Shown here piece by piece: positions 1 through 64,000 of a DNA stretch of 64,000 bases; positions within the stretch are counted from its first letter, which is position 1; each line of letters begins with the position of its first letter. Both the position numbers and the translations under genes were made by a program. Source of the DNA: Escherichia phage phiWec188; the sequence record LC739537.1. One strand, 5' to 3'. The notes below the pieces were generated by a model that was not told where the DNA came from, searched no databases, and saw only the letters and a list, made by a program, of their open reading frames with translations.

Positions 1-95
1 AAAATAAAAATTGTTTTGCATAAATCCTTCGAACCCCAAAATGGGGAGTAATCGGCATCTCCTCACTTTTAGTGTAGCACGAAGGTTATGTTAAG

Positions 96-287
96 TCAAC
101 TGGGAATAATCTTATCACGTTTGGTTTCGTAACCTGTCCACTCAAGATCTCCCCAACCCTCATCACCATCCATCAAGTTATCTTCTTCATCGTAAGATGA
201 AATGTTGTAAATTGACTTCGGATTACAAGACATACAATCTTTGATTGGGATGTGGTGCCACTTGCACGGATTCTCGCTGGTACTCAT
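96..287 (-). CDS. hypothetical protein (63 aa)
   Basis: ORF with GAGGAGAT Shine-Dalgarno immediately upstream of ATG on minus strand; divergent from the + strand block. Confidence 0.5.
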   Translation of the reverse strand: MSTSENPCKWHHIPIKDCMSCNPKSIYNISSYDEEDNLMDGDEGWGDLEWTGYETKRDKIIPS

Positions 288-599
288 GTTAATCTCCTCT
301 GTTATCGTGTTCTTGGGATGAACTCTAACATATGTAAGATCTAAAAGTCAACTAATTCTTTTAACTACTAACTAATAATAATTATTTTATTTTTTGTTAG
401 TTAGTTTGTTGATCAGTATAGAGCAGATCTGTTACTATCTAACTGTCTTTAAGATCTTTAAAACCTAAGTCTTTTAGATCGAGCATATACTTAACCAATA
501 AAAACAAGACCTTAACTCGCTGCGCTCGTTAATAGGTTTTTAGGGTATCACATTTCGATAATCAAAGTCAAGACAATTTTTCAAATTATTTTCATTGTG

Positions 600-640
600 C
601 AAAGCTTGTGTTCTTTGGTGTATGTGCTATAGTGAATAAA
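600..640 (+). promoter_or_regulatory. candidate sigma70-like promoter (TTGTGT-N16-TATAGT) upstream of first + strand gene; coordinates approximate
   Basis: -35/-10-like hexamers with 16-nt spacer about 30 nt upstream of RBS of the 664 gene. Confidence 0.25.
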
Positions 641-663
641 CTTAAACAAGAAAGGAGATATAA

Positions 664-876
664 ATGAGTATTGCTAAGACAGCCAATCAACGTATGAAAG
701 AAGGTATCAACCTAACACCACGACCTAAACCTGGAGGTCACTATGTAACACATGCAAAAACTTACTGGGTTGATCAGATAGTCGGTAGTCGTGAAGTAGA
801 TAGTCCAAAAGAGTTCGACCGCCTGTGTTATGGGTATAGCGATATGGAAGACTTCATAGATCGCATTGTGGATTGA
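664..876 (+). CDS. hypothetical protein (70 aa)
   Basis: AAGGAGAT RBS 5 nt upstream of ATG. Confidence 0.55.
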   Translation: MSIAKTANQRMKEGINLTPRPKPGGHYVTHAKTYWVDQIVGSREVDSPKEFDRLCYGYSDMEDFIDRIVD

Positions 877-948
877 TTAAGGTGTGAGGTAAGGTGATTT
901 ATCATCTTCATTAAAATATTGCGTTAGAGACGCGTTTAGGAGGGTAGA

Positions 949-1275
949 ATGAGGTTTACAAGACAAGAGGTGGTTGTGCTGGACGAGGCAATGACAATGA
1001 TTGTCTTTTACTATGAAGATATCTTCTGTGCAGCATATCATTTAAACGACATTCAAATTGAATGGCAGCAGATAGCGTTCCTGTTTGACAAGAGTAATCA
1101 TCTGGATGGATTTGAGTATTTGGAATGGGATGGTGCAAGACAAATCAAAATTGTTGGATTAAATCATGATCAGCTTGTTGACATTGATTGCAAGCTGTGT
1201 CATTATCAGTTCTCCAACAAAGTTAAACTCGAAAGACAATTGGAGGTAGTTAAAGATGATAGCACTAATCAGTGA
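949..1275 (+). CDS. hypothetical protein (108 aa)
   Basis: GGAGGG RBS upstream of ATG. Confidence 0.55.
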   Translation: MRFTRQEVVVLDEAMTMIVFYYEDIFCAAYHLNDIQIEWQQIAFLFDKSNHLDGFEYLEWDGARQIKIVGLNHDQLVDIDCKLCHYQFSNKVKLERQLEVVKDDSTNQ

Positions 1276-1368
1276 GCACCCATACCTGGCAACATTTGTT
1301 CTGATTTTTGCCCTTGCTGTAATTCACGATGTTCTGATAAGCTATTTTGACAACAAAGGAGGTAAGAA

Positions 1369-1563
1369 ATGAAAGACGTTATTCAAATGATTTTCCGTGT
1401 CACCCTGGATGATAATCATGTTGTTAAAGGCACCCAGAACTACACAGAAGCGAAAGAACATTTCCTGGAATGGATTGAGACGTTGAAGACACAAAACGTG
1501 TCCTACAGTCGCGTTACGCTCTCTGGCGACCATATGCCTATCATGGAGTATACAAAGAAATGA
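1369..1563 (+). CDS. hypothetical protein (64 aa)
   Basis: AAGGAGG RBS; stop overlaps next start (ATGA). Confidence 0.5.
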   Translation: MKDVIQMIFRVTLDDNHVVKGTQNYTEAKEHFLEWIETLKTQNVSYSRVTLSGDHMPIMEYTKK

Positions 1564-1799
1564 GTAAATATCCGATCACAGGTGTAACCTACTCGTGTGT
1601 AGGTAAAGGCGGTTTGTATTCGGTTGTGGAATTTCCAAAACCTGCTGGGGTATCTAAAGTCTTCGATCCTATCGTGATCTATGAAGACTTACGTACAGGA
1701 CAGCACTACTGGAGATTCCAGGGTGATTTTTTAGATCGTATGGAGGTAGTTAATGGCGACAACACCGAAGAAGTCATCAAAAACAAAAACCGCTACTAA
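1560..1799 (+). CDS. hypothetical protein (79 aa)
   Basis: start overlaps previous stop; co-directional packing. Confidence 0.45.
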   Translation: MSKYPITGVTYSCVGKGGLYSVVEFPKPAGVSKVFDPIVIYEDLRTGQHYWRFQGDFLDRMEVVNGDNTEEVIKNKNRY

Positions 1800-2109
1800 G
1801 AAACCAAAGAAGAACGAAGTTCTGAAGGTTGCTAAATCAGTCCCTAAGAAAGATAAATTTGATACGGAGGCATTCGTCTTTGACACAGCTATCGAGAAAA
1901 TTGAAGAAGCGTTGCAGCGTCTTGAGGAGCAGGAGGCAGACCCAATGGCTGAACCACTCACCCAAGACCAACTCTACTGGTTTGGATGGTGGACTCTCAA
2001 TCTCCCAGAAGCAAAAAAGCGAGGAATGACTTCAGTTCCTACTTGTGCAAAAGAGGCTGCTGTGTTAGGCTTATACGAGAAATCCAAGAAAGGGGGTAAA
2101 AAGAAATGA
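1753..2109 (+). CDS. hypothetical protein, lysine-rich N-terminus (118 aa)
   Basis: GGAGG RBS upstream of ATG; KK-rich basic N-terminal tail. Confidence 0.5.
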   Translation: MATTPKKSSKTKTATKKPKKNEVLKVAKSVPKKDKFDTEAFVFDTAIEKIEEALQRLEEQEADPMAEPLTQDQLYWFGWWTLNLPEAKKRGMTSVPTCAKEAAVLGLYEKSKKGGKKK

Positions 2110-2387
2110 CCAAGACTTTCCTGAAGTGTGTAAAAGCAAAAGAGAACGAATGGTACTCTGGACTCTTTACTGTAGGCAAGAAGTACGAGATCCTCAACGG
2201 GACAGGTAAGAAGTTTTCTCTTGTTGTAAACGACGAAGGTGCGGAGCAAATGGTATTTGCTGAAAGCTCTGTCTACGGTATCTTTGAAGTGGTGCAAGAA
2301 GGTTCTCCATTAGTCCTGGAATATCTTGGCACGAATCAACCATACACTGCCCTGGATGTTATCAACAACAAGAAGGATGCAAAATGA
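2106..2387 (+). CDS. hypothetical protein (93 aa)
   Basis: AAAGGGGG RBS; ATGA overlap with previous gene. Confidence 0.5.
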   Translation: MTKTFLKCVKAKENEWYSGLFTVGKKYEILNGTGKKFSLVVNDEGAEQMVFAESSVYGIFEVVQEGSPLVLEYLGTNQPYTALDVINNKKDAK

Positions 2388-2566
2388 TTTTGCTTTATTC
2401 CGGCAAGGCAAAATACATGCAAGGTGTTAAGCGTGTAGAGGTTACTAAGACGGTTACAATTGGAAAGTCTTTCGTGGTATACTGCTTCCTTGTTAACGGA
2501 ACAGAGTATGCTGTTGCAAAGACTTTGGTTGATAATGGTAAAACTTGGAAAGTGGAGGCACTATGA
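2384..2566 (+). CDS. hypothetical protein (60 aa)
   Basis: AAGGA RBS; ATGA overlap. Confidence 0.45.
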   Translation: MILLYSGKAKYMQGVKRVEVTKTVTIGKSFVVYCFLVNGTEYAVAKTLVDNGKTWKVEAL

Positions 2567-2760
2567 TCAGTGTGGCTGGATGGGTTGTACTGGCAACCCT
2601 CAACGGGAATGTCACCGTGGAGACTAAAACAGTCTTCAAAGCACCAGAAGATTGTTATAACTCTCTGGTGGCATGGCCTCGTGATGAGGATGATAAGGCA
2701 GAGTATCAGTGTTTTTACATTGAGGCTCAACCTGTTGAATTTGAGGTTAAAGTGAAATGA
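2563..2760 (+). CDS. hypothetical protein (65 aa)
   Basis: internal ATG of ORF 2545..2760 preceded by GGAGG; overlaps previous stop. Confidence 0.45.
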   Translation: MISVAGWVVLATLNGNVTVETKTVFKAPEDCYNSLVAWPRDEDDKAEYQCFYIEAQPVEFEVKVK

Positions 2761-3242
2761 AAATAAAAATTACTAAAGCAGAGGTAGATAACCCACAATT
2801 CTTTTCTTTGAATAAGAGTTACGATATTAAAAACGGAGACGAGTTTGATGTTGTAGATATGGTAACAGACTCTGATGGTGTAGACATTGGATATATGATT
2901 ATTCCGCCTTGTGGTGGTAGTCCTATTATCGTATTGCGTGACGAAGCTATAGAGGTATGTTCCGATGAACCTCCATATGACAGCCCATACATGACAGAGT
3001 GGGTTGTTGCTGTGGATGTTGGAGGTATGGTTTCTGTACTGAAAGCTCCTAATCTCCACCCTGGCTTCACAGAGAACGGTAAGACAGCTTTGGATTACGG
3101 GTTGCCGGAAGATGTTGACAATACACCGCCAGGCATGTATCGTTGGATCTGCTCTTTCCACGAAGAGAAGGATTGGGAATCAGGTCTTGTGGATGATTGG
3201 CATTTCAAAGTGGAGAGTTCTTTTTTAATCATGCCAGCTTAG
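2757..3242 (+). CDS. hypothetical protein (161 aa)
   Basis: ATGA overlap with previous gene; long ORF. Confidence 0.5.
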   Translation: MKIKITKAEVDNPQFFSLNKSYDIKNGDEFDVVDMVTDSDGVDIGYMIIPPCGGSPIIVLRDEAIEVCSDEPPYDSPYMTEWVVAVDVGGMVSVLKAPNLHPGFTENGKTALDYGLPEDVDNTPPGMYRWICSFHEEKDWESGLVDDWHFKVESSFLIMPA

Positions 3243-3252
3243 AGGAGGTTAT

Positions 3253-3597
3253 ATGAAAGTTTGGATAGATGATATGCGTAACCCAGCCGACTACGGACAG
3301 GAAGATGCCATTTGGTTTAAAACGTCACAAGAAGCTATGGAGTTTCTCAATGACCCTGCTAAACTGTATCGAAGAGTAACCGAGTGGTCCTTTGACAATG
3401 ACTTAGGTATGCAGTCAGACCAAGATGGGTATGACGTTTTCCTGCACTTGGAAGAACTCCTGGCGTTTGGTAAACCTTGCTTTGGTTCGCCTATCATCTT
3501 CGTGCATACTTCTAATCCCGCCGCTGGGGATAAATTCATGCTTGCAAAAGAATCCATGCTGCGTTATGGTATTCAAATGAAGCGTGTTCACTATTAA
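3253..3597 (+). CDS. hypothetical protein (114 aa)
   Basis: AGAGGAGG RBS upstream of ATG. Confidence 0.55.
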   Translation: MKVWIDDMRNPADYGQEDAIWFKTSQEAMEFLNDPAKLYRRVTEWSFDNDLGMQSDQDGYDVFLHLEELLAFGKPCFGSPIIFVHTSNPAAGDKFMLAKESMLRYGIQMKRVHY

Positions 3598-3606
3598 GGA
3601 GGTGTT

Positions 3607-3741
3607 ATGCTTTATGTTATTTGGGTAGATGAAGGGGATGGGTTTTATGTATACAAACACACTAACCATTGGCCCGATGTAGAAAAAGCACTTGCAACTT
3701 TTGAAGATTGCTTTTACGATATACATACAGACGAAGAGTAA
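3607..3741 (+). CDS. small ORF (44 aa), below ORF-track cutoff
   Basis: AAGGAGG RBS 4 nt after previous stop, ATG 9 nt later; fills an otherwise unexplained gap. Confidence 0.4.
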   Translation: MLYVIWVDEGDGFYVYKHTNHWPDVEKALATFEDCFYDIHTDEE

Positions 3742-3752
3742 GGAGAAACCTA

Positions 3753-4109
3753 ATGAGCAGTCTTGATCATAACATTTGTTACCAACCTCTCACTTGGATT
3801 GGTGAGGGTCATTATGCGCAACGTGTTATCGTCTGTGCTGCGAATAAGTATATTCTGAATAATGGTGAAGAGTTAATTATCCCTTGCGTTCGACATGCAA
3901 ATCCTGTACTATATGCACAGTTAAGCGTGTTGAAAGAAGCAGGTGCGATCAGCAAAACTTTGTGCACGCCAGATAATCAAGGTTTTATCGATCAGTATTA
4001 CAATTGGTGGAGTCGTGAGGATGCTTACATCATCGCGGAAAATGCTGACCAGATTGACCATGAGCGTAATGGTCACGACCATGAACTATTTAGCGAGGGA
4101 TTATACTAA
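3753..4109 (+). CDS. hypothetical protein (118 aa)
   Basis: internal ATG (MSSLDH...) of ORF 3708..4109 preceded by AAGGAGA. Confidence 0.5.
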   Translation: MSSLDHNICYQPLTWIGEGHYAQRVIVCAANKYILNNGEELIIPCVRHANPVLYAQLSVLKEAGAISKTLCTPDNQGFIDQYYNWWSREDAYIIAENADQIDHERNGHDHELFSEGLY

Positions 4110-4654
4110 TGTTTATTACAAGCGATTTGCATTTTATGCATAAACGTATTCGAGAGTTTGCTCCTGAATATCGTCCGTGGGAAGATATGGACCACATGAC
4201 AGAAGCCCTGATTGAAGCATGGAACAAATGTGCTACTACTCCTGGTGTTAAGATGTGGCATTTGGGCGACTTCTGTTTCGGGACTGAAGAAGATACCCGT
4301 AAGATTGCTTCCCGTCTCCAAGGAGATATCACTTATCTTGTTGGGAACCATGATTACAGCAAACACCGAGAAGTGCTTGCAGAGTATGGCGAAGTGAAGT
4401 ATTATGACGAAGTGAAATATCAGAAGCTGTTCTTCGTCTTAAGTCATTACCCTATTGCCTCCTGGAATAAACAGGGTCGCGGTAGTATTATGGTCCACGG
4501 GCATTCTCACGGATCTTTCCCTGATGAAGCCTACGGCAAGATGCTTGACGTTGGTTGGGATGCACATGGTAAGATTCTGCATTTTGATGAAGTTATTAAA
4601 ATGATGGAAAAGCGTGAAGTGATCACGGTAGACCATCACAAAATTATTCGATAG
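4109..4654 (+). CDS. calcineurin-like metallophosphoesterase / putative Ser-Thr protein phosphatase
   Basis: motifs D-x-H (SDLHF), GD (HLGDF), GNHD (LVGNHDY), GHxH (HGHSHG) typical of the metallophosphatase fold. Confidence 0.7.
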   Translation: MFITSDLHFMHKRIREFAPEYRPWEDMDHMTEALIEAWNKCATTPGVKMWHLGDFCFGTEEDTRKIASRLQGDITYLVGNHDYSKHREVLAEYGEVKYYDEVKYQKLFFVLSHYPIASWNKQGRGSIMVHGHSHGSFPDEAYGKMLDVGWDAHGKILHFDEVIKMMEKREVITVDHHKIIR

Positions 4655-4662
4655 GAGAGAAC

Positions 4663-4989
4663 ATGCAAATTTATACAGACGATCGTAAATATGAGACAAT
4701 TCTTGATGAAGACACTGGACGAATTACCGTTCTACGTCACGGTGAAGAATGGCGCGATGAGACTGGAGATAACTACATCTTATCTCTGATTCATGTTATT
4801 GAACAAATGCGCGATGATTACACTGAACTTCATTATGAAAATGAGCTAAACAAAGTAAAATTTGAAAACGCTCTTGAAGAGGAACGGGCTGAAATTAACA
4901 GTCTCAAAGAACTGGTTGCCCTACGTGATGAAGAAATCGACGGGCTGCAAGAAGAGATCTACGAACTTAACAGCGAACTGAACGGTTAA
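4663..4989 (+). CDS. hypothetical protein with C-terminal coiled coil (108 aa)
   Basis: GGAGAG RBS; heptad-like E/L-rich C-terminus. Confidence 0.5.
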   Translation: MQIYTDDRKYETILDEDTGRITVLRHGEEWRDETGDNYILSLIHVIEQMRDDYTELHYENELNKVKFENALEEERAEINSLKELVALRDEEIDGLQEEIYELNSELNG

Positions 4990-4998
4990 GGAGGAAAC

Positions 4999-5160
4999 AT
5001 GGTAACAACTTATGTGTTGTTTGCATTTTATATGCTTGGTAACGGTGTGAATGGTGACTACTCACACGATTTCGGATCTCAAGGTGCTTGCGAAATGGCT
5101 TTAGCAGAAGGAATCCGTCAGAATATATTTAAACGTGGATTCTGTACACCTAAAGGCTAA
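4999..5160 (+). CDS. small ORF (53 aa), hydrophobic N-terminus
   Basis: AAGGAGGAA RBS then ATG; fills the gap between 4989 and 5170. Confidence 0.4.
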   Translation: MVTTYVLFAFYMLGNGVNGDYSHDFGSQGACEMALAEGIRQNIFKRGFCTPKG

Positions 5161-5169
5161 GGAGCAATT

Positions 5170-5361
5170 ATGAAGAAAGATATCGTTGTTGTTGGTTGGC
5201 TGACTTGTCCTTGTGGCAGTCATGACATTACAGTAAACACGGAGGGTGATAAAGATTATTTGTTCTATGGTGATAAAATCACTTGCAATACCTGCGGACG
5301 TGTTGGTATTATAGAAACCGATGATTGTTGTGCTTTTGAATCTTGGGATGAAGAGGAATGA
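5170..5361 (+). CDS. small Cys-rich zinc-ribbon-like protein (63 aa)
   Basis: CPCGSH...CNTCGR pairs of Cys; AAGGAG RBS. Confidence 0.5.
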   Translation: MKKDIVVVGWLTCPCGSHDITVNTEGDKDYLFYGDKITCNTCGRVGIIETDDCCAFESWDEEE

Positions 5362-5585
5362 GTACTGCATTTTATGTACGTAACGAGGATGAAGATTTCC
5401 TTGCTTCTTTCGACGACGATTGCGATCTTGAAGAAATGTATGAAGACATGTTGGATTACGCCAAAGGTCAACGCTTTACGAGTGTTGATCATATGTTGGC
5501 AACTTCAACCATAATCTTGGATCAAGATTTGGATGAGATCTGCAATCGATTAAAAATTGCATTATTTACTTGGGACGAAACATAA
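5358..5585 (+). CDS. hypothetical acidic protein (75 aa)
   Basis: GAGGA RBS, ATGA overlap. Confidence 0.45.
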   Translation: MSTAFYVRNEDEDFLASFDDDCDLEEMYEDMLDYAKGQRFTSVDHMLATSTIILDQDLDEICNRLKIALFTWDET

Positions 5586-5809
5586 TGGCAACAACATTCT
5601 ATTTTGAAGGTAGTGAGAAAAAGACTTCCATTACCTTTCAAAGAAACACACCAGCAGAAGATTTCTTATGGATGATAATCGATCACCTGAAAAGCGAAGG
5701 TATTCACCATATAGACGAGTATTTCGCAGAGTCAACAGACTGGCAAAACGTTGTTATGGAAGATGTTATTTTCGAACTGCACCATATTATTACGGAGGAA
5801 GGAATTTGA
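5585..5809 (+). CDS. hypothetical protein (74 aa)
   Basis: ATG overlapping previous stop; alternative TTG start at 5570. Confidence 0.4.
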   Translation: MATTFYFEGSEKKTSITFQRNTPAEDFLWMIIDHLKSEGIHHIDEYFAESTDWQNVVMEDVIFELHHIITEEGI

Positions 5810-6921
5810 AACAGACAAATCAGACACTTTACGGTAAAGACTCAAATGGCAAACTGAAGCAATGGACTGTTTTCACAGACGGTGCAACAGTTACTGTAGC
5901 TCACGGTAAAGTTGGTGGAAAGATTACACAAAAATCATACGAAGCGGAAGCTAAAAATACTGGACGTGCAAATGCAACCACTCCAGAAGAACAAGCAGAA
6001 GCTGAAGCTTTTGCCAAGTGGACAAAACAACTGAAAAATGGTTATTATAAAACTATGGAAGAGGCGGAGAACCACGTCCCATCCACACCTATGAAATGCC
6101 AGGACTATAAAGATTTTGCGCATAAGGTGGTCTTCCCTGGATATGCACAATACAAACTGAATGGCTTACGTTCAATGATCAACATGAAGGGCGAATGTTT
6201 GTCTAAAGCTGGAGAAGTTTACAAACTCCCTCCGCACTGGCAAGGTATTCCAAACTTCATCAGCGAAGTTGTTGGTCATCCTCTGGATGGGGAAGTGTTC
6301 GCTGGTCTTGGTGTTCTTAGTTTGCAACAGATTAATAGTGCATGGAAAAAGCACAATGAGAACACGCCGCTCCTGAACTACTATGTTTACGATGTTCCTG
6401 TGGCAGATATGCCATTTGAGAAGCGTGTTGAAGTATTGGCGGCTCTTAAGGCTGTAGCTGAAGAGAGTGGTCTGGATGAACTGATCTGTGTCGTACATAC
6501 AGAGTATATTGAAAATCAAGAACAGTTGGATGCATTTTATGTTAAAGCTTTACTTGAAAAAGCTGAAGGTATCGTGTATCGTAATGCTCATGGTGTCTAT
6601 GAGTTTGATAAACGTTCCTATGACGTGATCAAACGAAAACCACGCCAGACTTTGGAAGTTAAAGTTATTTCTATGCGTTCTGATAAAAATAACGATGGGG
6701 TGTTGACAGGTGAGATGGAGAATGGTAAACTTGTTGAGTTCTTGATGCGAAAAGATGCTCACGAAACTATCAACTACCGTAAAGCAGAGAATGCCGAAAC
6801 TTTGATTGATCAGTTTGTTGAGATTGAGTATGAAGAATTTTCTGACGAAGGTATCCCAACTAAACCAGTCGGTGTACGTCTTCGTAAAATGATCCCAGGG
6901 ACTTGGGAGCCAGCAGAATAA
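5806..6921 (+). CDS. ATP-dependent DNA ligase-like nucleotidyltransferase (371 aa), probable TTG start
   Basis: covalent nucleotidyltransferase motifs: I KLNGLR (noncanonical N for D), III LDGEVF, IV EGIVYR, V VIKRK, C-terminal OB-like region; GGAGGAAGG RBS before in-frame TTG; N-terminal 46 codons of the ORF-track call overlap the upstream gene. Confidence 0.6.
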   Translation: MKQTNQTLYGKDSNGKLKQWTVFTDGATVTVAHGKVGGKITQKSYEAEAKNTGRANATTPEEQAEAEAFAKWTKQLKNGYYKTMEEAENHVPSTPMKCQDYKDFAHKVVFPGYAQYKLNGLRSMINMKGECLSKAGEVYKLPPHWQGIPNFISEVVGHPLDGEVFAGLGVLSLQQINSAWKKHNENTPLLNYYVYDVPVADMPFEKRVEVLAALKAVAEESGLDELICVVHTEYIENQEQLDAFYVKALLEKAEGIVYRNAHGVYEFDKRSYDVIKRKPRQTLEVKVISMRSDKNNDGVLTGEMENGKLVEFLMRKDAHETINYRKAENAETLIDQFVEIEYEEFSDEGIPTKPVGVRLRKMIPGTWEPAE

Positions 6922-6931
6922 AGGAGGTTGT

Positions 6932-7120
6932 ATGTTGATTTTAACAGTGTATATCTTGTTGTCAGTATTGGCTGTATGCTGTATGTTTCTTAGCTGTTGC
7001 AAAGATAAGACACTTTTAGTCTCTGTAGCAAAAACTATAGATGCGATAATGGCGGGTGTTGGGTACGCAGCAGTGATCTACATTTTCTGTTTTTACTTTG
7101 TGGCTGAATGGGTTAATTAA
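6932..7120 (+). CDS. small membrane protein (62 aa)
   Basis: AAAGGAGG RBS; two hydrophobic helices. Confidence 0.5.
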   Translation: MLILTVYILLSVLAVCCMFLSCCKDKTLLVSVAKTIDAIMAGVGYAAVIYIFCFYFVAEWVN

Positions 7121-7129
7121 GGGGGATTT

Positions 7130-7318
7130 ATGGGTGTTGAAGTTTTTCTGATTCTTTTGTTGCTTTCTATTGTGGCTTGTGGTATTATTATGGCTTCTAC
7201 ATTCCCATTAAACACTTGGTGGCGAAAATTAAGTCTGATGCTTATATACTGTGCAGCAGGTGCACAAATGGGTTCGGTTGTTGTCTACTTGACTGAACTC
7301 GCAAAAAACTATTTTTAA
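7130..7318 (+). CDS. small membrane protein (62 aa)
   Basis: AAGGGGGA RBS; hydrophobic. Confidence 0.5.
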   Translation: MGVEVFLILLLLSIVACGIIMASTFPLNTWWRKLSLMLIYCAAGAQMGSVVVYLTELAKNYF

Positions 7319-7331
7319 TAAGGAGAACAAG

Positions 7332-8060
7332 ATGATCGAGAACTTTTTTAAAGAGATTAAGGTAGATGTGGACTTCTATAAGAAAGCAGCTAAACATGTA
7401 ATCGATTGGAATGCAAAAGCGCGTGGCGGAGAACAGCCGGAATTTGACCAGGCAATGTTTGTTTCCCAAATCGGGTTTGTTCGTGAAGAACTGAAAGAGT
7501 ATGAAGAAGCCGCTAAAACTAATGATCACGTTGAACTCTTGGATGCAGCCGCCGATGTATTCGTTGTTTCCAGTTACCTGGTGTACATGTTCTTTGGTGA
7601 AGAAGCAACTCTGAAGTTCCTTGAGAATCAGGTTGGTACTGTCTTCACAGAAACAATCTACACCGATTTCGACAATATGGAAGCTACCTTCACTGATCCT
7701 GTTCAGATGGCAGTATTGAGTGCTGGTATTATGAACCTTGCGCGTGATACGCTGGTGCGTTCTGTTTATGCCGACAAAAAGATTATGAAAGAAGTTCTTG
7801 ACAGTAATGACTCTAAGTACCCTACTAAGAAGCAACTGCTGGCTGTATGGAATACTTCCGATATTGATCTTGCAATTTCACAAGAATGTGCAGCGATTGA
7901 AGAGCGTAATGCCAATCGTCCTGAAGGTGCTTACACTGGCGTACATGCTACGTACAATGAAAAACAGAAAGTTTATGTGTTCTTTGATGATAAAGGTAAG
8001 ATCATGAAGCCTTCTACCTTTGTTAAACCTGATATTGCAAAAATCATTACTAAGAAATAA
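7332..8060 (+). CDS. hypothetical protein; possible MazG-like all-alpha NTP pyrophosphohydrolase (242 aa)
   Basis: AAGGAGAA RBS; E-x-x-E-E...D acidic helix pattern (EELKEYEEAAKTNDHVELLDAAADV) reminiscent of MazG/HisE fold; weak. Confidence 0.3.
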   Translation: MIENFFKEIKVDVDFYKKAAKHVIDWNAKARGGEQPEFDQAMFVSQIGFVREELKEYEEAAKTNDHVELLDAAADVFVVSSYLVYMFFGEEATLKFLENQVGTVFTETIYTDFDNMEATFTDPVQMAVLSAGIMNLARDTLVRSVYADKKIMKEVLDSNDSKYPTKKQLLAVWNTSDIDLAISQECAAIEERNANRPEGAYTGVHATYNEKQKVYVFFDDKGKIMKPSTFVKPDIAKIITKK

Positions 8061-8065
8061 TCTGT

Positions 8066-8090
8066 AAGCCGCCCTTCGGGGCGGTTATTG
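8066..8090 (+). terminator. rho-independent terminator (GCCGCCC-TTCG-GGGCGG + T-rich)
   Basis: GC stem with tetraloop followed by TTATT just after stop codon; coordinates approximate. Confidence 0.5.
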
Positions 8091-8117
8091 TGAGAGTTAA
8101 ATAATAGGAGGAAATAT

Positions 8118-8996
8118 ATGTTCGTTAAATCTTTTAAATCTGCACTTCCGATGGTTGCTGGTGATAATGCTTCTGTAGCGTCTCTGAACGAGTTCAACGA
8201 ATTTCCGATTGACTTTGTACCTGCTGAAGGATCTCAAGCCCATACTATTGGTCTGGTTCGTTTTGAAGATGATGGGAAATACGTAAAAGAGTTCTCCGAT
8301 CTGGAACTCCTCCAGGTTGGTCAATCTGTTAAGAAAGTTGACAAGAAGAAAGTTAAACGTCTTCTTAATGAGCGCCTGGAAGAAATTCGAGTAGATATGG
8401 AAAGCCAAGGTCAAGAATTCTTTGTCGCTAAAGAAGACATGAAAGTCCTGAAAGCTGATATTGAATTTGGTCTGCTCCCAGAAACCGAACCGGAAGATTT
8501 CTTCAATTATGTGGTTCTGGATAAAACAACCAACCTGTTCTATGTGATCAACGGTAGTAAGAAAGTAGCGGAAGCTATTACTTGCTTCTTCCGTAATGTT
8601 TTGGGGACTTTCCCCTCTGTAGGTTTTAGTGTGCACGAAGAAGCAATTGTCAAAGGTTTTGGTACATTGTTGAAAGAACACGAAGCTGATCGCCTTACTC
8701 TTGGCAATTACATTAAACTGGAAGATAGTGAAGGTGTTGTTGTCTGGACGAAAGAATCTCTTTACGATTCCAAAGCAATCGAACTTAAAGAAGATGGTAA
8801 AGATGTTGTCGCTATTGGCTTGGAGTACGATGGTGTGCTGGAGTTTGTCGTAGATAAAGAGTTGAAGTTGAGCAAGCTTCGTTTCCCTAAATACTTCAAC
8901 GATGACGAAGGCTCTATTGAAGCATCTACTCTACTTTGCTTCAACGAGATTCGTGGTTTGATGGCAGATCTGACGAAAGCAACTATTCTTAAATAA
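8118..8996 (+). CDS. RdgC-like recombination-associated protein (292 aa)
   Basis: size and C-terminal segment GKDVVAIGLEYDGVLEFVVDKELKLSKLRF resembles E. coli RdgC [30 protein letters not shown]; from memory, unverified. Confidence 0.45.
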   Translation: MFVKSFKSALPMVAGDNASVASLNEFNEFPIDFVPAEGSQAHTIGLVRFEDDGKYVKEFSDLELLQVGQSVKKVDKKKVKRLLNERLEEIRVDMESQGQEFFVAKEDMKVLKADIEFGLLPETEPEDFFNYVVLDKTTNLFYVINGSKKVAEAITCFFRNVLGTFPSVGFSVHEEAIVKGFGTLLKEHEADRLTLGNYIKLEDSEGVVVWTKESLYDSKAIELKEDGKDVVAIGLEYDGVLEFVVDKELKLSKLRFPKYFNDDEGSIEASTLLCFNEIRGLMADLTKATILK

Positions 8997-8999
8997 GTG

Positions 9000-9030
9000 C
9001 TTGACTTGCAGACTTCATTGTGATACTATG
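9000..9030 (+). promoter_or_regulatory. sigma70-type promoter TTGACT-N17-TACTAT
   Basis: near-consensus -35 and -10 with 17-nt spacer; coordinates approximate. Confidence 0.45.
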
Positions 9031-9058
9031 CCTACCTACTCAACGAGGTAGGCTTTTA
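9030..9058 (+). promoter_or_regulatory. leader hairpin GCCTACCT...AGGTAGGC followed by TTTT (terminator-like, placed downstream of promoter)
   Basis: 8-bp inverted repeat + U-tract between promoter and RBS of 9068 gene. Confidence 0.4.
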
Positions 9059-9067
9059 GGAGGTGTT

Positions 9068-9277
9068 ATGAAAAAGACAATTGTGGCGTTACTGTTGGCA
9101 ACAAGTTTCTCGGCAGCGGCTGGACAAACTACTCTCATTCTTTCGGATGAGGAAGTTAGCGGCAATACTAAATATTGTTTCTATTCCAACTCCATCTACG
9201 ACAAAGTTATCCAGATCTCTGCGAGTCGGCAATGTCCTTACACAAAAACATTCAGTACGGATGATGACGATGAATAA
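9068..9277 (+). CDS. small secreted protein with signal peptide (69 aa)
   Basis: MKKTIVALLLATSFSAAAGQ signal-peptide-like N-terminus; AGGAGG RBS; internal start of ORF 9020..9277. Confidence 0.55.
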   Translation: MKKTIVALLLATSFSAAAGQTTLILSDEEVSGNTKYCFYSNSIYDKVIQISASRQCPYTKTFSTDDDDE

Positions 9278-9321
9278 TAGGGGGAATTATCAGCGGGTAC
9301 ATTTTAATAAAACCGGAAGAT

Positions 9322-10413
9322 TTGCACAAGTATGTTGACCTAAACACTGTTGTGGTTATCGATTATGACCAAGTGGCTTTCCAAGCAGCTTCTGCTGTAG
9401 AGAAGCGTCGTATATTGGCTAAACATGCAGCCTCCGGTTCCGAAAAAGAATTTGACAATAAGACAGAGTTTTGGGGTAAGAGTAAAACTGAAATTGGTGG
9501 TTGGCTTGGAGCATTGAATGCTAAACGAGAAGAGCAGGGTAAACGTCCTTTCACCAAAGAAGAGTTTGAAATTGTCGATGTGCAGTACGTACCAGACACT
9601 TTGTCACATGCTTTTCAAGCAGCTAAAACAAAAGTTCAAGCGATCTTAAAGCATTTAAGTTTAGAAAAATATTGCGGGGTTATTGGTGTAGGGAAAACCT
9701 TCCGACATGATTTTAAGATGCCTACCGAGTATAAATCTGAACGATCTGACATTAAGCCTTTACAACTATCCGATACCAAAGACTACTTGGTAGAGCAACA
9801 CAATGGGGATGTTGTTACGGTTATCGAAGCCGATGATGAATTAGAGAAGTACGGTTTCCAAGGTTACAAAGATTACAAACGCACAGGAAAATTCTCTTAC
9901 ATCCTGGCGTCAATAGATAAAGACAGCCTATCCACTCCAAGCATCCTCTTTAACTTCTACAAAGAAGACGGTGTATTCAAGAATCCAGATATCATCTTGA
10001 TAGACGAGTCCATCGGAGACTTGTGGATTGTTGAAAAGGGCAAGAAAAAAGAGGTGAAGGGTTGGGGATCTTTCTGGTTGGCCTATCAGATGCTGATGGG
10101 AGATAAAACGGATAGCATCCGTCCTTACCAGGATTTTGGTATTAAGTTTGGAGACGTTTCTTGCTTCAACTTGATATCTGAATGCAAGACCCAAGCTGAA
10201 CTTTTCCAGAAAGTGAAAGATACATTTTATACCTGGTTCCCTGAAGGTGTTAAATTTACATCTTGGGATCGGGAAGCAGTAGAATTAACAACCGATCAAT
10301 GGATCGAGACAATATTCCAACTTGTTTACATGAAGCGTTGGGATAACGATAACACAACTTTTGAGAGTATGCTTCAAGCGTACATTTCACAACAGGAGAC
10401 AATTAATGAGTAA
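9322..10413 (+). CDS. 5'-3' exonuclease / flap endonuclease, T4 RNase H-like (363 aa)
   Basis: N-terminal VVIDYDQVAFQAASA, GKTFRHDF and ILASIDKDSL segments parallel T4 RNase H (LIDFSQIAL, SGYWRRDF, ILIISSDGDF); probable TTG start. Confidence 0.6.
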   Translation: MHKYVDLNTVVVIDYDQVAFQAASAVEKRRILAKHAASGSEKEFDNKTEFWGKSKTEIGGWLGALNAKREEQGKRPFTKEEFEIVDVQYVPDTLSHAFQAAKTKVQAILKHLSLEKYCGVIGVGKTFRHDFKMPTEYKSERSDIKPLQLSDTKDYLVEQHNGDVVTVIEADDELEKYGFQGYKDYKRTGKFSYILASIDKDSLSTPSILFNFYKEDGVFKNPDIILIDESIGDLWIVEKGKKKEVKGWGSFWLAYQMLMGDKTDSIRPYQDFGIKFGDVSCFNLISECKTQAELFQKVKDTFYTWFPEGVKFTSWDREAVELTTDQWIETIFQLVYMKRWDNDNTTFESMLQAYISQQETINE

Positions 10414-11371
10414 ATTAACAACAGAGCAGAAAGTAGAAATCATTAGCCTTAAAACACAAGGTCTTTCTTCTCGCCAGATCGCTGCATTAGTTCTCGGTAG
10501 CGCGACAAAGAAAAGTACAGTGAACGATTTCTTGGTTCGTGAAAACTCTGCCAACGCTGGAACTCCTAAAGTTAAACCAGAAGGTCCAGTAGTTAAAATT
10601 ATTGACGTTGAAACAGCACCAGAAATTGCGTATACTTTCCGTCGATTCAAAGCTTTTATCTCTCCTGATCAGGTGATTCGCCGTGGTTACTTGTTGTCCT
10701 ACTCTTCCGCAGATCTGCGTACTGCTGAAGTTGAAGGTAAGAACTTGGCAAGCTACCCTCTGTTCGATATTGATCACACAGACGATTGGGAACTGTGCCA
10801 AGACATTTGGAAGCTTCTGGATGAAGCTGATATCGTTGTAGCTCACAACGGTGTTAAATTTGACCGTGCTTATATTAACCAGCGTTTCGCATACCACGGA
10901 ATGGTTCCTCCATCGAACTATGTTGTGGTCGATACTCTGAAAGCAGCTAAGAAACAATTCTTCTTACCATCTAATTCTCTGAAAGAGATGGGTGCTTACT
11001 TTGAAACAGAGAGCGAAAAACTTGATAACGAAGGGTTCCCGTTGTGGAAGGCTTGTTGTGAAGGTGATCGTGATGCGTTTGAACGTATGCAAACTTACAA
11101 CGATGGTGATGTAGTTTCTCTGCGAGATCTGTACATTAAGATTCTGGCGTGGATTCCGCAACATCCTAACGTATCTGCTTACTACGAAGATACTAAAGTT
11201 CGTTGCTCTCGTTGTGGCAGTGCACATGTGAATGTACTGGCAGATAAGAAGTACCACACAGCAGTAAGTTCTTTTGATATTATTCGTTGTGAAGATTGTG
11301 GTGGACTTTCTCGTGGACGTGTTAACAGCCGTTCCAAAGATAAGATGAAAAATACCATTGTCGGGATTTAA
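10406..11371 (+). CDS. DnaQ-like (DEDD) 3'-5' exonuclease with N-terminal HTH and C-terminal Cys4 element (321 aa)
   Basis: Exo I IIDVETAPE, Exo II VVAHNGVKFD, Exo III YNDGD motifs; CSRCG...CEDCGG zinc-ribbon; AGGAGA RBS, ATGA-type overlap. Confidence 0.55.
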   Translation: MSKLTTEQKVEIISLKTQGLSSRQIAALVLGSATKKSTVNDFLVRENSANAGTPKVKPEGPVVKIIDVETAPEIAYTFRRFKAFISPDQVIRRGYLLSYSSADLRTAEVEGKNLASYPLFDIDHTDDWELCQDIWKLLDEADIVVAHNGVKFDRAYINQRFAYHGMVPPSNYVVVDTLKAAKKQFFLPSNSLKEMGAYFETESEKLDNEGFPLWKACCEGDRDAFERMQTYNDGDVVSLRDLYIKILAWIPQHPNVSAYYEDTKVRCSRCGSAHVNVLADKKYHTAVSSFDIIRCEDCGGLSRGRVNSRSKDKMKNTIVGI

Positions 11372-11373
11372 TA

Positions 11374-11400
11374 AGAAAGGGGCTTCGGCCCCTTTTTTCA
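11374..11400 (+). terminator. rho-independent terminator (GGGGC-TTCG-GCCCC + TTTTTT)
   Basis: perfect 5-bp GC stem, tetraloop, 6-T run right after stop; coordinates approximate. Confidence 0.65.
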
Positions 11401-11407
11401 TTTAAGT

Positions 11408-11438
11408 GTTGACACAGAGAACTAATTGCGATACAATC
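11408..11438 (+). promoter_or_regulatory. sigma70-type promoter TTGACA-N17-TACAAT
   Basis: consensus -35, 17-nt spacer, good -10, about 45 nt upstream of ATG 11481. Confidence 0.5.
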
Positions 11439-11480
11439 TTTATCAACAAGGCATACCGCCTTAAACAAGAGGAGACTATC

Positions 11481-11939
11481 ATGAGTAAGAATATTATTGT
11501 TTTTCGTAACGCTGCTGATTTCCGTAATTATGCCGCAGAATCTGGTCGTAACAATGCAGCCCGTGCTTTGTATCGTCAGTTCTTACGTTTAAATAATCTG
11601 GACCGTAACGAGCTAATCCAGGATTCCTCTGGTTTGACAGTAGGGAAAGATAACCGTCAACAGGTACTTATCGGAGGTTGCCTGTACGGTGTGTCTGTGA
11701 ACGATAAAGGTGATTGCCGTCAGTACGACAGTGACTATGTTGGTCTGATTAATATCTCCCCGACTACGGGCAGAGTTCTACTGGCATTCACTAACGATTT
11801 GTCTTTACACAAGAAACCAAACTTGATCCGCACAAAAGGAAACAATGCATCTTATAACGCTGCTCTTAGCGAAGATGCTTCTGTAGAGCTTGAAAACTTT
11901 AAAATCTGGGATAATACCACTCCAGAACAAAATTACTAA
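11481..11939 (+). CDS. hypothetical protein (152 aa)
   Basis: internal ATG of ORF 11406..11939 preceded by AAGAGGAGA; ORF-track N-terminus would overlap the promoter. Confidence 0.55.
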   Translation: MSKNIIVFRNAADFRNYAAESGRNNAARALYRQFLRLNNLDRNELIQDSSGLTVGKDNRQQVLIGGCLYGVSVNDKGDCRQYDSDYVGLINISPTTGRVLLAFTNDLSLHKKPNLIRTKGNNASYNAALSEDASVELENFKIWDNTTPEQNY

Positions 11940-11948
11940 GGGGGTTGA

Positions 11949-12176
11949 ATGAGCATTACATTAACGGGTAATGAAATTTTTGAATTATTTGAAATGTTAG
12001 GGATGAGTTATTCTATTGACAAAGACCCTGATCTTCTAAATGTGGAGATCACCGTTTTAGAGAATGGTGAACTTCTTGATGATAACGGTAATGTTATGTA
12101 CCGTGGTCGCGTTGCTTATTACACAGACTACCCTGAAGAAGGTGGAGTCGGAATCCAGGAGGAAAATTATGTCTAA
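11949..12176 (+). CDS. hypothetical protein (75 aa)
   Basis: AAGGGGG RBS. Confidence 0.5.
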   Translation: MSITLTGNEIFELFEMLGMSYSIDKDPDLLNVEITVLENGELLDDNGNVMYRGRVAYYTDYPEEGGVGIQEENYV

Positions 12177-12567
12177 TGCATTTAATGATCAAGTTGACGG
12201 ACACCATTACACAGATATGGTAATGCAACCTATAGAGTTGGCTTATCTTGTAGGTGGCACACCTTGTTTCTGCAAGCTTGCTAAATACTCTACTCGTGTC
12301 AAGGGTGATCGCATGATCAACTTGGACAAAGCTATTCATTGCATCGCGCTGGAAGCTACCATGATGGAGAACCATAGTTTCATGGTACAGGAAAACTACC
12401 CAGCAGCCACAAGTAAGGCCAAAACTGATCAAGCCATGTTGCTGATTGACTTCTTCACAAAAGATCCCTTAATCCGCGAAGCTTTGAAGTGTATGTATTG
12501 TTCTTACTACCAAGATGCAATGATCGCTATCCGAAAACTTAAGGAACAAATTAGTAATGGCGAATAA
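12169..12567 (+). CDS. hypothetical protein, DUF3310-like (132 aa)
   Basis: AGGAGGAAAA RBS at internal ATG; GHHY...IELAYL...KYSTRVKG...DLDKA pattern as I recall for DUF3310 phage proteins. Confidence 0.35.
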   Translation: MSNAFNDQVDGHHYTDMVMQPIELAYLVGGTPCFCKLAKYSTRVKGDRMINLDKAIHCIALEATMMENHSFMVQENYPAATSKAKTDQAMLLIDFFTKDPLIREALKCMYCSYYQDAMIAIRKLKEQISNGE

Positions 12568-12748
12568 CACAAAACAGTACGGGGAAGGTGAGGTTTATAA
12601 AATTTATAACCGTAAAGGGGATAAGCTTTTAGTAACTATCACCATTCCAGAAAATATGTGCAAGGCAGGTTTGGATCGCCTGTTGTTCTTTAAACACAAT
12701 ATTCCACCTGGTGAATACACAATCAAGAAGGTGCCAATTGTCAAGTAA
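12557..12748 (+). CDS. hypothetical protein (63 aa)
   Basis: co-directional ORF with overlap to previous stop; weak RBS. Confidence 0.4.
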   Translation: MANNTKQYGEGEVYKIYNRKGDKLLVTITIPENMCKAGLDRLLFFKHNIPPGEYTIKKVPIVK

Positions 12749-12761
12749 AGAACCTAAAGTA

Positions 12762-13316
12762 ATGTGGGGCGAAGGAACGCCCTGGAAAACCCAATCGGAG
12801 TTCTATACATATTTACGGGGATGTTTACGTCAAGCATGGATGCGACACCCAAACAAAATCAAAGTTCTTCAAGCTAAACGTTACAAAGTTGACCGCCTTG
12901 ACAAAGACGGAAATGTGATGTTAGATAAGAAGACGGGTAAACCAAAACAAGTTTGGAACTGCAAATGTGAACTTTGTGGACATACAGGAGGAATGAAAGA
13001 CTTCCAGGTTGACCACATTCATGCAGCTAAAGCCTTGCAATGTTTTCAGGATATTCCTGACTTTGTTTTGCGTTTGATTTATGTCAAAGAAGAAGATTTG
13101 CGTATGGTTTGTAAGCTTTGCAACTCTATCTTAGCCTATGCAGATAAGCAGGGCATCTCCTTCGAGGCAGCAGCCGTTGAGAAGGAAGCTATTGCGATCT
13201 GTCAAGCGAAGAAAGATAAGAAGTGGTTGGAGTCCAAAGGTGTGACACCTGAATCCACAGCAGCAAAACGACGCAAACAAATAGTCCAAATCTTATTGAC
13301 CGAAAGAGGTCTTTGA
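12762..13316 (+). CDS. putative HNH-type endonuclease (184 aa)
   Basis: CELCGHTGG...FQVDHIH...CKLCN pattern resembles HNH motif (Cys pairs flanking DH); start uncertain. Confidence 0.35.
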   Translation: MWGEGTPWKTQSEFYTYLRGCLRQAWMRHPNKIKVLQAKRYKVDRLDKDGNVMLDKKTGKPKQVWNCKCELCGHTGGMKDFQVDHIHAAKALQCFQDIPDFVLRLIYVKEEDLRMVCKLCNSILAYADKQGISFEAAAVEKEAIAICQAKKDKKWLESKGVTPESTAAKRRKQIVQILLTERGL

Positions 13317-13347
13317 GGTACTATGAAATAACTGGAGAGGAGGGATT

Positions 13348-13965
13348 ATGAAGATAGTTTGTGATTGGGATCTGGTGGTTGCTCCACTGGATGTTGCTTG
13401 GCTGGAATGGTTGGTTAAAGTTAGCGGAGATTGTGTAGGCTTCTGCGGAGCTGTCAAAAATGTTGACTACGATCTTACTAAATACTTCCCAGGTTTCCGT
13501 GAGAAGTTTAACATCGATCCTTACGGCTTTCTGGATAATTCCCATCTCTACGATACAATGGGATGTATCAAACCTATGGCTAACTTCTTAGAAGGTGTTG
13601 TGAAAGAGGGAGATAATGCACTTATTGCAAGTGTGACTAAAGGTGGACACCTTAGCTCAAAACACAAACATGTTTTAAGAACTTTGCCAACCATCGATTT
13701 TGGTAAAGGTTCTGGTAATGGTTTCTTTGCCACAAAAGAAAAATACCTGTTGCCTTGTGATATTGCCATAGATGACAGGGCAGAAAACCTGTTGTATTTT
13801 CCAGACCATGTTGTTAAGATTTACTACAATACGATGTATAAAGATTTGTATTTGGAAGAATTAAAAAAGAAACCAAATGTAGTTGTCACAGGTTTGTACA
13901 ATCAAGCAGAAACCTGTTGGCAAGTTTATTCAATGTTAAAAGAACGAGGAGAAATTAATGTCTAA
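13348..13965 (+). CDS. HAD-superfamily 5'(3')-deoxyribonucleotidase-like protein (205 aa)
   Basis: N-terminal VCDWDLVV (HAD motif I DxDxV) and C-terminal AIDDR (motif IV); GGAGAGGAGGG RBS. Confidence 0.4.
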   Translation: MKIVCDWDLVVAPLDVAWLEWLVKVSGDCVGFCGAVKNVDYDLTKYFPGFREKFNIDPYGFLDNSHLYDTMGCIKPMANFLEGVVKEGDNALIASVTKGGHLSSKHKHVLRTLPTIDFGKGSGNGFFATKEKYLLPCDIAIDDRAENLLYFPDHVVKIYYNTMYKDLYLEELKKKPNVVVTGLYNQAETCWQVYSMLKERGEINV

Positions 13966-14953
13966 TATCAGTGCACAAGTCATCGCCCAGTCTATGAACG
14001 CAGAAGGGCAAGTGATTACAACTTTCGAACTGGAATACCCACGTATCATCCATTCTGAGTTGATGACGCACCGCTTATTCTCCCGCAACGCGGCTTCAAG
14101 CCGTGCTATTCCGGTGAAGACCCTGATTGAAATGGTTCGCAAAGAACCTGCTGCACCTGTTCGTTTTGGTCAACACCAACCTGGGATGCAGGATCAAGGC
14201 GTAGAATATGATGCTCTTATTGGGGCAGGTTACTCAGGTCGTGAGTGGTGGAATTTAGCTGCGCTTAGTGCAGCAAACTTTGCAGAACAAATGGCGGAAG
14301 CTGGTTACGCGAAGCAGGTTTGTAATCGCCTTCTTGAACCATTCCAGAGAATGAAGACGGTTCTGACAGCAACCGAGTATGAAAACTTCTGGTGGCTACG
14401 TGATGACGCTGATGCTGATCCGACTATTGAAGCTTTAGCTAAAGTTATGTTTGAAGCTTATGAAGCCTCTACTCCAGAACTGCTGGCTCCAGGACAATGG
14501 CATACGCCTTACGTAGATCACGTCTACGAGAACATCGGTCTGGAAGGTGATGATGTTTTGGTATTCGCTGGGTATAGCACTACAGATGAAAATGGTGATA
14601 CTGTCATGCTGTCGCTGGAAGAAGCACTTGCAATCTCTTCTTCTTGTTGCGCACAAGTGAGCTATCGTCGTCTGAATGCAACTAAAGATAAAGCTTTGGA
14701 TATCTACGGACGTTTGCTTACTGGTCGTAAAGTCCACGCTTCTCCGTTTGAACATCAAGCTACACCTATGCAAGCAACCTTGGAACTTCTTGGTGAGAAT
14801 TCGTCTGAAGATATTCTTATTAACGTTCCGTGGTATGCAGCTTCTTGGGAAGTAGGTATTACTCACAGCGATCGTAACGAAAAACTGTGGTCTGGAAATT
14901 TCAAAGGATTTATCCAGCACCGTCAGCTTTTAAATAATCATACTAAATGGTGA
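13958..14953 (+). CDS. thyX: FAD-dependent thymidylate synthase ThyX-like (331 aa)
   Basis: ThyX-type signature segment HSELMTHRLFSRNAASSRAIP (RHR...S..R-like) near N-terminus; size appropriate; located in nucleotide-metabolism cluster. Confidence 0.7.
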   Translation: MSNISAQVIAQSMNAEGQVITTFELEYPRIIHSELMTHRLFSRNAASSRAIPVKTLIEMVRKEPAAPVRFGQHQPGMQDQGVEYDALIGAGYSGREWWNLAALSAANFAEQMAEAGYAKQVCNRLLEPFQRMKTVLTATEYENFWWLRDDADADPTIEALAKVMFEAYEASTPELLAPGQWHTPYVDHVYENIGLEGDDVLVFAGYSTTDENGDTVMLSLEEALAISSSCCAQVSYRRLNATKDKALDIYGRLLTGRKVHASPFEHQATPMQATLELLGENSSEDILINVPWYAASWEVGITHSDRNEKLWSGNFKGFIQHRQLLNNHTKW

Positions 14954-14967
14954 TTCGAGTAAATTCT

Positions 14968-15000
14968 TATTGACTTTAGTATGAGATTTAGTGTAGTATA
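14968..15000 (+). promoter_or_regulatory. sigma70-type promoter TTGACT-N18-TAGTAT
   Basis: -35/-10 hexamers; coordinates approximate. Confidence 0.4.
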
Positions 15001-15009
15001 GCAAAACGT

Positions 15010-15034
15010 TGGGGGAGGTGAGATTCCCCCTTTA
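15010..15034 (+). promoter_or_regulatory. leader hairpin GGGGGA...TCCCCC followed by TTT
   Basis: 6-bp GC stem located between promoter and RBS of 15050 gene. Confidence 0.4.
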
Positions 15035-15049
15035 CAAAAGGAGAAAATT

Positions 15050-15460
15050 ATGTCATTAGTAAACACTACCACTTGGGCTACCGTGAGCATGTCTACCGTT
15101 AAGTCTACCCCAATCTGGAAGCAAGAGTCAGAAAAATACCGTGGTCATATTCCTCACGATCGTCACGCAGATGTACTTCGTGCCGCTCTGGTGTTCCTTG
15201 GTATGAACGAAGATGGCAACTTCTCTGTTGAGCGTAATGTTAACATTCGTAGTAACAACGACAACAGTTTGGTTTATATCAACACAACTCTTTATACTTT
15301 TGCTGTTAAAGAAAGCTGTCCTTTCAAACATATCTACCAAAAGAATGATATTTTTCATTATGGTGCTGAAGAATTTGGCGGTTGGGGTGTGACTCACACA
15401 AAAATGGACGATTTCGGTAATTCCTACGATCCTGCAAGAGCAGAAGACAATTCACTTTAA
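15050..15460 (+). CDS. hypothetical protein (136 aa)
   Basis: AAAGGAGAAAA RBS. Confidence 0.55.
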   Translation: MSLVNTTTWATVSMSTVKSTPIWKQESEKYRGHIPHDRHADVLRAALVFLGMNEDGNFSVERNVNIRSNNDNSLVYINTTLYTFAVKESCPFKHIYQKNDIFHYGAEEFGGWGVTHTKMDDFGNSYDPARAEDNSL

Positions 15461-15470
15461 GAGAGGGATA

Positions 15471-15716
15471 ATGACCGATAATAAATACGAAGGCTGTGAG
15501 ATTGAAGTTTACTTTGATGAGACAGTAGGCTGTAATGTTACAGTGATTTTAGATACTTCCAAACGCTTATCACCAAAACGACAAGAAGCAGATCGCAAAG
15601 CTAAAGCGAAAGGTTTCCACGATATAAATCATTTTGAAGGGTTCCTTTATGCGAACGGACTGTTTAACGAAATGAAATTTGGATACGATGTAGACGTGCT
15701 TGGGATTCATAGTTAA
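15471..15716 (+). CDS. hypothetical protein (81 aa)
   Basis: AGAGAGGGA RBS. Confidence 0.5.
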   Translation: MTDNKYEGCEIEVYFDETVGCNVTVILDTSKRLSPKRQEADRKAKAKGFHDINHFEGFLYANGLFNEMKFGYDVDVLGIHS

Positions 15717-15730
15717 GATAGGGAGGAGAA

Positions 15731-17971
15731 GTGATTCGATACGTTACTAAATCAAATGGCAAGACAGAAGAGTTTAATCCTGAAAAACTGCGTAAATGGT
15801 CTGAATTTGCAGCAGGGAAACTGAACTGGTCGGAAATTGAATTAGAAGCTGTGAAACGTTGTTACGATGGGGTGTCTACTCGTGATTTACATAAAGCTAT
15901 GATCGCCGCATGTATTGACAAAAAGACTCAAGCGTATAGCGACATGGCAGGTCGATTGCTTCTCGGTATGATTTACAAACAGGCTCACGGGGGATACCAC
16001 AGTATCCCTTCCCTGTACACCTTCTACCAGGATATGGTGAAGCGTGGACATTGGGCTAAGATGGATTATACCGAAGAAGAAATCAAAGAGATTGGTAAGA
16101 TTGTCAAACACAACAAGAATCTAACCTACGGTTATTCCGTTCTTCGTCAGATGGCAGATAAATACCTGGTTCGTGATGCTGTGAATGATGTTGTTCATGA
16201 GTCACCGCAATTCCTGTTTATTGGTGTGGCAATGCGTGTTATGGAGATCCAGCCTAAAGATCGTCGTATTGACGATATCAAAAAGCTGTACACATATGTA
16301 AGTGATCTTCAGATTAACTTACCATCTCCATATCTGACAACGTTACGTACTCCGATCAAGGGTAGCGCGTCTTGTTGTTTATTCCGTGCAGACGATACAG
16401 CAGAGTCTTTGGCTATTGCAAACTATTTGGCACACGAATACACGTTAAATAATGCAGGGATTGGTGTTAACCTCCAGACCCGTGCAACGGGACAGGGTGT
16501 TAAGAACAACCGTATCATTCATGGTGGTCTTCTCCCTTACCTGAAGTGGATGGAAGATAGTGTAGGAGCTTCTAAACAAGCGAGTCGTGGTGGTAGTGCA
16601 ACGGTTACGTTCACAATCTTGGAGCCAGATTTTGAAGATCTGATTCGACTGAAGAACCCAACCACTCCGATCGATAAGCGTGTTGATAAGCTGGATTATT
16701 CTGTTGTTGTAAACCGCTCCTTCCTTCGCCGTGCTGCTAAAGGTGAAGAGTGGATGCTTGTGAGTTGTGACGAAGCACCGGAACTTTACGAAGCACTGTA
16801 CAAAAGTGAAGAAGAGTTCGATGCTGTCTACGATAAAGTTAGTCGCCGTCGCATCAAAAAGAAAATTGTTAAGGCTCGTGACCTGTTGACTGAAATCATT
16901 GTTCAACGTGCAGAGACTGGACGTATTTATATGTTCTTCGCTGACAACGTAAACAATCACACTCCTTTCCTGGATACCGTGTATCAGTCGAACTTATGTC
17001 AGGAGATCTTTTTACCTACTAAAGCGTTCCATAAAATGACGGATCTCTTTACTGGTGAAAACACAGAAGATCAAGAATTGGCTTTATGCTTCTTGTCCTC
17101 TATCGTTGCTGGGCGAGTTACGCCGGAGCAATACGAAGATGTTGCGTACTACACTGTATTGACGATTGATAACGTTATTGAGACGATGGAATACCCATTC
17201 AAACATAACGAGATCACAGCTAAGGCTCGCCGCTCTATTGGCGTAGGTATTACAAACCTTGCACATTATCTGGCAAGCAACTTTGTAACCTATTCTGATC
17301 CTTATGCGAAGAAGCTGATGCATGAATTAGCAGAACGTCATTACTTCTGGTTGGCACAAGCCTCTCTGCGCTTGGCGAAAGAGAAAGGTAATGCCGAGTG
17401 GATGGATAAAACTAAGTGGCCTCAAGGTTGGCTCCCTATTGACACCTACGCTAAAGCAGTAGATACTATTGGGGACTTTGAACTGAAGCTGGATTGGGAA
17501 GGCTTACGTGCTGGTATCATTGAACAAGGCGGTATCCGTAACAGTGTGCTTGCAGCAGTGGCCCCGAACGAATCAAGTAGCTTGGTGAGTAACACTACCA
17601 ACTCACTCTACCCTGTACGTGACACGATCATGTACAAACAGAGTCAGAAAGGTAACGTACTGTTTATCGTACCGGATTACGAAAAACTGAAAATGTTCTA
17701 TCAGTCGGCGTGGGATACCCCGTCTAAAGATATTGCCGAGATGTACGGACTCTTCACTAAGTTTACGGATCAGGGTATCTCCTGTGATGCTTGGTTGGAT
17801 TATTCCAAAATGGAAGGTGGACGTTTATCAGTGAAAGCCGAGATGCAATTTATCTTGACATTTGCAAAGCTTGGTGGTAAATCTCTTTACTACCTGAACA
17901 GCCGAACCAAATCAGCAGAATCTATGGCCCAAGAAGATTCTGACGGTGGTTGTGAAGCTTGTAAAATGTAG
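15731..17971 (+). CDS. nrdA: ribonucleoside-diphosphate reductase class Ia alpha subunit (746 aa), GTG start
   Basis: N-terminal ATP-cone (VTKSNGKTEEFNPEKL), catalytic-site segments incl. SNLCQEI and C-terminal CxxC tail; AGGGAGGAG RBS. Confidence 0.95.
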   Translation: MIRYVTKSNGKTEEFNPEKLRKWSEFAAGKLNWSEIELEAVKRCYDGVSTRDLHKAMIAACIDKKTQAYSDMAGRLLLGMIYKQAHGGYHSIPSLYTFYQDMVKRGHWAKMDYTEEEIKEIGKIVKHNKNLTYGYSVLRQMADKYLVRDAVNDVVHESPQFLFIGVAMRVMEIQPKDRRIDDIKKLYTYVSDLQINLPSPYLTTLRTPIKGSASCCLFRADDTAESLAIANYLAHEYTLNNAGIGVNLQTRATGQGVKNNRIIHGGLLPYLKWMEDSVGASKQASRGGSATVTFTILEPDFEDLIRLKNPTTPIDKRVDKLDYSVVVNRSFLRRAAKGEEWMLVSCDEAPELYEALYKSEEEFDAVYDKVSRRRIKKKIVKARDLLTEIIVQRAETGRIYMFFADNVNNHTPFLDTVYQSNLCQEIFLPTKAFHKMTDLFTGENTEDQELALCFLSSIVAGRVTPEQYEDVAYYTVLTIDNVIETMEYPFKHNEITAKARRSIGVGITNLAHYLASNFVTYSDPYAKKLMHELAERHYFWLAQASLRLAKEKGNAEWMDKTKWPQGWLPIDTYAKAVDTIGDFELKLDWEGLRAGIIEQGGIRNSVLAAVAPNESSSLVSNTTNSLYPVRDTIMYKQSQKGNVLFIVPDYEKLKMFYQSAWDTPSKDIAEMYGLFTKFTDQGISCDAWLDYSKMEGGRLSVKAEMQFILTFAKLGGKSLYYLNSRTKSAESMAQEDSDGGCEACKM

Positions 17972-17975
17972 CAAT

Positions 17976-18000
17976 ATAGGGGCTTCGGCCCCTTTTTATT
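17976..18000 (+). terminator. rho-independent terminator (GGGGC-TTCG-GCCCC + TTTTTATT)
   Basis: identical stem-loop to terminator at 11.38 kb; follows nrdA stop. Confidence 0.6.
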
Positions 18001-18010
18001 GAGGAGGATT

Positions 18011-18349
18011 ATGAGCACACTTATAGTTTTACCTGGAGTAACCCCAATCTACCGACCTGGGTTTAAGCCTCTGTTGATTCGCCCTGAAGATTTTACCCCT
18101 ACTTGGTGTCACCATTATCTTGGTGGTCTTGAAATAGCTAACATGCAGATTTGGGAATCTTTTTATCCAGAAGCCACGGCTTACGCAATAACAAGGGCAA
18201 GAAGTGAAGAAACAGTGACTGTTATACTTGGTAGAAGCGTATGGGAAGCACTGGAAGCTTTCTACCGGAGCAATGATTTTGAGGAAGAAGATATTTTAAG
18301 CTTAAGAGGTTTTTGTGAAATAGTGGAGGATTTAAATGGCAGCAATTAA
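18011..18349 (+). CDS. hypothetical protein between nrdA and nrdB (112 aa)
   Basis: GAGGAGGA RBS at internal ATG of ORF 17999..18349. Confidence 0.5.
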   Translation: MSTLIVLPGVTPIYRPGFKPLLIRPEDFTPTWCHHYLGGLEIANMQIWESFYPEATAYAITRARSEETVTVILGRSVWEALEAFYRSNDFEEEDILSLRGFCEIVEDLNGSN

Positions 18350-19421
18350 TTTACATAACGAGACTTACAAAACAGGTAAATATCCAGTTTTCATGGGGGA
18401 ACAGTTGGGGATTTTTGATTCTATCAACGTGACTTACCCTGAAATGCACCGTCTGTATAAACTCCAGAAAGCCCAAGATTGGGATGAGAATGAAGTGGAT
18501 CTTAGTCAGACCCGTAAAGACTTTGTAGCGTGTTCAAAAAACAACTACGATGTTATGATCAAGAACTTGTCGTTCCAGTGGGAGAATGATTCCCTGGCAA
18601 AATCAATCATCACTTTGTTCTCTCCGTTTTTGAGCAACAATGAAGCTTGCGCTATGATGATGAAGCAGAGTGAAATGGAAGTGCTTCATGCTCTAACTTA
18701 CTCGGAGATCGTTCGCCAGTGTACTCCAAACCCTGTAGAAGTTATTGATCAGATTATGGAGAACGATAAGATCTTCAACCGTATGGGTATCATTGCAGAG
18801 ATCATGGGAGATTTGGAAGAAGCAGGTCACAAATATGCACTTGGTCTGATTGAAGCTGATGATAAACTACGTTTGCTGGTCATGAAAGGTCTGGTAGCCC
18901 TGATTGGTCTGGAAGGTATCCAGTTTATCTCTTCTTTCTCGGCAACGTTCGCCTTGGCAGAACAGCAACTGTTTGTAGGTGCTTGTAAACTGATTCAGAA
19001 AATCATGTTGGATGAAATCCTGCATGTTAAAATGGACTATGCTGTCATTGATGCTCTGATGCAAGATCCTGTGTGGAAGAAGATCTACGAAGATAACATC
19101 GAAGAACTTACAACTATTCTGGATACAGTTATCGCTCAAGAAGAGCAGTGGTGTGATTATCTGTTTAGTGAAGGACGTTTTATCGTTGGGCTGAATGCTG
19201 AACTATCCCGTCAATGGGTGTACTTCAATGCGGCTCCAATTTATCGTCGTCTGAAGATGAAGCACAGCTTTAAATCTCCTAAACAGAACCCACTACCTTG
19301 GATGGACATTTGGTTAAACCCAGATCAGATTCAAGCAGCGGCGCAAGAGATCCAGGTTACAGCTTATAAACTGAACTCGGCTAACAAAGATGTTTCTGAT
19401 GATATGGAGTTTGACTTTTAA
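18336..19421 (+). CDS. nrdB: ribonucleoside-diphosphate reductase class Ia beta subunit (361 aa)
   Basis: R2-type ferritin-like helices with conserved E/H iron ligands, adjacent to nrdA; GGAGGA RBS. Confidence 0.9.
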   Translation: MAAINLHNETYKTGKYPVFMGEQLGIFDSINVTYPEMHRLYKLQKAQDWDENEVDLSQTRKDFVACSKNNYDVMIKNLSFQWENDSLAKSIITLFSPFLSNNEACAMMMKQSEMEVLHALTYSEIVRQCTPNPVEVIDQIMENDKIFNRMGIIAEIMGDLEEAGHKYALGLIEADDKLRLLVMKGLVALIGLEGIQFISSFSATFALAEQQLFVGACKLIQKIMLDEILHVKMDYAVIDALMQDPVWKKIYEDNIEELTTILDTVIAQEEQWCDYLFSEGRFIVGLNAELSRQWVYFNAAPIYRRLKMKHSFKSPKQNPLPWMDIWLNPDQIQAAAQEIQVTAYKLNSANKDVSDDMEFDF

Positions 19422-19639
19422 TGAAACTTAAATGTGTAGGATTGATCGACACATTCAAAGACGTATTTGACAAAGGGGCTTCCTATGAAGCCTCGGAGTT
19501 AAAGAACGGTTTTTGTGATGTGCATGGTAAACGTCTTAAGAAAAACGGAGAACCCTGGCTTGGTGTTATGTCTTGTGGTCATATTGTGGTTAACGGTGTT
19601 GCAAAGTTTGAAATCGTAAAGGAGGAAGATAATGAGTGA
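19421..19639 (+). CDS. hypothetical protein (72 aa)
   Basis: TAATG overlap with nrdB stop. Confidence 0.5.
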   Translation: MKLKCVGLIDTFKDVFDKGASYEASELKNGFCDVHGKRLKKNGEPWLGVMSCGHIVVNGVAKFEIVKEEDNE

Positions 19640-19775
19640 GTTTCGTTTTTGCCCTATTTGTGGTGGTACAGGTAATGCCTTAATTAGTGCGGAGCAGTAC
19701 AGCCCGTGTTGGCATTGTTCTGGTAGTGGTTTGGTAGTTGAAGAAAACAAAGAGGAGGAAAAAGATGGGGATTGA
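19632..19775 (+). CDS. small zinc-ribbon ORF (47 aa)
   Basis: AAAGGAGGAAGA RBS; CPICGG...CWHCSGSG; overlaps neighbours by a few nt. Confidence 0.4.
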   Translation: MSEFRFCPICGGTGNALISAEQYSPCWHCSGSGLVVEENKEEEKDGD

Positions 19776-20091
19776 TATCGAGTGGAAGATGGTGCAAGGC
19801 GCACCATATAAGAAATGGGAAGAAGTGTTTAAAGGCGATCCGCAGATTGAAGATCAATTCGATGGGGATTTCAACTGGTTTCTTTACGAAGGTATTGGAC
19901 TGGTAAACGTATCCCCGTGGTATGATGCAGATCCTGAAGATTGTGTCTTTGGTATTGAACTTGCGTCAGGATGCAGCGCACGGGCAATAGACCTCACAAG
20001 CTTGGATAAAAAAGCAAACGAGATCTATTTTGAACTGCTTAATAAGTATAACATTGAAACTGAAACGTTAGTATCACAGAACGTCTGGTAA
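19765..20091 (+). CDS. hypothetical protein (108 aa)
   Basis: GAGGAGGAAAAAG RBS at internal ATG of ORF 19738..20091. Confidence 0.5.
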   Translation: MGIDIEWKMVQGAPYKKWEEVFKGDPQIEDQFDGDFNWFLYEGIGLVNVSPWYDADPEDCVFGIELASGCSARAIDLTSLDKKANEIYFELLNKYNIETETLVSQNVW

Positions 20092-20100
20092 GGAGATTAA

Positions 20101-20298
20101 ATGAAAGACCAAATGATTAATGGACCTCGTGTAACAGTTAGTCCTAAAACTTTTGCATCTCTTCTGGACGACACTGGTGAGGTTTATACTTACACAAGAG
20201 ATTCACTGCCTCTGCCTGAAAGTGCACAGGGTTCACGTTCGCTTTTTTATAAAGGTGTTCTTTTTACGGAAGCAAAAGAAGACAAGGAGACTAAATGA
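20101..20298 (+). CDS. hypothetical protein (65 aa)
   Basis: TAAGGAGA RBS. Confidence 0.5.
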   Translation: MKDQMINGPRVTVSPKTFASLLDDTGEVYTYTRDSLPLPESAQGSRSLFYKGVLFTEAKEDKETK

Positions 20299-21287
20299 GA
20301 TACCTGGTAACAGGTGGTCTTGGTTTCATTGGGAGCGCCGTAGTGCGCTCTCTTTGTCAAGATCCTAAAAATGAAGTTTTTGTTATTGATAAAATGGGCT
20401 ATGCTGCTGACATTGAAAATGTCGGAGATATTACTCATGCGAAACTAAGCATGACAGATCTGGTCGATGAAGCACAAGTTAAAAACTTGGTTGTTGAGTG
20501 TAACCCTGATTTCATCATTCACTTGGCAGCAGAGAGTCATGTAGACAATTCGATCAAGAATCCACGAGCTTTTATCGACTCTAACATCATCGGTACATAT
20601 AATCTGTTAGAAGCTGCAAGGCTTCTTCCTAAGAACAAGCTGAAGATGTTTGTACACGTCTCTACAGACGAAGTGTACGGCGATATGGAGGACTCTGGTG
20701 CTCCCTTTACCGAAGAGACAGCTTATGCTCCTTCAAGCCCATACAGCGCGTCTAAGGCGGCATCTGATCACCTTGTCAAAGCTTGGCACCGTACTTACGA
20801 TTTACCTGTAGTGATAACCAACTGTTCCAATAACTTTGGGCCTTACCAACACCCTGAAAAATTGATTCCAAAAGTGATCACGAACATCTTGACAGACCAA
20901 CCTATTCCCGTATACGGTAAAGGCGATCAGGTACGAGATTGGCTTTTCGTAGAAGATCATGCACGAGCTATTATTTTGGCAGCAACGGGCGGGGAAGTAG
21001 GACAAACCTACAACGTAGGTACACGCAATCCTAAAACAAACATGGAAATCATTTACATGATTTGTGATTACATGGATGCTGTTCACCCATCCTTCGGGAC
21101 ATACCCTGCTTCCGGTTTGATTAGTTTTGTTGAAGATCGTAAAGGTCATGACTTGCATTATGAAATCAATCCTGCTAAGATTGAATCTGAACTGGGTTGG
21201 AAAGCAAACTCTACATTCGAAGAAGACTTGTACTCTACGATTGAATGGTATTTAAATAATCCTCAATGGTGGAGTATGAAGATTTAA
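20295..21287 (+). CDS. rmlB: dTDP-glucose 4,6-dehydratase (330 aa)
   Basis: N-terminal Rossmann GGLGFIGS, catalytic YSASK (YxxxK), SDR extended family; first gene of 4-gene rml cluster. Confidence 0.85.
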
Positions 21288-21295
21288 GGAGGGTT

Positions 21296-22174
21296 ATGAA
21301 AGGTATTATTTTAGCGGGAGGAAGTGGAACCCGCCTACATCCTGTAACACGCAGTGTGAGCAAGCAATTGCTCCCTGTGTATGACAAACCTATGATTTAT
21401 TATCCTTTATCAGTCTTGATGTTGTCAGATATTAAGGATATCTTAATCATCACAACCCCAGGCGATCAGGAAGATTTTGAGTATCTTCTTGGAGATGGGT
21501 CTATGTTTGGAATAAAGATCACTTACGCAATGCAGTCTGAACCACGAGGTCTTGCAGATGCTTTCATCATCGGTAAAGATTTTATTGGGGAAGATTCTGT
21601 TGCTCTTATTTTAGGGGATAACTTGTTCTTCGGACAAAGTTTCGGAAAACTCCTTATCCAAGCCAGCGAAATGGTGGATGTTTGGGGTGGAGCTTGTATC
21701 TTCGGGTATCTGGTGAAAGATCCTGAACGATTCGGTGTTGTTGAGTTTGGAAGTAATCGCCAAGCTATCTCTATTGAAGAGAAACCGGAACATCCCAAAT
21801 CAGACTATGCAGTCACGGGTTTGTATTTCTATGACAACTCTGTTGTTCAACGTGCATTGGAAGTAACTCCTTCCGATCGTGGAGAACTGGAGATCACAGA
21901 TATCAATCGCAGCTACCTCGAAGACAGGAAGTTACAAGTGGAAGTTCTTGGAAGAGGATTCACTTGGTTGGATACAGGGACACACGCCAGTCTAATGGAA
22001 GCAGGTCAATTCGTGCAGACTATTGAGAACTGCCAAGGATTGAAGATTGCGTGCCTGGAAGAGATTGCTTTCAAAAAAGGGTGGATTTCTTTAGAGACTT
22101 TGGTGTATCATGGCAACTCATTGAAGAAAACAGAGTACGGGCAATATCTGTTAAAATTAGCGGAGGGTAAATGA
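21296..22174 (+). CDS. rmlA: glucose-1-phosphate thymidylyltransferase (292 aa)
   Basis: [16 protein letters not shown]...[18 protein letters not shown] signature of RmlA; TAAGGAGGG RBS. Confidence 0.9.
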
Positions 22175-22731
22175 AAATAAAAGAATTAAGTATTCCTGGT
22201 CTGGTTGTCTTTAAACCTCAAGTTTACAAAGATGATCGTGGTTCCTTCACGGAGACGTTTAACGAGAAGATTTACGAAGAGGTTATTGGCAAACAAACGT
22301 TTGTTCAGGATAACCATTCATTCTCTACTTTAGGTGTTCTTCGCGGAATGCACTTTCAAGTAAATAACCCGCAAGGTAAGCTTGTACGTTGCACACGAGG
22401 TGAAGTTTTTGACGTGGCTGTAGATCTTCGTGAAGGTAGTCCAACCTTCGGACAATGGGAAGGTGTGATTCTTAGTGGGTGTAACAATAAACAGTTGTGG
22501 ATTCCACCTGGCTTTGCACATGGTTTTGTTGTAACCTCTTATGAAGCCAACTTTGAATACAAGTGCACCAACTACTACGATCCGGCATCTGAACGTAGTT
22601 TGTTGTGGAACGATCCTACTGTGAATATTGATTGGGGTTTTGATATGATTTTCAATGATGAGAATTTTGTACCCATCATTTCGGAAAAGGATGCACAAGC
22701 TAAAACACTGAAGGAGCTTATGGGATCATGA
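22171..22731 (+). CDS. rmlC: dTDP-4-dehydrorhamnose 3,5-epimerase (186 aa)
   Basis: cupin-fold RmlC segments ([21 protein letters not shown]), ATGA overlap with rmlA. Confidence 0.85.
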
Positions 22732-23570
22732 AAACATATTTAGTATTGGGTGGTAATGGTCAATTAGGTCAGGCACTGCGTAAAGTGGTGCCGGAGAATG
22801 TGACTTTGGTGTATCCAGAAAAGCGTGTAGATATCACCAGTTTTGAAGCTGTGCGGAAAGCGATCATGGAAACCCCAAATATTAACGGTGTTATCAACTG
22901 TGCGGCATACACTGCTGTGGACAAAGCCGAGACAGATGTTGATGCAGCTATGGCTGTAAATTTACACGGGGCAGCTAATATTGCTGCCTTCTGTAAGGCT
23001 TGGGATATTGACATGGTGCATATTTCTACTGACTATGTGTTCAACAGCGATAAACCGTTGTTCCATCAGGATGAACCCAACCCTATCAATGTTTACGGGT
23101 TATCTAAAAGTTTGGGTGAAGCTGCTGTTCGTGGTATCTACCATAAAGCTTTTATTATCCGCACGGCTTCTGTGTATAGCGAGTTTGGTAACAACTTCCT
23201 GAAGACTATGGTATCTCGTTACAACGATGGTCAAAGAAACTTCTCGGTAGTTGCAGATCAAACATCTCGACCAACTTATGCCCCAGATTTGGCTAAGATG
23301 ATTTTCCAAGTGTTGGAAACAGGATATAACACCCGTACTTTGCATTACGCTGGGAACATCACTGTTTCGTGGCACCAGTTCGCAAAAATGATATTGACAC
23401 GTATGCCTGAATCTGTTATTATACACCCGACCTCTGCTGCAACCTATAATTCGGCAGCGATGCGACCAGCAAAGTCTATACTAATTACGTCTGGTTGGAA
23501 CGAACCTTCAAGCGTCGGACAAGGTATTGAAGAATCTTTAGCAGTATTACTTAATAAGGAGAGAGCATGA
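22728..23570 (+). CDS. rmlD: dTDP-4-dehydrorhamnose reductase (280 aa)
   Basis: N-terminal GGNGQLG Rossmann motif, ISTDYVF segment; follows rmlC with ATGA overlap. Confidence 0.8.
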   Translation: MKTYLVLGGNGQLGQALRKVVPENVTLVYPEKRVDITSFEAVRKAIMETPNINGVINCAAYTAVDKAETDVDAAMAVNLHGAANIAAFCKAWDIDMVHISTDYVFNSDKPLFHQDEPNPINVYGLSKSLGEAAVRGIYHKAFIIRTASVYSEFGNNFLKTMVSRYNDGQRNFSVVADQTSRPTYAPDLAKMIFQVLETGYNTRTLHYAGNITVSWHQFAKMILTRMPESVIIHPTSAATYNSAAMRPAKSILITSGWNEPSSVGQGIEESLAVLLNKERA

Positions 23571-23827
23571 ATTTTGTAATTTACGGCAAACCAAATTGCC
23601 AGTTCTGTGAAATGTCCAAACAACTCTTAACTATGCGTGAAAAAGAGTTTGAATATCTGACATTAGATCAAGATTATGATTTTGAAGTGATGACTCAAGC
23701 AGTGATCGCAGCAACAGGAATTGCACCTCGCACCTTCCCGCAGATCTTTGTGGAAGAGCTTGGAGCAGTAACCCACGTAGGCGGTTTTACCGAACTGCGT
23801 GATTTCATGGCTCAAATTGCGGAGTAA
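23567..23827 (+). CDS. glutaredoxin / NrdH-like redoxin (86 aa)
   Basis: CQFC active site, TFPQIFV and GG motifs of the glutaredoxin fold. Confidence 0.75.
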   Translation: MNFVIYGKPNCQFCEMSKQLLTMREKEFEYLTLDQDYDFEVMTQAVIAATGIAPRTFPQIFVEELGAVTHVGGFTELRDFMAQIAE

Positions 23828-23832
23828 TATAA

Positions 23833-23982
23833 ATGAAAAGTAAACAGAAACGTAAGATCTTTTCTCGTGCTTTAGCAAACGAGCTTAAGTCCAACACAAA
23901 GAAGACGAAACCGAAACGTGAGACTTCTCCTGAACATTTACTGTTTGACGAACTGGATCACGGAGTAGAGGACGACGAATAA
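23833..23982 (+). CDS. small basic/acidic ORF (49 aa)
   Basis: fills gap between glutaredoxin and lysozyme; GGAG 8 nt upstream. Confidence 0.3.
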   Translation: MKSKQKRKIFSRALANELKSNTKKTKPKRETSPEHLLFDELDHGVEDDE

Positions 23983-23990
23983 AGGAAAAC

Positions 23991-24494
23991 ATGGCTAAAA
24001 AAGTAGTAGATGAGTTTGACATGTTGGCTGTTGATGAAGGACTGAAGCTGACTGTTTACCCAGACACCTTGGGATATTGGACAGTCGGCATTGGACACCT
24101 CTTAACTAAAAAGAAAGATAAGGCGGAAGCTATTCGTATTCTGGATGCTCTTGTTGGTCGCAAGACTAACGGAGTTATCACAGAGAAAGAAGCCCGTGCT
24201 ATCTTTGCTGACGATGTTGAAAAGGCGAAAAAACAGATTAAAAACAGTTCCATTCTTGCCCCAATTTATGATAAGGTGAGTGAAACCCGTAAACTGGCAA
24301 TCATCAATATGGTGTTCCAGTTGGGGTTAACCGGAACGGAAGGCTTTAAAAATAGCTTGACTTTAATCAGTAATTCGTACTATACTCAAGCTGGTAAAAA
24401 CATGAGAGCCAGTAAATGGTACTCTCAAACGCCAAACCGTGCAGAACGAGTAATCAAGGTTCTAACATCTGGGACTCTTGATTCTTACAACTAA
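23991..24494 (+). CDS. T4-type lysozyme (GH24 endolysin) (167 aa)
   Basis: strong collinear similarity to T4 lysozyme from memory: DEGLKL...YPDT...GYWTVGIGHLLTK...INMVFQ...SKWYSQTPNRAERVI (catalytic Glu/Asp/Thr positions conserved). Confidence 0.9.
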   Translation: MAKKVVDEFDMLAVDEGLKLTVYPDTLGYWTVGIGHLLTKKKDKAEAIRILDALVGRKTNGVITEKEARAIFADDVEKAKKQIKNSSILAPIYDKVSETRKLAIINMVFQLGLTGTEGFKNSLTLISNSYYTQAGKNMRASKWYSQTPNRAERVIKVLTSGTLDSYN

Positions 24495-24495
24495 C

Positions 24496-24518
24496 AAAGG
24501 GGCGCAAGCCCCTTCTAT
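24496..24518 (+). terminator. terminator-like hairpin GGGGC-GCAA-GCCCC with weak U-tract
   Basis: stem-loop directly after lysozyme stop; coordinates approximate. Confidence 0.4.
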
Positions 24519-24531
24519 AAGGAGTGCTACT

Positions 24532-25287
24532 ATGGGAAAAACAGCTACCGCTAAATCACCGCGCCAGAAGTTAGCTTCTAATGCGAAAGTAGAAAGTCGT
24601 TATGCTGCAAAAGCAGTTGGAAATGATGACTATCGTTTAGATGGGTTTTCACCAGAAGGAGATCAGCAGCAAATCGTTCAAAGTATGATCTGGAATGATC
24701 TTACAGTCGTAAATGCTCCAGCAGGGACAGGCAAGACTTCCGTGACTTTATGGAAAGCTTTGCAGATGCTTCGAGCAGGAGATTTCCGTAAGCTTCTTTT
24801 TATTAAAAACCCGACTGAAGTTGGTGATGATCAGATTGGTTTCCTTTCGGGAGATAAAACTGATAAACTGGCGGCGCACTACGAATCAACCAAACGAATC
24901 TTCCAGCAGTTTATGACTGCAAACAAATTAGAGAATGATATTGGTTCCGGTAAGATTGAACTTAATATCCCGAACTACCTACTGGGTGCTACCCTGGACA
25001 ACACTATCGTGATCATTGATGAAGCACAGCTTATGTCTCCAGAAACATTAAAACTTCTGGTAGAGCGTGCAGGGATCAACACTCATGTTGTTGTTCTTGG
25101 AGATGTTCGTCAAACCTACGCTATCAAAAAGCGTGCAAACGGTTTGAAAGATCTTCTTGACAAAGTTGCCCCTGAAGGTGAAGATGGTGTTCGTGTCCCT
25201 CTGGTAGACTTTATCGGTTATGTGCAGTTAACCACAGATGACAACAAACGATCTCGTTTGTCTAAGTTCATCACGGAAATTTATTAA
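24532..25287 (+). CDS. phoH: PhoH-like ATPase (251 aa)
   Basis: Walker A APAGTGKTS, Walker B IVIIDEAQ, typical PhoH length; internal ATG with AAGGAG RBS. Confidence 0.85.
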   Translation: MGKTATAKSPRQKLASNAKVESRYAAKAVGNDDYRLDGFSPEGDQQQIVQSMIWNDLTVVNAPAGTGKTSVTLWKALQMLRAGDFRKLLFIKNPTEVGDDQIGFLSGDKTDKLAAHYESTKRIFQQFMTANKLENDIGSGKIELNIPNYLLGATLDNTIVIIDEAQLMSPETLKLLVERAGINTHVVVLGDVRQTYAIKKRANGLKDLLDKVAPEGEDGVRVPLVDFIGYVQLTTDDNKRSRLSKFITEIY

Positions 25288-25325
25288 TAACAAAAAGCAA
25301 GGATGCTTTATTAAAGGGAGGGTCG

Positions 25326-25823
25326 ATGGTACAGACAATTATAGATCGGACTGGTATTGATGAATGTTACCAAACTGGGCTTGTGAAGCCTAACGAGTTC
25401 CGACAGATTTGCGTGAATCATATTGAGAAAGAAATTGCACTAACTTTGGAGAACCTTACCCTCCGAGACAAGCTGTCAATGTTTGTGGCTTGGTGTAAAG
25501 GTGAAGATTGGTTATTGGCCCATTTTCAAGAACTTTCTGATAGTCAAGAAGGCTTATATGAATGTATAATAGGAATAGCTGGCTCCAATCCTGAACTTCT
25601 CCATTTGGAAGAAGAAGAGGCGAAGTTACTGTTCTTAAGCAACATGTTCAATCGTAAAGCATTGCTTGTTCGTGAGTGTAGTGATCTTTTAAATCATCCA
25701 CTGGCGATCACAAACGAAATACTGGTTGACAAAGAGACATTACGTGCGATAGACTATCTGCGCAAGTATGTCAACGGCGGGAAAGCAGTTCTTAAAACAT
25801 TAACAGAGGAGGAAGCAGAATGA
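25326..25823 (+). CDS. hypothetical protein (165 aa)
   Basis: AAAGGGAGGG RBS. Confidence 0.5.
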   Translation: MVQTIIDRTGIDECYQTGLVKPNEFRQICVNHIEKEIALTLENLTLRDKLSMFVAWCKGEDWLLAHFQELSDSQEGLYECIIGIAGSNPELLHLEEEEAKLLFLSNMFNRKALLVRECSDLLNHPLAITNEILVDKETLRAIDYLRKYVNGGKAVLKTLTEEEAE

Positions 25824-26506
25824 CTACAATTATCGCAACCAAAAACAAGATCCTTAGCGACGGTAAAGTAACTTTCGGTGGTCGTGTAGATTCAACCAAT
25901 TTCAAGAAAGTACGTAAGATTGGGGATTATCTCGTAGGTGGCGCAGGGCGTTTAACTTCGGTTTTAGCTTTCTTCCAGTGGTTCGAACAGAACCTGCAAT
26001 GTGAAGCGGCGCGTGAGGCAGTGCCTGGGTTGATGATCAGTTCTAACCCTGATCGTGAAGATGAAGAGTTTATTGCTCTCGTTGTTCACCCAGACGGACG
26101 TATTTTCCTGCATGAAGGTAATGATCCTACCCGTGCATACCCAATCGACGAAGAATACTACGCAGTAGGCAGTGGTTCCGATTTTGCGCTCGCAGCACTG
26201 GATGGTGGTGCTTCTCCAGAAGCTGCTATGGAGGTTGCCAAGAAGCGTGACGCATACTCTGGTGGCGAAACATTCGTTGAAGAATTAGACGAGATCATCG
26301 AACTGACTGACGAAGATCTCGAAAACTTCACCAAACAAGAACTGATCAACCTGCTTAAGTTTGGCGATCCTGCTGGTGAAGAAACTCCTCGTGACGTGGC
26401 AGGTGACGAGACGGCAGGAGAAGTTGTAGTAGAAAAAGACTTGACTTCAAAACCGGAAAATATTAATCTCGTAAATGTAGCGGATTTCGAGAATCCCGCT
26501 TCTTAA
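25820..26506 (+). CDS. HslV / proteasome beta-subunit-like Ntn-hydrolase with acidic C-terminal extension (228 aa)
   Basis: N-terminal MTTI (Thr directly after Met), KKVRKIG...VGGAG and AVGSGSDFALAAL segments parallel HslV (TTIV..., KKVRRL..AGFAGG, AIGSGG). Confidence 0.55.
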   Translation: MTTIIATKNKILSDGKVTFGGRVDSTNFKKVRKIGDYLVGGAGRLTSVLAFFQWFEQNLQCEAAREAVPGLMISSNPDREDEEFIALVVHPDGRIFLHEGNDPTRAYPIDEEYYAVGSGSDFALAALDGGASPEAAMEVAKKRDAYSGGETFVEELDEIIELTDEDLENFTKQELINLLKFGDPAGEETPRDVAGDETAGEVVVEKDLTSKPENINLVNVADFENPAS

Positions 26507-26511
26507 TAAAA

Positions 26512-26535
26512 CTGCCCCTTCGGGGGCATTTCTTA
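26512..26535 (+). terminator. rho-independent terminator (GCCCC-TTCG-GGGGC + ATTTCTT)
   Basis: GC stem-loop after stop; coordinates approximate. Confidence 0.5.
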
Positions 26536-26551
26536 CGCAGAGGAGATTACT

Positions 26552-26989
26552 ATGTTGAACGTTCCTGTTAAATTCGTCGATAGCTGTGTTAATGCTTACC
26601 AACAAACTTGTAAACGTGCCTCAAACTGTTTGCAGTCTTTGATTCAAACGCGGTACGTGATCCAAAAGAAAAGAAAGTGGTTTGGTAAGGATTCTTATAG
26701 TGTTAATGCGTTCGGGGAGTATCAACTCCAGTATGACGATAACATGCAACACATCTTAGAGTTTTTACTGATAAAAGATAAAATCTCCCCTGCGGATTAC
26801 CAGTTACTTAAATTCTACGATCAGAGTTTGTCTATTGAGGAAGTTATTCAAGATATCCTTTCTCGTAAGACAGATAAGAACACTGTTGGTATTACAAACT
26901 TAGAGATGCAATTGCTCAATGAGATCTTTTTGTTTGTGGAAGATGAGTCTGTAACTAAGGAGGAGCTTTTAAATGGCTTTAAGCTATGA
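26552..26989 (+). CDS. hypothetical protein (145 aa)
   Basis: GAGGAGA RBS. Confidence 0.5.
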   Translation: MLNVPVKFVDSCVNAYQQTCKRASNCLQSLIQTRYVIQKKRKWFGKDSYSVNAFGEYQLQYDDNMQHILEFLLIKDKISPADYQLLKFYDQSLSIEEVIQDILSRKTDKNTVGITNLEMQLLNEIFLFVEDESVTKEELLNGFKL

Positions 26990-27481
26990 TCGTCCAGAGT
27001 CCGATTACTATCCGACTCCGCAAAAAGCGATTAACTCGTTATTTAGCATTATTGATTTTAAAAATTTGAAAGAGGAAGGATTTACATTTGCAGAACCGTG
27101 TAGAGGACAAGCAGCGGCTATTTACCGTCACTTTCCTGAAGGTTCTCAGTATTGTGAGCTTGAAGAAGGTAAAGATTATTTTAGTCACGTATGGGAAAAT
27201 CGTCCCGACATTATAATCACGAATCCTCCATTCAAGCTGGCATTAGAGTTCTTGGAAAAGAGCTTGAAAGAAGCAGACGTGTCAGTCTACCTGCTTCGCC
27301 TGGGATTCCTTGAGTCAAAGAAACGTCGAGCGTTTCATCAAGAAAACCCCCTACGAATTTGATTGTACTCTCCGAACGTCCTTCGTTCGTAGCAGGTGGA
27401 ACAGATAAGACAGCGTATGCTTGGTACGTATACGATCCAAAACAAATTTTGGGTCTAACTCAACCATTTTATTTCGTTTAA
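26973..27481 (+). CDS. phage Dam-like N6-adenine DNA methyltransferase, interrupted by a -1 frame change at an A4C5 tract (about 27343-27351)
   Basis: frame 1 (26973..27362) carries YYPTP and IIITNPPF (motif IV-like); downstream -1 frame continues ...SERPSFVAGGTDKTAYAWYVYDP to a stop at about 27481; junction at GAAAACCCCC (heptamer A_AAC_CCC). Confidence 0.45.
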
Positions 27482-27491
27482 GGAGCACACT

Positions 27492-27728
27492 ATGGCTAAA
27501 TTTACTATGACCGTTTCTATTGATTTTGATGATGAGGACGGAGGCATTAACTTAGGTATTGCTCAGAGCCTGGAAGGTGATTTGAACCCGACACAAGCAG
27601 CTATGGCGGTATTCTTTAAAGATACCATAACAGTTACAGCAACACATTCTGCAAATCAAACTGTAGATTACGGTAGCATGGTTCAAGCCTTGGTTGATGC
27701 TCAAAACGGTGAAGATTGGGATGATTAA
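27492..27728 (+). CDS. hypothetical acidic protein (78 aa)
   Basis: TAAGGAG RBS. Confidence 0.5.
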   Translation: MAKFTMTVSIDFDDEDGGINLGIAQSLEGDLNPTQAAMAVFFKDTITVTATHSANQTVDYGSMVQALVDAQNGEDWDD

Positions 27729-27931
27729 TGGCTTATAATTATTATTGCGTTTACGCAAATGAAGCAAAGAAAGGCGACACTGGCACTAACGTCTATGCAG
27801 AATCAGAAACACATGCAAAAGAAATTGGTGCGATCCTTCTGTCACGTTGGACAGGTGGTAACTATTCTGCTGTGGATTTGTTCGCAGAAATGGATGATAC
27901 CATCCAAGAAGATACTATCACCACAACCTGA
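27728..27931 (+). CDS. hypothetical protein (67 aa)
   Basis: TAATG overlap. Confidence 0.45.
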   Translation: MAYNYYCVYANEAKKGDTGTNVYAESETHAKEIGAILLSRWTGGNYSAVDLFAEMDDTIQEDTITTT

Positions 27932-27995
27932 TATTGCTTGAAGTAGTTGGTACTCTCCTTGTTTCGGCAAGGAGGGTATTTTTAAGGAGGAAGTT

Positions 27996-28187
27996 ATGCA
28001 AGAGAATGAAGAGGTAGTTGTTAAAAAGTTCCCGACACGTACACAGGCAGTCAACTTTGCTTCTGATTTGCTTGTAGATGTGGAAGGAGTTCTCATTAGA
28101 CATGAAGGGGATTCCTGGAATGTCTCTTATAACGTAAACAGATCAATTATCTATTTAGGAGAAGAGAACTTCTCTCGTATAGATTGA
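27996..28187 (+). CDS. hypothetical protein (63 aa)
   Basis: TAAGGAGGAAG RBS. Confidence 0.5.
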   Translation: MQENEEVVVKKFPTRTQAVNFASDLLVDVEGVLIRHEGDSWNVSYNVNRSIIYLGEENFSRID

Positions 28188-28201
28188 TCGAAGGAGTAGT
28201 T

Positions 28202-28774
28202 ATGCGTTCTACTTACACAGGTAAGATTAATTCTGGTATCATTTTAGCAGTAGCAGGAATCATCAGCAAAACTTTCAAAGTGGCAAACCTACCAGAGTGT
28301 GTAGATTTTGACCACGTATTCAATCCATTAAATCCTTCTCGTTGTGTTGTTCGTAGCAACATTGAGAATCCAAACGAGAACTTGTTTTATGTAACATCGC
28401 CTTCACAAAGTATTCTAAACCAAGTGGAGGCTAAAATTATTACCGAAGGTAGTTATTTCTCATTGCTACCTTGTAAATCGGTGGCGATTGAAGATAGTAT
28501 CACCTTCGCAAATAACTTGGTCTTGACCATGTTCATGGTTTCTGATAAAGACTGTGGAGAGGATATGGTTTTAGCTGTAAGGAATGTTTATGACACATTG
28601 GGTATTGCTTATAGCTGTAAGTTGTGCGATGATTATAAATCTTGTTCAGACTTTTACATAAATGGTGTTCGGGTATGTCGTGTTGAATCCTACTGGGTGC
28701 AAGACACATACGTAACAGTAGCGAACGTGATCAATGAACCTATGTTCAGCCACGCTTTAGCGTTAATCATTTGA
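28202..28774 (+). CDS. hypothetical protein (190 aa)
   Basis: GAAGGAG RBS at internal ATG. Confidence 0.5.
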   Translation: MRSTYTGKINSGIILAVAGIISKTFKVANLPECVDFDHVFNPLNPSRCVVRSNIENPNENLFYVTSPSQSILNQVEAKIITEGSYFSLLPCKSVAIEDSITFANNLVLTMFMVSDKDCGEDMVLAVRNVYDTLGIAYSCKLCDDYKSCSDFYINGVRVCRVESYWVQDTYVTVANVINEPMFSHALALII

Positions 28775-28784
28775 GGAGGAAGGG

Positions 28785-29114
28785 ATGGAAATTACTACAG
28801 AACAGGCTCTTATCGACGAAGGGCGTAAAATCTTAGAGAAGCATTTGGGAGATATACATCAAACCCCTGGCTACTTAGGGTGGCGCATGGTTGAAGCTGT
28901 AGATTTCCTTCCTCGCACCAAACAAGACGTTGAAATGCGTTCTCTGTTTTTGCTTGTTAAGGTAGACGGAGATACGCCTTTCAAGCTGGCAGCTTCACAC
29001 ATTGAGAAGGTGGAGGAGAAAGCTTATTCAGAGTTTGCCGAACTCGTATTACAGGAGGATCTCGAAGGGAAGGTAAACATTTTTATTTTTCTGGATTTTG
29101 AGGAGGAGATATGA
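28785..29114 (+). CDS. hypothetical protein (109 aa)
   Basis: GAGGAGGAAGGG RBS. Confidence 0.5.
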   Translation: MEITTEQALIDEGRKILEKHLGDIHQTPGYLGWRMVEAVDFLPRTKQDVEMRSLFLLVKVDGDTPFKLAASHIEKVEEKAYSEFAELVLQEDLEGKVNIFIFLDFEEEI

Positions 29115-29848
29115 TTTTATATAAAGAGATTACCGTGGAGCAGGATCAAGACCTCTTCATTATCGGGGACTTGCATGGTTGCTACGATCTTTACTTGAAA
29201 GGTAAGAATTATCTTGGTATCCGAGATACAGATGTGGTTGTGTCTCTCGGAGATTTGACAGATCGTGGTAAACAAAACTTCAAATGTGTTGTAGAGTTTT
29301 GTCGCAAAGAGAATCGTTATGCTCTCTGTGGTAATCACGAAGATATGATGATTAAAGGCTTACTGGAAGGGGATCGTCGTTACTACGAATGTTGGTATCA
29401 GAATGGTGGTCATACGGTATTGGCAGAATGTGATGAAGAAGGATCTACTCTGCTCGCTACGATGGTTGAGGACAACCCTGTGATTTTGGTTGTGAACTAT
29501 CGAGGTATGAAGTTAGGGTTTATTCATGGTGGATATCCTTCCTCTTTTGAATATCTTCCCCTGACAGACATACCACACCTACGTATGAGCAAAGCAAAAG
29601 AAGCTACTTTCGCTGAAGCTTTGATGTGGGATCGTGATATGGTGGAGTGTGCCAAAGAAGGCATGAAACTTCCGGTTGTTATGGGTGTTGATTATGTGTT
29701 TCACGGGCACTCTTATGTGAAAGAACCTTTGATCAATGCTAATCGTGTTTATATGGATACTGGGTCTGTTTTCAATAACAACTTAACGTTTGCCTATTTT
29801 GATGCAGACGGTGGACTTCAGTTTTATTCAACTTTACAGGAGGATTAA
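29111..29848 (+). CDS. Ser/Thr protein phosphatase, lambda-PP-like (245 aa)
   Basis: GDLHGCYD, GDLTDRG, GNHE motifs of PPP-family phosphatases. Confidence 0.8.
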   Translation: MILYKEITVEQDQDLFIIGDLHGCYDLYLKGKNYLGIRDTDVVVSLGDLTDRGKQNFKCVVEFCRKENRYALCGNHEDMMIKGLLEGDRRYYECWYQNGGHTVLAECDEEGSTLLATMVEDNPVILVVNYRGMKLGFIHGGYPSSFEYLPLTDIPHLRMSKAKEATFAEALMWDRDMVECAKEGMKLPVVMGVDYVFHGHSYVKEPLINANRVYMDTGSVFNNNLTFAYFDADGGLQFYSTLQED

Positions 29849-30141
29849 TGTATAAAATTACAATCGTAGAATCTGTGGGCGAGATTCGTAAAGAAATTAT
29901 TCTGGAGACGGAAGATCTGGAACTGGTACGTGAAATCATAATTGGGAAGGATGTAGATAAGGTTGAGTCGGACGCTCCGAATCTGATGATCGATGATCAA
30001 TATGCAGAATTTCGTCGTATTTTTGAGGAGGAAAGGAAGAAGTGGGGCAAAGAACCACACGTTTTTCGTCCTTATAATCCATATCCTTCTGGTGATCCGT
30101 GGATCATGACTAACAGAAACCCGTTTGAAATAACCTGTTGA
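29848..30141 (+). CDS. hypothetical protein (97 aa)
   Basis: TAATG overlap. Confidence 0.45.
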   Translation: MYKITIVESVGEIRKEIILETEDLELVREIIIGKDVDKVESDAPNLMIDDQYAEFRRIFEEERKKWGKEPHVFRPYNPYPSGDPWIMTNRNPFEITC

Positions 30142-30149
30142 GGTGGCTT

Positions 30150-30728
30150 ATGAGCAACCTATTTTACACAGGTGTGGGAAGTCGAGAGATAACCCACGAA
30201 GAATGGGATTTAATGGTCGCTGTAGCAAAGTGGTTGGCTAACTGTGGTTTTACTTTACGTTCAGGTAATGCAAACGGTAGTGACTCTGCTTTCGAAACTG
30301 GTGTAGAAGAATCTAAAAACAAAACTCTCAAGGAGATTTATATCCCTTGGGAGAAGTTTGAAGGTAATGATATCCCAGGTGAGAAAATAGTGCTTGCTAA
30401 TCCTGACAGTATGAACTATGCTATCAGTCTCCAGTGGATAAAGGAAATCCATCCAGCATTTGATAAACTTAAACAAGGTGCACGTAAATTGCATCAACGT
30501 AACGTTCATCAGGTGTTGGGACAAGACCTGGAGCATCCTGTGCCTTCCTTATTCTTATTGGCATGTTCCAAAGAGGATAAGAAGGGAGATGTTATGGGTG
30601 GAACACGGACGGCGTGGCTCATCGCTAAAGCTAATAACGTTCCATGTTTTAACTTACGTGGTAAAACAAAGGAAGAACTTTATGCTTTTCTTAAACCGTT
30701 GGTCAAGGGGGCAATCAGTGGCAATTAA
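30150..30728 (+). CDS. Rossmann-fold protein, DprA/Smf- or SLOG-like (192 aa)
   Basis: YTGVGSR...SGNANGSDSAFETG glycine-rich pattern typical of DprA/SLOG nucleotide-binding domains; weak. Confidence 0.3.
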   Translation: MSNLFYTGVGSREITHEEWDLMVAVAKWLANCGFTLRSGNANGSDSAFETGVEESKNKTLKEIYIPWEKFEGNDIPGEKIVLANPDSMNYAISLQWIKEIHPAFDKLKQGARKLHQRNVHQVLGQDLEHPVPSLFLLACSKEDKKGDVMGGTRTAWLIAKANNVPCFNLRGKTKEELYAFLKPLVKGAISGN

Positions 30729-31242
30729 GTTAGATCGTGCAAACGTAGGTAATCGTTTTAACCTTAGTCGTATAAACGAGGACACAGATGTTACAGCAGA
30801 TATTGAAAAAATCATGCAGGGTATTGTCCATCACGGTTTGCGTTTTGCCAGAGATTTGGTAATCTTTCGTTATGACGGAGAAGATGATCGTTCAAAGAAT
30901 GATGGGATTATCTTCGTAGATAAAGATTTAACCCAAGCAGATATTGAACAGATCAACCGTTATTTTATTGGTGTAGGGGATCTTCAAGACACGCAGCTTG
31001 CACGTATGGCAGAAATTCTGGCGAATAAATTGTTGCAAGATATCGGAAAAGTTCTTGACAAAAATCCAAAACATGTTATAGTGACTATCCACAAAATGAG
31101 TTTTATTAAGTATCTTAACAAACCTGGTAAACTGGGTTATGGGTGGATACGCACAAGTGGACCACAAACCACTCTCGAAACCGAGATGTGCTATACAATT
31201 GAAGAAGTAAAACGTGAGGAGGGAGAGAATGGCGGAATTTAA
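30718..31242 (+). CDS. hypothetical protein (174 aa), probable GTG start
   Basis: AAGGGGG RBS 6 nt before GTG; ORF-track N-terminus overlaps upstream gene. Confidence 0.4.
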   Translation: MAIKLDRANVGNRFNLSRINEDTDVTADIEKIMQGIVHHGLRFARDLVIFRYDGEDDRSKNDGIIFVDKDLTQADIEQINRYFIGVGDLQDTQLARMAEILANKLLQDIGKVLDKNPKHVIVTIHKMSFIKYLNKPGKLGYGWIRTSGPQTTLETEMCYTIEEVKREEGENGGI

Positions 31243-31519
31243 TGAAGTGAAAAGTTACGAAAGCAACTTCGTAAGCAATTGGGAAGCATGGGATGAGATG
31301 GGTGTTGGTGAACTCTATTTCTACAATGTAACCCTTCGTCCAGAATATCAACATCTCATTCCAGAAGGCACTGTGCAGATCGGTATGTTCATGTCTTCTC
31401 AAGACGGTGTTGTGCAGTTTGAGTTTTACTCTGACACAGAACAGAACGAATTCACTTATCGTGCATTCAATATCGTATTAGCTTTAGGAGAGGAGAAATT
31501 TTATGACGACGAAGTATAA
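31229..31519 (+). CDS. hypothetical protein (96 aa)
   Basis: GAGGAGGGAGAGA RBS. Confidence 0.5.
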   Translation: MAEFNEVKSYESNFVSNWEAWDEMGVGELYFYNVTLRPEYQHLIPEGTVQIGMFMSSQDGVVQFEFYSDTEQNEFTYRAFNIVLALGEEKFYDDEV

Positions 31520-31700
31520 AACAGTAGCAGAAGCACTGAAAGCAGCACACGAAGCCATTGCAGAAGCTGAACAATTGGCTGATGAAACTGGCACAAGTTT
31601 TCACTTCTCAGTTGAATATGGGATGGGTGGTACTTATGACCCAGAAGATGAGAACGAATACACTGGGACCAACTGGCACCCATCTTCCCTCGGTTGTTAA
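31503..31700 (+). CDS. hypothetical protein (65 aa)
   Basis: AGGAGAGGAG RBS. Confidence 0.45.
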   Translation: MTTKYKTVAEALKAAHEAIAEAEQLADETGTSFHFSVEYGMGGTYDPEDENEYTGTNWHPSSLGC

Positions 31701-31714
31701 TAAGGAGAAATAAA

Positions 31715-31933
31715 ATGAGTGATCGTAATGCACAAGCATTAGCAGACAAAGCAAAAGCTATCATGTCCTTGGTAGATGAACTTACAAAAGAAGCAGAAAA
31801 GGAAGGTTTCGGTCTTAGCTTAGAAAACAATGCAATCTGTTTTGAAGATTGGCAATCTTCTGCTTGCTACGGCGAAGCTGATGATGGTTTCACCGTTGAC
31901 TCTGACGGTGTTTGGTACAGCAGTAATTGTTAA
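31715..31933 (+). CDS. hypothetical protein (72 aa)
   Basis: TAAGGAGAAA RBS at internal ATG. Confidence 0.5.
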   Translation: MSDRNAQALADKAKAIMSLVDELTKEAEKEGFGLSLENNAICFEDWQSSACYGEADDGFTVDSDGVWYSSNC

Positions 31934-31942
31934 GGAGGGATC

Positions 31943-32212
31943 ATGTCAGAAGGTATCGCCTTAATCAAGGCAAAAGTTAAAGAGATGGAAGCATCACAAC
32001 AGAAGTTCCGCAACGAGATTGAAGAACTTTGTGAGCAGTTCCAAGAACAAGCGTGGATCGGTGATTACGGGAATGGGGAAACTTATTACCCAACAGGAAC
32101 AAACGCAGAAGAACATTACCTCACCTATATCTGCGGAGATTATGATGTTGAGATTGACGAAAACGGTCTGATGACCCAAGGTCTTTGGGTGTCTTCCTCG
32201 GAAATGTGCTAA
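31943..32212 (+). CDS. hypothetical protein (89 aa)
   Basis: TAAGGAGGGA RBS. Confidence 0.5.
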   Translation: MSEGIALIKAKVKEMEASQQKFRNEIEELCEQFQEQAWIGDYGNGETYYPTGTNAEEHYLTYICGDYDVEIDENGLMTQGLWVSSSEMC

Positions 32213-32219
32213 TAAATAA

Positions 32220-32246
32220 TAACCCGCTTCGGCGGGTTTTTTATTG
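32220..32246 (+). terminator. rho-independent terminator (ACCCGC-TTCG-GCGGGT + TTTTTATT)
   Basis: perfect stem, tetraloop, T-run. Confidence 0.65.
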
Positions 32247-32253
32247 TGTGAGT

Positions 32254-32284
32254 GTTGACAAGACACGAAGAACCTGGTAGACTT
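32254..32284 (+). promoter_or_regulatory. candidate promoter TTGACA-N17-TAGACT
   Basis: consensus -35 just after terminator, weaker -10. Confidence 0.35.
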
Positions 32285-32311
32285 GTCTCATCAACTAAGA
32301 GAGGAGGATAT

Positions 32312-33256
32312 ATGAAAGTATTAATCGGTAGTCGTGCGTTGGAAATGATTTGTCGTTCTCGTGGTGTAGAACTGTATCGTGCTTGCGTAGATCTGGATTA
32401 CCTCTGCACTGAAGAAGAGTGGCAAGCAGAAGCCCAGAAATTCTCGAAAGATCGTTTCGTGGAAATTGTTGAACGTAAAGGTAACAAAGGGCATATCAAA
32501 ATGATCGCGGGTGCTCATCTGGAATACGATATTGCTCAACCAGGGGATTCTACAGAAGCATTGATCGAATATATTAAAGAGAATGCAGATCATCTGCCAC
32601 ATATTGGTTACGATGTGGTTGCACCTTTGGATGTTTTGTATCTCCTGAAAATGAGTCACCGTTTTAAGAAGGACAGTCCTCACTTCCTGAAAACAATGAA
32701 GGATATCCACTTCATGCGCAACCTTGGAGCGAAGATCCCTGAAGAGTTGGAAGATACATACAAACTGCGTCAGAAGGAGTCCTATAATTACGGGCACCCT
32801 AATCTGAACGTGAAAAGTAAAGATTTCTTCAAGGGTGATGAAGTGCCTTATGTGTATGATCACGATACCATCCATGAAGCTGTTGCCGTGTTGGGTGATC
32901 CCGCTTATAAATCATACATGAAAGACGATAGCGAAGTGATGACCAGTAAAGAGAAGTTCTTTGCACAACCTAAACATATCCGTTTGCTGGGTGTTTACGA
33001 AGAAGCTTGTGTCCTGGCATTAGAGCGTTCACAGATCCCGTTTGGGGAAGATGTAGATGGTCCAACTCCTAAACAAAGTTTTATGATGGCTTTATCCAAA
33101 GTTTGTACCTCGATCACCAGTGGATGGTTTCGTGAATATGCCTGGGAAAACTTCCAAGTTGTGGTAAAACTGTATGAGCAAATGGGCCAAGATGATTACG
33201 TGGCACGTTTTAAAGCAAATCTTCACATGGTGAAACCTTACGAAGGAGGTTATTGA
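32312..33256 (+). CDS. hypothetical protein (314 aa)
   Basis: AGAGGAGGA RBS at internal ATG of ORF 32252..33256. Confidence 0.55.
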   Translation: MKVLIGSRALEMICRSRGVELYRACVDLDYLCTEEEWQAEAQKFSKDRFVEIVERKGNKGHIKMIAGAHLEYDIAQPGDSTEALIEYIKENADHLPHIGYDVVAPLDVLYLLKMSHRFKKDSPHFLKTMKDIHFMRNLGAKIPEELEDTYKLRQKESYNYGHPNLNVKSKDFFKGDEVPYVYDHDTIHEAVAVLGDPAYKSYMKDDSEVMTSKEKFFAQPKHIRLLGVYEEACVLALERSQIPFGEDVDGPTPKQSFMMALSKVCTSITSGWFREYAWENFQVVVKLYEQMGQDDYVARFKANLHMVKPYEGGY

Positions 33257-33257
33257 T

Positions 33258-33656
33258 ATGGGTTGGTGTGATCAGTCCCAAAGTTACTTCAAAGTAACAC
33301 ATGTGGATCTCAATAAAGCAAGAGTGAAGTTGTTGAGTATTGAAAAAGAAACAGCAGCTATTGACAAACGCCTCCGAGAGAGTAAAGTGGTAATCACTTC
33401 TTGGTTCGGACTGAAACGTAAAATCCTTACGCAGCGAGAGCATGTAATTAAAAATATGCATGGTTGGGCTTGGTTCCACGACATGGCAAAACACCTGGGG
33501 TACATTTCTACTGAAGAACACGACCTCTTGGAGCTACGTTATCGCCTTCCAGATGTAGAAGATTTAGACTTGTGGATCAGTTCCGAACAAATCTTCTTAA
33601 CCGAGGGCGATTGGAAGAAAGTCAATATTTGTCTTAAATGGAGGGAGAATGAGTAA
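33258..33656 (+). CDS. hypothetical protein (132 aa)
   Basis: GAAGGAGG RBS. Confidence 0.5.
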   Translation: MGWCDQSQSYFKVTHVDLNKARVKLLSIEKETAAIDKRLRESKVVITSWFGLKRKILTQREHVIKNMHGWAWFHDMAKHLGYISTEEHDLLELRYRLPDVEDLDLWISSEQIFLTEGDWKKVNICLKWRENE

Positions 33657-34332
33657 AGTAGTTTTATCAACATTTGATGGATCTGGGATCATGGTACTTC
33701 GTTACGCAGAAGCAGGGCATAAATGCTACTGTGTAAATGCTGACGAAGGTGATCACGGGGCTTATGAAGTTCGCATGAAACATCCTAACATCACTTACGT
33801 GAACGCATGGATTGATTCCAACTTCAACCCTGAAGATTACGGTATTCCTAAGCCAGATATTATCTTTGGCTTCCCTCCATGTACCATGCTTGCTGGTTGC
33901 GGTAGTAAGCACGAACGTAGCGCAGAAGAATTGGAAGAAGCTTTGGCTAACATTCGTATCGTGGAAGCTTTAGGAAATAAATACAACGTTCCGTGGATGA
34001 TTGAGAATCCAGTGGGTAAACTGTCAACATTGTGGCGTAAACCGGATTTCTATTTCGATCCTTACGAATATGGCGGGTATCTGTTTGATGAAGAAGGCAG
34101 CTTCCACCCTAAAATGCCTACCCGCGACGGTTACACAAAGAAAACCTGTATTTGGCATGGCAATGGTTTTGTTAAGCCTGTGAAGAAGCCTGTGGAACAT
34201 ATTGGTTGCTTCTGGGGCTGGAAAAGTTTAGGCGGAGCAAGTGCGAAAACAAAACAACTCCGATCGTTAACTGCTCGCGGTTTTGCTCGTGCTGTGTTTT
34301 TATCTAACAACCTTTTAGATAAGGAGGAATGA
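33649..34332 (+). CDS. short DNA cytosine-C5 methyltransferase-like protein (227 aa)
   Basis: motif I-like FDGSG, motif IV GFPPC (PC dipeptide with catalytic Cys), motif VI-like ENPVG; shorter than canonical C5-MTases. Confidence 0.45.
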   Translation: MSKVVLSTFDGSGIMVLRYAEAGHKCYCVNADEGDHGAYEVRMKHPNITYVNAWIDSNFNPEDYGIPKPDIIFGFPPCTMLAGCGSKHERSAEELEEALANIRIVEALGNKYNVPWMIENPVGKLSTLWRKPDFYFDPYEYGGYLFDEEGSFHPKMPTRDGYTKKTCIWHGNGFVKPVKKPVEHIGCFWGWKSLGGASAKTKQLRSLTARGFARAVFLSNNLLDKEE

Positions 34333-34997
34333 TGACCCATTTAAAACCTTTTGGTGGAAAACCTATTGTGGCGTATCAAGTAGATCGTGATGATTGGGAA
34401 GGCAGTGTAGTTGTCTTTGGTAATCATTTCTTTGCTGTGCGTCGTAAAGGCGCAAGTATGTTGGATTGTGAGGAGGAGTATTGTCATGTCTCCCGCGCCA
34501 AAGAATTCGACCAGTATGCAGAAAAAGGTTTTGTGCCTGTCAAAGCTTTACTGGAGGCAGGATGGTGGATACACTCTGCTCATGATGGTGTTAGACTTGA
34601 CGAGTCTGTAGATAATCTTGAGGCAGATTTTGACGAATGGGAAGATGGCATGTATATTGAGGAGGATCTTGTATTTTCCCTTGACGAGAAAAGTGTGTGG
34701 AAGAACTGGGAAGAAATGGAACGTCACGCGCATTTTATCAACAACGCTTTGATTCGTAAAGCCTGGTTCACAGAGGCGGTGAAGGTAGCGTATCCGCAAT
34801 TCACCTTTACGGAGGTTTGGGGCGGTCCACACCACATCACCCATACAGCATTTTTCGACTTCCCTGGTTCACGTTACAAAGGTAATGTAATGTGGGACTG
34901 GGATGAGAATGAAGTACCATCTGTTCAAGACTTTCGTTGTTATGTTTGCCAAGGCGATCAAGAAGCCCTTGACAAATACCTGCAAAGTCTGGTATAG
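34329..34997 (+). CDS. hypothetical protein (222 aa)
   Basis: AAGGAGGAATG RBS, ATGA overlap. Confidence 0.5.
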   Translation: MMTHLKPFGGKPIVAYQVDRDDWEGSVVVFGNHFFAVRRKGASMLDCEEEYCHVSRAKEFDQYAEKGFVPVKALLEAGWWIHSAHDGVRLDESVDNLEADFDEWEDGMYIEEDLVFSLDEKSVWKNWEEMERHAHFINNALIRKAWFTEAVKVAYPQFTFTEVWGGPHHITHTAFFDFPGSRYKGNVMWDWDENEVPSVQDFRCYVCQGDQEALDKYLQSLV

Positions 34998-35011
34998 TGC
35001 AAGCAACTGAA

Positions 35012-35041
35012 CAAAGCCTCCTTTTCAGGGGGCTTTTCTTT
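35012..35041 (+). terminator. rho-independent terminator (AGCCTCC...GGGGGCT + TTTCTTTT)
   Basis: stem-loop + T-tract after stop. Confidence 0.5.
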
Positions 35042-35055
35042 TATGAGGAGGGAAT

Positions 35056-35550
35056 ATGTTTCAAGTAGAAATCCATGTGCACAACAGTTGTTCAAATTGC
35101 GAAACTTGTGGTTACAATAGTTCAACCATGATCACTATTAGCGGAGACTTAGGACATGCCAAGTTTGGCGAAGTCGCAAGCTGCTTCAGCGGAGAGGATG
35201 CAGATTGGCATGATATTGCTTTGTGGCTATGCGGAAGACTGAATGTAAATTGTAAAGACTTCCCTGAACTGTTGAGCCGAAATCTTGTCGATAGTCGGGA
35301 ACAAGCCTACAATATTTATGCCGCTTCTGTTTATGTTGATCATAAATGGGTAGAAGATGAAGAAGCTGAACGTTTGCTACGCCTCTACTATGAAGCAGAG
35401 GAAGCTTATGATAACTATTACAGCATGTCCAACATCCTGCGTTTGTTTGCAGAGTTTGATATTTACTTTGAAGTGAGTTATTCTGAAGATGAAGTGTATG
35501 ATTTTGATGACGATGATTACGAGGAGGATGAAGAATGCCAAGACGATTAA
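35056..35550 (+). CDS. hypothetical protein, Cys-rich N-terminus and strongly acidic C-terminus (164 aa)
   Basis: AGGAGGG RBS; CSNCETCG motif; DDDDYEEDEE tail. Confidence 0.5.
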   Translation: MFQVEIHVHNSCSNCETCGYNSSTMITISGDLGHAKFGEVASCFSGEDADWHDIALWLCGRLNVNCKDFPELLSRNLVDSREQAYNIYAASVYVDHKWVEDEEAERLLRLYYEAEEAYDNYYSMSNILRLFAEFDIYFEVSYSEDEVYDFDDDDYEEDEECQDD

Positions 35551-36338
35551 TAGTGATCAGCGGCGCTGGTCTAAGCGCCGATAGCGGTGTACAAACATTC
35601 CGTACAGAAACAGAGAGTGGAAAAGCATTATGGGACGAGTACGATTTAGAGGAGGTTTGTAATATTGGGGCATTCCAGGCAGGTTATCGTAGACGTACAT
35701 GTCCCGATTTACCTGTTATCGGAGGTGAGGATGAGGAAGGATACAACCTCTACAACAAGACCCATGATTTCTATAACAAGCGTCGTATAGAGTTGGATAA
35801 TATAGATCCAAACGCTGCACATCGTCTGATTGCTCGTTTATACTCAGAGTATGGCGCTGATCGTATTTTAAACATTACCACTAACGTAGACGATCTTTTG
35901 GAACGTGCTGGTGTTGTTCACGAAGATGTTCTGCATGTGCATGGCTACCTACCAGAAATTGTAGTGGATCGGAAGTTTATTAAAGAAATCGGTTATGCAA
36001 GTGTGGATGTGGATAAGTACGATTACGTGAAACCTAACGTTGTCTTCTTCGGGGAATCTGCTCCGCTGTACACAGAGATGTACCATATGCTCGATAATCT
36101 CACATCTCAGGATATGGTGATTGTTGTAGGTTGCTCTAATCAAGTGATCAACTTCAACTGGGAGTTGTTCCCAGCCCTCAATACAGGAACAAAGATGGTC
36201 GTAGTTAATCCTGGGGTTAATTACGAAGAAACACTTCTCTATGAAGATCGTGGAGTTTTTGTTTACCGAGAAAAAGCTGCAACAGCCTTCAGTAATGAAG
36301 GTTTCATTAAAATGATCGAAGACCACTTAAACAAATAA
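35535..36338 (+). CDS. SIR2-family (sirtuin-like) NAD-binding protein (267 aa)
   Basis: GAGLSADSGVQTFR (GAGxSxxSGIxxFR), TTNVDDLLERAG (TQNIDxLHxxAG), HG and VVFFGES motifs of Sir2 domain; canonical Cys4 Zn module not evident. Confidence 0.6.
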   Translation: MPRRLIVISGAGLSADSGVQTFRTETESGKALWDEYDLEEVCNIGAFQAGYRRRTCPDLPVIGGEDEEGYNLYNKTHDFYNKRRIELDNIDPNAAHRLIARLYSEYGADRILNITTNVDDLLERAGVVHEDVLHVHGYLPEIVVDRKFIKEIGYASVDVDKYDYVKPNVVFFGESAPLYTEMYHMLDNLTSQDMVIVVGCSNQVINFNWELFPALNTGTKMVVVNPGVNYEETLLYEDRGVFVYREKAATAFSNEGFIKMIEDHLNK

Positions 36339-36343
36339 ACCAA

Positions 36344-36369
36344 CCAAGGGGCTACGGCCCCTTTCTTAT
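36344..36369 (+). terminator. rho-independent terminator (GGGGC-TACG-GCCCC + TTTCTT)
   Basis: stem-loop after SIR2-like gene. Confidence 0.5.
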
Positions 36370-36381
36370 TAGGAGATTACT

Positions 36382-36654
36382 ATGCAACAAGAAACTTTCG
36401 ATTTTTATCTCGCCAATTATGTCTACTACTTCTCTAATGGTACACAGAAAGGGGAAGGCAATCTTTACTTGGCTACCAACACTGGAGCAGGTGTTCGTAA
36501 AGCCAATATTGATTTAGCAAGAGAAACAGTTCGTTCTGGACTGGAAGAGACGCTTGAAACTCCAGTTGTTGTGGTTATACAAACTATCAGTTACCTTGCA
36601 ACCTGTACTAAAGAGGATTTTGAGGCTCCTCAAACGCAATCTAACGAAGCATAA
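36382..36654 (+). CDS. hypothetical protein (90 aa), last + strand gene
   Basis: TAGGAGA RBS. Confidence 0.5.
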   Translation: MQQETFDFYLANYVYYFSNGTQKGEGNLYLATNTGAGVRKANIDLARETVRSGLEETLETPVVVVIQTISYLATCTKEDFEAPQTQSNEA

Positions 36655-36688
36655 AAGAAAGGCACCCACTTGGGTGCCTTTTCTATTT
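36653..36688. terminator. bidirectional terminator at convergence of + and - transcription (AAAAGAAA-GGCACCCA-CTTG-GGTGCC-TTTTCTATTT)
   Basis: perfect hairpin flanked by A-run on one side and T-run on the other. Confidence 0.65.
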
Positions 36689-36723
36689 GAGAGCGTCTCT
36701 GTGCGATTTAAGGGGGTTCTCGG

Positions 36724-36954
36724 CTATTTGTGAAGTGCTCTCTCGTACAACTCGATAATCAACTCGTCTTCGGCAGTAATACGGGCCATTTGATCTGTCT
36801 TCAGGATTGCTGGTTGGTAATGATGCATTTCACTGCTCAAGATACACTCCCACTCATCTTCCCCTACTCTCTCACCTACGTGAATCTTCACAGGATACCA
36901 GAAAGGATTGTCCACCAGGAATGCCATACAACCTTCTTCGATTTTGCTCAACAT
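36724..36954 (-). CDS. hypothetical protein (76 aa)
   Basis: AAAGGAGA RBS on minus strand. Confidence 0.5.
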   Translation of the reverse strand: MLSKIEEGCMAFLVDNPFWYPVKIHVGERVGEDEWECILSSEMHHYQPAILKTDQMARITAEDELIIELYERALHK

Positions 36955-36977
36955 AGTAATCTCCTTTGTTCAGATAT

Positions 36978-37000
36978 GAAAAAACCCGCCGAAGCGGGTT
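36978..37000 (-). terminator. minus-strand hairpin AACCCGC-TTCG-GCGGGTT + TTTTTT (terminator-like, downstream of candidate promoter at about 37020-37048)
   Basis: hairpin + U6 on minus strand between genes 37045..37329 and 36724..36954; preceded on minus strand by TTGACA-N17-GATACT. Confidence 0.45.
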
Positions 37001-37044
37001 CATGTGCTGCGGTAGGATCAGTATCCTACAACAAGAATTGTTTG

Positions 37045-37329
37045 TCAACGTTTAGAGTAGAAAAACTCCTCGTATTCTGATCGTGTGACTATTGCTGGGC
37101 GACCTTTAGTGCCGAAGAAGTTTGCGCTTGGGCCTTGTGCCATACCTTTATTGAACAAGCAGTAATCCCCACGCATATAAATCCCAGAGAATGTTTCAAC
37201 AACATCGTATTTGCCAACGCTGGAGAACTTAATTTCTCCATCTGCATCTCGAACTGCGATCACAGCTTGTTCAGGCCATTCTTCGTTGAGAGCTTTAAGA
37301 CCGTTGTAAACTTCTTGTACGAGTTCCAT
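37045..37329 (-). CDS. hypothetical protein (94 aa)
   Basis: AAGGAGG RBS. Confidence 0.5.
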   Translation of the reverse strand: MELVQEVYNGLKALNEEWPEQAVIAVRDADGEIKFSSVGKYDVVETFSGIYMRGDYCLFNKGMAQGPSANFFGTKGRPAIVTRSEYEEFFYSKR

Positions 37330-37338
37330 ATTACCTCC

Positions 37339-37512
37339 TTAAAGTACGATTTTTTCTTCGTCTGGTTTGTCATAATTTGGAGAGTAGACATGTGAAGGGT
37401 TGAAACCCTTGAAGCTACCACGTCCTTTACGAGGACAGTTGAAAGTACGAGCCTGATGATCACCGAAAGACTTACCACAATGCACACATTTGAAGTTGGT
37501 AACTTTATTCAT
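37339..37512 (-). CDS. small zinc-finger-like protein (57 aa)
   Basis: AAAGGAGAAGAAC RBS at internal ATG; CVHCGK...CPRKG. Confidence 0.45.
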   Translation of the reverse strand: MNKVTNFKCVHCGKSFGDHQARTFNCPRKGRGSFKGFNPSHVYSPNYDKPDEEKIVL

Positions 37513-37567
37513 GTTCTTCTCCTTTAGGTTAATAGGCTGCACCTATTAAGATGCAGCTTTTGATAGA

Positions 37568-37669
37568 TTATTTAGATGAGTCCAGAATATCTTTTACTTT
37601 GGCGATGATAACATCTTGATACTTATGGATGTGATATCCTACTACTAAACCTACGATAAATGCAATCAT
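37568..37669 (-). CDS. small hydrophobic ORF (33 aa)
   Basis: AGGAGAAAATA RBS; single predicted TM helix; below ORF-track cutoff. Confidence 0.3.
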   Translation of the reverse strand: MIAFIVGLVVGYHIHKYQDVIIAKVKDILDSSK

Positions 37670-37685
37670 TATTTTCTCCTATTAT

Positions 37686-38267
37686 TTAAAATGAAGCTTG
37701 CACTGGCATATCGAACCAGTAGAAAGATTGCGCCTGTTGCGGCGTAACTTTGCTATTGGTTGCTACAGCCAACACTCCAACATTGATACCTATCTGATCG
37801 TCGTCGATCTTATAATCTGAAGACCAGAGCTTAAGAGTCAACGGTGTTTTTCCAACGAGAAGATCAAGTCCTGCGTTTCCCCAGAGATTCACTTCAATCG
37901 CCTCGTCTTGAGATACATCTTGCTCTACTTCCTGTAGTTTGTCAAACACTTTCTGCACATCTTTTGGGTTAAGACGGATACTGTGCAGATAGTCAAACAT
38001 GTTCACAAAATCTTGTGCTCGTTTTGTGTTTTTAGATACAGGATGAAGACAGTGTGGCACTAACGGCGACACACGAATATATCCGCCCTCATCATACCAA
38101 CGCACAATAAACACATCTCGACTTGGTTGACGGTCTTTTGCTAAGATCGTAACTTCTTGACCCTCTTCAATGGATGGGTAGTCTGGATCATACGCTGATG
38201 CACCATAGACCAAAGCTATGTGTCCAACATCCAAAGGTGTTTTTCCGTCCCAATAAGTTGTTTCCAT
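37686..38267 (-). CDS. hypothetical protein (193 aa)
   Basis: AGGAGGGAAA RBS. Confidence 0.55.
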   Translation of the reverse strand: METTYWDGKTPLDVGHIALVYGASAYDPDYPSIEEGQEVTILAKDRQPSRDVFIVRWYDEGGYIRVSPLVPHCLHPVSKNTKRAQDFVNMFDYLHSIRLNPKDVQKVFDKLQEVEQDVSQDEAIEVNLWGNAGLDLLVGKTPLTLKLWSSDYKIDDDQIGINVGVLAVATNSKVTPQQAQSFYWFDMPVQASF

Positions 38268-38275
38268 TTTCCCTC

Positions 38276-38539
38276 CTAAATAAGATCTGTGAAGTAGTGA
38301 ATAACTTCAATATTATGGAAAAGCGTTTTACGCTCTTTTGTGTATTCTGTTGTCGTGACAGTCACCTTAGCCACCCCAAAATCTTTCATAGGGAACGTGG
38401 GTGCCTCTTTCAGAATATTCTGTACTGTTTGAATGGCTTCAAATTCTGTCTCCCAATAACTGAAGTAACCTTCGTCGTCCGTGACGAGATTCCTGCCTTC
38501 CAAGTTCACGAAACAATAAAACTCTCGCGGTGTTGTCAT
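38276..38539 (-). CDS. hypothetical protein (87 aa)
   Basis: GGAGAAGG RBS; ATGA overlap with upstream small ORF. Confidence 0.5.
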   Translation of the reverse strand: MTTPREFYCFVNLEGRNLVTDDEGYFSYWETEFEAIQTVQNILKEAPTFPMKDFGVAKVTVTTTEYTKERKTLFHNIEVIHYFTDLI

Positions 38540-38694
38540 TCCACCTTCTCCAGAGCTTTCTTGAAGAATGTGGCATGTAATAGATGACCCTCTGCATCAA
38601 ACCATGTCACTTTACAGGAGTCCCCGTAGTCCTCTGTGACGGTCATGATAACGGCTTCCCCACGTAAGGTTACAACATCACCTACTGTAATCAT
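38536..38694 (-). CDS. small ORF (52 aa)
   Basis: GGAGGA RBS; ATGA overlaps at both ends with flanking genes (translational coupling). Confidence 0.4.
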   Translation of the reverse strand: MITVGDVVTLRGEAVIMTVTEDYGDSCKVTWFDAEGHLLHATFFKKALEKVE

Positions 38695-39137
38695 AAATCC
38701 TCCGGTGTGCCAGCACGTAAAGCAGCTAAAGGTTCAGCCACAGCTTCCAGGGCAGCTTCAATCTGATCTTCAATCACATCACGAACCATTGCAATACGCT
38801 CATCGATATGCACAACGAAAGCATCGTTATAAGCACCAACTAACGTATTGTAAAATGTTTCTTGTGCGCTTAACGCGCCACTAAGAATGAAATTACGTTG
38901 ATCTTCAGGTAGTTGTTGGTGCTCTTCATATTTGGCAAACGTTTCACGGTTGATTTCCAACAGAGTCCCCATCATAAGGTCAAACTGCAACTCTTTGTCT
39001 GAGGGATTTCCCATTACAATGGTATTGTAAATGTTCAGCAAGCTGGTGCTAACACGAGCATTGTTTTCTACACCTTCCATCTGACGGAAAATAGTTAACA
39101 CATCAATAGTTTCTTCAATCTTTTCGTTTTGGTTCAT
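38691..39137 (-). CDS. hypothetical protein (148 aa)
   Basis: GAGGAGA RBS. Confidence 0.55.
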   Translation of the reverse strand: MNQNEKIEETIDVLTIFRQMEGVENNARVSTSLLNIYNTIVMGNPSDKELQFDLMMGTLLEINRETFAKYEEHQQLPEDQRNFILSGALSAQETFYNTLVGAYNDAFVVHIDERIAMVRDVIEDQIEAALEAVAEPLAALRAGTPEDL

Positions 39138-39315
39138 ATACGTTCTCCTCTATCATTGGAAGATATCCTGTAGTTTTACAGGGATTGCACTCATAAAGCT
39201 GGCCTACATCAACCATAACGTAGCCTAAACCTCCACAATATGGACACTCCATAGGGGTACAAGGCACAGGTGTTGTTGTGGTTACATCTGCAACACAGGC
39301 AATTCTCATTCCCAT
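39115..39315 (-). CDS. small zinc-ribbon protein (66 aa)
   Basis: CPYCGG...CNPCKTTG; AGGAGAATGGG RBS. Confidence 0.5.
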   Translation of the reverse strand: MGMRIACVADVTTTTPVPCTPMECPYCGGLGYVMVDVGQLYECNPCKTTGYLPMIEENVYEPKRKD

Positions 39316-39533
39316 TCTCCTATAAGCTGGGGATTCAAGGCGAATTGTGACATACGTTCAGTGGGAGAGTATAAGTACGGAGGTGTAATTTGCTCCAACA
39401 CCTTAGCTGCACGTACCTCATCTTCCACTCCAATATGAAGCCCACGCTCCATAGTTAATACACCATGATCGTTAAGAAGGAATAGAGATTCTACCCCATC
39501 CACCTTATCAATTGCAACATAAAGTTTAGTCAT
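39306..39533 (-). CDS. hypothetical protein, paralog pair B member 1 (75 aa)
   Basis: internal ATG with GGAGA RBS; C-terminus ...FALNPQLIGEWE shared with next gene. Confidence 0.5.
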   Translation of the reverse strand: MTKLYVAIDKVDGVESLFLLNDHGVLTMERGLHIGVEDEVRAAKVLEQITPPYLYSPTERMSQFALNPQLIGEWE

Positions 39534-39543
39534 ATTGTCTCCG

Positions 39544-39759
39544 TTACCATTCGGCAATCAGTTGAGGTTTGACAGCAAAAGCTTGAAAGGTAGTAATATC
39601 GTAAAGAAAAACATTATCCAATTCCTTAAGTTTAGCCGTCATGCCAGCTTTAGTTTCTCCGTCCCACGGGAAGATAGCAACACCATGTTCCCCGACCAAC
39701 CACCAGTGATAATTGCCGTCACGAAGATCTTTTGCTTTATAAAGATAATTAGTAATCAT
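39544..39759 (-). CDS. hypothetical protein, paralog pair B member 2 (71 aa)
   Basis: C-terminus ...FAVKPQLIAEW; start chosen at internal ATG (ORF-track N-terminal extension is low-complexity). Confidence 0.45.
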   Translation of the reverse strand: MITNYLYKAKDLRDGNYHWWLVGEHGVAIFPWDGETKAGMTAKLKELDNVFLYDITTFQAFAVKPQLIAEW

Positions 39760-39922
39760 TGCCACATTTCTCCCATCTTTGCATCGCCTGTAACCAGCCC
39801 TCGGCTCTTTCCCTGGTTTCGAAGTAGACAGGAATACCCGTCCCTGCAAATGTGACCCACCAAGTGAAGATCCACCAACCTGTTTTTATGCGATATCCTG
39901 TTTCATATTCGACCACTTTCAT
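39749..39922 (-). CDS. small Trp-rich membrane ORF (57 aa)
   Basis: AAAGGTGA RBS; hydrophobic TGWWIFTWWVTFAG segment; overlaps start of 39759 gene. Confidence 0.3.
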   Translation of the reverse strand: MKVVEYETGYRIKTGWWIFTWWVTFAGTGIPVYFETRERAEGWLQAMQRWEKCGNDY

Positions 39923-39950
39923 GAGTCACCTTTAAAATCGTCTCACTATA

Positions 39951-40193
39951 TCATTTACTATGTGCGTCTGTCAAGTTTTTCTTAGGGAAGAAGAGATCGC
40001 AATGATGGATGTAGAAGAGTTCCACCAAAGCTGCCTCCCTGTACGACAAACACTGCTCATACAATTGTTGTTCTTTATCTGCCGTCATGTTGTTAAGTCT
40101 TATCGCTCCGAAGAACACCAAGAGGAAAATACAGAATGCAACTATGACTGCTTGTAACCATTCTTTCACGATGTAACTCCAAAGTTTAGACAT
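39951..40193 (-). CDS. membrane protein (80 aa)
   Basis: AGGAGAAGG RBS; TM helix. Confidence 0.5.
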   Translation of the reverse strand: MSKLWSYIVKEWLQAVIVAFCIFLLVFFGAIRLNNMTADKEQQLYEQCLSYREAALVELFYIHHCDLFFPKKNLTDAHSK

Positions 40194-40252
40194 GCCTTCT
40201 CCTGTTATTTTACATTAAAGCCTGGGTAACAACCATCAGACAAATCTTAGTA

Positions 40253-40417
40253 TCATCTTATGGCTACAAGATAGAAACATAGAACACACCCAACCACACT
40301 TACTAAGAAACTAACATAAACAACAAGCTTGTTATCGTCCACAATAGCCACAGCTAATGCGGCAGATGTTACCACGAAAAGAACCATCAGCAGAATATCC
40401 CTGTTTACTACATCCAT
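40253..40417 (-). CDS. small membrane ORF (54 aa)
   Basis: GAGGAGGTG RBS; two hydrophobic segments; below ORF-track cutoff. Confidence 0.4.
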   Translation of the reverse strand: MDVVNRDILLMVLFVVTSAALAVAIVDDNKLVVYVSFLVSVVGCVLCFYLVAIR

Positions 40418-40442
40418 AGACACCTCCTCTTGTTAGTTACAG

Positions 40443-40475
40443 AGAGTATAATACCGGAACGTTACGATTACAACT
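40443..40475 (-). promoter_or_regulatory. candidate minus-strand promoter TTGTAA-N17-TATACT
   Basis: hexamers found on reverse complement about 25 nt upstream of the 40417 gene; coordinates approximate. Confidence 0.35.
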
Positions 40476-40703
40476 ACGAAGAACGGGTGATTTTGATTGA
40501 TAGGTAGGACTTATCTGAAAGGAATAATTGATAGGGAACGCTGTATTGACTTTTGCGAAAAAACATGCTACCCTAAACATATGTTTACGAGCGATAGCGA
40601 GTAGTGATTTGTATAGTATTATTGCATGTTACTCACGATAGGGAGTAAGCAATGTTAGTGAGGTAGACAGACTATGATCAACCATCTACCTACTAACTAT
40701 CTA

Positions 40704-40907
40704 TTACTCAGAGAAGGTACATTCGAATACAGTCCAGACTAATATTACAGTCCAAGATGCTAACAGTATTCTGAAGATAGTCCACCAACTAAACACATCT
40801 ACCGTAATCCAGTGTCCAGCTACCAGTGATCCTGCTAACCAACCTCCTACAACACTAATAATCCAAATAATAAAAGCTATTACGGAATACGTAGCAAATT
40901 TCATCAT
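40704..40907 (-). CDS. membrane protein (67 aa)
   Basis: AGAGGAGGTG RBS; W-rich hydrophobic helices. Confidence 0.5.
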   Translation of the reverse strand: MMKFATYSVIAFIIWIISVVGGWLAGSLVAGHWITVDVFSWWTIFRILLASWTVILVWTVFECTFSE

Positions 40908-41185
40908 ACACCTCCTCTGTAAAGTTTGTCTTCTCGTTTAACTTCAATCTTACCATCCTTGTCTACAAGAATCAACACTGAACATGAGTAATATCCTTCT
41001 GCAACAGTCTCGATCTGTTCTTCCAGATCCTTCGTCAATTCTTCTCCCATAAGATAGAAGGCAAACTTCGTGCAATGTAATAACTCTTCCTTGAAGTTAA
41101 CCATCTTGTAGATGTTCATCCCAGTCTTATGTTCATCTACTGTCCAACCGCTTGATCGAAGTCTGACTGCTGCGTTATGTCTCAT
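40904..41185 (-). CDS. hypothetical protein (93 aa)
   Basis: ATGA overlap with upstream small ORF. Confidence 0.5.
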   Translation of the reverse strand: MRHNAAVRLRSSGWTVDEHKTGMNIYKMVNFKEELLHCTKFAFYLMGEELTKDLEEQIETVAEGYYSCSVLILVDKDGKIEVKREDKLYRGGV

Positions 41186-41325
41186 CGTCCGTTACCATTC
41201 AATTGATCACGTAGCTTTTCTGCATCCCGTTTCTGTGGAAACGTGGCAACAGAGACATTGAACTCATTAACAACAGAAAAGGACTTATCCAGATTTTCAC
41301 GGATAGTAAAAGGTTTCTTGCTCAT
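41182..41325 (-). CDS. small ORF (47 aa)
   Basis: GGAGGGAG RBS; ATGA overlaps at both ends. Confidence 0.4.
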   Translation of the reverse strand: MSKKPFTIRENLDKSFSVVNEFNVSVATFPQKRDAEKLRDQLNGNGR

Positions 41326-41675
41326 AATCTCCCTCCATCTTTAAGACGACTCTTAACCCAGTGCAGACGATCTGGATCTGTGTGTTGTGAAGCATTTTCC
41401 GCATCCAGTAAATAAGACTTTCTTCCGAACGGATATGTTTCACATAGCTCTGCTTCAATAAACTGATTATACATCTCTTTCATAGTATCTTCGATTAAAT
41501 ACCAGTCACCTTCTGGAAGGTCTAAATCATACAACCAATACTCAAGATTGCCACACAAGCCTACAGAAGAGCTAAACACGTCTTCCATAACAAGGCCCGT
41601 CTCATCTCGATTTTCAGCCCAAGATAACCAAGCCTGATAAAAATCTAAAAGCAGTTTACTTGATGCAATCTTCAT
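41322..41675 (-). CDS. family-A small protein, paralog 1 of 9 (117 aa)
   Basis: shares FYxxWLxWAE...GLC...YPFG...H..(D/N)..RL.WVK.RL pattern with eight other genes; AGGAGAG RBS. Confidence 0.55.
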   Translation of the reverse strand: MKIASSKLLLDFYQAWLSWAENRDETGLVMEDVFSSSVGLCGNLEYWLYDLDLPEGDWYLIEDTMKEMYNQFIEAELCETYPFGRKSYLLDAENASQHTDPDRLHWVKSRLKDGGRL

Positions 41676-41677
41676 AC

Positions 41678-41863
41678 TCACTCTCCTACACTTTCTGGTG
41701 TGCCATCCCAAGCACCTAAGACTTCTTTCAGGTGTGCACGGGGTTCTTTAAAATACTCTTCCATTTTATCCAGAAGATCGTCTGTGTTTGGGCTGTATCC
41801 CAACATCCCACGTAAAACTCTTTCTTCTTGCAAGACCAACCATCTATGATAGCTTCGAATCAT
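41678..41863 (-). CDS. hypothetical protein (61 aa)
   Basis: GGAGGAATATT RBS at internal ATG. Confidence 0.4.
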   Translation of the reverse strand: MIRSYHRWLVLQEERVLRGMLGYSPNTDDLLDKMEEYFKEPRAHLKEVLGAWDGTPESVGE

Positions 41864-42278
41864 AATATTCCTCCAGGAGTTTCTCAATTCTCTGAACGGT
41901 CTTAGTATCCCAATAAACCTTCTTAAAGTCAAGTGTTCCGTGTGCATTTCTTTTTGTTTCGAAGTAATAACCACCTTCGCGCTCCAAGCGATCACGGATC
42001 ACTTCTATAAGATGATTTTTAGAGTTTTTTGTCAAGCAATAGTCATACTCTCCTTTTAAGAGATCTATAGAAGGTTGACGGTTATCTCCAACCTGGGAAA
42101 TCTTCCAGCTAACCAGCGATCCTTGGATACCAACATCTGTCTGCTTCACAGAGAAGCCTTTTGAACCCCAGCCTCCCAATGTGACCATTGTTAGCGGTTC
42201 TCCTGTTAGAGAGCAGCTAAGGGTGTCATTACGTGGTCCACCTAAAGTGGAAAACCATTTGAAAATCTTCTTAAACAT
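41844..42278 (-). CDS. hypothetical protein (144 aa)
   Basis: GAGAGGAGCAT RBS at internal ATG. Confidence 0.5.
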   Translation of the reverse strand: MFKKIFKWFSTLGGPRNDTLSCSLTGEPLTMVTLGGWGSKGFSVKQTDVGIQGSLVSWKISQVGDNRQPSIDLLKGEYDYCLTKNSKNHLIEVIRDRLEREGGYYFETKRNAHGTLDFKKVYWDTKTVQRIEKLLEEYYDSKLS

Positions 42279-42339
42279 TTTATGCTCCTCTCGTTCAACA
42301 TGCACAAACAATAACACCCTCCGAAGAGGGTGTCAATGA

Positions 42340-42549
42340 TTACTCGATCACAAAAAACGTAGCATTCAAACGTCTGAATGTCGCAGGGCTATATCCGTGA
42401 TCACACTCTTCAATGAACTGATCTGTAGTCTGATCGTAACTATAATACTGATCATTTTGGAAATGGAAGGACGCACAGAACAAATCATCTCCTACAGTCC
42501 ACACTGCCACAAAGTTCTTACCGAACGGATAACCTTCAACTGCTTTCAT
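42340..42549 (-). CDS. hypothetical protein (69 aa)
   Basis: AGAGGAGGGAAA RBS. Confidence 0.5.
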   Translation of the reverse strand: MKAVEGYPFGKNFVAVWTVGDDLFCASFHFQNDQYYSYDQTTDQFIEECDHGYSPATFRRLNATFFVIE

Positions 42550-42560
42550 TTTCCCTCCTC

Positions 42561-42830
42561 TTACCAAGAAACATACATAGAGTAAACAAGATCATTACAG
42601 TCTGTCGAGAACGTAGCACTGCAACCTTGAGATCTTAATTTGTCACAAATCCCGCGTACAATCGAAGCTTGTAGTTCTTTACCTTGCGGTAGACCTAAAG
42701 CTTTCACTGGGTGTTGAATCTGTATGCTGTAGTAACCCTCTTCGGCTGCTGTTGTGATTAAGGTTTTTGCTCGTTGGATATACTCAAAGTTCACAGAGTC
42801 TGCCAAAGCGTGTAAAGAATATGCGTCCAT
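42561..42830 (-). CDS. hypothetical protein (89 aa)
   Basis: GAGGAGG RBS. Confidence 0.5.
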   Translation of the reverse strand: MDAYSLHALADSVNFEYIQRAKTLITTAAEEGYYSIQIQHPVKALGLPQGKELQASIVRGICDKLRSQGCSATFSTDCNDLVYSMYVSW

Positions 42831-42839
42831 GTTACCTCC

Positions 42840-43175
42840 TCAAGAACGATCGAGTTTCATTAAAAATACAATCATAGCTGCACGCAGGGGCTTATCGTCT
42901 CCACGGGACGGTACACCTTCTGTTTTCGCAAGCCAACCGCGAGGAAAACCATCTTCCCCTGTTACAGGACTGATACAAATCCTGTGTTTTACTATGATAG
43001 CCCAAGCATCTGCTGGATCATTGCAGTAATCATACCAAGTGTAATTGCCGTTGCAGTCATTTCCCACTGATCGTCCATCTGCATTGTGCGGATAACCTAA
43101 AGGCTTGACACCGTGGACTGCTGCAAACACACGCTTGTTGATTTCAAAATCACTCATTACTCCATATTCTGTCAT
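42840..43175 (-). CDS. NinX/DUF2591-like protein (111 aa)
   Basis: pattern ...FEINKRVFAA..G...DGRSVG...W.DYCNDPADAWAII...I...P resembles phage NinX family as I recall it. Confidence 0.35.
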   Translation of the reverse strand: MTEYGVMSDFEINKRVFAAVHGVKPLGYPHNADGRSVGNDCNGNYTWYDYCNDPADAWAIIVKHRICISPVTGEDGFPRGWLAKTEGVPSRGDDKPLRAAMIVFLMKLDRS

Positions 43176-43501
43176 GTTTTCTCCTTGTTTTTGGATACTG
43201 GAAGGATGTTGATCATAACTACACCGTTATAATCATAAGTATCGTTAATTTGAGTCTCTACTTCCCGAATATCATCCAGAGTGGGAGGCCAATTTGTAAA
43301 TTGTACATCAATATTCCCCACACCCAGACTCTTACCCTCCCTCGGCCTGTAGTTGTACACAAAAACCGTATTGTAGGAGAGTTTTTGATGTTTGTTACGC
43401 TTCTTAAAAGTGCGGTCTAAGGCGTAGATGCTTCCTATGACACATACCGCTACAGCAACAACCACAATGTTAAAATAGAGTTCTTGTAGAATTGCACTCA
43501 T
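43172..43501 (-). CDS. membrane-anchored hypothetical protein (109 aa)
   Basis: AAAGGGGG RBS; N-terminal TM helix. Confidence 0.5.
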   Translation of the reverse strand: MSAILQELYFNIVVVAVAVCVIGSIYALDRTFKKRNKHQKLSYNTVFVYNYRPREGKSLGVGNIDVQFTNWPPTLDDIREVETQINDTYDYNGVVMINILPVSKNKEKT

Positions 43502-43503
43502 TG

Positions 43504-43833
43504 TTATTTACCCCCTTTCAGTTTTGATTTAACCCATGCCAACCGTTCTTTGTTCATATGTTGCGTGCCGTGCTCATAATCCTGCATATAAGCTAAGTCA
43601 CCAAATGGGTACAAGGTGTCTTGGAAATCTTTGAAAAGCATTTCTGCAAATGCTTCGGTAACTTCGTCAATTTCTTTTAATGAAAACCCTTGTTCCAGTA
43701 ACCAGTAAGACAAAGAGTCGCAAAGCCCAACAAGTGTGCTGAAGGGTTTGACATTCTCTCTTTTCGGAGCCACTTCAGCCCAGGCTAACCATGCCTTAAG
43801 AAATTGTTGGATAATCACTTCGTTCTTTGTCAT
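43504..43833 (-). CDS. family-A small protein, paralog 2 of 9 (109 aa)
   Basis: FLKAWLAWAEVAP...VGLC...YPFGD...H.N.ERLAWVKSKL. Confidence 0.55.
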   Translation of the reverse strand: MTKNEVIIQQFLKAWLAWAEVAPKRENVKPFSTLVGLCDSLSYWLLEQGFSLKEIDEVTEAFAEMLFKDFQDTLYPFGDLAYMQDYEHGTQHMNKERLAWVKSKLKGGK

Positions 43834-43841
43834 TTTAGCTC

Positions 43842-44522
43842 CTATTTAATGTTCAGTTTGTTAAGCAGACGTTGAACCGTATAAGGGTGCCATGTGGTAC
43901 TGCCACGAACAGTTTCAATTTTCTCTTCAGTAAAGATCTCTGCGATTCGAGTCAGAGATGCTCCTGCTTTCCTCATTAACGTAACTTTATCACGAAGCTT
44001 CTCGGCATACAAGGTGCTTTTATCATTTTTTCGAGATTGTCTGTAATCTTTACGAGACTCTTTATATTTTGGAGATGCAGATCCTAAGAGAATACCTTTG
44101 CTCTTAGCTACTGCCAAACCTTTTTTGATACGATCTGCCATACCACGTACTTCCTGTTCTGCAAGGACAGATAGAAGCTGAATAACCATCTTGTCTGCAT
44201 CCGGCATGATCGCAATCTTAACGTCAATCATTTCCAAGAGGATTGCTACCGAGGCGTTGTTACGACCTAAACGGTCCACTTTAGCTACCAAAAGCGTTGC
44301 TCCTGTAGCTTTACACATCTCAACAGCCTTGACAAGTTCTTTACGTTGCTTCCAGTCGCCTTTACCTGAATAAAATTCAGAAAACTCTCCGATCACTTCA
44401 GCCTCCGGCACAGATTCCAAGAAATAACGGATATCGTTTTCCTGGCTCTGCATACCATACTGGGCTTCACCTTTCTTCTGTTTAGACAAACGGCTGTAAA
44501 CAACAAACTTTTTCATGATCAA
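43842..44522 (-). CDS. serine recombinase (resolvase/invertase family) (226 aa)
   Basis: N-terminal catalytic domain VVYSRLSKQKKG (YxRxS with Ser nucleophile), DRLGRN motif, C-terminal HTH; GAGGAG RBS. Confidence 0.8.
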   Translation of the reverse strand: MIMKKFVVYSRLSKQKKGEAQYGMQSQENDIRYFLESVPEAEVIGEFSEFYSGKGDWKQRKELVKAVEMCKATGATLLVAKVDRLGRNNASVAILLEMIDVKIAIMPDADKMVIQLLSVLAEQEVRGMADRIKKGLAVAKSKGILLGSASPKYKESRKDYRQSRKNDKSTLYAEKLRDKVTLMRKAGASLTRIAEIFTEEKIETVRGSTTWHPYTVQRLLNKLNIK

Positions 44523-44526
44523 CTCC

Positions 44527-44733
44527 TCAATCGTTATCAGGATTCCATTTTACAAACTTGAAGCAGTTATTGTCAAGGAATTTATTGGCATCTTTTTCCT
44601 GTTTCCAAACGGTGCATTGTTCTTTAAGGGCTATCTGCTCATTCTGCACGTCTGATACCGCATTAGCAAAGAGGATCAGAAATCCAAAAAAGACCAACAT
44701 CAATAACAGATTAAAGAAAGTTTGAAAACTCAT
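44527..44733 (-). CDS. small membrane-anchored protein (68 aa)
   Basis: GGGAGGATG RBS at internal ATG; hydrophobic N-terminus. Confidence 0.45.
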   Translation of the reverse strand: MSFQTFFNLLLMLVFFGFLILFANAVSDVQNEQIALKEQCTVWKQEKDANKFLDNNCFKFVKWNPDND

Positions 44734-44984
44734 ACATCCTCCCATTTGATCCACAGAATCATTTCTTCAACGTAAACCTCTTTACCTTTGTTATTGATGA
44801 AAGTGTATTCTATGAACTCCGCTGTATACTTTTTGTTGTATTGCTCCGCTGCTGGGATCGGACACTTTGTCATACGTGTCTCAACCCATTGACGATGAAT
44901 CGTTGCCTTGTTTTTGGGGTCAAACGGGTGTAAATAGTGCGGTTCTCCCTCTTGACTATGCCCCATTTTATTCTTCTTCGCCAT
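44730..44984 (-). CDS. hypothetical protein (84 aa)
   Basis: GGAGGAGG RBS at internal ATG. Confidence 0.45.
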   Translation of the reverse strand: MAKKNKMGHSQEGEPHYLHPFDPKNKATIHRQWVETRMTKCPIPAAEQYNKKYTAEFIEYTFINNKGKEVYVEEMILWIKWEDV

Positions 44985-45312
44985 GCTGCACCTCCTCCAG
45001 ACGGTCATACACCCAAGCAAGACGATCGAAGTTTTTGTGTTGGGTGCCGGACTTCTTCTCAATCCAATAACAAGGAATCCAACCTGACAGATCCCACTCG
45101 CCATCGAACGGATAGTTCCATTCTAAACCTTCCGCTTCAAACTGCTCTACCATTTCATCAGAGAGGGAAAGATACAAATCTTGGTCTTCCCCGCAATACA
45201 CTTCCACTGCATGACACAAACCGCAAGCTTTGATGTTTTCGTTCGGATCTTGGCTCATAGCCTGATCCAACCACCACTCATAAAATTCCAGTAAAGCTTC
45301 ACTTGACCTCAT
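44968..45312 (-). CDS. family-A small protein, paralog 3 of 9 (114 aa)
   Basis: LLEFYEWWLDQAM...CGLC...YPFDG...H.N.DRLAWVYDRL. Confidence 0.5.
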   Translation of the reverse strand: MRSSEALLEFYEWWLDQAMSQDPNENIKACGLCHAVEVYCGEDQDLYLSLSDEMVEQFEAEGLEWNYPFDGEWDLSGWIPCYWIEKKSGTQHKNFDRLAWVYDRLEEVQHGEEE

Positions 45313-45685
45313 TTTCTTCCCCTCCCCCTTTTCCAATAAGCGGCGAAGCCGCGATCATCGACTTATAGACAACTTCGGCTGTTCGGGTTAGCCCCGTCCA
45401 GTCCTTCGCTGCCTCCAACATTTCTGGGGTAGGCTCTTTCGGGACCAAGACATACCCTTCTGGGATACACATTCCACTCGCTTTCTTTTCAGCTTCTTCC
45501 GACATAACTTGCCACACTCCGTAGCTGCAATTCTCGAACAAACAATAGAGTTCAGATCCTTCATCATCCACGACAATGAAACAGTTCTCATCTGCTACTT
45601 TGGCGTTGTAAATCCGACCTATGGTCAAATAGTCTCGGACATTAATAAACTTAGAGGCAAGAAACTTCACACGAATGTTTTTCAT
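45299..45685 (-). CDS. hypothetical protein (128 aa)
   Basis: GGAG RBS. Confidence 0.5.
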   Translation of the reverse strand: MKNIRVKFLASKFINVRDYLTIGRIYNAKVADENCFIVVDDEGSELYCLFENCSYGVWQVMSEEAEKKASGMCIPEGYVLVPKEPTPEMLEAAKDWTGLTRTAEVVYKSMIAASPLIGKGGGEENEVK

Positions 45686-45921
45686 TTCTTAAACTCCGAA
45701 AAGCAACCCAAAGAGATGACCCCGCCATTATAGACGATAGCAAACTGGCACCCTGTCTTTGTGTCTGTGATGATGTAATCTAAAGCCCCAGTCATGCCAG
45801 TTTGAACAAAGCGATCCTTGGTTACAACTTTTGAGTCCGAGAAGCCGTTAACTTCCGGCACAGTGTCTGCCATAACAGCAGGAGTCACCAGAAACAATGC
45901 GATCAGTAATGCCTTTTTCAT
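45682..45921 (-). CDS. small secreted protein with signal peptide (79 aa)
   Basis: MKKALLIALFLVTPAVMA|DT signal peptide; TGGAGGG RBS. Confidence 0.55.
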   Translation of the reverse strand: MKKALLIALFLVTPAVMADTVPEVNGFSDSKVVTKDRFVQTGMTGALDYIITDTKTGCQFAIVYNGGVISLGCFSEFKK

Positions 45922-45942
45922 AAACCCTCCAGTAACCTTTGG

Positions 45943-46257
45943 TTAGCCTTGAAATGAATTGCGACGACCAATACGGGCACAGCGATCACCTTCATAAGAG
46001 GTGAAATCCAAACTCACTCGGAAGCCAGGGTGGGTATCAGAGATCCCCACATTCTTCACCCACATCTCGAAACTGCCGATATGTAAGGTCATAATGTTTA
46101 CATACCATTCCAGCGTCACTTCTGTGCCGTCTACACCTGTGATGTAAAACTCACGAGCGAAATGGGTGTCGTGCTTCTCTTTCTGACGCTCATACTTAGC
46201 GATTGCACCTTTCTCAACAGCCGCTTTCAGGATCACTTCTAATTCTTCTATTTGCAT
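45943..46257 (-). CDS. hypothetical protein (104 aa)
   Basis: AGAGGAGAGAG RBS. Confidence 0.5.
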   Translation of the reverse strand: MQIEELEVILKAAVEKGAIAKYERQKEKHDTHFAREFYITGVDGTEVTLEWYVNIMTLHIGSFEMWVKNVGISDTHPGFRVSLDFTSYEGDRCARIGRRNSFQG

Positions 46258-46312
46258 GTTCTCTCTCCTCTTGTTGTTGATGCAATCACTATAATATGTC
46301 TGACACTCTCTG

Positions 46313-46528
46313 TCAAATGTTTTCTGCTTCCAGTACTACTCTCTGGATCTGCACATCATCAATGTTTGCAAGACAAGTCCCTAAGATAAGACCTGCTCGG
46401 AAAGGGGCTTGGAATTTGGACGAAGCTCCCACTCGGACAGAGTATTCCACACCACACATGGTGTAATCTACACGATACATATTCAAACCCATGAACATCA
46501 GTTCTTCTTCCGACTCTTCGATTTGCAT
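46313..46528 (-). CDS. hypothetical protein (71 aa)
   Basis: AAGAGGAGAT RBS. Confidence 0.5.
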   Translation of the reverse strand: MQIEESEEELMFMGLNMYRVDYTMCGVEYSVRVGASSKFQAPFRAGLILGTCLANIDDVQIQRVVLEAENI

Positions 46529-46540
46529 TTTTATCTCCTC

Positions 46541-47095
46541 TTAGTTCCAACTTATAATGATGTGTTTGATAATCCCAAAAATACTGTGCTCTGCGTTTGC
46601 CAACGTTACATCCAAACCTTTTGCACGTAACATTGTAGCTACAACATTTACCCCTCTTTTCTGTTCACTTATCTGCTCATAAGAAGAAGGGCTATTGCAC
46701 AAACCAAAACTGGAAGGTTCAAAGTATTTTTCAAACTTCCCTTGCTCCGCACAATCTTCGATCTCTAACAGAACGGAGTCTACCATCTCTGTAAAATGAG
46801 AATTTGCTTGCAGTGCTTTATTACGCAGTTTATCACGTAAACTTCCCACATACGCTTCCTGACCTTCTTCCTGCTCTTCTTCGTAAAAAGGATGAAGTTC
46901 AGCCCACTCCCAAACATCTCCCTCTAAAGCAAACGTGGTGTTGTAGTTGAAGAAGGTGCAACGTGGAAGTTCCCCGTTGAAAGAGTCCTTCAGCAAAATG
47001 TATTTCTTACCATTTGCGTGGAAGAGTTCTCCTTTGATAACCTTGCCTCTCTGGATATCGCTGTTGGTGGAACGGGTGCAGATAAACTGTTTCAT
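46541..47095 (-). CDS. hypothetical protein (184 aa)
   Basis: AGAGGAGAAAA RBS. Confidence 0.55.
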   Translation of the reverse strand: MKQFICTRSTNSDIQRGKVIKGELFHANGKKYILLKDSFNGELPRCTFFNYNTTFALEGDVWEWAELHPFYEEEQEEGQEAYVGSLRDKLRNKALQANSHFTEMVDSVLLEIEDCAEQGKFEKYFEPSSFGLCNSPSSYEQISEQKRGVNVVATMLRAKGLDVTLANAEHSIFGIIKHIIISWN

Positions 47096-47149
47096 GATTT
47101 TCTCCTCTCTGTTTCGATGAGATGATTATGCCAAAGACAGATCCTTCTG

Positions 47150-47470
47150 TCAACCAATTATTTCTTCTGCTACACGTTCTTTTACCCAGTTCACACGATC
47201 CACATTCAAATGACAACGGCTTTTTTCCGCTTCTAAGGTGTACTTTCCAAAATTACTATTGAAAGGCAACACCATAACCAAATCTTTGTGGTAGAACTGC
47301 TCATGCATTTCATCCAGTACAGGTTCGTATCGTTCGCTTTCTCCCATATCGTAAAAATCATAGAGGTTCGTGCACAAACCTGTGCAACGGGTGAACGGTT
47401 TACCTTCAGGAGCACCAGCTTCCAACCATGCCAAATACGTGCGGTAAAATGTTAATAGTTCTTCGCTCAT
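47150..47470 (-). CDS. family-A small protein, paralog 4 of 9 (106 aa)
   Basis: LLTFYRTYLAWLEAGAPEGKPF...TGLCTNL...LPFN...HLNVDRVNWVKERV; AAGGAGAG RBS. Confidence 0.55.
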   Translation of the reverse strand: MSEELLTFYRTYLAWLEAGAPEGKPFTRCTGLCTNLYDFYDMGESERYEPVLDEMHEQFYHKDLVMVLPFNSNFGKYTLEAEKSRCHLNVDRVNWVKERVAEEIIG

Positions 47471-47679
47471 TTCCACTCTCCTTCGTGATAGTAAACCTCA
47501 AAAGAATAGTAAGTGAACATGCTCATTGTAACACCTCCCATTTCTGGATCAACGGAAGTGTTGTTATATATGTCAACTACTGCCTGACCCGCTGCTTTGG
47601 CATGTGCTGCCGAATCACAGGCACAAACATCTTTCTCCCACGGAAACTTGCCATCATACTTAAGACGGACAATCCACAT
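47467..47679 (-). CDS. hypothetical protein (70 aa)
   Basis: GGAGGAATAAG RBS. Confidence 0.5.
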   Translation of the reverse strand: MWIVRLKYDGKFPWEKDVCACDSAAHAKAAGQAVVDIYNNTSVDPEMGGVTMSMFTYYSFEVYYHEGEWK

Positions 47680-47681
47680 GC

Positions 47682-47909
47682 TTATTCCTCCATCTCAAAC
47701 CATTCAGGGAACACTTTACGGAAGACACGGGTTGTTTCCAAAAGGAATTCCAATTCTTTTTCCAGATCTGCGTTCCAATCATGCACTTTAACATTGATCG
47801 CCAATGCACTTGCACGACGACTCAATTCTTGACAGATCGGGTCGCGCAACACTATTGAATCATAAAACTGACAAACAGCTTCAAGTTCATACCAATTATA
47901 AGCAGCCAT
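47682..47909 (-). CDS. hypothetical protein (75 aa)
   Basis: AGAGGAGGATG RBS. Confidence 0.5.
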   Translation of the reverse strand: MAAYNWYELEAVCQFYDSIVLRDPICQELSRRASALAINVKVHDWNADLEKELEFLLETTRVFRKVFPEWFEMEE

Positions 47910-48235
47910 TATTCATCCTCCTCTGCAATACGATCTCTCACCCAATTAATCCTGTCCACGTTCAGGTGACAGGCATCTGCGTCTGACTCTAAAACATATG
48001 CATCATAGTTCTCATTGAAAGGGAGTTCTTGACTCAACCCTTTATAGTGGAACTGCGCGTGCATTTCATCTGATAAGGTTGTTATAATAGGATTGTAATT
48101 ATCTCTGTGCACGTAATCGAACAAATTGGCACACAAACCACAATTTGGCAGAAACGGTCTACCGTAAGGGGCACCATCTTCGATCCAGGCAAGGTACTTT
48201 TTGTAAAACTTCATCAGATCTTTACTTGTTTTCAT
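47909..48235 (-). CDS. family-A small protein, paralog 5 of 9 (108 aa)
   Basis: LMKFYKKYLAWIEDGAPYGRPF...CGLCANL...LPFN...HLNVDRINWVRDRI. Confidence 0.55.
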   Translation of the reverse strand: MKTSKDLMKFYKKYLAWIEDGAPYGRPFLPNCGLCANLFDYVHRDNYNPIITTLSDEMHAQFHYKGLSQELPFNENYDAYVLESDADACHLNVDRINWVRDRIAEEDE

Positions 48236-48473
48236 TTAGCCACCTCGTCAGTTTTTCTTGCTCTTTGTTTGCGCGTTCTAAGCTTCTAAACTTTGAACAA
48301 AGGGAAAGAGTATCCATACCCATGCACAAGCTTTCATCTAAACTGTGCTCCCCGACCAACCAAAGAGAATATGTTTGAACATCTAACCCGTAGTTTCTGT
48401 CTTTCCATAATCTGACCCCAACAACATCAAAAGGCGCTTCCGCGACTAAAGAAAGAAACCGATCTTTATTCAT
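48222..48473 (-). CDS. hypothetical protein (83 aa)
   Basis: GAGGTGGTG RBS. Confidence 0.5.
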   Translation of the reverse strand: MNKDRFLSLVAEAPFDVVGVRLWKDRNYGLDVQTYSLWLVGEHSLDESLCMGMDTLSLCSKFRSLERANKEQEKLTRWLNENK

Positions 48474-48474
48474 G

Positions 48475-48819
48475 TTACACCACCTCTACCACATGAATGG
48501 ACACATCGTCACGGTAGTATTTATCATCCCCGTAAATCTGACCCAAACGTACACATGCGTCGTAGATAGAAAGGGCTGGGATCTGATAAGTTTTAATACT
48601 GCCGTTATCTTTTGTATATCGGATTTCGAAGAGACGCATCACATCTTCAGCTACCACCTCAAAAGTGGCGCACCCCATTCTCAACTCAATAACACAATCT
48701 GTTCCGTCATCACTATTGATCCAGTAGTAATCTACATCCTCGTCCGTATTTGTCACAGGGTATTGCTTACCAACAGTGAAATATGGAACGGAAGATGATA
48801 CGCACAAAAGTTTAGTCAT
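48475..48819 (-). CDS. hypothetical protein (114 aa)
   Basis: AAGGAGAGAAAA RBS at internal ATG. Confidence 0.5.
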   Translation of the reverse strand: MTKLLCVSSSVPYFTVGKQYPVTNTDEDVDYYWINSDDGTDCVIELRMGCATFEVVAEDVMRLFEIRYTKDNGSIKTYQIPALSIYDACVRLGQIYGDDKYYRDDVSIHVVEVV

Positions 48820-48879
48820 TTTTCTCTCCTTATTGTCTTGATGTGGTAAGCATACCATACAGAAATCAGGTGTCAAGCT

Positions 48880-49080
48880 TTATCGACACAGATAGTTGTA
48901 ACGATCTGCTTTATCCTCTGCTTCAGCAAAGTCAGCAATCAAGGAAGTTTTGAGTTCTTCCAACTCTTTCACCCAAGAGTCGTAATCACTCTGTGTTTCC
49001 CCAATGGTTTGGAGAAAACAATCGTCGTAGCCGATAGACATGGCTAACTCGATAATACGTTCCAGTTTTTCTTCCATCAT
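48880..49080 (-). CDS. hypothetical protein (66 aa)
   Basis: GAAGGAGAGAAA RBS. Confidence 0.5.
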   Translation of the reverse strand: MMEEKLERIIELAMSIGYDDCFLQTIGETQSDYDSWVKELEELKTSLIADFAEAEDKADRYNYLCR

Positions 49081-49601
49081 TTCTCTCCTTCTACAGATTC
49101 TTGCTTAATATGATAATAGGCACCCCGTGCCAGATACACTTCGTGTTCTACATCGCTGATCGGGAACCCATCAGGACTGGAAAGTCCTTGCTCAATAGTG
49201 AGAATAAGGCTTCGCAAACTAAGAGCCAGCAATTCTATACGTGCTTCAAGCACACGGTTGTGTTTACGAGAAATATCGTAGTTGCGCTGCGCTTCCTTCC
49301 ATTGTTCAACGGCATGTTCCAGACTACGGAGAAGGGTAGCTTTCTCCTGTTCAGCCTTAGATACTTCCCAGTTCACAGAAGTGTCAGCAGGAACAAGAAT
49401 GAAAGGTTCTTCTTTCTCTCCCACAATAGACCAACGCCCCAGCTTACTATCTTTCAATGTATCCCACGCATAGTCCCCATCGTCACAAGTAAATCGGAAT
49501 ACCTCTCCTTCCTTGTCCTCCCATTCAGCCTCGTAAGTTTTACCAGTGGTAACAAAGGAATGCTTAGAGAGACTACAGTAAACAGCGAATACCTTGCTCA
49601 T
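49077..49601 (-). CDS. hypothetical protein with central coiled coil (174 aa)
   Basis: GAGGAGG RBS. Confidence 0.55.
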   Translation of the reverse strand: MSKVFAVYCSLSKHSFVTTGKTYEAEWEDKEGEVFRFTCDDGDYAWDTLKDSKLGRWSIVGEKEEPFILVPADTSVNWEVSKAEQEKATLLRSLEHAVEQWKEAQRNYDISRKHNRVLEARIELLALSLRSLILTIEQGLSSPDGFPISDVEHEVYLARGAYYHIKQESVEGEK

Positions 49602-49843
49602 TCTACCTCCTCATTGGAGATTACAGACAAAGAGAGCGTAGCTAAACCTACAGAGATTGCTCGCCCCTCGTCAATAGCTTCGTTAATCATATAACTTACC
49701 AAACTGGTAGTGGCAAAATCACCATCTTCGGTAAGGCGAAACACTTCTTGATCCGGTTCGGTAATGAAAGGCAGAAGGTATTCTTTCTTTGTATCCAGGA
49801 AACGTACTACATGGAATAAACGGGTTTTATTTCCGTAAGACAT
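49598..49843 (-). CDS. hypothetical protein (81 aa)
   Basis: AAAGGAGAGAAAG RBS at internal ATG. Confidence 0.45.
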   Translation of the reverse strand: MSYGNKTRLFHVVRFLDTKKEYLLPFITEPDQEVFRLTEDGDFATTSLVSYMINEAIDEGRAISVGLATLSLSVISNEEVE

Positions 49844-50108
49844 TCTTTCTCTCCTTTGCTTTGGGATACTCCCAACCCTCTGGGAGATCTTCGTTAAGCA
49901 TCCACTCAAAAGGCCAGCGACAATAGCTATGCCACTTTCCATCCAAGTAGAGGCAATCTTCATCTACTGGTCCACAAGGATTGATAACTACAACACACCC
50001 TTTTGCTCGCCAATACTGAACTATTTCAGGGTAAAAACAAGAAACGTCAGTCCACTCCCAAACACGTTCATCATTCAGACGATATGCTGCTGGTAATGTT
50101 TCTTTCAT
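49827..50108 (-). CDS. hypothetical Cys/Trp-rich protein (93 aa)
   Basis: start placed just downstream of stop of 50113 gene; weak RBS. Confidence 0.4.
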   Translation of the reverse strand: MKETLPAAYRLNDERVWEWTDVSCFYPEIVQYWRAKGCVVVINPCGPVDEDCLYLDGKWHSYCRWPFEWMLNEDLPEGWEYPKAKERKNVLRK

Positions 50109-50112
50109 AGTA

Positions 50113-50559
50113 TTAAACCTGAACCAAGGAATCACGCCAATCTTTACTGCTACCCACGCCAAGGAAGTAATAGTCTGAGGTACTAACAGAAGTACGCCAA
50201 GCATGAATCCAATCAGGAACCTCCGGCTTATGGCTGTAGCCATAGCGATCACCACTTGAGTCTGTTGCGATGTAATTGACAAACTCTGGCACATCTAAAG
50301 TTTCACCTTGATACTCTACACGCTTGAAGCCATCTTCCACTTGTTCCTCCCCTTCCACCAGAAGGGCAAGAAGCTGAATATGTGGACAAGTGAAGTCTTG
50401 CCCTGGATAACGGGAGCGAATATCTGTTAACAGTGCGATCACTGCCTTCGACAGGGTTTCATAATCTTCATACTTCACATATGTCCCTTCTGTCGGATCA
50501 TCCGAACACATAAGCCAAGCGTCGTTGGGATTTACACCATAATGTTTCACTTTACTCAT
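50113..50559 (-). CDS. hypothetical protein (148 aa)
   Basis: GTAGGAGGTTTAA RBS. Confidence 0.55.
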   Translation of the reverse strand: MSKVKHYGVNPNDAWLMCSDDPTEGTYVKYEDYETLSKAVIALLTDIRSRYPGQDFTCPHIQLLALLVEGEEQVEDGFKRVEYQGETLDVPEFVNYIATDSSGDRYGYSHKPEVPDWIHAWRTSVSTSDYYFLGVGSSKDWRDSLVQV

Positions 50560-50640
50560 TTAAACCTCCTACTCGTACATTAAGAAACCTAAAATAATAA
50601 TCAGGACAACGAAAATAATAGTCTCTATCATACCACATTC

Positions 50641-50853
50641 TCACTTATTCATAGAAGCAGGAAGAATCGAGTGACACTTCCTGCACACTTTCACTTTAAC
50701 AAGATTATCACTACATTCTGCGTAAATCAAGGCTTCTTTCAACTTATTCCCACATGAACAATACCCTGTTAGGTCCAGAGGAACATCAAAAAGCCCATAA
50801 TCACTCTCATATTGCTTTTCACACAACGAAATAACTCTTGTAAAGTAAGACAT
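50641..50853 (-). CDS. small Cys-rich protein (70 aa)
   Basis: GAAGGATAGG RBS; CSCG...CRKCH. Confidence 0.5.
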   Translation of the reverse strand: MSYFTRVISLCEKQYESDYGLFDVPLDLTGYCSCGNKLKEALIYAECSDNLVKVKVCRKCHSILPASMNK

Positions 50854-50856
50854 TTC

Positions 50857-51012
50857 CTATCCTTCTGCTTGATTAATTAATTCTTTACACCTTAAGGCAA
50901 ACTCTCGTGTAGACTGGAAGTGGACGTAAGCTGTTGACCACTTTTGGAGTTCTTCTCTACCAAGGGCTATCAACTCTTTATCTGTAAGTTTCATAGCTTC
51001 TTGTACTGTCAT
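50857..51012 (-). CDS. small ORF (51 aa)
   Basis: GAGGAATAACGCG RBS; below ORF-track cutoff. Confidence 0.35.
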   Translation of the reverse strand: MTVQEAMKLTDKELIALGREELQKWSTAYVHFQSTREFALRCKELINQAEG

Positions 51013-51016
51013 CGCG

Positions 51017-51238
51017 TTATTCCTCGATCACTTCCACATCCCAAGAGAAGAATACATAGTCGCAACCTTCCCAAACATCATCTTCCAGGATCTCACAACC
51101 TTCCACTTTAGCCATCTCCTCTTGGGAAACGAAGAATGTTTGCAAATCATCGCTGAAAAGGTGTGCTTCAACAACAAAAGGAAGTTGAACATTTTCAAAA
51201 CCTACGTAACCTGTAACATCGATAACTTTAATCTTCAT
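51017..51238 (-). CDS. hypothetical acidic protein (73 aa)
   Basis: AAAGGAGAACC RBS. Confidence 0.5.
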   Translation of the reverse strand: MKIKVIDVTGYVGFENVQLPFVVEAHLFSDDLQTFFVSQEEMAKVEGCEILEDDVWEGCDYVFFSWDVEVIEE

Positions 51239-51429
51239 GAGGGTTCTCCTTTATAAAGTAAACCTCTTAGTTCACATTCCGCAACCAATAGACGGTTAGC
51301 TTGATTGTCCATAGACACGTCTATCTCCACACTCCAAGCATTAATATACACTTCGTTGATCTTTGCGTCAAGCATTTGTGCAACTAAAGCTACCGCTCCG
51401 GCGTACTCCAGTTTAATCTCTATAATCAT
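51235..51429 (-). CDS. hypothetical protein (64 aa)
   Basis: AAGGGA RBS at second ATG. Confidence 0.45.
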   Translation of the reverse strand: MIIEIKLEYAGAVALVAQMLDAKINEVYINAWSVEIDVSMDNQANRLLVAECELRGLLYKGEPS

Positions 51430-51713
51430 TTGAGATGATCCCTTACCCATTGGATACGGACAGCATTGAGATGAGAACCATCTTCCTTATACTCTCTCGC
51501 GTAATCATCCCAATCTTTATTGAACGGGAGTTCTGGGTCCAACCCCGCAGCTTCGAACTGCTTTGACATTTCATATAGCAAATCATCATCACAATAACCG
51601 AAGAAATAGAGATTAGTGCATAAACCCCATTCACGGCGGAAAGGATTGCCGTCTGGCGCTCCCGCGTCCACCCAATCTGCGTAAGCTTGATAGAACTCTC
51701 GTAATGTTTTCAT
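51426..51713 (-). CDS. family-A small protein, paralog 6 of 9 (95 aa)
   Basis: LREFYQAYADWVDAGAPDGNPF...WGLCTNL...LPFN...HLNAVRIQWVRDHL. Confidence 0.55.
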   Translation of the reverse strand: MKTLREFYQAYADWVDAGAPDGNPFRREWGLCTNLYFFGYCDDDLLYEMSKQFEAAGLDPELPFNKDWDDYAREYKEDGSHLNAVRIQWVRDHLK

Positions 51714-52066
51714 CGTTTAATGTTCTCCATCAAAAATTTGATAGCCTCTGCCTGGTCTTGACGGTGATCCAGGTACTCTTTATCCCAATTTATATTGTAA
51801 CCGCCCTGAATACAAGGGTGAATGACCCCACGAATCAGATCGTAGTTATCAATCAGACGGATAACCTTAATATCATCGATCAGAATCCTCCAACCTGGCG
51901 GCAAATCTACAGGAACGCCGAGAAACAATGGCAGATCCTTCGCAGGTTCTTGATAAAGAGCGATCAGGTCTTCCAGGGTTTCAATTAAAAGCTGTGCAGT
52001 GACCGATGGATTTGAGAGGCTCATATAAGCATCACGTAGGTTTTCGTAGTAAGCTAATGTTTTCAT
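51710..52066 (-). CDS. hypothetical protein (118 aa)
   Basis: AAAGGAGAAAACC RBS at internal ATG. Confidence 0.5.
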   Translation of the reverse strand: MKTLAYYENLRDAYMSLSNPSVTAQLLIETLEDLIALYQEPAKDLPLFLGVPVDLPPGWRILIDDIKVIRLIDNYDLIRGVIHPCIQGGYNINWDKEYLDHRQDQAEAIKFLMENIKR

Positions 52067-52374
52067 TGGTTTTCTCCTTTTTCTAAGTGGTTTCTTACCC
52101 AAGCAATACGATTAAGGTCAAGGTGCATGTTGTTTTGGTCCAAACATAAATCAAAAGCTTCTTCCCCGAAAGGATAGGCAGCAGAGAGTCCCGCATCTTC
52201 AAACTGATCGGCAAGTTGACGCTCTAAGCGAGTAAGTATCGAGATATTGTCAGCGCCAGTGTAATATCGAAGATTGCTACACAGCCCTACACCACGGGAG
52301 AAAGGTCGGTAAGGCGGAGCGCCATTATCTAACCAATCTGCGTATGCCTTGTAATACCCTTCTAATGTTTTCAT
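52063..52374 (-). CDS. family-A small protein, paralog 7 of 9 (103 aa)
   Basis: LEGYYKAYADWLDNGAPPYRPF...VGLCSNL...YPFG...HLDLNRIAWVRNHL; AAGGGGTGG RBS. Confidence 0.55.
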   Translation of the reverse strand: MKTLEGYYKAYADWLDNGAPPYRPFSRGVGLCSNLRYYTGADNISILTRLERQLADQFEDAGLSAAYPFGEEAFDLCLDQNNMHLDLNRIAWVRNHLEKGENQ

Positions 52375-52529
52375 AACCACCCCTTATCTTGATAACCTTT
52401 AGAAAACCCTTCTTCCCACTCTTGAAACTTTTCAGGATGTTTATTGGGATCGTAAGGATTGTGGCGGCAAAACATACCGAATTTATAACCCTGTGCGTAG
52501 CCTTTATCGAATGCGTTCTTACTCTCCAT
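52371..52529 (-). CDS. small ORF (52 aa)
   Basis: GAGGAGAGAACA RBS; stop overlaps next ATG (ATGA). Confidence 0.4.
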   Translation of the reverse strand: MESKNAFDKGYAQGYKFGMFCRHNPYDPNKHPEKFQEWEEGFSKGYQDKGWL

Positions 52530-52541
52530 TGTTCTCTCCTC

Positions 52542-52814
52542 TTATTCAACGTTCCAGAAAACACCACGTTTGTCTGTAATGTCTATATGATACTCCTCCC
52601 ACATCTTAGTTACAAGAGGTCTTTCCACATAACCATGAAAATAAACTTCAGAATGCACCCCGTAAGCTGTGTAATTGTCAACAGTCCCTTCTACCTTGAA
52701 GATCACCATGTCCCCACCTAAAAATCTTTCAAAGACCAAGGTGAAACAGTCGAACTTAACAACGTCTCCCTCGAAGAGGGAGATATCTTTCACCTTACAG
52801 AAATGTCCGATCAT
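52542..52814 (-). CDS. hypothetical protein (90 aa)
   Basis: AAGGAGAGAAAA RBS. Confidence 0.5.
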   Translation of the reverse strand: MIGHFCKVKDISLFEGDVVKFDCFTLVFERFLGGDMVIFKVEGTVDNYTAYGVHSEVYFHGYVERPLVTKMWEEYHIDITDKRGVFWNVE

Positions 52815-52823
52815 TTTCTCTCC

Positions 52824-53015
52824 TTAATACACATCACCTACAAACCAGATTTCTGGATCGCCATACTGATCCTTCTCGTAAGATTTGTAGACACTACAGC
52901 AATATTTCAAAACACCGTCCACAAGGATTGTTGATCTTTCTTCTGGAATCTCTGTGATCTCCCCTTTACGGGTTTCGAAGATGGTATCACCCTTTTCAAT
53001 CAGTCGGATTTTCAT
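52824..53015 (-). CDS. hypothetical protein (63 aa)
   Basis: GAAGGAGGCATG RBS. Confidence 0.5.
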   Translation of the reverse strand: MKIRLIEKGDTIFETRKGEITEIPEERSTILVDGVLKYCCSVYKSYEKDQYGDPEIWFVGDVY

Positions 53016-53016
53016 A

Positions 53017-53214
53017 TCATGCCTCCTTCAGTGCGATTAGTGCGTTCACCAGATTATCAACACCTTGATCATCCAGTGCAATAACATCAAAGTTAAACCC
53101 TGTATCAGTTGGTACTTTACGTGTTATGGTGTAATAGTCCCCTGCATGACGTTCAACATATGCGTATGGGTAACTGGTGTTCGGATCATGTTTTACGCGA
53201 ATAGATGTTTTCAT
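53017..53214 (-). CDS. hypothetical protein (65 aa)
   Basis: AGAGGAGAACAAAAC RBS. Confidence 0.5.
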   Translation of the reverse strand: MKTSIRVKHDPNTSYPYAYVERHAGDYYTITRKVPTDTGFNFDVIALDDQGVDNLVNALIALKEA

Positions 53215-53684
53215 GTTTTGTTCTCCTCTTTAGTTGCAACACGGAACTTATTAGCTTCTCTCACCTGGAACATGAAGTCTTTCTTCTTCATAATCCCGAT
53301 GGACATTTCATCCAGTTCTTCTGGGTGGATCTGGAGATTACGGCGATCAGACAGGAACCAAGTTTTCTCCCACCAGAAGCGTTGATCCTCTTCTTCGTGA
53401 TACCTGTATGCCTCTTTCTCTTCTTCGGTGAGAAGTTTGAAGCGATTCTTTCCTTCCCAACGCATTGCTGTGTTAAAAGGAATACCGTTATCCCCATTAT
53501 ACACTGCGGAAGTAGGAAGGCAATAGCCAGTTTCTGCGTCGATCATTTGGTAGTGAAATTCACATCCCAGTTCAACGTACTCTAAATCCCCATAAAAATC
53601 ACTGATCAAGAAAGCAATGTAAGTTTCACCATGTTCGGGAACAAATTCTTGCTTTGTCAACATTTCCAGTTTCAAACCTGCCAT
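53211..53684 (-). CDS. hypothetical protein (157 aa)
   Basis: AAAGGAGAAAGC RBS. Confidence 0.55.
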   Translation of the reverse strand: MAGLKLEMLTKQEFVPEHGETYIAFLISDFYGDLEYVELGCEFHYQMIDAETGYCLPTSAVYNGDNGIPFNTAMRWEGKNRFKLLTEEEKEAYRYHEEEDQRFWWEKTWFLSDRRNLQIHPEELDEMSIGIMKKKDFMFQVREANKFRVATKEENKT

Positions 53685-53696
53685 TGCTTTCTCCTT

Positions 53697-53930
53697 TTAG
53701 TCGAACCAGTTATATTCGGAAGGGTAACGCGCATAGTTTGGCTTATACCCCAGCCTTTTCATCTTAACAGACATACGAGTGAAGCCAAAGGTTTTTTTGC
53801 CCTTAGACATAAACTTCTTCCCACTCTTCATTGGCTTCTTAGGATCTTTGATCGTCTGGTTTAACGCTCGCGCAAGCCACAAAGTGTATGCGCTCGGCAC
53901 TTGATTAACTTTCATCTTGTTACCTTTCAT
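53697..53930 (-). CDS. small lysine-rich basic protein (77 aa)
   Basis: GGAGGTGAAATA RBS at internal ATG; K-rich, possible nucleic-acid binder. Confidence 0.45.
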   Translation of the reverse strand: MKGNKMKVNQVPSAYTLWLARALNQTIKDPKKPMKSGKKFMSKGKKTFGFTRMSVKMKRLGYKPNYARYPSEYNWFD

Positions 53931-54229
53931 TATTTCACCTCCGACCAATCAACAGTGATCCACTCATATGCTCCATCAGAGTCCATTTCTCTATAAACAA
54001 CAAGCCCACGCTCACGAAGAATTGCTACTGCTTCATCCATCCACTTCACTTGATTGGAGATCGCCTCTGGATGGATAGGCGAATTAGCCAAACCAAAATC
54101 AGAGGGCGTGAAATTCTTTGAGAAGTTTCCCGCCCGTGCTTCAGAAAAACAGGTTTCAATCACCTCTTCAATAGGGAATTGGAAGGAAGCCTCTTTTGCA
54201 ATACGGCGCAGTTGATCAGTCAAATTCAT
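53930..54229 (-). CDS. hypothetical protein (99 aa)
   Basis: GAGAGGAGAAATG RBS. Confidence 0.5.
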   Translation of the reverse strand: MNLTDQLRRIAKEASFQFPIEEVIETCFSEARAGNFSKNFTPSDFGLANSPIHPEAISNQVKWMDEAVAILRERGLVVYREMDSDGAYEWITVDWSEVK

Positions 54230-54294
54230 TTCATTTCTCCTCTCATTTGTGTATGCAATGATTATCTACCAACGTGATCCTTATGTCAAGCTAT

Positions 54295-54807
54295 TTATTC
54301 AAAATAAACTTTAACTTGTGCCGTGCTGTAGCGATTGTAAATCTCAACCACGGCTTTAGCGTTATCTTCTTTATAGGATTGTGCCAGATCTTCCGCATCT
54401 CGGATATTTCCGGCAACACCCACGAGAACAAGATCCACCATTACAAGATATTTTTTATCTTCTGGACTCTCTTGAGAAGGCTCTTGTACTGGCTCTTCCT
54501 TTGGTTCTGGTGGCAAACCAACCTCTGCCTCAACATAAGAGTCAAACCAAGTGATATCGTTAAAATGCTTTAACTCATGTTTGGACAGCAACATACCACA
54601 ATCAACGAAAGCACCTGCATTAGCTTCAAAGACATGTCCTTCAAATGTTTGGAACTTAACCACATCCCCTTTTTCTGTTGTCTCCAACACCAGGAAGTGT
54701 TTTGGACCCAGCAGATCTGAAATCTTACGGTTCAGATTGACAGCTTCACGGAACGCATTGTACTCTTTTGTATTTTTGAATTTATAGGAATGCCCTTGAA
54801 TAAACAT
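54295..54807 (-). CDS. hypothetical protein, paralog pair C member 1 (170 aa)
   Basis: AGAGGAGACTATT RBS; shares N-terminal MF..G..Y.F, Pro-rich linker and C-terminal ...VEIYNRYSTAQVKVYFE with next gene. Confidence 0.55.
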   Translation of the reverse strand: MFIQGHSYKFKNTKEYNAFREAVNLNRKISDLLGPKHFLVLETTEKGDVVKFQTFEGHVFEANAGAFVDCGMLLSKHELKHFNDITWFDSYVEAEVGLPPEPKEEPVQEPSQESPEDKKYLVMVDLVLVGVAGNIRDAEDLAQSYKEDNAKAVVEIYNRYSTAQVKVYFE

Positions 54808-54819
54808 AATAGTCTCCTC

Positions 54820-55338
54820 TTAGTCAAATATCACATTACTTACGAGTTTCGCTGTGCTACGCAGAGTATAAATCTCCACAAGCTTCCCTGGACTCTCTTT
54901 CTTCGCTTTCGTGGCTCTTTCTTGCGCCTCTGAAAAAGATGATACAGTATGCACTACTACGTAGTCAACAATAACTGCAAACTTTTTAGGCACAATATCT
55001 GCATCAGGGCGATCGTCGTGTGCGGAAACCTCCTTGCCTGGCTGCGGTGCCAGCGGCGGCAAGCCCACCATTAACAACGGACCTCCGTCAAAGAAATATC
55101 CGATCTCATCGTGCCCAATAAGGAAGCGATCCATTTGAGCATCACCTACTCCCTGATCCCAGAACAGCTTCTTATCTTCTACGAAGATGATAAGAGATAG
55201 GACATTCCCGTAAGCGTCTGTTTTGACTACTTCAAACCAAAACTCTCCGATCGCTTCAGCCAACTTTTTAGAAATTGATTGAAACAACTCTTGGTACGTG
55301 CCTTGTCTGAAACGATAGATATTACCTGGTTTAAACAT
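54820..55338 (-). CDS. hypothetical protein, paralog pair C member 2 (172 aa)
   Basis: AGAGGAGACAC RBS; C-terminus ...VEIYTLRSTAKLVSNVIFD. Confidence 0.55.
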   Translation of the reverse strand: MFKPGNIYRFRQGTYQELFQSISKKLAEAIGEFWFEVVKTDAYGNVLSLIIFVEDKKLFWDQGVGDAQMDRFLIGHDEIGYFFDGGPLLMVGLPPLAPQPGKEVSAHDDRPDADIVPKKFAVIVDYVVVHTVSSFSEAQERATKAKKESPGKLVEIYTLRSTAKLVSNVIFD

Positions 55339-55360
55339 TAGTGTCTCCTCTTATGTTAAA

Positions 55361-55819
55361 TTATTGTTCTACTTCACGCAACCACGCTAAAGCCTCTTCT
55401 GGAGATTTATCGAAGTCGTTGAGCAGTTCCTGCTCCAACTCCTCTTTCATTTCATTCAGCACTTGTAGTTGACGTGCCTTTTTCCACAAGGCTACACGAT
55501 AATCAACACCTTGTGGTGCTTCTTCTGCCACTTTTACATTACCTGTCGGGCAGCGAGGAAGATAGTCTTCAATATCTTCCAAGGCACGGCGATAATTGGG
55601 GTCCATGTAGTTCACACGAACACGATTACATTCTAACAAAGTGGCACGGAACACTTCATAACGTGTTTCGGATAGAATGTGTTTCACACAGACAGCACCA
55701 GTATCTTCTGAAATTACACTATACACTTCCAGTAGGCTGGAGTTTCTCTTGACATAATCTGTAACACATTGCACATATGCTCCCAATATTGTGGAAGCTC
55801 TCACTGGTTTTTCGCTCAT
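55361..55819 (-). CDS. hypothetical protein (152 aa)
   Basis: GGGGAGGTAGAAA RBS. Confidence 0.55.
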   Translation of the reverse strand: MSEKPVRASTILGAYVQCVTDYVKRNSSLLEVYSVISEDTGAVCVKHILSETRYEVFRATLLECNRVRVNYMDPNYRRALEDIEDYLPRCPTGNVKVAEEAPQGVDYRVALWKKARQLQVLNEMKEELEQELLNDFDKSPEEALAWLREVEQ

Positions 55820-56055
55820 TTTCTACCTCCCCATAATGCCACCATTTTATTAAAGATGGAAGCGCGTCGTGCACGAGATGCTAACATACGATTGGCTTCT
55901 TCGTAGCCATCGAACAAACGATCTGTCAATACCAACGCCAGTGTCTTCTCTTGCAGAGACTGGCAATTATGTTCAGGACGACAGTCGTGCCCTGCATCGA
56001 AGTACAGATTGTTCAGATAATTGTTTGCTCTCTCATTCTGCTTTGCAGTGATCAC
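55816..56055 (-). CDS. hypothetical protein (79 aa), probable GTG start
   Basis: AAGGAGGGATT RBS before GTG. Confidence 0.45.
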   Translation of the reverse strand: MITAKQNERANNYLNNLYFDAGHDCRPEHNCQSLQEKTLALVLTDRLFDGYEEANRMLASRARRASIFNKMVALWGGRK

Positions 56056-56064
56056 AATCCCTCC

Positions 56065-56295
56065 TTAGTGAACAATTTCATATTCATGAGGAAGGAAAAC
56101 ATAATCTTCCCCTTCACCTGCATCTTCTTCATCCCAGAAGAAACCTGGTATCTCAATCATCTTCGAAAAGCGCACATGGGCCAGCCCACTATACCCTATT
56201 TGTGCATTCAGCACAACGGGTAACTCTGCACCAATCAGACCTACATACCCACAAGCGGTTTCAATACGAATTTTCATACGTTTCATGTTATGCAT
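56065..56295 (-). CDS. hypothetical protein (76 aa)
   Basis: GGAGAA RBS. Confidence 0.45.
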   Translation of the reverse strand: MHNMKRMKIRIETACGYVGLIGAELPVVLNAQIGYSGLAHVRFSKMIEIPGFFWDEEDAGEGEDYVFLPHEYEIVH

Positions 56296-56497
56296 CTTTC
56301 ATATTCTCCACGAAGTGACGAGCAACAGGATTCCCGTAGAAATATTCATTGATGAAATCGATCACACACGTTTCACTGCCTGTCACAACGGACGGTGCGA
56401 AGTTTCGGAACTGCACGAGTACACGACTTGCGTTAGCAAGGGTGTGCACACGATCAGTGTTAGCTAAATACAAGGATACAGTTTTCATATTTGACAT
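56288..56497 (-). CDS. hypothetical protein (69 aa)
   Basis: TGAGGAGATTGAA RBS. Confidence 0.45.
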   Translation of the reverse strand: MSNMKTVSLYLANTDRVHTLANASRVLVQFRNFAPSVVTGSETCVIDFINEYFYGNPVARHFVENMKDA

Positions 56498-56556
56498 TTC
56501 AATCTCCTCATTGGCTATCTGTTATGCGCGGTATGCAAACCACTATACAGACATTT

Positions 56557-56919
56557 TTATTCAATGCAAGCATTATTTACATCTTCGATACGATCTTCCA
56601 CCCATTGCACACGCAGTTTGTTGAGATGACATTTTCTGTTTTCACATTCTTCCTCGTAGTCGAAGAAGTCAGTATTGAAAGGTGTGCTTTTAGACAACCC
56701 TGCATAGATAAACTGTATCATCATTTCATCACCTAAAGCTTCACGCATCTCCCAGAACATATCCACATCAGCCCCATGCTTCGGATATAATACTTCCCAT
56801 GCAAAATTGCCTAAACATACGCACAAGCCATTCGCTGTGTTCGCCAACTCACTACGGTTAGCCATCCAATTCTTATAGAACATCAGAAGAGTATCACTAC
56901 TCAAGGGAATATTTTTCAT
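56557..56919 (-). CDS. family-A small protein, paralog 8 of 9 (120 aa)
   Basis: LLMFYKNWMAN...NGLCVCL...TPFN...HLNKLRVQWVEDRI. Confidence 0.55.
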   Translation of the reverse strand: MKNIPLSSDTLLMFYKNWMANRSELANTANGLCVCLGNFAWEVLYPKHGADVDMFWEMREALGDEMMIQFIYAGLSKSTPFNTDFFDYEEECENRKCHLNKLRVQWVEDRIEDVNNACIE

Positions 56920-56920
56920 A

Positions 56921-57301
56921 TCAGGCTCCTTTACGATTATGCAAACAATCTTTCACTCGTTCTTGCACCCACTCTACACGAAGCTTGTTTTCATGCGCTC
57001 TGCTGTGGTTATACTCTCGCACATATTCTTCGTAGTTCACATTAAAGGGAACACTGACAGACAATCCTGCGCAACGGAATTGTTTCTTCATTTCTTTTAA
57101 TGTTGCATCACTTATGGCACAAAGCTGTTTTGCCTGTTCCTCACTGAAATTACGGTCCCACATCTCATCCCAGATAAAGGTATCCAAGCATACACATAAC
57201 CCATTCCTTGTGCGCTCTTTGGTATGATGATCAGCAAGCCAACTTTCATAGAAGGCTAACAACATTGGACTACTCAACGGAACATTTTTACTCTCTTGCA
57301 T
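56921..57301 (-). CDS. family-A small protein, paralog 9 of 9 (126 aa)
   Basis: LLAFYESWLAD...NGLCVCL...VPFN...HENKLRVEWVQERV; AGAGGAGATT RBS at internal ATG. Confidence 0.55.
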   Translation of the reverse strand: MQESKNVPLSSPMLLAFYESWLADHHTKERTRNGLCVCLDTFIWDEMWDRNFSEEQAKQLCAISDATLKEMKKQFRCAGLSVSVPFNVNYEEYVREYNHSRAHENKLRVEWVQERVKDCLHNRKGA

Positions 57302-58882
57302 GATAATCTCCTCTCTTGGTTTCATGACAAACATCGTAACTCTCAACGAGGAACATCTTACGATCAATCCTCGGCAATTACAATTCATTTATCATTGGTA
57401 TTCCCTATCAATTATTCCATATATACCTGTTATTTTTGACACCCCTTTGGTCAAATATTAATCGGCAAAATATCTGGGGGGAGAGATTATTTCGATACCC
57501 TCTGTTCCTGCGATTTATCGGCAAGAATATCATCGGCAAAGAGACAGAAAAGCCTTTGGTAGCAAGGATTTATGGCGAGTACGTCAGGACTGCTGAACGC
57601 GAATTTTCCGGCCCCTCCACTTCTGCGCGCCGGAATCTTCAAATATCAATGAGAATAATTATCATTATCATTCGCATTCAATAACTTAGGCGATCTTTTC
57701 CCCTGCTATAAGGTTGGGCCTAACTTAAGCACTACTTTTTAAACAATCCTTTATCAATCAACTACTTAACAACCTAAACATATGATTACTACGGTGTAAA
57801 GGTGCCGCCCATAACAGACTACCTATAAAATAAATGAGAATGATTATTATTCAGACAATTCTTACAACAAATCGACCAATAAATCAAGATTTTTCTGATT
57901 TTATTTACGTTTAAGAGAACGTGCTCAACATATCCGCCATAGGCGGCTATCTTTCCCCCGCAAACATTAAGCCTTTATCTTTCATCTTTCTGTATATCTG
58001 TACACTATGCAACCTGTCGCTATTCGCTCATGTTGCTACGTGCTAATCCTTCACCATGCTAATGATGATCACACTGAACGATAGTGATAACTCATGTAAT
58101 AATTACATTGATTATTATATTACGCTTAACTATTCTTACATACAATGCTAATAATAAGCCAGCGTAATTAGTGTAAGCGTAATACGCTTGCAATAATTGC
58201 AAGCTACATAATCACAAGAAATAACTATCACCGATAGTTATGATTGTGGGGGTGTAGTTGGCTTATTATTAGCTCGCTACGTGTCCGGCGTAGCGTGCTA
58301 ATGATGAGGCTTGGAATGATTCATTTTACAATTATTACAGTCTTCACTATTTCGGCAATAGGCACTATTTTACTAATAGTTGTTATTTTAATGATTTCAT
58401 TTGTTATCGTTAGTTAGTTGGTTGTTTTGTCGTGTTATCGTTATCTTGCTTAGTATTCATCATGGTTTGATTGTTTGTCGTTATCAATCATCTTTCTATT
58501 ATTCCTTTGATTATGATTAGTTTGCTTATTGTTTTAGGTTGTTGGTTGGTTAGTTGTTGCGAACTATTATCAACATTATAGTTATGCACTTATATTGCAT
58601 AGATACGCAAGGTTAGATGATAATGGTTATCATTGCACTGGAAAGGAGGAAAACAGCCTTTTTCGGTTGTTTGTTGTTGGTTGTTGATCGATTTTAACCG
58701 CTCTAAATAGCTCTCTAACAGCCTGTTGCCCTGGGAGGTATGGTTATTCGTTTGCTGGTTGATTAGCTCGATACCGCGATTTATTCATTTTTGTTCTGTG
58801 TCGGTTTTTCATAGGCGGAAGCTATCAACATTATTTGGACAAAAAGAAAGGGCGCTTAGTGCGCCCCTTGTTTTGTTGTCGA
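57302..58882. other. about 1.6 kb non-coding region: AT-rich, palindromes and direct repeats, followed by a GT-skewed low-complexity tract
   Basis: no ORF of 60 aa or more on the gene-bearing minus strand; palindromes near 58175-58204 (AAGCGTAATACGCTT, GCTTGCAATAATTGCAAGC) and 58221-58241 (ATAACTATCACCGATAGTTAT); repeated ATCGGCAA and GCTAATGATGA words; T/G-rich iteron-like tract about 58380-58700. Confidence 0.6.
58849..58873 (-). terminator. minus-strand terminator (GGGGCGCACTAAGCGCCC + TTTCTTT)
   Basis: GC hairpin + U-tract immediately downstream of gene 58883..59302. Confidence 0.5.
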
Positions 58883-59302
58883 TTATAAAGCTTCATAGAT
58901 TGAGTATATCCGGTTCGCCAGGTCATTACGAAAGCGGAATTTTTCATCACGTTTAATCATCAGATCCTTAAAACCGCATTCTTTCAATGCTTCGTTAACT
59001 TTACTGCGGCATACTTTCATATTGTCCTGCGCGTCACCAATAAACTTATTGCTATGATGCATTGCTTTGATCTCTTCTTCCAGGACCAGGGCAACTACAC
59101 GGATCGGATCAAGCTGATACGCGGTAACATCCATGCGGCATTGTAAACGGCTTTTAACGTCTGCCACCGGATATACTGCAACCTCTTCCCCGTCAACGTT
59201 CACGATAACCAGTTTACCATCAATTTCGAAGCCTTTAGCGGCGCTACCGTGACAAAAAGCGTTGTCGAAGGAGTAAGCTGGATTATTTGATTTAATGTTC
59301 AT
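58883..59302 (-). CDS. hypothetical protein (139 aa)
   Basis: long ORF; AAAGGA 9 nt upstream; own promoter upstream. Confidence 0.55.
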   Translation of the reverse strand: MNIKSNNPAYSFDNAFCHGSAAKGFEIDGKLVIVNVDGEEVAVYPVADVKSRLQCRMDVTAYQLDPIRVVALVLEEEIKAMHHSNKFIGDAQDNMKVCRSKVNEALKECGFKDLMIKRDEKFRFRNDLANRIYSIYEAL

Positions 59303-59344
59303 GGTGTTGTCCTTTGTTTCGTTTCGTTGTTTGCTGCCAGTGAG

Positions 59345-59380
59345 TTAAATATAATATAACGCCGATCCCCTGTCAATAGG
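59345..59380 (-). promoter_or_regulatory. promoter TTGACA-N17-TATATT flanked by inverted repeat CCCCT...AGGGG
   Basis: hexamers on reverse complement upstream of 59302 gene; coordinates approximate. Confidence 0.45.
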
Positions 59381-59409
59381 GGATAGCGCATTATTTACAT
59401 TTCTTTACG

Positions 59410-59433
59410 TTAAAGGGCGCTTAGTGCGCCCTT
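59410..59433 (-). terminator. minus-strand terminator-like hairpin (AGGGCGCACTAAGCGCCCTTT)
   Basis: same hairpin sequence as at 58.85 kb, downstream of gene 59442..59810. Confidence 0.45.
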
Positions 59434-59441
59434 GTACAATC

Positions 59442-59810
59442 TTACTTTGTGCGGTTGTAAACGTTATCGCGTTCAACCATCAAGGCAAGGCGGATCAGTT
59501 GATCAGTTGTATCGCGTAAGCTGTCAGGCCATGTTTTATTGTTCCAGCTATCTAAATTTGATTGAATATAGGTTTCAATGGCTTGATCCATATTGTCGAA
59601 CAAGTTTGCCTCCAGGCTCTCGGCTGTTTCACACTGGAAAGCATCAGCGACACTATTAATCAATAAGCAAGCCAGTAGATCAGCGTTGCGCCAATTTTTA
59701 CGGATAGTTTCATCTTTCAGATAACCAACGAGATCAACCTTTGCGCCAGTGGTGGACGTTGCGATCACTTCTTGCGCTTTTTCAACTGCTTTAATTGCTG
59801 ATTTGCTCAT
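59442..59810 (-). CDS. hypothetical protein (122 aa)
   Basis: AAGAGGAAAAGAAG RBS. Confidence 0.55.
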   Translation of the reverse strand: MSKSAIKAVEKAQEVIATSTTGAKVDLVGYLKDETIRKNWRNADLLACLLINSVADAFQCETAESLEANLFDNMDQAIETYIQSNLDSWNNKTWPDSLRDTTDQLIRLALMVERDNVYNRTK

Positions 59811-59825
59811 CTTCTTTTCCTCTTT

Positions 59826-59890
59826 GTGGGCTTGCTGTATTGCTCGCCCTACGCAATAACTATAAGTTAACAGGGTGTATAAAGCAAGCT
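59826..59890 (-). promoter_or_regulatory. promoter-leader cassette (TTGCTT-N17-TATAGT, then ...CGTAGGGCGAGC hairpin)
   Basis: member of repeated cassette family; coordinates approximate. Confidence 0.35.
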
Positions 59891-60122
59891 ATTTTTTATA
59901 AAATTTTTCTGCTGTGATATTCTTCCCTGTAGGCTTAACCGCTTGCAAGATCTTATCATGCGCCGGACGTCCAAAGGAATAAGATCCATAAACGGTAAAC
60001 CAATAATCCCCGTCAGGTTGAACGGTTACGGCGGCGTAGGGTGTACCTCTCTCATTATCACCGATAAAGTGTGAAACATTGCCGTTAACGTTCGATTTAG
60101 TGCTTTTAATTTGTCCGATCAT
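59889..60122 (-). CDS. hypothetical protein (77 aa)
   Basis: weak RBS; own promoter cassette upstream. Confidence 0.5.
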   Translation of the reverse strand: MIGQIKSTKSNVNGNVSHFIGDNERGTPYAAVTVQPDGDYWFTVYGSYSFGRPAHDKILQAVKPTGKNITAEKFYKK

Positions 60123-60139
60123 GGTGTTATTCCTATATT

Positions 60140-60202
60140 AGACGGGAAACATTCCCGCCCTACGTGATAAATAATAATATAAGCGTGATCCGGTGTCAAT
60201 AG
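60140..60202 (-). promoter_or_regulatory. promoter-leader cassette (TTGACA-N17-TATTAT, CACGTAGGGCGGGAA-TGT-TTCCCG hairpin)
   Basis: conserved GATCCGGTGTCAATAG upstream element and CCCTACGTGATAAAT leader on + strand. Confidence 0.45.
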
Positions 60203-60373
60203 GTAGAATTGTAAAGATTTGATAGTTTATCTCTTTGATGTTTTGTTGTTTGATAGGTGTTAGCTATCAATATATAGCGGGGTCGTCCGGTGATTACCTC
60301 CCCCGTTGCCAGTGCCGCCCGTTCAATAAGCATAACAAAAAACAGGACAAAAACAAGCCCTGTTTTGTAAAGA

Positions 60374-60577
60374 TTAGATGATCTGCATATCCTCCACGAT
60401 AATTTCTAATTTCCAAACAAGATGATCTAAGCTCCCTGATAAAAATGATTCCGATACATAACCGCCATCGGACACCGTAGCAAGGATCTCGCCATTTGCT
60501 TGCTCTTTGATTTGAACATCCAGGCGGTTAGCCTTTGCTTTATTCAGGACGGCGATCAGGCGGTTAGCTGTAGTCAT
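60374..60577 (-). CDS. hypothetical protein (67 aa)
   Basis: GGAAGGAAAAACACC RBS at internal ATG. Confidence 0.5.
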   Translation of the reverse strand: MTTANRLIAVLNKAKANRLDVQIKEQANGEILATVSDGGYVSESFLSGSLDHLVWKLEIIVEDMQII

Positions 60578-60597
60578 GGTGTTTTTCCTTCCAGTTG

Positions 60598-60660
60598 TGA
60601 GCGGCACCATTGCCGCCCTACGAAATACATCTTACACTATCCGGCACATCATGCAAGCTA
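60598..60660 (-). promoter_or_regulatory. promoter-leader cassette (TTGCAT-N16-TAAGAT, CGTAGGGCGGCA-ATGG-TGCCGC hairpin)
   Basis: member of repeated cassette family. Confidence 0.4.
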
Positions 60661-60662
60661 TT

Positions 60663-60854
60663 TTATACTTCGTCACCTATATAATCAGATCTGTTCTTCT
60701 CTGTCATACGCTTAAGCAATTCCTGCATATGGCTTATAGCTTGCAATGTGTCTTCTTCCAGGCTTGAATCCACATAATCAGGATCATTCTTTACCTTGCT
60801 ATGGTTGTGATAACGCAACGCTGCTAATACCTTTCTAACTTGTTCTGCATTCAT
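60663..60854 (-). CDS. hypothetical protein (63 aa)
   Basis: TAAGGAGTAATAAAA RBS. Confidence 0.5.
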   Translation of the reverse strand: MNAEQVRKVLAALRYHNHSKVKNDPDYVDSSLEEDTLQAISHMQELLKRMTEKNRSDYIGDEV

Positions 60855-60866
60855 TTTTATTACTCC

Positions 60867-61001
60867 TTAAAACCAGGTGCCAACCGTTTCCAATAGGTCA
60901 CTGACTACCAGAACAACACCGATTAGCACATATTTAACCAGGAAGGGGATTAGCGCCAGCGTTGCTACTATGATCCCCATTGTCATGATTACCTTTCTCA
61001 T
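60867..61001 (-). CDS. small membrane ORF (44 aa)
   Basis: ATG overlaps stop of upstream gene (ATGA); two hydrophobic segments. Confidence 0.35.
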   Translation of the reverse strand: MRKVIMTMGIIVATLALIPFLVKYVLIGVVLVVSDLLETVGTWF

Positions 61002-61288
61002 TGTTGGCGGTTTACGTAAGCTTTACCGTTTACGGTCATCGGTATGGCCTCAAGGTCTGGATCTTCCTTAAGGTCGCGTGCAAGCTCACCGCACCGGACA
61101 CCCTCGAATCCGTGGTATTCTGTTTCCCCGTCCTTAAAAGTTTTAGCGGCAAGGCATAGGCGATAATTAACCCCGATCCGGTTTACTGCGTTGATATCGG
61201 TTAACGTGATCGATTCAGGCAAATCGTTAGCCATTACAGGCGCGTTAATACCAACAACCAGGGCAACTACTGCGATCATCTTTTTCAT
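60998..61288 (-). CDS. secreted protein with signal peptide (96 aa)
   Basis: MKKMIAVVALVVGINAPVMA|ND signal peptide; GGAAGAGGATAG RBS. Confidence 0.55.
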   Translation of the reverse strand: MKKMIAVVALVVGINAPVMANDLPESITLTDINAVNRIGVNYRLCLAAKTFKDGETEYHGFEGVRCGELARDLKEDPDLEAIPMTVNGKAYVNRQQ

Positions 61289-61339
61289 GTTGTCTATCCT
61301 CTTCCTATTGCGTTTAATGGGGCGTTGCCGCCCCGCTGA

Positions 61340-61564
61340 TTAATTACGTTGGCTGTTTTCTACTATCGACTTTAAAATAAAGTCAGTTACGCCCTTTGTG
61401 TCATCCGGCGGGAAGTTATCAGCATAGCACCAGGCATAAGCGCCATCAACTGGAAGCGGGAAGATATGCACGCTTAGATCCCCATAATCATATTCAGTTA
61501 TTTCTACCTTGAGATCCGACAATTCAGCCAGTTTAATAGCTTGTAACATTCTAACAATACTCAT
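61340..61564 (-). CDS. hypothetical protein (74 aa)
   Basis: AGAAAGGAAAAG RBS; GGGCGGCAACGCCCC hairpin in 5' leader. Confidence 0.5.
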   Translation of the reverse strand: MSIVRMLQAIKLAELSDLKVEITEYDYGDLSVHIFPLPVDGAYAWCYADNFPPDDTKGVTDFILKSIVENSQRN

Positions 61565-61603
61565 AATCTTTTCCTTTCTGATAGTGGGGCGTTGCCGCCC
61601 TTT

Positions 61604-61849
61604 TTAGAATTGACGCGTTACGCGATCGGTGTTTTCTTCCTTTACAACCTTACCTGTTGCTACCATTTCGCTGATTTTTTCATCGTTGATAATGTTGTTA
61701 TTCTCTTTGATCCAGGTCCAACGATTACCCATCAAAGTATTCCCTTTTAACGCATAATACCAAATGTTGTTAGGCATTTTGATCCAAGCCATACCGCGCG
61801 AATTTTTCGGGTCGTGGTAGATATTGCCAATTTTAGTTGTCTGGTACAT
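61604..61849 (-). CDS. hypothetical protein (81 aa)
   Basis: AAAGGTAAAACATC RBS. Confidence 0.5.
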   Translation of the reverse strand: MYQTTKIGNIYHDPKNSRGMAWIKMPNNIWYYALKGNTLMGNRWTWIKENNNIINDEKISEMVATGKVVKEENTDRVTRQF

Positions 61850-61869
61850 GATGTTTTACCTTTTTCCAG

Positions 61870-61932
61870 GAAGCGGGAACTATTCCCGCCCTACGTGGTA
61901 AATATTATCATATTGACGATCCGTGTCAATAG
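61870..61932 (-). promoter_or_regulatory. promoter-leader cassette (TTGACA-N16-TAATAT, CACGTAGGGCGGGAA-TAG-TTCCCGC hairpin)
   Basis: conserved GATCCGTGTCAATAG and CCCTACGTGGTAAATATTATCA elements. Confidence 0.45.
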
Positions 61933-61949
61933 TTTTTTGGAGTTTTTAC

Positions 61950-62351
61950 TTACAGGCCCAAGATAGCCCGTGCATCGTTACGCTGTTTAGTCTCAGTCAT
62001 GATCATATTTAAAATGGTCGGATTAATATAACCTTTCTCCATAGCTTCGCGGACTGGTACATCATAAGCACCGAAACCAGTGCGAACGATACGCACATCA
62101 TTCAGATTAGTGTTATAGATCCCGCCTAAATCAACCGACTGGAAAACGGCATCAACACTATATTCAGTGTTGCCATCGTTGACGTTTTCGATCTCAATGT
62201 TGCGAGACACCGCCCAACGTTTACAGCCTCCAATCAGGTAGCATTGTTCCTTTGTCAGATTACCATTGGAAACCGCATATTTCAGGGCTTCAGCGCCGAA
62301 AGTTTTAGCAATGTTAACAACGTCAGTATAAGAAAGGATCGTAATGTTCAT
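61950..62351 (-). CDS. hypothetical protein (133 aa)
   Basis: GGAG RBS; own promoter cassette. Confidence 0.55.
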   Translation of the reverse strand: MNITILSYTDVVNIAKTFGAEALKYAVSNGNLTKEQCYLIGGCKRWAVSRNIEIENVNDGNTEYSVDAVFQSVDLGGIYNTNLNDVRIVRTGFGAYDVPVREAMEKGYINPTILNMIMTETKQRNDARAILGL

Positions 62352-62369
62352 GGTTATAACTCCAAATGG

Positions 62370-62435
62370 TGAGCGGCACCATTGCCGCCCTACGTGGTAA
62401 ATATTATCACACTGGTGATCTGTGTCAATACTATT
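62370..62435 (-). promoter_or_regulatory. promoter-leader cassette (TTGACA-N16-TAATAT with TG extension, CACGTAGGGCGGCA-ATGG-TGCCGC hairpin)
   Basis: near-identical to cassette at 61.9 kb. Confidence 0.45.
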
Positions 62436-62453
62436 TATTCAATATAAATAAAA

Positions 62454-62669
62454 TTATGATGTGCGCTCAATTATGATAATGGTCTGTGGGATCTCGTTTT
62501 CTGCCACTATCAGGGCTTTTTTCTGCGTGATAGTTATTTTAACACGTTGCAACGATGCGGTAAAGTCTTTCATTTCGTTATGTGCGGACTTGCTGCAATG
62601 CCAGATCTCAGGCTTACCAACTTGTAAGCCGCGTAAAAATTCCGTTTTGCCTGCTTTGTTCGTGAACAT
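62454..62669 (-). CDS. hypothetical protein (71 aa)
   Basis: AAGGTGAAACAA RBS at ATG. Confidence 0.45.
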   Translation of the reverse strand: MFTNKAGKTEFLRGLQVGKPEIWHCSKSAHNEMKDFTASLQRVKITITQKKALIVAENEIPQTIIIIERTS

Positions 62670-62679
62670 TTGTTTCACC

Positions 62680-62784
62680 TTAACCGATACCGTGAGAAGA
62701 TAGGATCATATTAGCCATAGTTGCAACCACTCCAACCGATAACGCCAGGCCAACTATTGCAACCGTGAAAATTTTCTCTAACAT
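62680..62784 (-). CDS. small membrane peptide (34 aa)
   Basis: AAAGAGGGTAGCATC RBS; single TM helix; ORF-track N-terminal extension would overlap promoter cassette. Confidence 0.3.
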   Translation of the reverse strand: MLEKIFTVAIVGLALSVGVVATMANMILSSHGIG

Positions 62785-62867
62785 GATGCTACCCTCTTTA
62801 ATGGGCGTTGCCTTATTGCCCCGCCCTACGTGATACACTTTACCAGAAAACAAAATACTGTCAAGAT

Positions 62868-63005
62868 TTATTTTACTTCCCAAACGGAAAATTCACTACC
62901 TGGCGGGATCATTCTTTTAATCTTGTTTGCTGCTGCTACCAGGTCCACGGCTTGCACTGTAATAATATAACCAATTGTCGAGGCTGTTGCATTGAAAGTT
63001 TTCAT
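62868..63005 (-). CDS. small ORF (45 aa)
   Basis: GGTGAGGGTAATATA RBS; own cassette upstream. Confidence 0.35.
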   Translation of the reverse strand: MKTFNATASTIGYIITVQAVDLVAAANKIKRMIPPGSEFSVWEVK

Positions 63006-63021
63006 TATATTACCCTCACCA

Positions 63022-63075
63022 TCGGCGGCACCATTGCCGCCCTACAAGATGAATACTACGCGCTTACTTTGCTGT
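63022..63075 (-). promoter_or_regulatory. promoter-leader cassette (TTGACA-N17-TAGTAT, TTGTAGGGCGGCA-ATGG-TGCCGCC hairpin)
   Basis: member of repeated cassette family. Confidence 0.4.
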
Positions 63076-63246
63076 TGTCAACAAGGGGCGAAAAAACTTT
63101 TTGATCTGGCTTGCTGTTAGGCGCATATCTGCTTTGAGCGTTGCCAGGCGATAAGCCTTACCCTTAATCAGTTTATGGTGTCCGGTGCCGTTGCCGATGA
63201 TAACATCAATTTCACACAATACACGGGAAGAATCAATCTTTTTCAT
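63064..63246 (-). CDS. hypothetical protein (60 aa)
   Basis: AGAAAGGTAACAAG RBS; GGGGCGACAAGCGCCCC hairpin in leader. Confidence 0.4.
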   Translation of the reverse strand: MKKIDSSRVLCEIDVIIGNGTGHHKLIKGKAYRLATLKADMRLTASQIKKFFRPLLTTAK

Positions 63247-63294
63247 CTTGTTACCTTTCTTGTTATGGGGCGCTTGTCGCCCCTGGTTTATGGT

Positions 63295-63480
63295 TTATTT
63301 GACTATGTGACGATCATTATATTCAGTGTAAAACTCGCAACCATCGTCACGACTATCAAGTTTAACAATGTAACCAGTTTGATAACGTTCAATAGATACC
63401 ATTGCATAAAACTTACCATTCAGGATATTTCTAACCAGATCGCCTTTTACCAATTCTTTCGTTTTCTTGTAAGTAGTCAT
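63295..63480 (-). CDS. hypothetical protein (61 aa)
   Basis: internal ATG; cassette upstream. Confidence 0.45.
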   Translation of the reverse strand: MTTYKKTKELVKGDLVRNILNGKFYAMVSIERYQTGYIVKLDSRDDGCEFYTEYNDRHIVK

Positions 63481-63497
63481 GATGTTTTCTCTTCTGT

Positions 63498-63560
63498 TAG
63501 GCGGGGCGCTTGTCGCCCCTATGTGATACATCTTATCAGGTTGATTCAGCTTGTCAAACT
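63498..63560 (-). promoter_or_regulatory. promoter-leader cassette (TTGACA-N16-TAAGAT, CACATAGGGGCGACAAGCGCCCC hairpin)
   Basis: member of repeated cassette family. Confidence 0.4.
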
Positions 63561-63738
63561 ATTTGTTAGCCGGATTATATGCCAGGACCGCGCCACTTGC
63601 TTTCACGCTTTCCGCTTCATAGTTGCGCAGATCGTTTTCTGTAAGATTGAGCGCGATCACTTCCTCGATCTCAATACCAGTGGCAAGGGCGATCTCTTTA
63701 ATGATGTTTGATGATCTGATAACGTTTACTGTTTTCAT
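63559..63738 (-). CDS. hypothetical protein (59 aa)
   Basis: AAGGTG RBS at internal ATG. Confidence 0.45.
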   Translation of the reverse strand: MKTVNVIRSSNIIKEIALATGIEIEEVIALNLTENDLRNYEAESVKASGAVLAYNPANK

Positions 63739-63748
63739 GGTGTGCACC

Positions 63749-63868
63749 TTATAAGATGATTGATAAGATAGTGATAACGAAAGCGATAACACCAACGGCG
63801 ATCGTAGTCTTACGCCCTTCGGATACTGCCGGATTCTCTACCGTGTATTCTACTGTGTATTTGTTCAT
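63749..63868 (-). CDS. small membrane ORF (39 aa)
   Basis: GAGGATAACACA RBS; C-terminal TM helix. Confidence 0.35.
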   Translation of the reverse strand: MNKYTVEYTVENPAVSEGRKTTIAVGVIAFVITILSIIL

Positions 63869-63884
63869 TGTGTTATCCTCTCGC

Positions 63885-63945
63885 TTGCTTTGGGAACTAT
63901 TCCCGCCGCCCTATGAATTAAATATACACTATCTCAAAATGATTG
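63885..63945 (-). promoter_or_regulatory. promoter-leader cassette (TTGCAA-N16-TATATT, CATAGGGCGGCGGGAA-TAG-TTCCC hairpin)
   Basis: member of repeated cassette family at window end. Confidence 0.35.
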
Positions 63946-64000
63946 CAAACCTTTTTCTAAATTATTTTTATGCAGTAAATAAACCATCGTTTACAACGGC

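Follow-up and report, generated by a model that had tools for sequence, protein, structure and literature searches.

Repeated promoter, start-site box and 5' hairpin cassettes ahead of small genes in a Phapecoctavirus

A minus-strand array of small-gene cassettes

The window (the whole 64-kb stretch analysed here) comes from a Phapecoctavirus, a phAPEC8-like myovirus of the Stephanstirmvirinae, and is near-identical to phage phiWec190 (99.95–100% identity outside one 800-bp deletion). Between 59.8 and 64.0 kb, its minus strand carries nine full copies of a unit composed of a promoter, a conserved leader and a 5' hairpin, each placed before an individual small gene, together with one promoter-only and three hairpin-only units. 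The initial annotation had reported at least eight such units in the last 5 kb; the sequence is as described there and the units are real, but nine are complete, and the array is truncated where the window ends, continuing in phiWec190. In that phage, 19–20 copies of the motif extend over 11 kb on one strand, and a scan of the whole 150.7-kb genome shows clustering only in the array. The array sits between small ORFans in a hyperplastic region, its units ending in a Shine–Dalgarno sequence (SD) and start codon, and none of its ORFs has an assigned function.

The sequence GTAGGGCG occurs seven times in the 64-kb window, always on the minus strand (59845–63045), compared to an expectation of 0.55 from shuffles; seven copies were reached in 0 of 100 shuffles. 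With the relaxed pattern RTAGGGSSR, nine units are recovered. The features, with the predicted +1 of each full unit, are as follows.

63866–63961, minus strand: cassette 1; -35 TTTGCA, -10 TATATT, box TTCATAGGGCGG, predicted +1 63914, hairpin 63887–63909, ATG 63868; gene for a 39-aa membrane protein (PHROG 10979)
63478–63569, minus strand: cassette 2, chimeric; TTGACA, TGaTAAGAT, box CACATAGGGGCG, predicted +1 63522, hairpin GGGGCG-ACAAG-CGCCCC at 63503–63519, ATG 63480
63267–63283, minus strand: hairpin-only half cassette; GGGGCGACAAGCGCCCC, with the SD and ATG 63246 lying 20 nt downstream
63003–63092, minus strand: cassette 3; TTGACA, TAGTAT, box CTTGTAGGGCGG, predicted +1 63045, hairpin GGCGGCA-AUGG-UGCCGCC at 63024–63041, ATG 63005; 45-aa gene
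62782–62876, minus strand: cassette 4; TTGACA, TGgTAAAGT, box CACGTAGGGCGG, predicted +1 62829, two-tier hairpin 62803–62826, ATG 62784
62349–62440, minus strand: cassette 5; TATTGACACAGATC, TGaTAATAT, box CACGTAGGGCGG, predicted +1 62393, hairpin 62371–62390, ATG 62351
61847–61941, minus strand: cassette 6; CTATTGACACGGATC, TGaTAATAT, box CACGTAGGGCGG, predicted +1 61894, hairpin GCGGGAA-UAG-UUCCCGC at 61867–61893, ATG 61849
61586–61600, minus strand: hairpin-only half cassette; GGGCG-GCAA-CGCCC, upstream of ATG 61564
61319–61334, minus strand: hairpin-only half cassette; GGGGCG-GCAA-CGCCCC, upstream of ATG 61288
60575–60668, minus strand: cassette 7; CTTGCA, TGTAAGAT, box TTCGTAGGGCGG, predicted +1 60621, hairpin 60597–60621, which can pair the 5'-terminal G, ATG 60577
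60339–60366, minus strand: canonical intrinsic terminator within the array; 10-bp stem and T-run
60120–60210, minus strand: cassette 8; CTATTGACACCGGATC, TATTAT, box CACGTAGGGCGG, predicted +1 60163, hairpin 60140–60160, ATG 60122; 77-aa gene
59808–59899, minus strand: cassette 9; CTTGCT, TTATAG, box TGCGTAGGGCGA, predicted +1 59852, two-tier hairpin 59826–59852, ATG 59810
59415–59431, minus strand: hairpin GGGCGCACTAAGCGCCC-TTT, preceding the promoter-only unit
59300–59385, minus strand: promoter-only unit; CTATTGACAGGGGATC, TATATT, box and hairpin both missing, ATG 59302
58847–58869, minus strand: canonical intrinsic terminator that closes the array; 9-bp stem and T-run

The order of elements is an A-tract, TTGACA, a variable spacer of 16–17 nt, (TGn)TAAnAT, kTATCAC, RTAGGGCGG, the hairpin, an A-rich linker, the SD and ATG. 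All nine units have the layout first proposed for them, a sigma-70-like promoter with TTGACA or a near variant and a 16–17 nt spacer. The -10 elements (TAAGAT, TAATAT or TATTAT) often come with an extended TGn, and the cassette promoters have an AT-rich, UP-like A-tract upstream. Among 77 unique cassettes from six genomes, which are non-independent observations because orthologs are included (independent paralogs number ∼20–30), information content is ∼0 bits per position in the spacer and 1–2 bits from -13 to +8, and TAGGG is kept in all 77. The conservation noticed initially in the leader reaches far past the hexamers, and the spacer is random. We predict that the R of RTAGGGCGG is the first transcribed nucleotide, 8 nt downstream of the -10 element. 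The ATG follows this position by 40–49 nt (40–46 nt in the nine window units), a tight leader length.

Positions -13 to +9 form one conserved stretch, in which CAC-N-TA-GGG surrounds the start, and the 22-nt block TAAGATGTATCACGTAGGGCGG loosely resembles T7-type promoters (TAATACGACTCACTATAGGGAGA). It is nonetheless barely credible that a single-subunit RNA polymerase encoded by the phage uses this block as its promoter. A consensus -35 is present at the right distance together with the UP-like tract, no such enzyme is found among the ten largest phiWec190 ORFs (the one of 865 aa being a family A DNA polymerase), and the module stands at the head of the T5 pre-early operon, which the host's RNA polymerase transcribes (PMC7472727).

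The initial annotation also suggested that the promoters are Dam-sensitive through a GATC adjoining the -35. Four window promoters do contain TTGACA(N1-4)GATC (CTATTGACA..GGATC), but these four constitute one paralogous promoter subfamily. The 64 kb contain 393 GATC sites (6.1 per kb), against a Markov expectation of ∼371, and the array region has 9.7 per kb; GATC falls between -35 and -10 in just 14 of the 77 unique promoters, the chance rate. GATC in the array promoters is therefore at background frequency, and Dam control appears very improbable.

A structurally conserved hairpin at the predicted 5' end

Judged from the predicted start, a GC stem of 6–10 bp always lies inside the 5' end of the transcript. 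Its first paired base falls between +1 and +6 in 77/77 cassettes, most commonly at +4, and mostly leaves 0 or 3 unpaired nucleotides. Folding energies are -7.8 to -15.1 kcal/mol for the window units, with a mean of -13.5 kcal/mol over the 77 unique cassettes (z = -3.4 versus shuffles); array promoters average -12.8, compared to -3.8 at other sigma-70-like sites of the genome. There are about eight stem types with compensatory changes, and positions +10 to +12 alternate among CG, GC and AU. The upper stem covaries, and the stem base (GGGCGG/CCGCYC) is conserved in sequence. The hairpin is thus conserved as a structure. An Rfam covariance-model search returned no family, its sole hit at E<1 being a chance miRNA match at a terminator. 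The genome also has good promoters whose short leaders are devoid of a hairpin, so the hairpin is not a general requirement.

One reading is that the hairpins are terminators, attenuators or insulators against transcription from the upstream cassette, as for the PeSL elements of T4-like phages, with each gene depending mainly on its own promoter for expression. The hairpins lie between genes and are rich in GC, and the hairpin-only units are likewise located between genes. PeSL stem-loops cut read-through as strongly as rrnB T1 and, in T4-like phages, G/C stems lacking obvious U-tracts terminated in reporter assays (PMC2839356). However, no cassette hairpin is followed by a T-run; on the minus strand of the array, only 58847–58869 and 60339–60366 qualify as terminators, and canonical terminators are what the array uses at these two sites. 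Moreover, the hairpin lies within its own transcript in 77/77 cases (mostly at +4), whereas the PeSL stem-loop lies mostly in or upstream of the promoter. Because it is always downstream of its own start (+4 to +25), efficient termination would kill the transcript of its own gene. These data make the reading unlikely, and they disfavour the suggestion, raised as a counter-case in the initial annotation, that the hairpins are merely terminators, given that the array's real terminators carry a T-run. Of the functions listed there, an mRNA 5' stabiliser fits best, with the hairpin at the predicted 5' end, and an attenuator does not, with the T-run absent. The constant position inside the 5' end of the transcript and the missing T-run argue more for a 5'-terminal stabiliser or insulator than for a terminator or attenuator.

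E. coli mRNAs are stabilised by 5'-terminal stem-loops with at most 2–4 unpaired nucleotides, as in the ompA leader and the T7 gene 10 leader. We propose, with a probability of about 0.55, that the units are sigma-70 early-gene cassettes with a 5'-terminal stabilising leader; they probably drive and stabilise early messages. Each self-contained cassette would be read by host sigma-70 RNA polymerase through its UP-like A-tract, consensus -35, 16–17 bp spacer, often extended -10 and conserved discriminator/start-site box (kTATCAC-RTAGGGCGG, the start lying at the R). The message would begin with RUA and enter at once a 6–10 bp GC hairpin (base GGGCGG/CCGCYC), followed by an A-rich linker of ∼15–20 nt, the SD and the ATG. 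A purine-rich start and a 5'-terminal hairpin would give a productive, stable leader, with the hairpin keeping RppH and RNase E from the 5' end and insulating the ribosome-binding site (RBS); in read-through transcripts, the same hairpins could serve as intercistronic barriers. We infer early timing of array transcription and a stabilising role of the hairpin. One caveat here is that no transcript data for this phage group were found in the searchable literature, and hence the start site, the timing and any influence on mRNA stability stand as predictions. Nor does the hairpin by itself account for the near-invariant R-U-A and GGGCGG. On the proposed reading, each small early gene carries the same compact unit; independently of it, the units are points of gene swapping.

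Recombination within cassettes and spread between phages

Four cassettes are chimeric, the parent switching inside the box, the hairpin or the linker. The main difference between the window and phiWec190 is one 800-bp, three-gene deletion between two cassettes: cassette 2 joins the promoter and hairpin of one phiWec190 cassette to the SD and gene of another 800 bp downstream. The 45-aa gene of cassette 3 is absent in phiWec179, lost by cassette–cassette recombination, and the 77-aa gene of cassette 8 is absent in Ro121c4YLVW, lost by recombination in the box. The hairpin-only units are half cassettes; for the one at 63267–63283, the phiWec179 ortholog keeps a TTGACA-N17-TATCTT promoter before the same hairpin, and the one at 61319–61334 is partly deleted in phage Schickermooser. 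As read from these junctions, which show it directly, the ∼45-bp conserved block is a crossover site for homologous recombination at which small ORFans are deleted, inserted and exchanged. This behaviour of the cassettes as hot-spots of gene gain and loss was missed by the initial annotation, as was the spread described below.

The same architecture is found in the rV5-like phages phi92 and rV5, and is thus maintained across three genera. In phi92 the box is degenerate (TAAGGCGG, TAGAGCGG, AAAGCGGG) and in rV5 it is absent, the hairpin remaining in place in both. The -10/start-site/hairpin module also heads the pre-early operon of T5 and T5-like phages (in T5, upstream of T5.009), and occurs in Sortsne/IME279-like siphoviruses and in viral contigs of 30–49 kb. 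Two of these contigs have an identical box, followed by an ORF whose protein is 47% identical to that of a Phapecoctavirus array gene. The unrelated phage families retain the module as a single copy. A search of 5,426 complete E. coli genomes gave 0 matches, and a GTDB scan gave none on a host chromosome. Sequence comparison indicates that the whole promoter–leader(–ORFan) module moves between unrelated phages.

Recombination within the block, together with the identical hairpin GGCGGCAATGGTGCCGC common to many cassettes, would fit concerted evolution, in which box and hairpin persist through recent duplication and gene conversion and have no function beyond the promoter. We consider this improbable: the hairpin is preserved through compensatory changes, the architecture is constant in three genera, and the -35/-10 spacers are randomised, so the units are old. 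Nor can conversion explain the module of the unrelated phages, because it is single copy there and has no paralog.

A less improbable alternative, though still a doubtful one, is that a dedicated factor recognises the box, either by itself or together with the hairpin base. Such a factor, a protein of either phage or host, may act on the DNA or the RNA polymerase in the region -7 to +9, or else on the 5' end of the RNA, and the box may mark one temporal promoter class for coordinated boost or shut-off, or messages for processing or translational control. The near-invariance of the box exceeds the needs of the hairpin, and the box stayed unchanged while adjacent coding sequence fell to 47% protein identity. 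It also stands at the promoter that opens the pre-early operon of T5, and this class is known to undergo shut-off (A1 annotation); precedent exists in T5, where it is chiefly the discriminator that sets the temporal promoter classes apart (PMC7472727). Against this, the box degenerates in phi92 and is gone in rV5 while the hairpin stays, and the array ORFs offer no candidate with an assigned function. The pre-early region of T5-like phages shares no protein with phiWec190 or with the remaining loci that carry the module, and a common phage-encoded reader is thus not evident.

Comparison with known systems

In T5, the temporal class of sigma-70-dependent promoters is marked by a conserved sequence between -10 and +1/+2, and an RNA polymerase-binding protein of the phage affects discriminator contact (Klimuk et al. 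2020, PMC7472727). The array promoters are likewise sigma-70-type phage promoters with a conserved discriminator, and T5 itself carries the module. However, the T5 early-class motif is ATATT, whereas the array box reaches into the predicted transcript.

The hairpins of the ompA 5' UTR and the T7 gene 10 leader belong to single genes and have measured effects on half-life. In these leaders, a stable hairpin within 0–4 nt of the 5' end is followed by a single-stranded RBS region, and the stem sequence can vary if pairing is kept; array messages would resemble them if they start as predicted, with a stem that covaries in its upper part. The array differs in being a multi-copy family, known here from its sequence, with a conserved hairpin base and 5' trinucleotide.

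A further parallel comes from T4-like phages and their promoter-early stem-loop (PeSL) cassettes (Arbiol et al. 2010, PMC2839356; Comeau et al. 2014, PMC4122927). By analogy, the units described here would be their functional counterpart with a different architecture, in a lineage (Stephanstirmvirinae) that is not T4-like. The PeSL stem-loop varies in position, mostly lying between or overlapping the hexamers or upstream, and is assigned a terminator role; here, the hairpin has a set place (mostly +4) inside the unit's own predicted transcript, with no T-run behind it and, ahead of it, a near-invariant start-site box, an element that PeSLs lack. In the PeSL system, encapsidated mini-circles arise when neighbouring units recombine. 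In both systems, the repeated intergenic units measure ∼90–100 bp and combine an AT-rich tract and a strong sigma-70-like promoter with a GC stem-loop, followed by an SD and start codon. Both occupy a hyperplastic region of small ORFans with degraded "half" elements, and in both, close relatives differ by insertions, deletions and replacements with crossovers inside the motif.

The promoter–leader–hairpin array and its genome

The initial annotation described a repeated promoter–leader–hairpin unit in front of small genes at the right end of the window. That unit is real and well delimited, and it is present upstream of nine minus-strand genes. Each copy (a cassette, numbered 1–9) consists of an A-rich tract, TTGACA or a close variant, a spacer of 16–17 nt, a −10 element (TAAGAT, TAATAT or TATTAT, often with an extended TGn), the seven bases kTATCAC, the sequence RTAGGGCGG and a GC hairpin, followed by an A-rich linker, an SD and an ATG 40–46 nt past R. 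Hereafter, kTATCAC-RTAGGGCGG is termed the box, and −10, box and hairpin together the module. We assigned the predicted +1 to R, which lies 8 nt past the −10 and follows a pyrimidine, the usual preference in E. coli. In the 64-kb window, GTAGGGCG occurs 7 times versus 0.55 expected, on one strand throughout. A tenth promoter (ATG 59302) carries neither box nor hairpin, three intergenic sites have a hairpin and no promoter, and translational coupling links four genes to their upstream neighbours. The array is cut by the window end; in phiWec190, the motif count is 19–20 (122.5–133.6 kb), with no other cluster in the 150.7 kb.

The last 5 kb of the window matches genomes of Phapecoctavirus (phAPEC8-like myoviruses of the Stephanstirmvirinae, ∼150 kb), with phiWec190 the top match (99.6%). 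Mapping of the whole window identifies it as phiWec190 on the opposite strand (99.95–100% identity), bar one ∼800-bp gap at 63.5 kb. Annotation of the array region lists small hypothetical proteins only, and its 17 ORFs match either PHROGs of unknown function or no PHROG, the sole exception being labelled merely as a 39-aa membrane protein. Further features of the window and of phiWec190 were as follows.

Window 60215–60335, minus strand: GC-rich element GGGCGGCACTGGCAACGGGGGAGGTAATCACCGGACGACCCCGC, between the terminator at 60339–60366 and cassette 8, with no Rfam match; a similar sequence, GGGGGGAGACAATCACCGGGGGGTG, lies 5′ of an rV5 promoter (L010, upstream of 12112).
Window ∼57400–58850: AT-rich stretch of ∼1.4 kb, 3′ of the last terminator of the array, with no convincing ORF and many short repeats of the AAC/CAA type; in places it matches non-coding sequence from the right end of phi92, and at window 57596–57688 a portion of the 343-bp phi92 terminal repeat. 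The physical genome end probably lies here.
Window 42764–42911: 148 bp matching both ends of the phiWec190 record, which thus has a terminal overlap, probably a product of circular assembly.
phiWec190 ∼103400–103442 (outside the window), minus strand: lone cassette-like unit (TTGACA...TAAGAT-GTATCAC-ATGAGGCGGGGAGTGGTTCCCCGC), on the opposite strand from the array units and 5′ of a terC-type gene cluster.
phiWec190 (L002) 43974–44025 and 45286–45330: two TTGACA promoters of the tRNA cluster followed by GTAGGGCG, which lies inside tRNA-Ser in one case and just 5′ of tRNA-Gly in the other.

TAGGGCG occurs 4 times outside the phiWec190 array, 2 of them in the tRNA cluster. We considered a link to tRNA, but the spacing of GTAGGGCG to the −10 at the two promoters is inconsistent, unlike in the cassettes, and the association is probably due to chance; the window itself contains no tRNA genes. 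Across the window (1–64000), CTAG is absent (0 versus ∼101 expected from a Markov estimate), and GGCC (28 versus 84), CCGG (45 versus 79) and GTAC (134 versus 227) are depleted, which suggests strong counter-selection, for example against CTAG-containing restriction sites.

Conservation of the box and position of the hairpin

The window and five genomes of Phapecoctavirus together supplied 77 unique cassettes for the conservation analysis; the orthologs among these are not independent, and independent paralogs number ∼20–30. The spacer between −35 and −10 carries almost no information, compared to 1–2 bits at each position from the −10 to +8, and TAGGG never varies. The randomised spacers imply that the units are old, yet the contiguous block from −13 to +9 has been held.

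With R taken as +1, the first paired base of the hairpin falls between +1 and +6 in 77 of 77 cassettes, most commonly at +4. The mean ΔG is −13.5 kcal/mol, and the mean z score relative to shuffled sequences is −3.4. Pairs were tabulated from MFE folds of individual sequences; a MAFFT alignment of 33 hairpin regions left the 3′ arms misaligned, because loop and stem lengths differ. There are about eight stem types. The base of the stem (GGGCGG/CCGCYC) is constant, while compensatory changes exchange C-G, G-C and A-U pairs at +10 to +12. The flank CUCAC of the commonest type is able to pair with the 5′-terminal GU as well. Sequence downstream of the array promoters folds with a mean of −12.8 kcal/mol, versus −3.8 kcal/mol at other sigma-70-like matches in the genome, and several convincing promoters outside the array have short leaders and no hairpin. 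An Rfam scan of 57–64 kb (E < 1) returned nothing relevant. One hairpin, GCGGGAA-TAG-TTCCCGC(T) (window 61867–61893 and related cassettes), may resemble the acceptor stem, positions 8–10 and discriminator base of E. coli tRNA-Gly(GCC), a likeness that could be coincidental.

Could these hairpins terminate transcription? Probably not: none of the cassette hairpins is followed by a T-run, a scan found canonical terminators only at 60339–60366 and 58847–58869, and strong termination between +4 and +25 would leave the unit with no message. No alternative pairing points to attenuation, another role raised in the initial annotation. Nor do the data bear out the proposed Dam sensitivity: GATC is common genome-wide (393 in 64 kb), and it lies between the hexamers in 14 of 77 promoters, the background rate. 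The module bears a loose resemblance to T7-type promoters; no RNA polymerase is found among the ten largest ORFs of phiWec190, making a phage-polymerase promoter very unlikely.

Recombination between cassettes

Four cassettes are clean chimeras, identical on the left to one parent and on the right to another, with the switch inside the shared block. Cassette 2 of the window fuses two phiWec190 cassettes: its promoter and hairpin match the first, its SD and gene the second, located 800 bp downstream. This junction (window 63476–63528; locus L001, 21296–22095) corresponds to a deletion of ∼800 bp that removed three small genes and is bounded by cassettes on both sides, the only large difference between the window and phiWec190. 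Assembly collapse is a formal caveat for this chimera only, and the shared stretch is ∼50 bp, below typical read length. Crossover likewise accounts for two missing genes, one of 45 aa between cassettes 3 and 4 in phiWec179 (crossover in GTAGGGCGG) and one of 77 aa between cassettes 8 and 9 in Ro121c4YLVW. The fourth chimera joins two Schickermooser cassettes. Crossovers fell variously in the box, the hairpin and the linker, a pattern that fits homologous and not site-specific recombination. Judging from sequence comparison, the units with a hairpin alone are half cassettes. Gene 63064–63246 has an ortholog in phiWec179 that retains a promoter 5′ of an identical hairpin, and the 5′ arm of another hairpin has been lost in Schickermooser. 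Recombination of this kind accounts for the mosaic early ORFan region of the rV5/phi92/phAPEC8 group.

Within that group, phi92 (Justusliebigvirus) has a cassette array just 5′ of a non-coding stretch and the right terminal repeat. Its units share the Phapecoctavirus architecture, with a looser box (TAAGGCGG, TAGAGCGG, AAAGCGGG). In rV5 (Vequintavirinae), promoter–hairpin–SD units and hairpin-only units are seen, all lacking the box. It follows that the start-proximal hairpin is the older and more general feature. One could then view the exact box as a refinement at the level of Phapecoctavirus, an idea countered by module matches in other phage families.

The module in other phages and its likeness to known systems

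An exact-pattern scan of IMG/VR returned chance matches as well as matches in promoter context in quite different phages. In T5-like genomes, the terminal repeat contains TTGCGC-N17-TATTAT-TTATCAC-GTAGGGCGGCAATGACG, placed where the leftward pre-early operon begins (small ORFs, A2, A1 and dmp). In T5 itself (L068, NC_005859, 2033–2110, minus strand), the module lies 5′ of T5.009, where the record annotates no promoter, and our data point to one heading this operon. The module of T5 and T5-like phages (in chee24, L059, at 3950–4115) reads TATTAT-TTATCTC/TTATCAC-GTAGGGCGGCAATGACG and is followed by two hairpins. One or two copies are present in 42-kb siphoviruses resembling Sortsne, sortkaff and IME279, and others in further viral contigs of 30–152 kb. 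At all of these sites the hairpin starts between +1 and +7, mostly at +4, with GGGC...GCCC or longer pairing. In two viral contigs of 30–49 kb, the ORF behind the module is 47% identical in protein to a cassette-borne Phapecoctavirus array gene and the box is identical, which indicates that a promoter–leader–ORFan unit was transferred horizontally and that the box is under purifying selection.

The 55-nt cassette core has 0 matches in 5,426 complete E. coli genomes, arguing against a host origin, and a scan of GTDB (one genome per bacterial species) gave chance-looking matches only, save two MAG-binned contigs that look phage-like. Neither phiWec190 nor the other module-bearing loci encode a homolog of the T5-like pre-early proteins. 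Hence, if the box is specifically read, a host component is more likely to be the reader than a common phage protein. Candidates include RNA polymerase, acting in start-site choice or promoter escape, and a 5′-end enzyme such as RppH, RNase E or a capping/decapping activity.

One reading, to which we would give about one chance in four, is that TAnnnT-kTATCAC-RTAGGGCGG and its hairpin form a horizontally mobile ‘immediate-early leader’, specific to phages and common to unrelated virulent enterobacterial ones, its exact sequence kept because a common host component reads it or because it serves as a handle for switching off early transcription. It is found in the arrays of Stephanstirmvirinae, at the start of the T5 pre-early operon and in Sortsne-like siphoviruses. 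Why different phage families preserve R-U-A-G-G-G-C-G-G letter by letter is a puzzle worth experiment; exact in unrelated phages and absent from host genomes, the box offers a concrete, cheap handle (mutation of 9 nt) on the control of immediate-early transcripts. The ∼45-nt leader could also be a portable part for strong expression.

Our literature search (promoters of Phapecoctavirus, phAPEC8, rV5 and PVP-SE1, the motif, and T5 pre-early promoters) found no description of the cassette or motif, and no transcriptome was found for the rV5/phAPEC8-like group. T5 offers a precedent for class-specific discriminator sequences in phage promoters used by the host polymerase (Klimuk et al., PMC7472727). 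The closest described system is the promoter-early stem-loop (PeSL) cassettes of T4-like phages (Arbiol et al. 2010, PMC2839356; Comeau et al. 2014, PMC4122927), which are alike in composition, genomic niche and evolutionary role. The concept of a mobile promoter/stem-loop cassette thus extends to the rV5/phi92/phAPEC8 group, a source of many therapy candidates. In PeSLs, the stem-loop is mostly located within the promoter or 5′ of it, and has been shown to terminate (PMC2839356). Here, in contrast, the stem-loop is invariably inside the 5′ end of the predicted transcript. Given this position, a 5′-terminal stem-loop stabiliser, of the type found in the ompA and T7 gene 10 leaders, would be a better functional analogue than the PeSL terminator.

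Follow-up and report, generated by a model that had tools for sequence, protein, structure and literature searches.

A candidate genome-end control region in the gene-free gap of Escherichia phage phiWec188 and related myoviruses

We analysed a 64,000-nucleotide stretch of the genome of Escherichia phage phiWec188 (LC739537.1; hereinafter, the window) and find that a gap of about 1.6 kb, 57302-58882, probably represents the control region for the genome ends (the concatemer junction) of a myovirus whose direct terminal repeats are short, a reading to which we assign a probability of roughly 0.6. The window is 100% identical in sequence to phiWec190 (LC739539.1, Stephanstirmvirinae) and is oriented as the reverse complement of the circularised phiWec190 record. 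No CDS is annotated between the minus-strand genes at 56921-57301 and 58883-59302, either in phiWec190 or in phAPEC8, and an equivalent gene-free gap of 1.5-2 kb is present in every relative examined (nieznany, ZCKP1, nepoznato, KKP_3264, Paula, phi1_175008, KP13-26 and the Vequintavirinae member Av-05). A sensitive search matched approximately 139 related phage records, and scans of IMG/VR recovered few relatives. The region exceeds chance expectation in its folding z-score, in its covarying helices and in its conservation, which is higher than that of the flanking genes.

The first-pass annotation of this DNA described the gap as devoid of a credible gene, and our analysis bears this out. 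The longest ORF that can be delineated mechanically in the gap does not exceed 82 aa, the gap ORFs are interrupted by stops or frameshifts in other genera, and none of them produced a PHROG match; a protein-coding gap was rejected for this lack of conservation and of PHROG matches. An Rfam search of 55000-61000 with E values up to 1 yielded a single match, a chance miRNA hit (E = 0.31), and a scan for tRNA and tmRNA genes detected none. Furthermore, the segment 57926-58882 had no match in 5,426 E. coli genomes, which rules out a host-derived origin of this segment and of the T/G-rich tract that it contains. The features of the gap are the following.

57302-57594, minus strand: leader at the left end, separating the terminal repeat from the first gene (start codon ATG at 57301, ribosome-binding site GAGGAG)
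57595-57925: predicted direct terminal repeat of ~331 bp, present as a single copy in the circularised assembly
57650-57664: Fur-box-like palindrome 1, TGAGAATAATTATCA, differing from the 7-1-7 motif at one position, with the right repeat boundary 55 bp away
57756-57768, plus strand: match to the IHF consensus, AATCAACTACTTA (WATCAANNNNTTR), midway between the two palindromes of the repeat
57835-57849: Fur-box-like palindrome 2, TGAGAATGATTATTA, two mismatches, 76 bp from the left repeat boundary
57926-58146: variable spacer with 40-80% identity, the least conserved part of the gap
57934-57946: small hairpin CCGCC-ATA-GGCGG with a C-run behind it, outside the repeat and 9 bp from its left boundary
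58147-58295, plus strand: conserved folded element of ~150 nt, antisense to the flanking genes
58297-58846, plus strand: conserved C-poor, T/G-rich tract (A 0.23, C 0.14, G 0.21, T 0.43)
58618-58632: Fur-box-like palindrome 3, TGATAATGGTTATCA, one mismatch
58847-58869, minus strand: intrinsic terminator behind 58883-59302, the last gene of the right end

Predicted terminal repeat and genome ends

The genome ends can be placed by comparison with relatives whose records open at a terminal repeat. In the Schickermooser record, 329 bp are common to both ends (the published repeat is 328 bp; PMC6563267), and this repeat aligns over its full length to window positions 57925-57596. The two repeat copies of phi92, DTR-L and DTR-R, are identical and 343 bp long; their last 93 bp align to 57688-57596 and end at the same base as the repeat of Schickermooser. 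Five records, namely those of Schickermooser, WPEC4, WPEC6, UAB_1 and phi92, end within one base of the position homologous to 57596, and a direct terminal repeat is annotated at the record ends of phi92 and UAB_1. Moreover, both repeat boundaries carry the core GTTN|AGC(A/C) in three phages of three genera (the window, Schickermooser and phi92), and the left-boundary motif TTTAAGAGAA..GCTCAAC is found in at least 12 lineages. Because the repeats of the relatives align here and the boundary cores match, we predict that 57595-57925 is the terminal repeat and that the virion chromosome, read on the minus strand, begins at 57925 (GTTG|AGCACG) and stops at 57595 (CGCGTTC|AGCAG, with the cut sequence GTTC|AGCAGT). 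On this predicted map, the left repeat is followed by a leader of 293 bp, the genes up to the last one (59302-58883), the terminator (58869-58847), ~960 bp of non-coding DNA and the right repeat. A packaging site was among the functions suggested for the gap in the first-pass annotation, and this suggestion is supported, given that the gap holds a homologue of the terminal repeats of the relatives together with conserved cut-site cores. The ends of the phiWec190 record share 148 bp as well; this sequence lies within a CDS (window 42764-42911) and was rejected as a true terminal repeat in favour of an assembly overlap.

We propose that replicating concatemers, in which the repeat would be present as one copy, are cut by the terminase at both repeat boundaries, each time at the GTTN|AGCA core, and that duplication of the repeat follows, as in T7-type phages. 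Cutting might be organised by a nucleoprotein assembly within the repeat, consisting of the two 7-1-7 palindromes and the central IHF site, with the latter bending the repeat DNA in a layout like that of lambda cosB.

The palindromes were compared with the 19-bp Fur consensus of E. coli, GATAATGATAATCATTATC, and with its 7-1-7 form, TGATAATnATTATCA. Only two segments of the 64 kb match the 19-bp consensus at 15 or more positions, a 19-mer overlapping palindrome 1 (57651-57669, minus strand, 17/19) and 58619-58637 (15/19), compared with 0.57 such matches from shuffles. Five of the seven 7-1-7 matches with up to two mismatches in the window are located within the gap, against 0.68 expected for the whole window, and matches of the quality seen at 57650 and 58618 (7-1-7 with one mismatch) and at 57651-57669 (17/19) occur in shuffles at 0.06 per 64 kb. 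The best 7-1-7 match is 14/15 in the window and 15/15 in phi92, and the phi92 site homologous to palindrome 2 is a perfect TGATAATCATTATCA. At the place of palindrome 1, phi92, Schickermooser and other lineages have copies that are perfect or carry one mismatch, and almost all lineages examined have palindrome 3 at a conserved position, +323 to +469 relative to the core anchor. Homologous Fur-like sites are likewise present in nearly every lineage examined, and they also occur in the gaps of rV5-like phages and Av-05. Despite differing repeat lengths, the distances from the left cut to the site and from the site to the right cut are kept in three genera at ~76-78 and 55-59 bp, respectively (76/55 in the window, 76/59 in Schickermooser and 78/55 in phi92). 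The IHF consensus is matched nine times in the 64 kb, and the IHF-like core WATCAANNNNTTR of the repeat keeps both its place and its strand in 16 of 17 lineages.

The sequences on the two sides of the repeat are conserved to different degrees. The block 57400-57450 of the leader is conserved across genera and includes an extended -10-like sequence, TGGAATAAT (57419-57411, minus strand), which is a putative promoter; a sigma-70 scan detected no strong site in the leader, and the sigma-70-like promoter matches obtained (12 vs 8.1 expected) include none that is convincingly conserved. The repeated words reported earlier were recovered: ATCGGCAA is present three times (57461, 57517 and 57532), which amounts to three of the five copies in the 64 kb, and GCTAATGATGA twice (58058 and 58297). 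Read on the minus strand of the leader, the former word is TTGCCGAT, the three copies of which are specific to the lineage of the window; upon inspection, it was discarded as the -35 element of tandem promoters because no -10 element lies at the correct distance. The small hairpin outside the left boundary persists across lineages with differing stem sequences, except in the phi92 group, where it is missing or hard to make out. The variable spacer carries TGCTAAT words and ends with the -10-like hexamer TACAAT (58141-58146, plus strand), which abuts the fold described below. At the far side of the gap, the stem of the intrinsic terminator has a T-run also on the plus strand in the phage of the window but not in phi92-type phages or ZCKP1.

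A strand-specific fold in the right-end arm

The plus strand of the window folds as a single strand within the block 58147-58300, which is conserved across genera, and in doing so is antisense to all flanking genes. The helices of the fold, all on the plus strand, are as follows.

P1: 58147-58161 with 58259-58273
P2: 58164-58170 with 58194-58200 and 58172-58180 with 58184-58192
P3b: 58203-58209 with 58252-58258
P4b: 58212-58217 with 58244-58249
P4: 58221-58229 with 58233-58241
P5: 58275-58282 with 58288-58295

P1 closes a junction from which the long P2 hairpin and the P3b-P4b-P4 arm emanate, and the P5 hairpin follows. The palindromes noticed in the first-pass annotation, AAGCGTAATACGCTT at 58175, GCTTGCAATAATTGCAAGC at 58186 and ATAACTATCACCGATAGTTAT at 58221, are indeed located at these positions, and all three fall within the fold.

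Pairing was examined in alignments of 17 and then 25 sequences, metagenome contigs included. In a model with four helices and 38 pairs, 100% of the 646 cells were paired and 12 pairs showed compensatory changes. The minimum-energy fold of the plus strand suggested a model of 60 pairs, for which 94.9% of the cells in the 25 sequences were paired, with compensatory changes in 18 of the 60 pairs; none of 500 shuffles reached the observed values, and pairing fell to 25-50% in controls with slid partners. Most of the few unpaired cells in the 60-pair model arise because the phi92 group is misaligned by one column. The pairs comprise 1115 Watson-Crick pairs, 72 G·U pairs on the plus strand and no A·C pairs, a strand bias that corresponds to ~7 independent wobble events in P3 and P4 (p ~0.01-0.02). 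The folding energy is -74.4 kcal/mol for the plus strand and -56.3 kcal/mol for the minus strand, and the z-score of 58140-58310 (plus strand) against shuffles is -8.5. It is the single plus strand that folds, because a cruciform or a duplex-binding protein would produce no G·U bias. The P3 palindrome (GCTTGCAAT.ATTGCAAGC) was dropped as a separate hairpin in favour of the longer P2 hairpin because its supposed loop positions covary with 58164-58170. An alternative helix, 58259-58273 with 58296-58309, is not kept in KP13-26-type phages and was discarded as well. A model derived from the alignment matched rV5-like contigs weakly (23-24 bits) at the corresponding position and on the corresponding strand, and the counterpart in these contigs folds into a long AU-rich closing helix and a GGGGGUG motif followed by a hairpin.

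We propose that this element of the right-end arm works as a folded single strand of ~150 nt, the plus strand of the window. Tentatively, and at a little under even odds, we prefer to read it as an RNA without translation, the transcription of which would run inward from the right end. Such an RNA would start at or just upstream of P1, and the C-poor sequence downstream would let the untranslated transcript escape Rho, with which the composition of the tract is compatible. The strictly kept pairing, from which the only deviations are wobbles, and the branched architecture are consistent with an RNA, as is a -10-like hexamer that abuts P1 in 14 of the 25 sequences (4-5 of ~10 lineages; background ~7%). 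However, a conserved plus-strand promoter was not found in the phi92-type, KP13-26, Tr1 and L054 lineages, a plus-strand terminator for the fold is conserved nowhere among the lineages compared, and the strand bias reduces to the ~7 independent events mentioned above, while DNA hairpins tolerate G·T pairs, too. A structured non-coding RNA had been among the functions suggested initially; this suggestion is partly supported, in that all three palindromes sit in a single covarying, strand-specific fold, the folded strand of which may be RNA or DNA.

The main alternative, which we consider possible but somewhat less probable than an RNA, is a folded DNA strand that acts in the initiation of replication or packaging. 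The element is situated at the chromosome end, and the P5 loop includes GTGTC, a recognition word of T7-type primases. In addition, this group of phages possesses a T7-type replisome (PMC3606486).

It is unlikely, albeit still worth weighing, that the right-end arm is a replication origin, either with the plus-strand DNA fold serving as an entry signal for a primase or primosome on the lagging-strand template, or with a plus-strand transcript forming a persistent RNA-DNA hybrid over the C-poor tract and priming inward synthesis in the manner of ColE1, T4 or T7. The strand specificity of the fold would fit an origin, as would the non-template strand, which is C-poor and has more G than C in all lineages, and the location of GTGTC in an otherwise invariant P5 loop, although three lineages have GTTTC in its place. 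Both a gp4-like primase-helicase and a polymerase of family A are encoded by rV5-type phages, and a skew change at 104425-105475 of rV5 (PMC3606486), near the place of the LL12 repeat (PMC6658697), also counts in favour of an origin. However, the skew changes in the window track gene orientation, a remark also made in the literature (PMC3606486), the G content is ordinary (0.21) with one G5 run only, and an adjacent initiator gene is absent.

The origin had originally been proposed together with an iteron-like reading of the T/G-rich tract, and in this form the proposal is not supported. Degenerate 31-nt copies do exist, but they surround only two exact occurrences of GTTATCGTTA (58403 and 58434), a weak array at best, and the part that recurs across genera is the GTTAT core alone; the tract is not a true iteron array. 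Searches for DnaA boxes without mismatch, for Chi sites and for enriched T7-type primase words found none, and the gap does not contain three or more regular, conserved direct repeats accompanied by DnaA boxes or by an adjacent initiator gene, as expected of an iteron-type origin. The tract also lacks a conserved structure: RNAalifold applied to 17 lineages predicted only the terminator there.

Other readings of the palindromes and of the T/G-rich tract

The first-pass annotation also considered a cluster of operators. The Fur-box-like palindromes and the IHF-like site are indeed conserved, which keeps part of this idea alive, although as protein-binding sites they are sequence matches. We doubt that the palindromes are true Fur operators that tie early transcription, and perhaps a plus-strand transcript as well, to host iron, the rest of the region being leader. 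The near-consensus matches (17/19, and 7-1-7 with no or one mismatch) are confined to this part of the 64 kb and are kept in phages of Escherichia, Klebsiella, Salmonella, Serratia and Citrobacter hosts; each box includes a TATCAT -10-like hexamer, and promoter-like hexamers overlap palindromes 1 and 3 in the phage of the window. Against operators stands the spacing of these hexamers: the distance between -35 and -10 varies from genus to genus and is different in Phapecoctavirus, and the quantity that is conserved instead is the distance to the cut sites. Besides, a main early promoter repressed by Fur would be a handicap in ordinary iron-replete culture, and a literature search for Fur boxes in lytic phages found no relevant paper. 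Because promoter spacing is unconserved while the distances to the cuts are kept, we infer that the Fur-like sites belong to an end-processing assembly rather than to promoter operators; this role is assigned from position alone, given that the sigma-70 promoter spacing is not kept across genera.

The tract itself is as unusual as initially described. All the 300-nt windows with the highest GT content in the 64 kb fall at 58231-58401 (GT 0.68 vs a mean of 0.505, sd 0.041), and the lowest C content, 0.107, is found at 58381. Identity over 58375-58850 is 90-100% among Phapecoctavirus and Wec-type phages, compared with 70-80% in the flanking genes. In other genera the sequence has diverged and the plus strand is still C-poor (6-15% C in every lineage), with conserved islands at the third Fur-like site, in the ATTTTAAGCGGTCTAAA block and in the ATAACGCGATTTATTCACTTTT block. 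It appears improbable that the tract is a minus-strand transcriptional insulator in which Rho would stop read-through before the repeat and the early genes of the next unit. Transcripts that run on past the last right-end gene would be unstructured, rich in A and C and poor in G, an ideal loading site for Rho; the minus strand has 6-15% G over 550-700 nt in every lineage, and the tract, with no conserved structure, directly follows the intrinsic terminator. Nevertheless, Rho loading requires composition and not 90-100% identity, and the plus-strand-specific fold would be left unexplained.

Least credible of all, to the point of being almost negligible, are small unannotated protein genes such as those for hydrophobic peptides from the T/G-rich strand: seven small CDS are annotated here in one related record and the closest relatives keep ORFs of 36-57 aa open, but these ORFs are open only where the DNA is nearly invariant, gain 4-9 stops in phi92-type phages, lack ribosome-binding sites and PHROG matches, and show no codon pattern among substitutions.

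Comparison with known systems and implications

The predicted arrangement has parallels in well-studied phages. In lambda cosB, repeated protein-binding sites (the terminase R sites) and an IHF site (I1) lie beside the cleavage positions, as here; lambda differs in having cohesive ends instead of repeats, and the sites in the window are palindromes that match Fur boxes. The T7 concatemer junction likewise combines non-permuted ends, a short repeat and a non-coding arm before the right repeat. T7 employs its own RNA polymerase at the junction, and the phage group of the window is not known to have one. The palindromes resemble the E. coli Fur box in their matches (17/19 and 14/15) but differ from it in residing in the repeat of a lytic phage, at fixed distances from the cuts and with no conserved promoter geometry. 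The phi29 pRNA, ColE1 RNA II, the G4 origin and plasmid sso are, like the fold described here, strand-specific multi-helix structures of ~150 nt near a replication or packaging site, with no sequence or Rfam similarity to it.

The closest comparison is with the phages related to that of the window. The repeats of phi92, Schickermooser and BME3 (Stephanstirmvirinae, 329-343 bp) and of the rV5-like phage LL12 share with the window homologous sequence, a position between the same flanking genes, matching cores and a similar length; that of BME3 was determined as 342 bp by PhageTerm (PMC12210895), and that of LL12 is a 459-bp terminal redundancy within a non-coding region (PMC6658697). Unlike these, the repeat of the window has no annotation in the phiWec190 record, which opens elsewhere, and the literature found contains no description of the internal sites of the repeat or of the adjacent fold. 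In the related subfamily, phage rV5 has a 'non-coding' box of 2,604 bp, a large gap without ORFs at a skew change (PMC3606486, PMC4591320). Like the gap in the window, this box holds the repeat in rV5-like LL12 (PMC6658697), and rV5-like contigs have a diverged fold that agrees in place and strand; in contrast, BLAST aligns only the upstream gene and the terminator between the two, and the match to the fold model is weak.

Accordingly, a terminal repeat for the subfamily and the rV5 'non-coding' box (PMC3606486, PMC4591320) are already known. We found no description in the literature of the cut-site cores, the Fur- and IHF-like layout within the repeat, the covarying strand-specific fold or the ultra-conserved C-poor tract. 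The fold is a good candidate for a new cis-acting element, either RNA or single-strand DNA, because it is absent from Rfam, is undescribed in the literature found and may extend across two phage subfamilies, the Vequintavirinae matches being weak. A combined proposal, which is unlikely to hold in all its parts, is that the right end of Stephanstirmvirinae (and, in diverged form, of Vequintavirinae) encodes a new class of structured non-coding RNA, read inward and antisense, for end processing or the start of replication, and that the repeat recruits Fur and IHF as architectural factors for terminase cutting.

The records of phiWec190 and many related phages are opened at arbitrary points, and their true ends can now be placed by homology, which matters for engineering and for therapeutic-phage dossiers. 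How ends are recognised and duplicated in large myoviruses with short repeats is poorly known, and the region offers a compact list of conserved parts: cut-site cores, two palindromes at fixed distances, an IHF-like site and a covarying fold. If functional, the matches to Fur boxes at the ends of a lytic phage genome would connect phage maturation with the iron physiology of the host in an unexpected way.

Record ends, GC skew and annotation of related phages

The two ends of the phiWec190 record LC739539.1, which matches the window in reverse complement, overlap by 148 bp (window 42764-42911). We rejected this overlap as a biological terminal repeat: it lies inside a CDS and is an assembly overlap. 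The opening point of that record is arbitrary. The GC skew changes sign near window position 36000, coinciding with the switch of gene orientation from the plus to the minus strand. The skew in the window tracks the direction of transcription and, therefore, is useless for locating an origin.

In the record of phage PsgM04F (L003), seven small CDS are annotated on both strands within the region that corresponds to the gene-free gap (3097-4570), but none of the seven is conserved in relatives, so these are probably over-calls. Four database matches (H5, H17, H58 and H67), labelled as Pseudomonas phage PsgM04F, Campylobacter phages B15 and A145, and Acinetobacter phage ABPW7, share 75-90 % identity with these coliphages over the gap, and the host labels of these records look doubtful.

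Repeated words at the predicted cut sites and among the right-end genes

Two words recur in the window:
57598-57606, CGCGA(A)TTT, immediately inside the right boundary of the predicted terminal repeat
58776-58784, CGCGA(A)TTT again, about 70 bp before the intrinsic terminator of the last right-end gene, within a block whose conservation extends to every lineage
61896-61913 and 62395-62412, two copies of the 18-mer ACGTGGTAAATATTATCA, about 500 bp apart

CGCGA(A)TTT may be a second recognition word. Both ACGTGGTAAATATTATCA copies are situated amid small minus-strand genes, and the pair may represent a repeated promoter or operator for the right-end gene set. In phage nepoznato (L015, 1208-1400), the left-boundary motif GTGCTCAAC is present in three tandem copies, each followed downstream by a separate hairpin; this array looks as if the surroundings of the cut site had been duplicated locally.

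Variants of the conserved fold

Phage KP13-26 (L036) carries a second GCTAATAATACC word upstream of the conserved core, at most 140 nt from the core anchor; the 5' arm of helix P1 may have been duplicated in this lineage. The loop of helix P4 (window 58221-58241), which has a palindromic stem, reads ACC in the window versus GGT in phi92-type phages. In the latter, the whole P4 hairpin appears to be inverted, as template switching at such a palindrome would be expected to produce.
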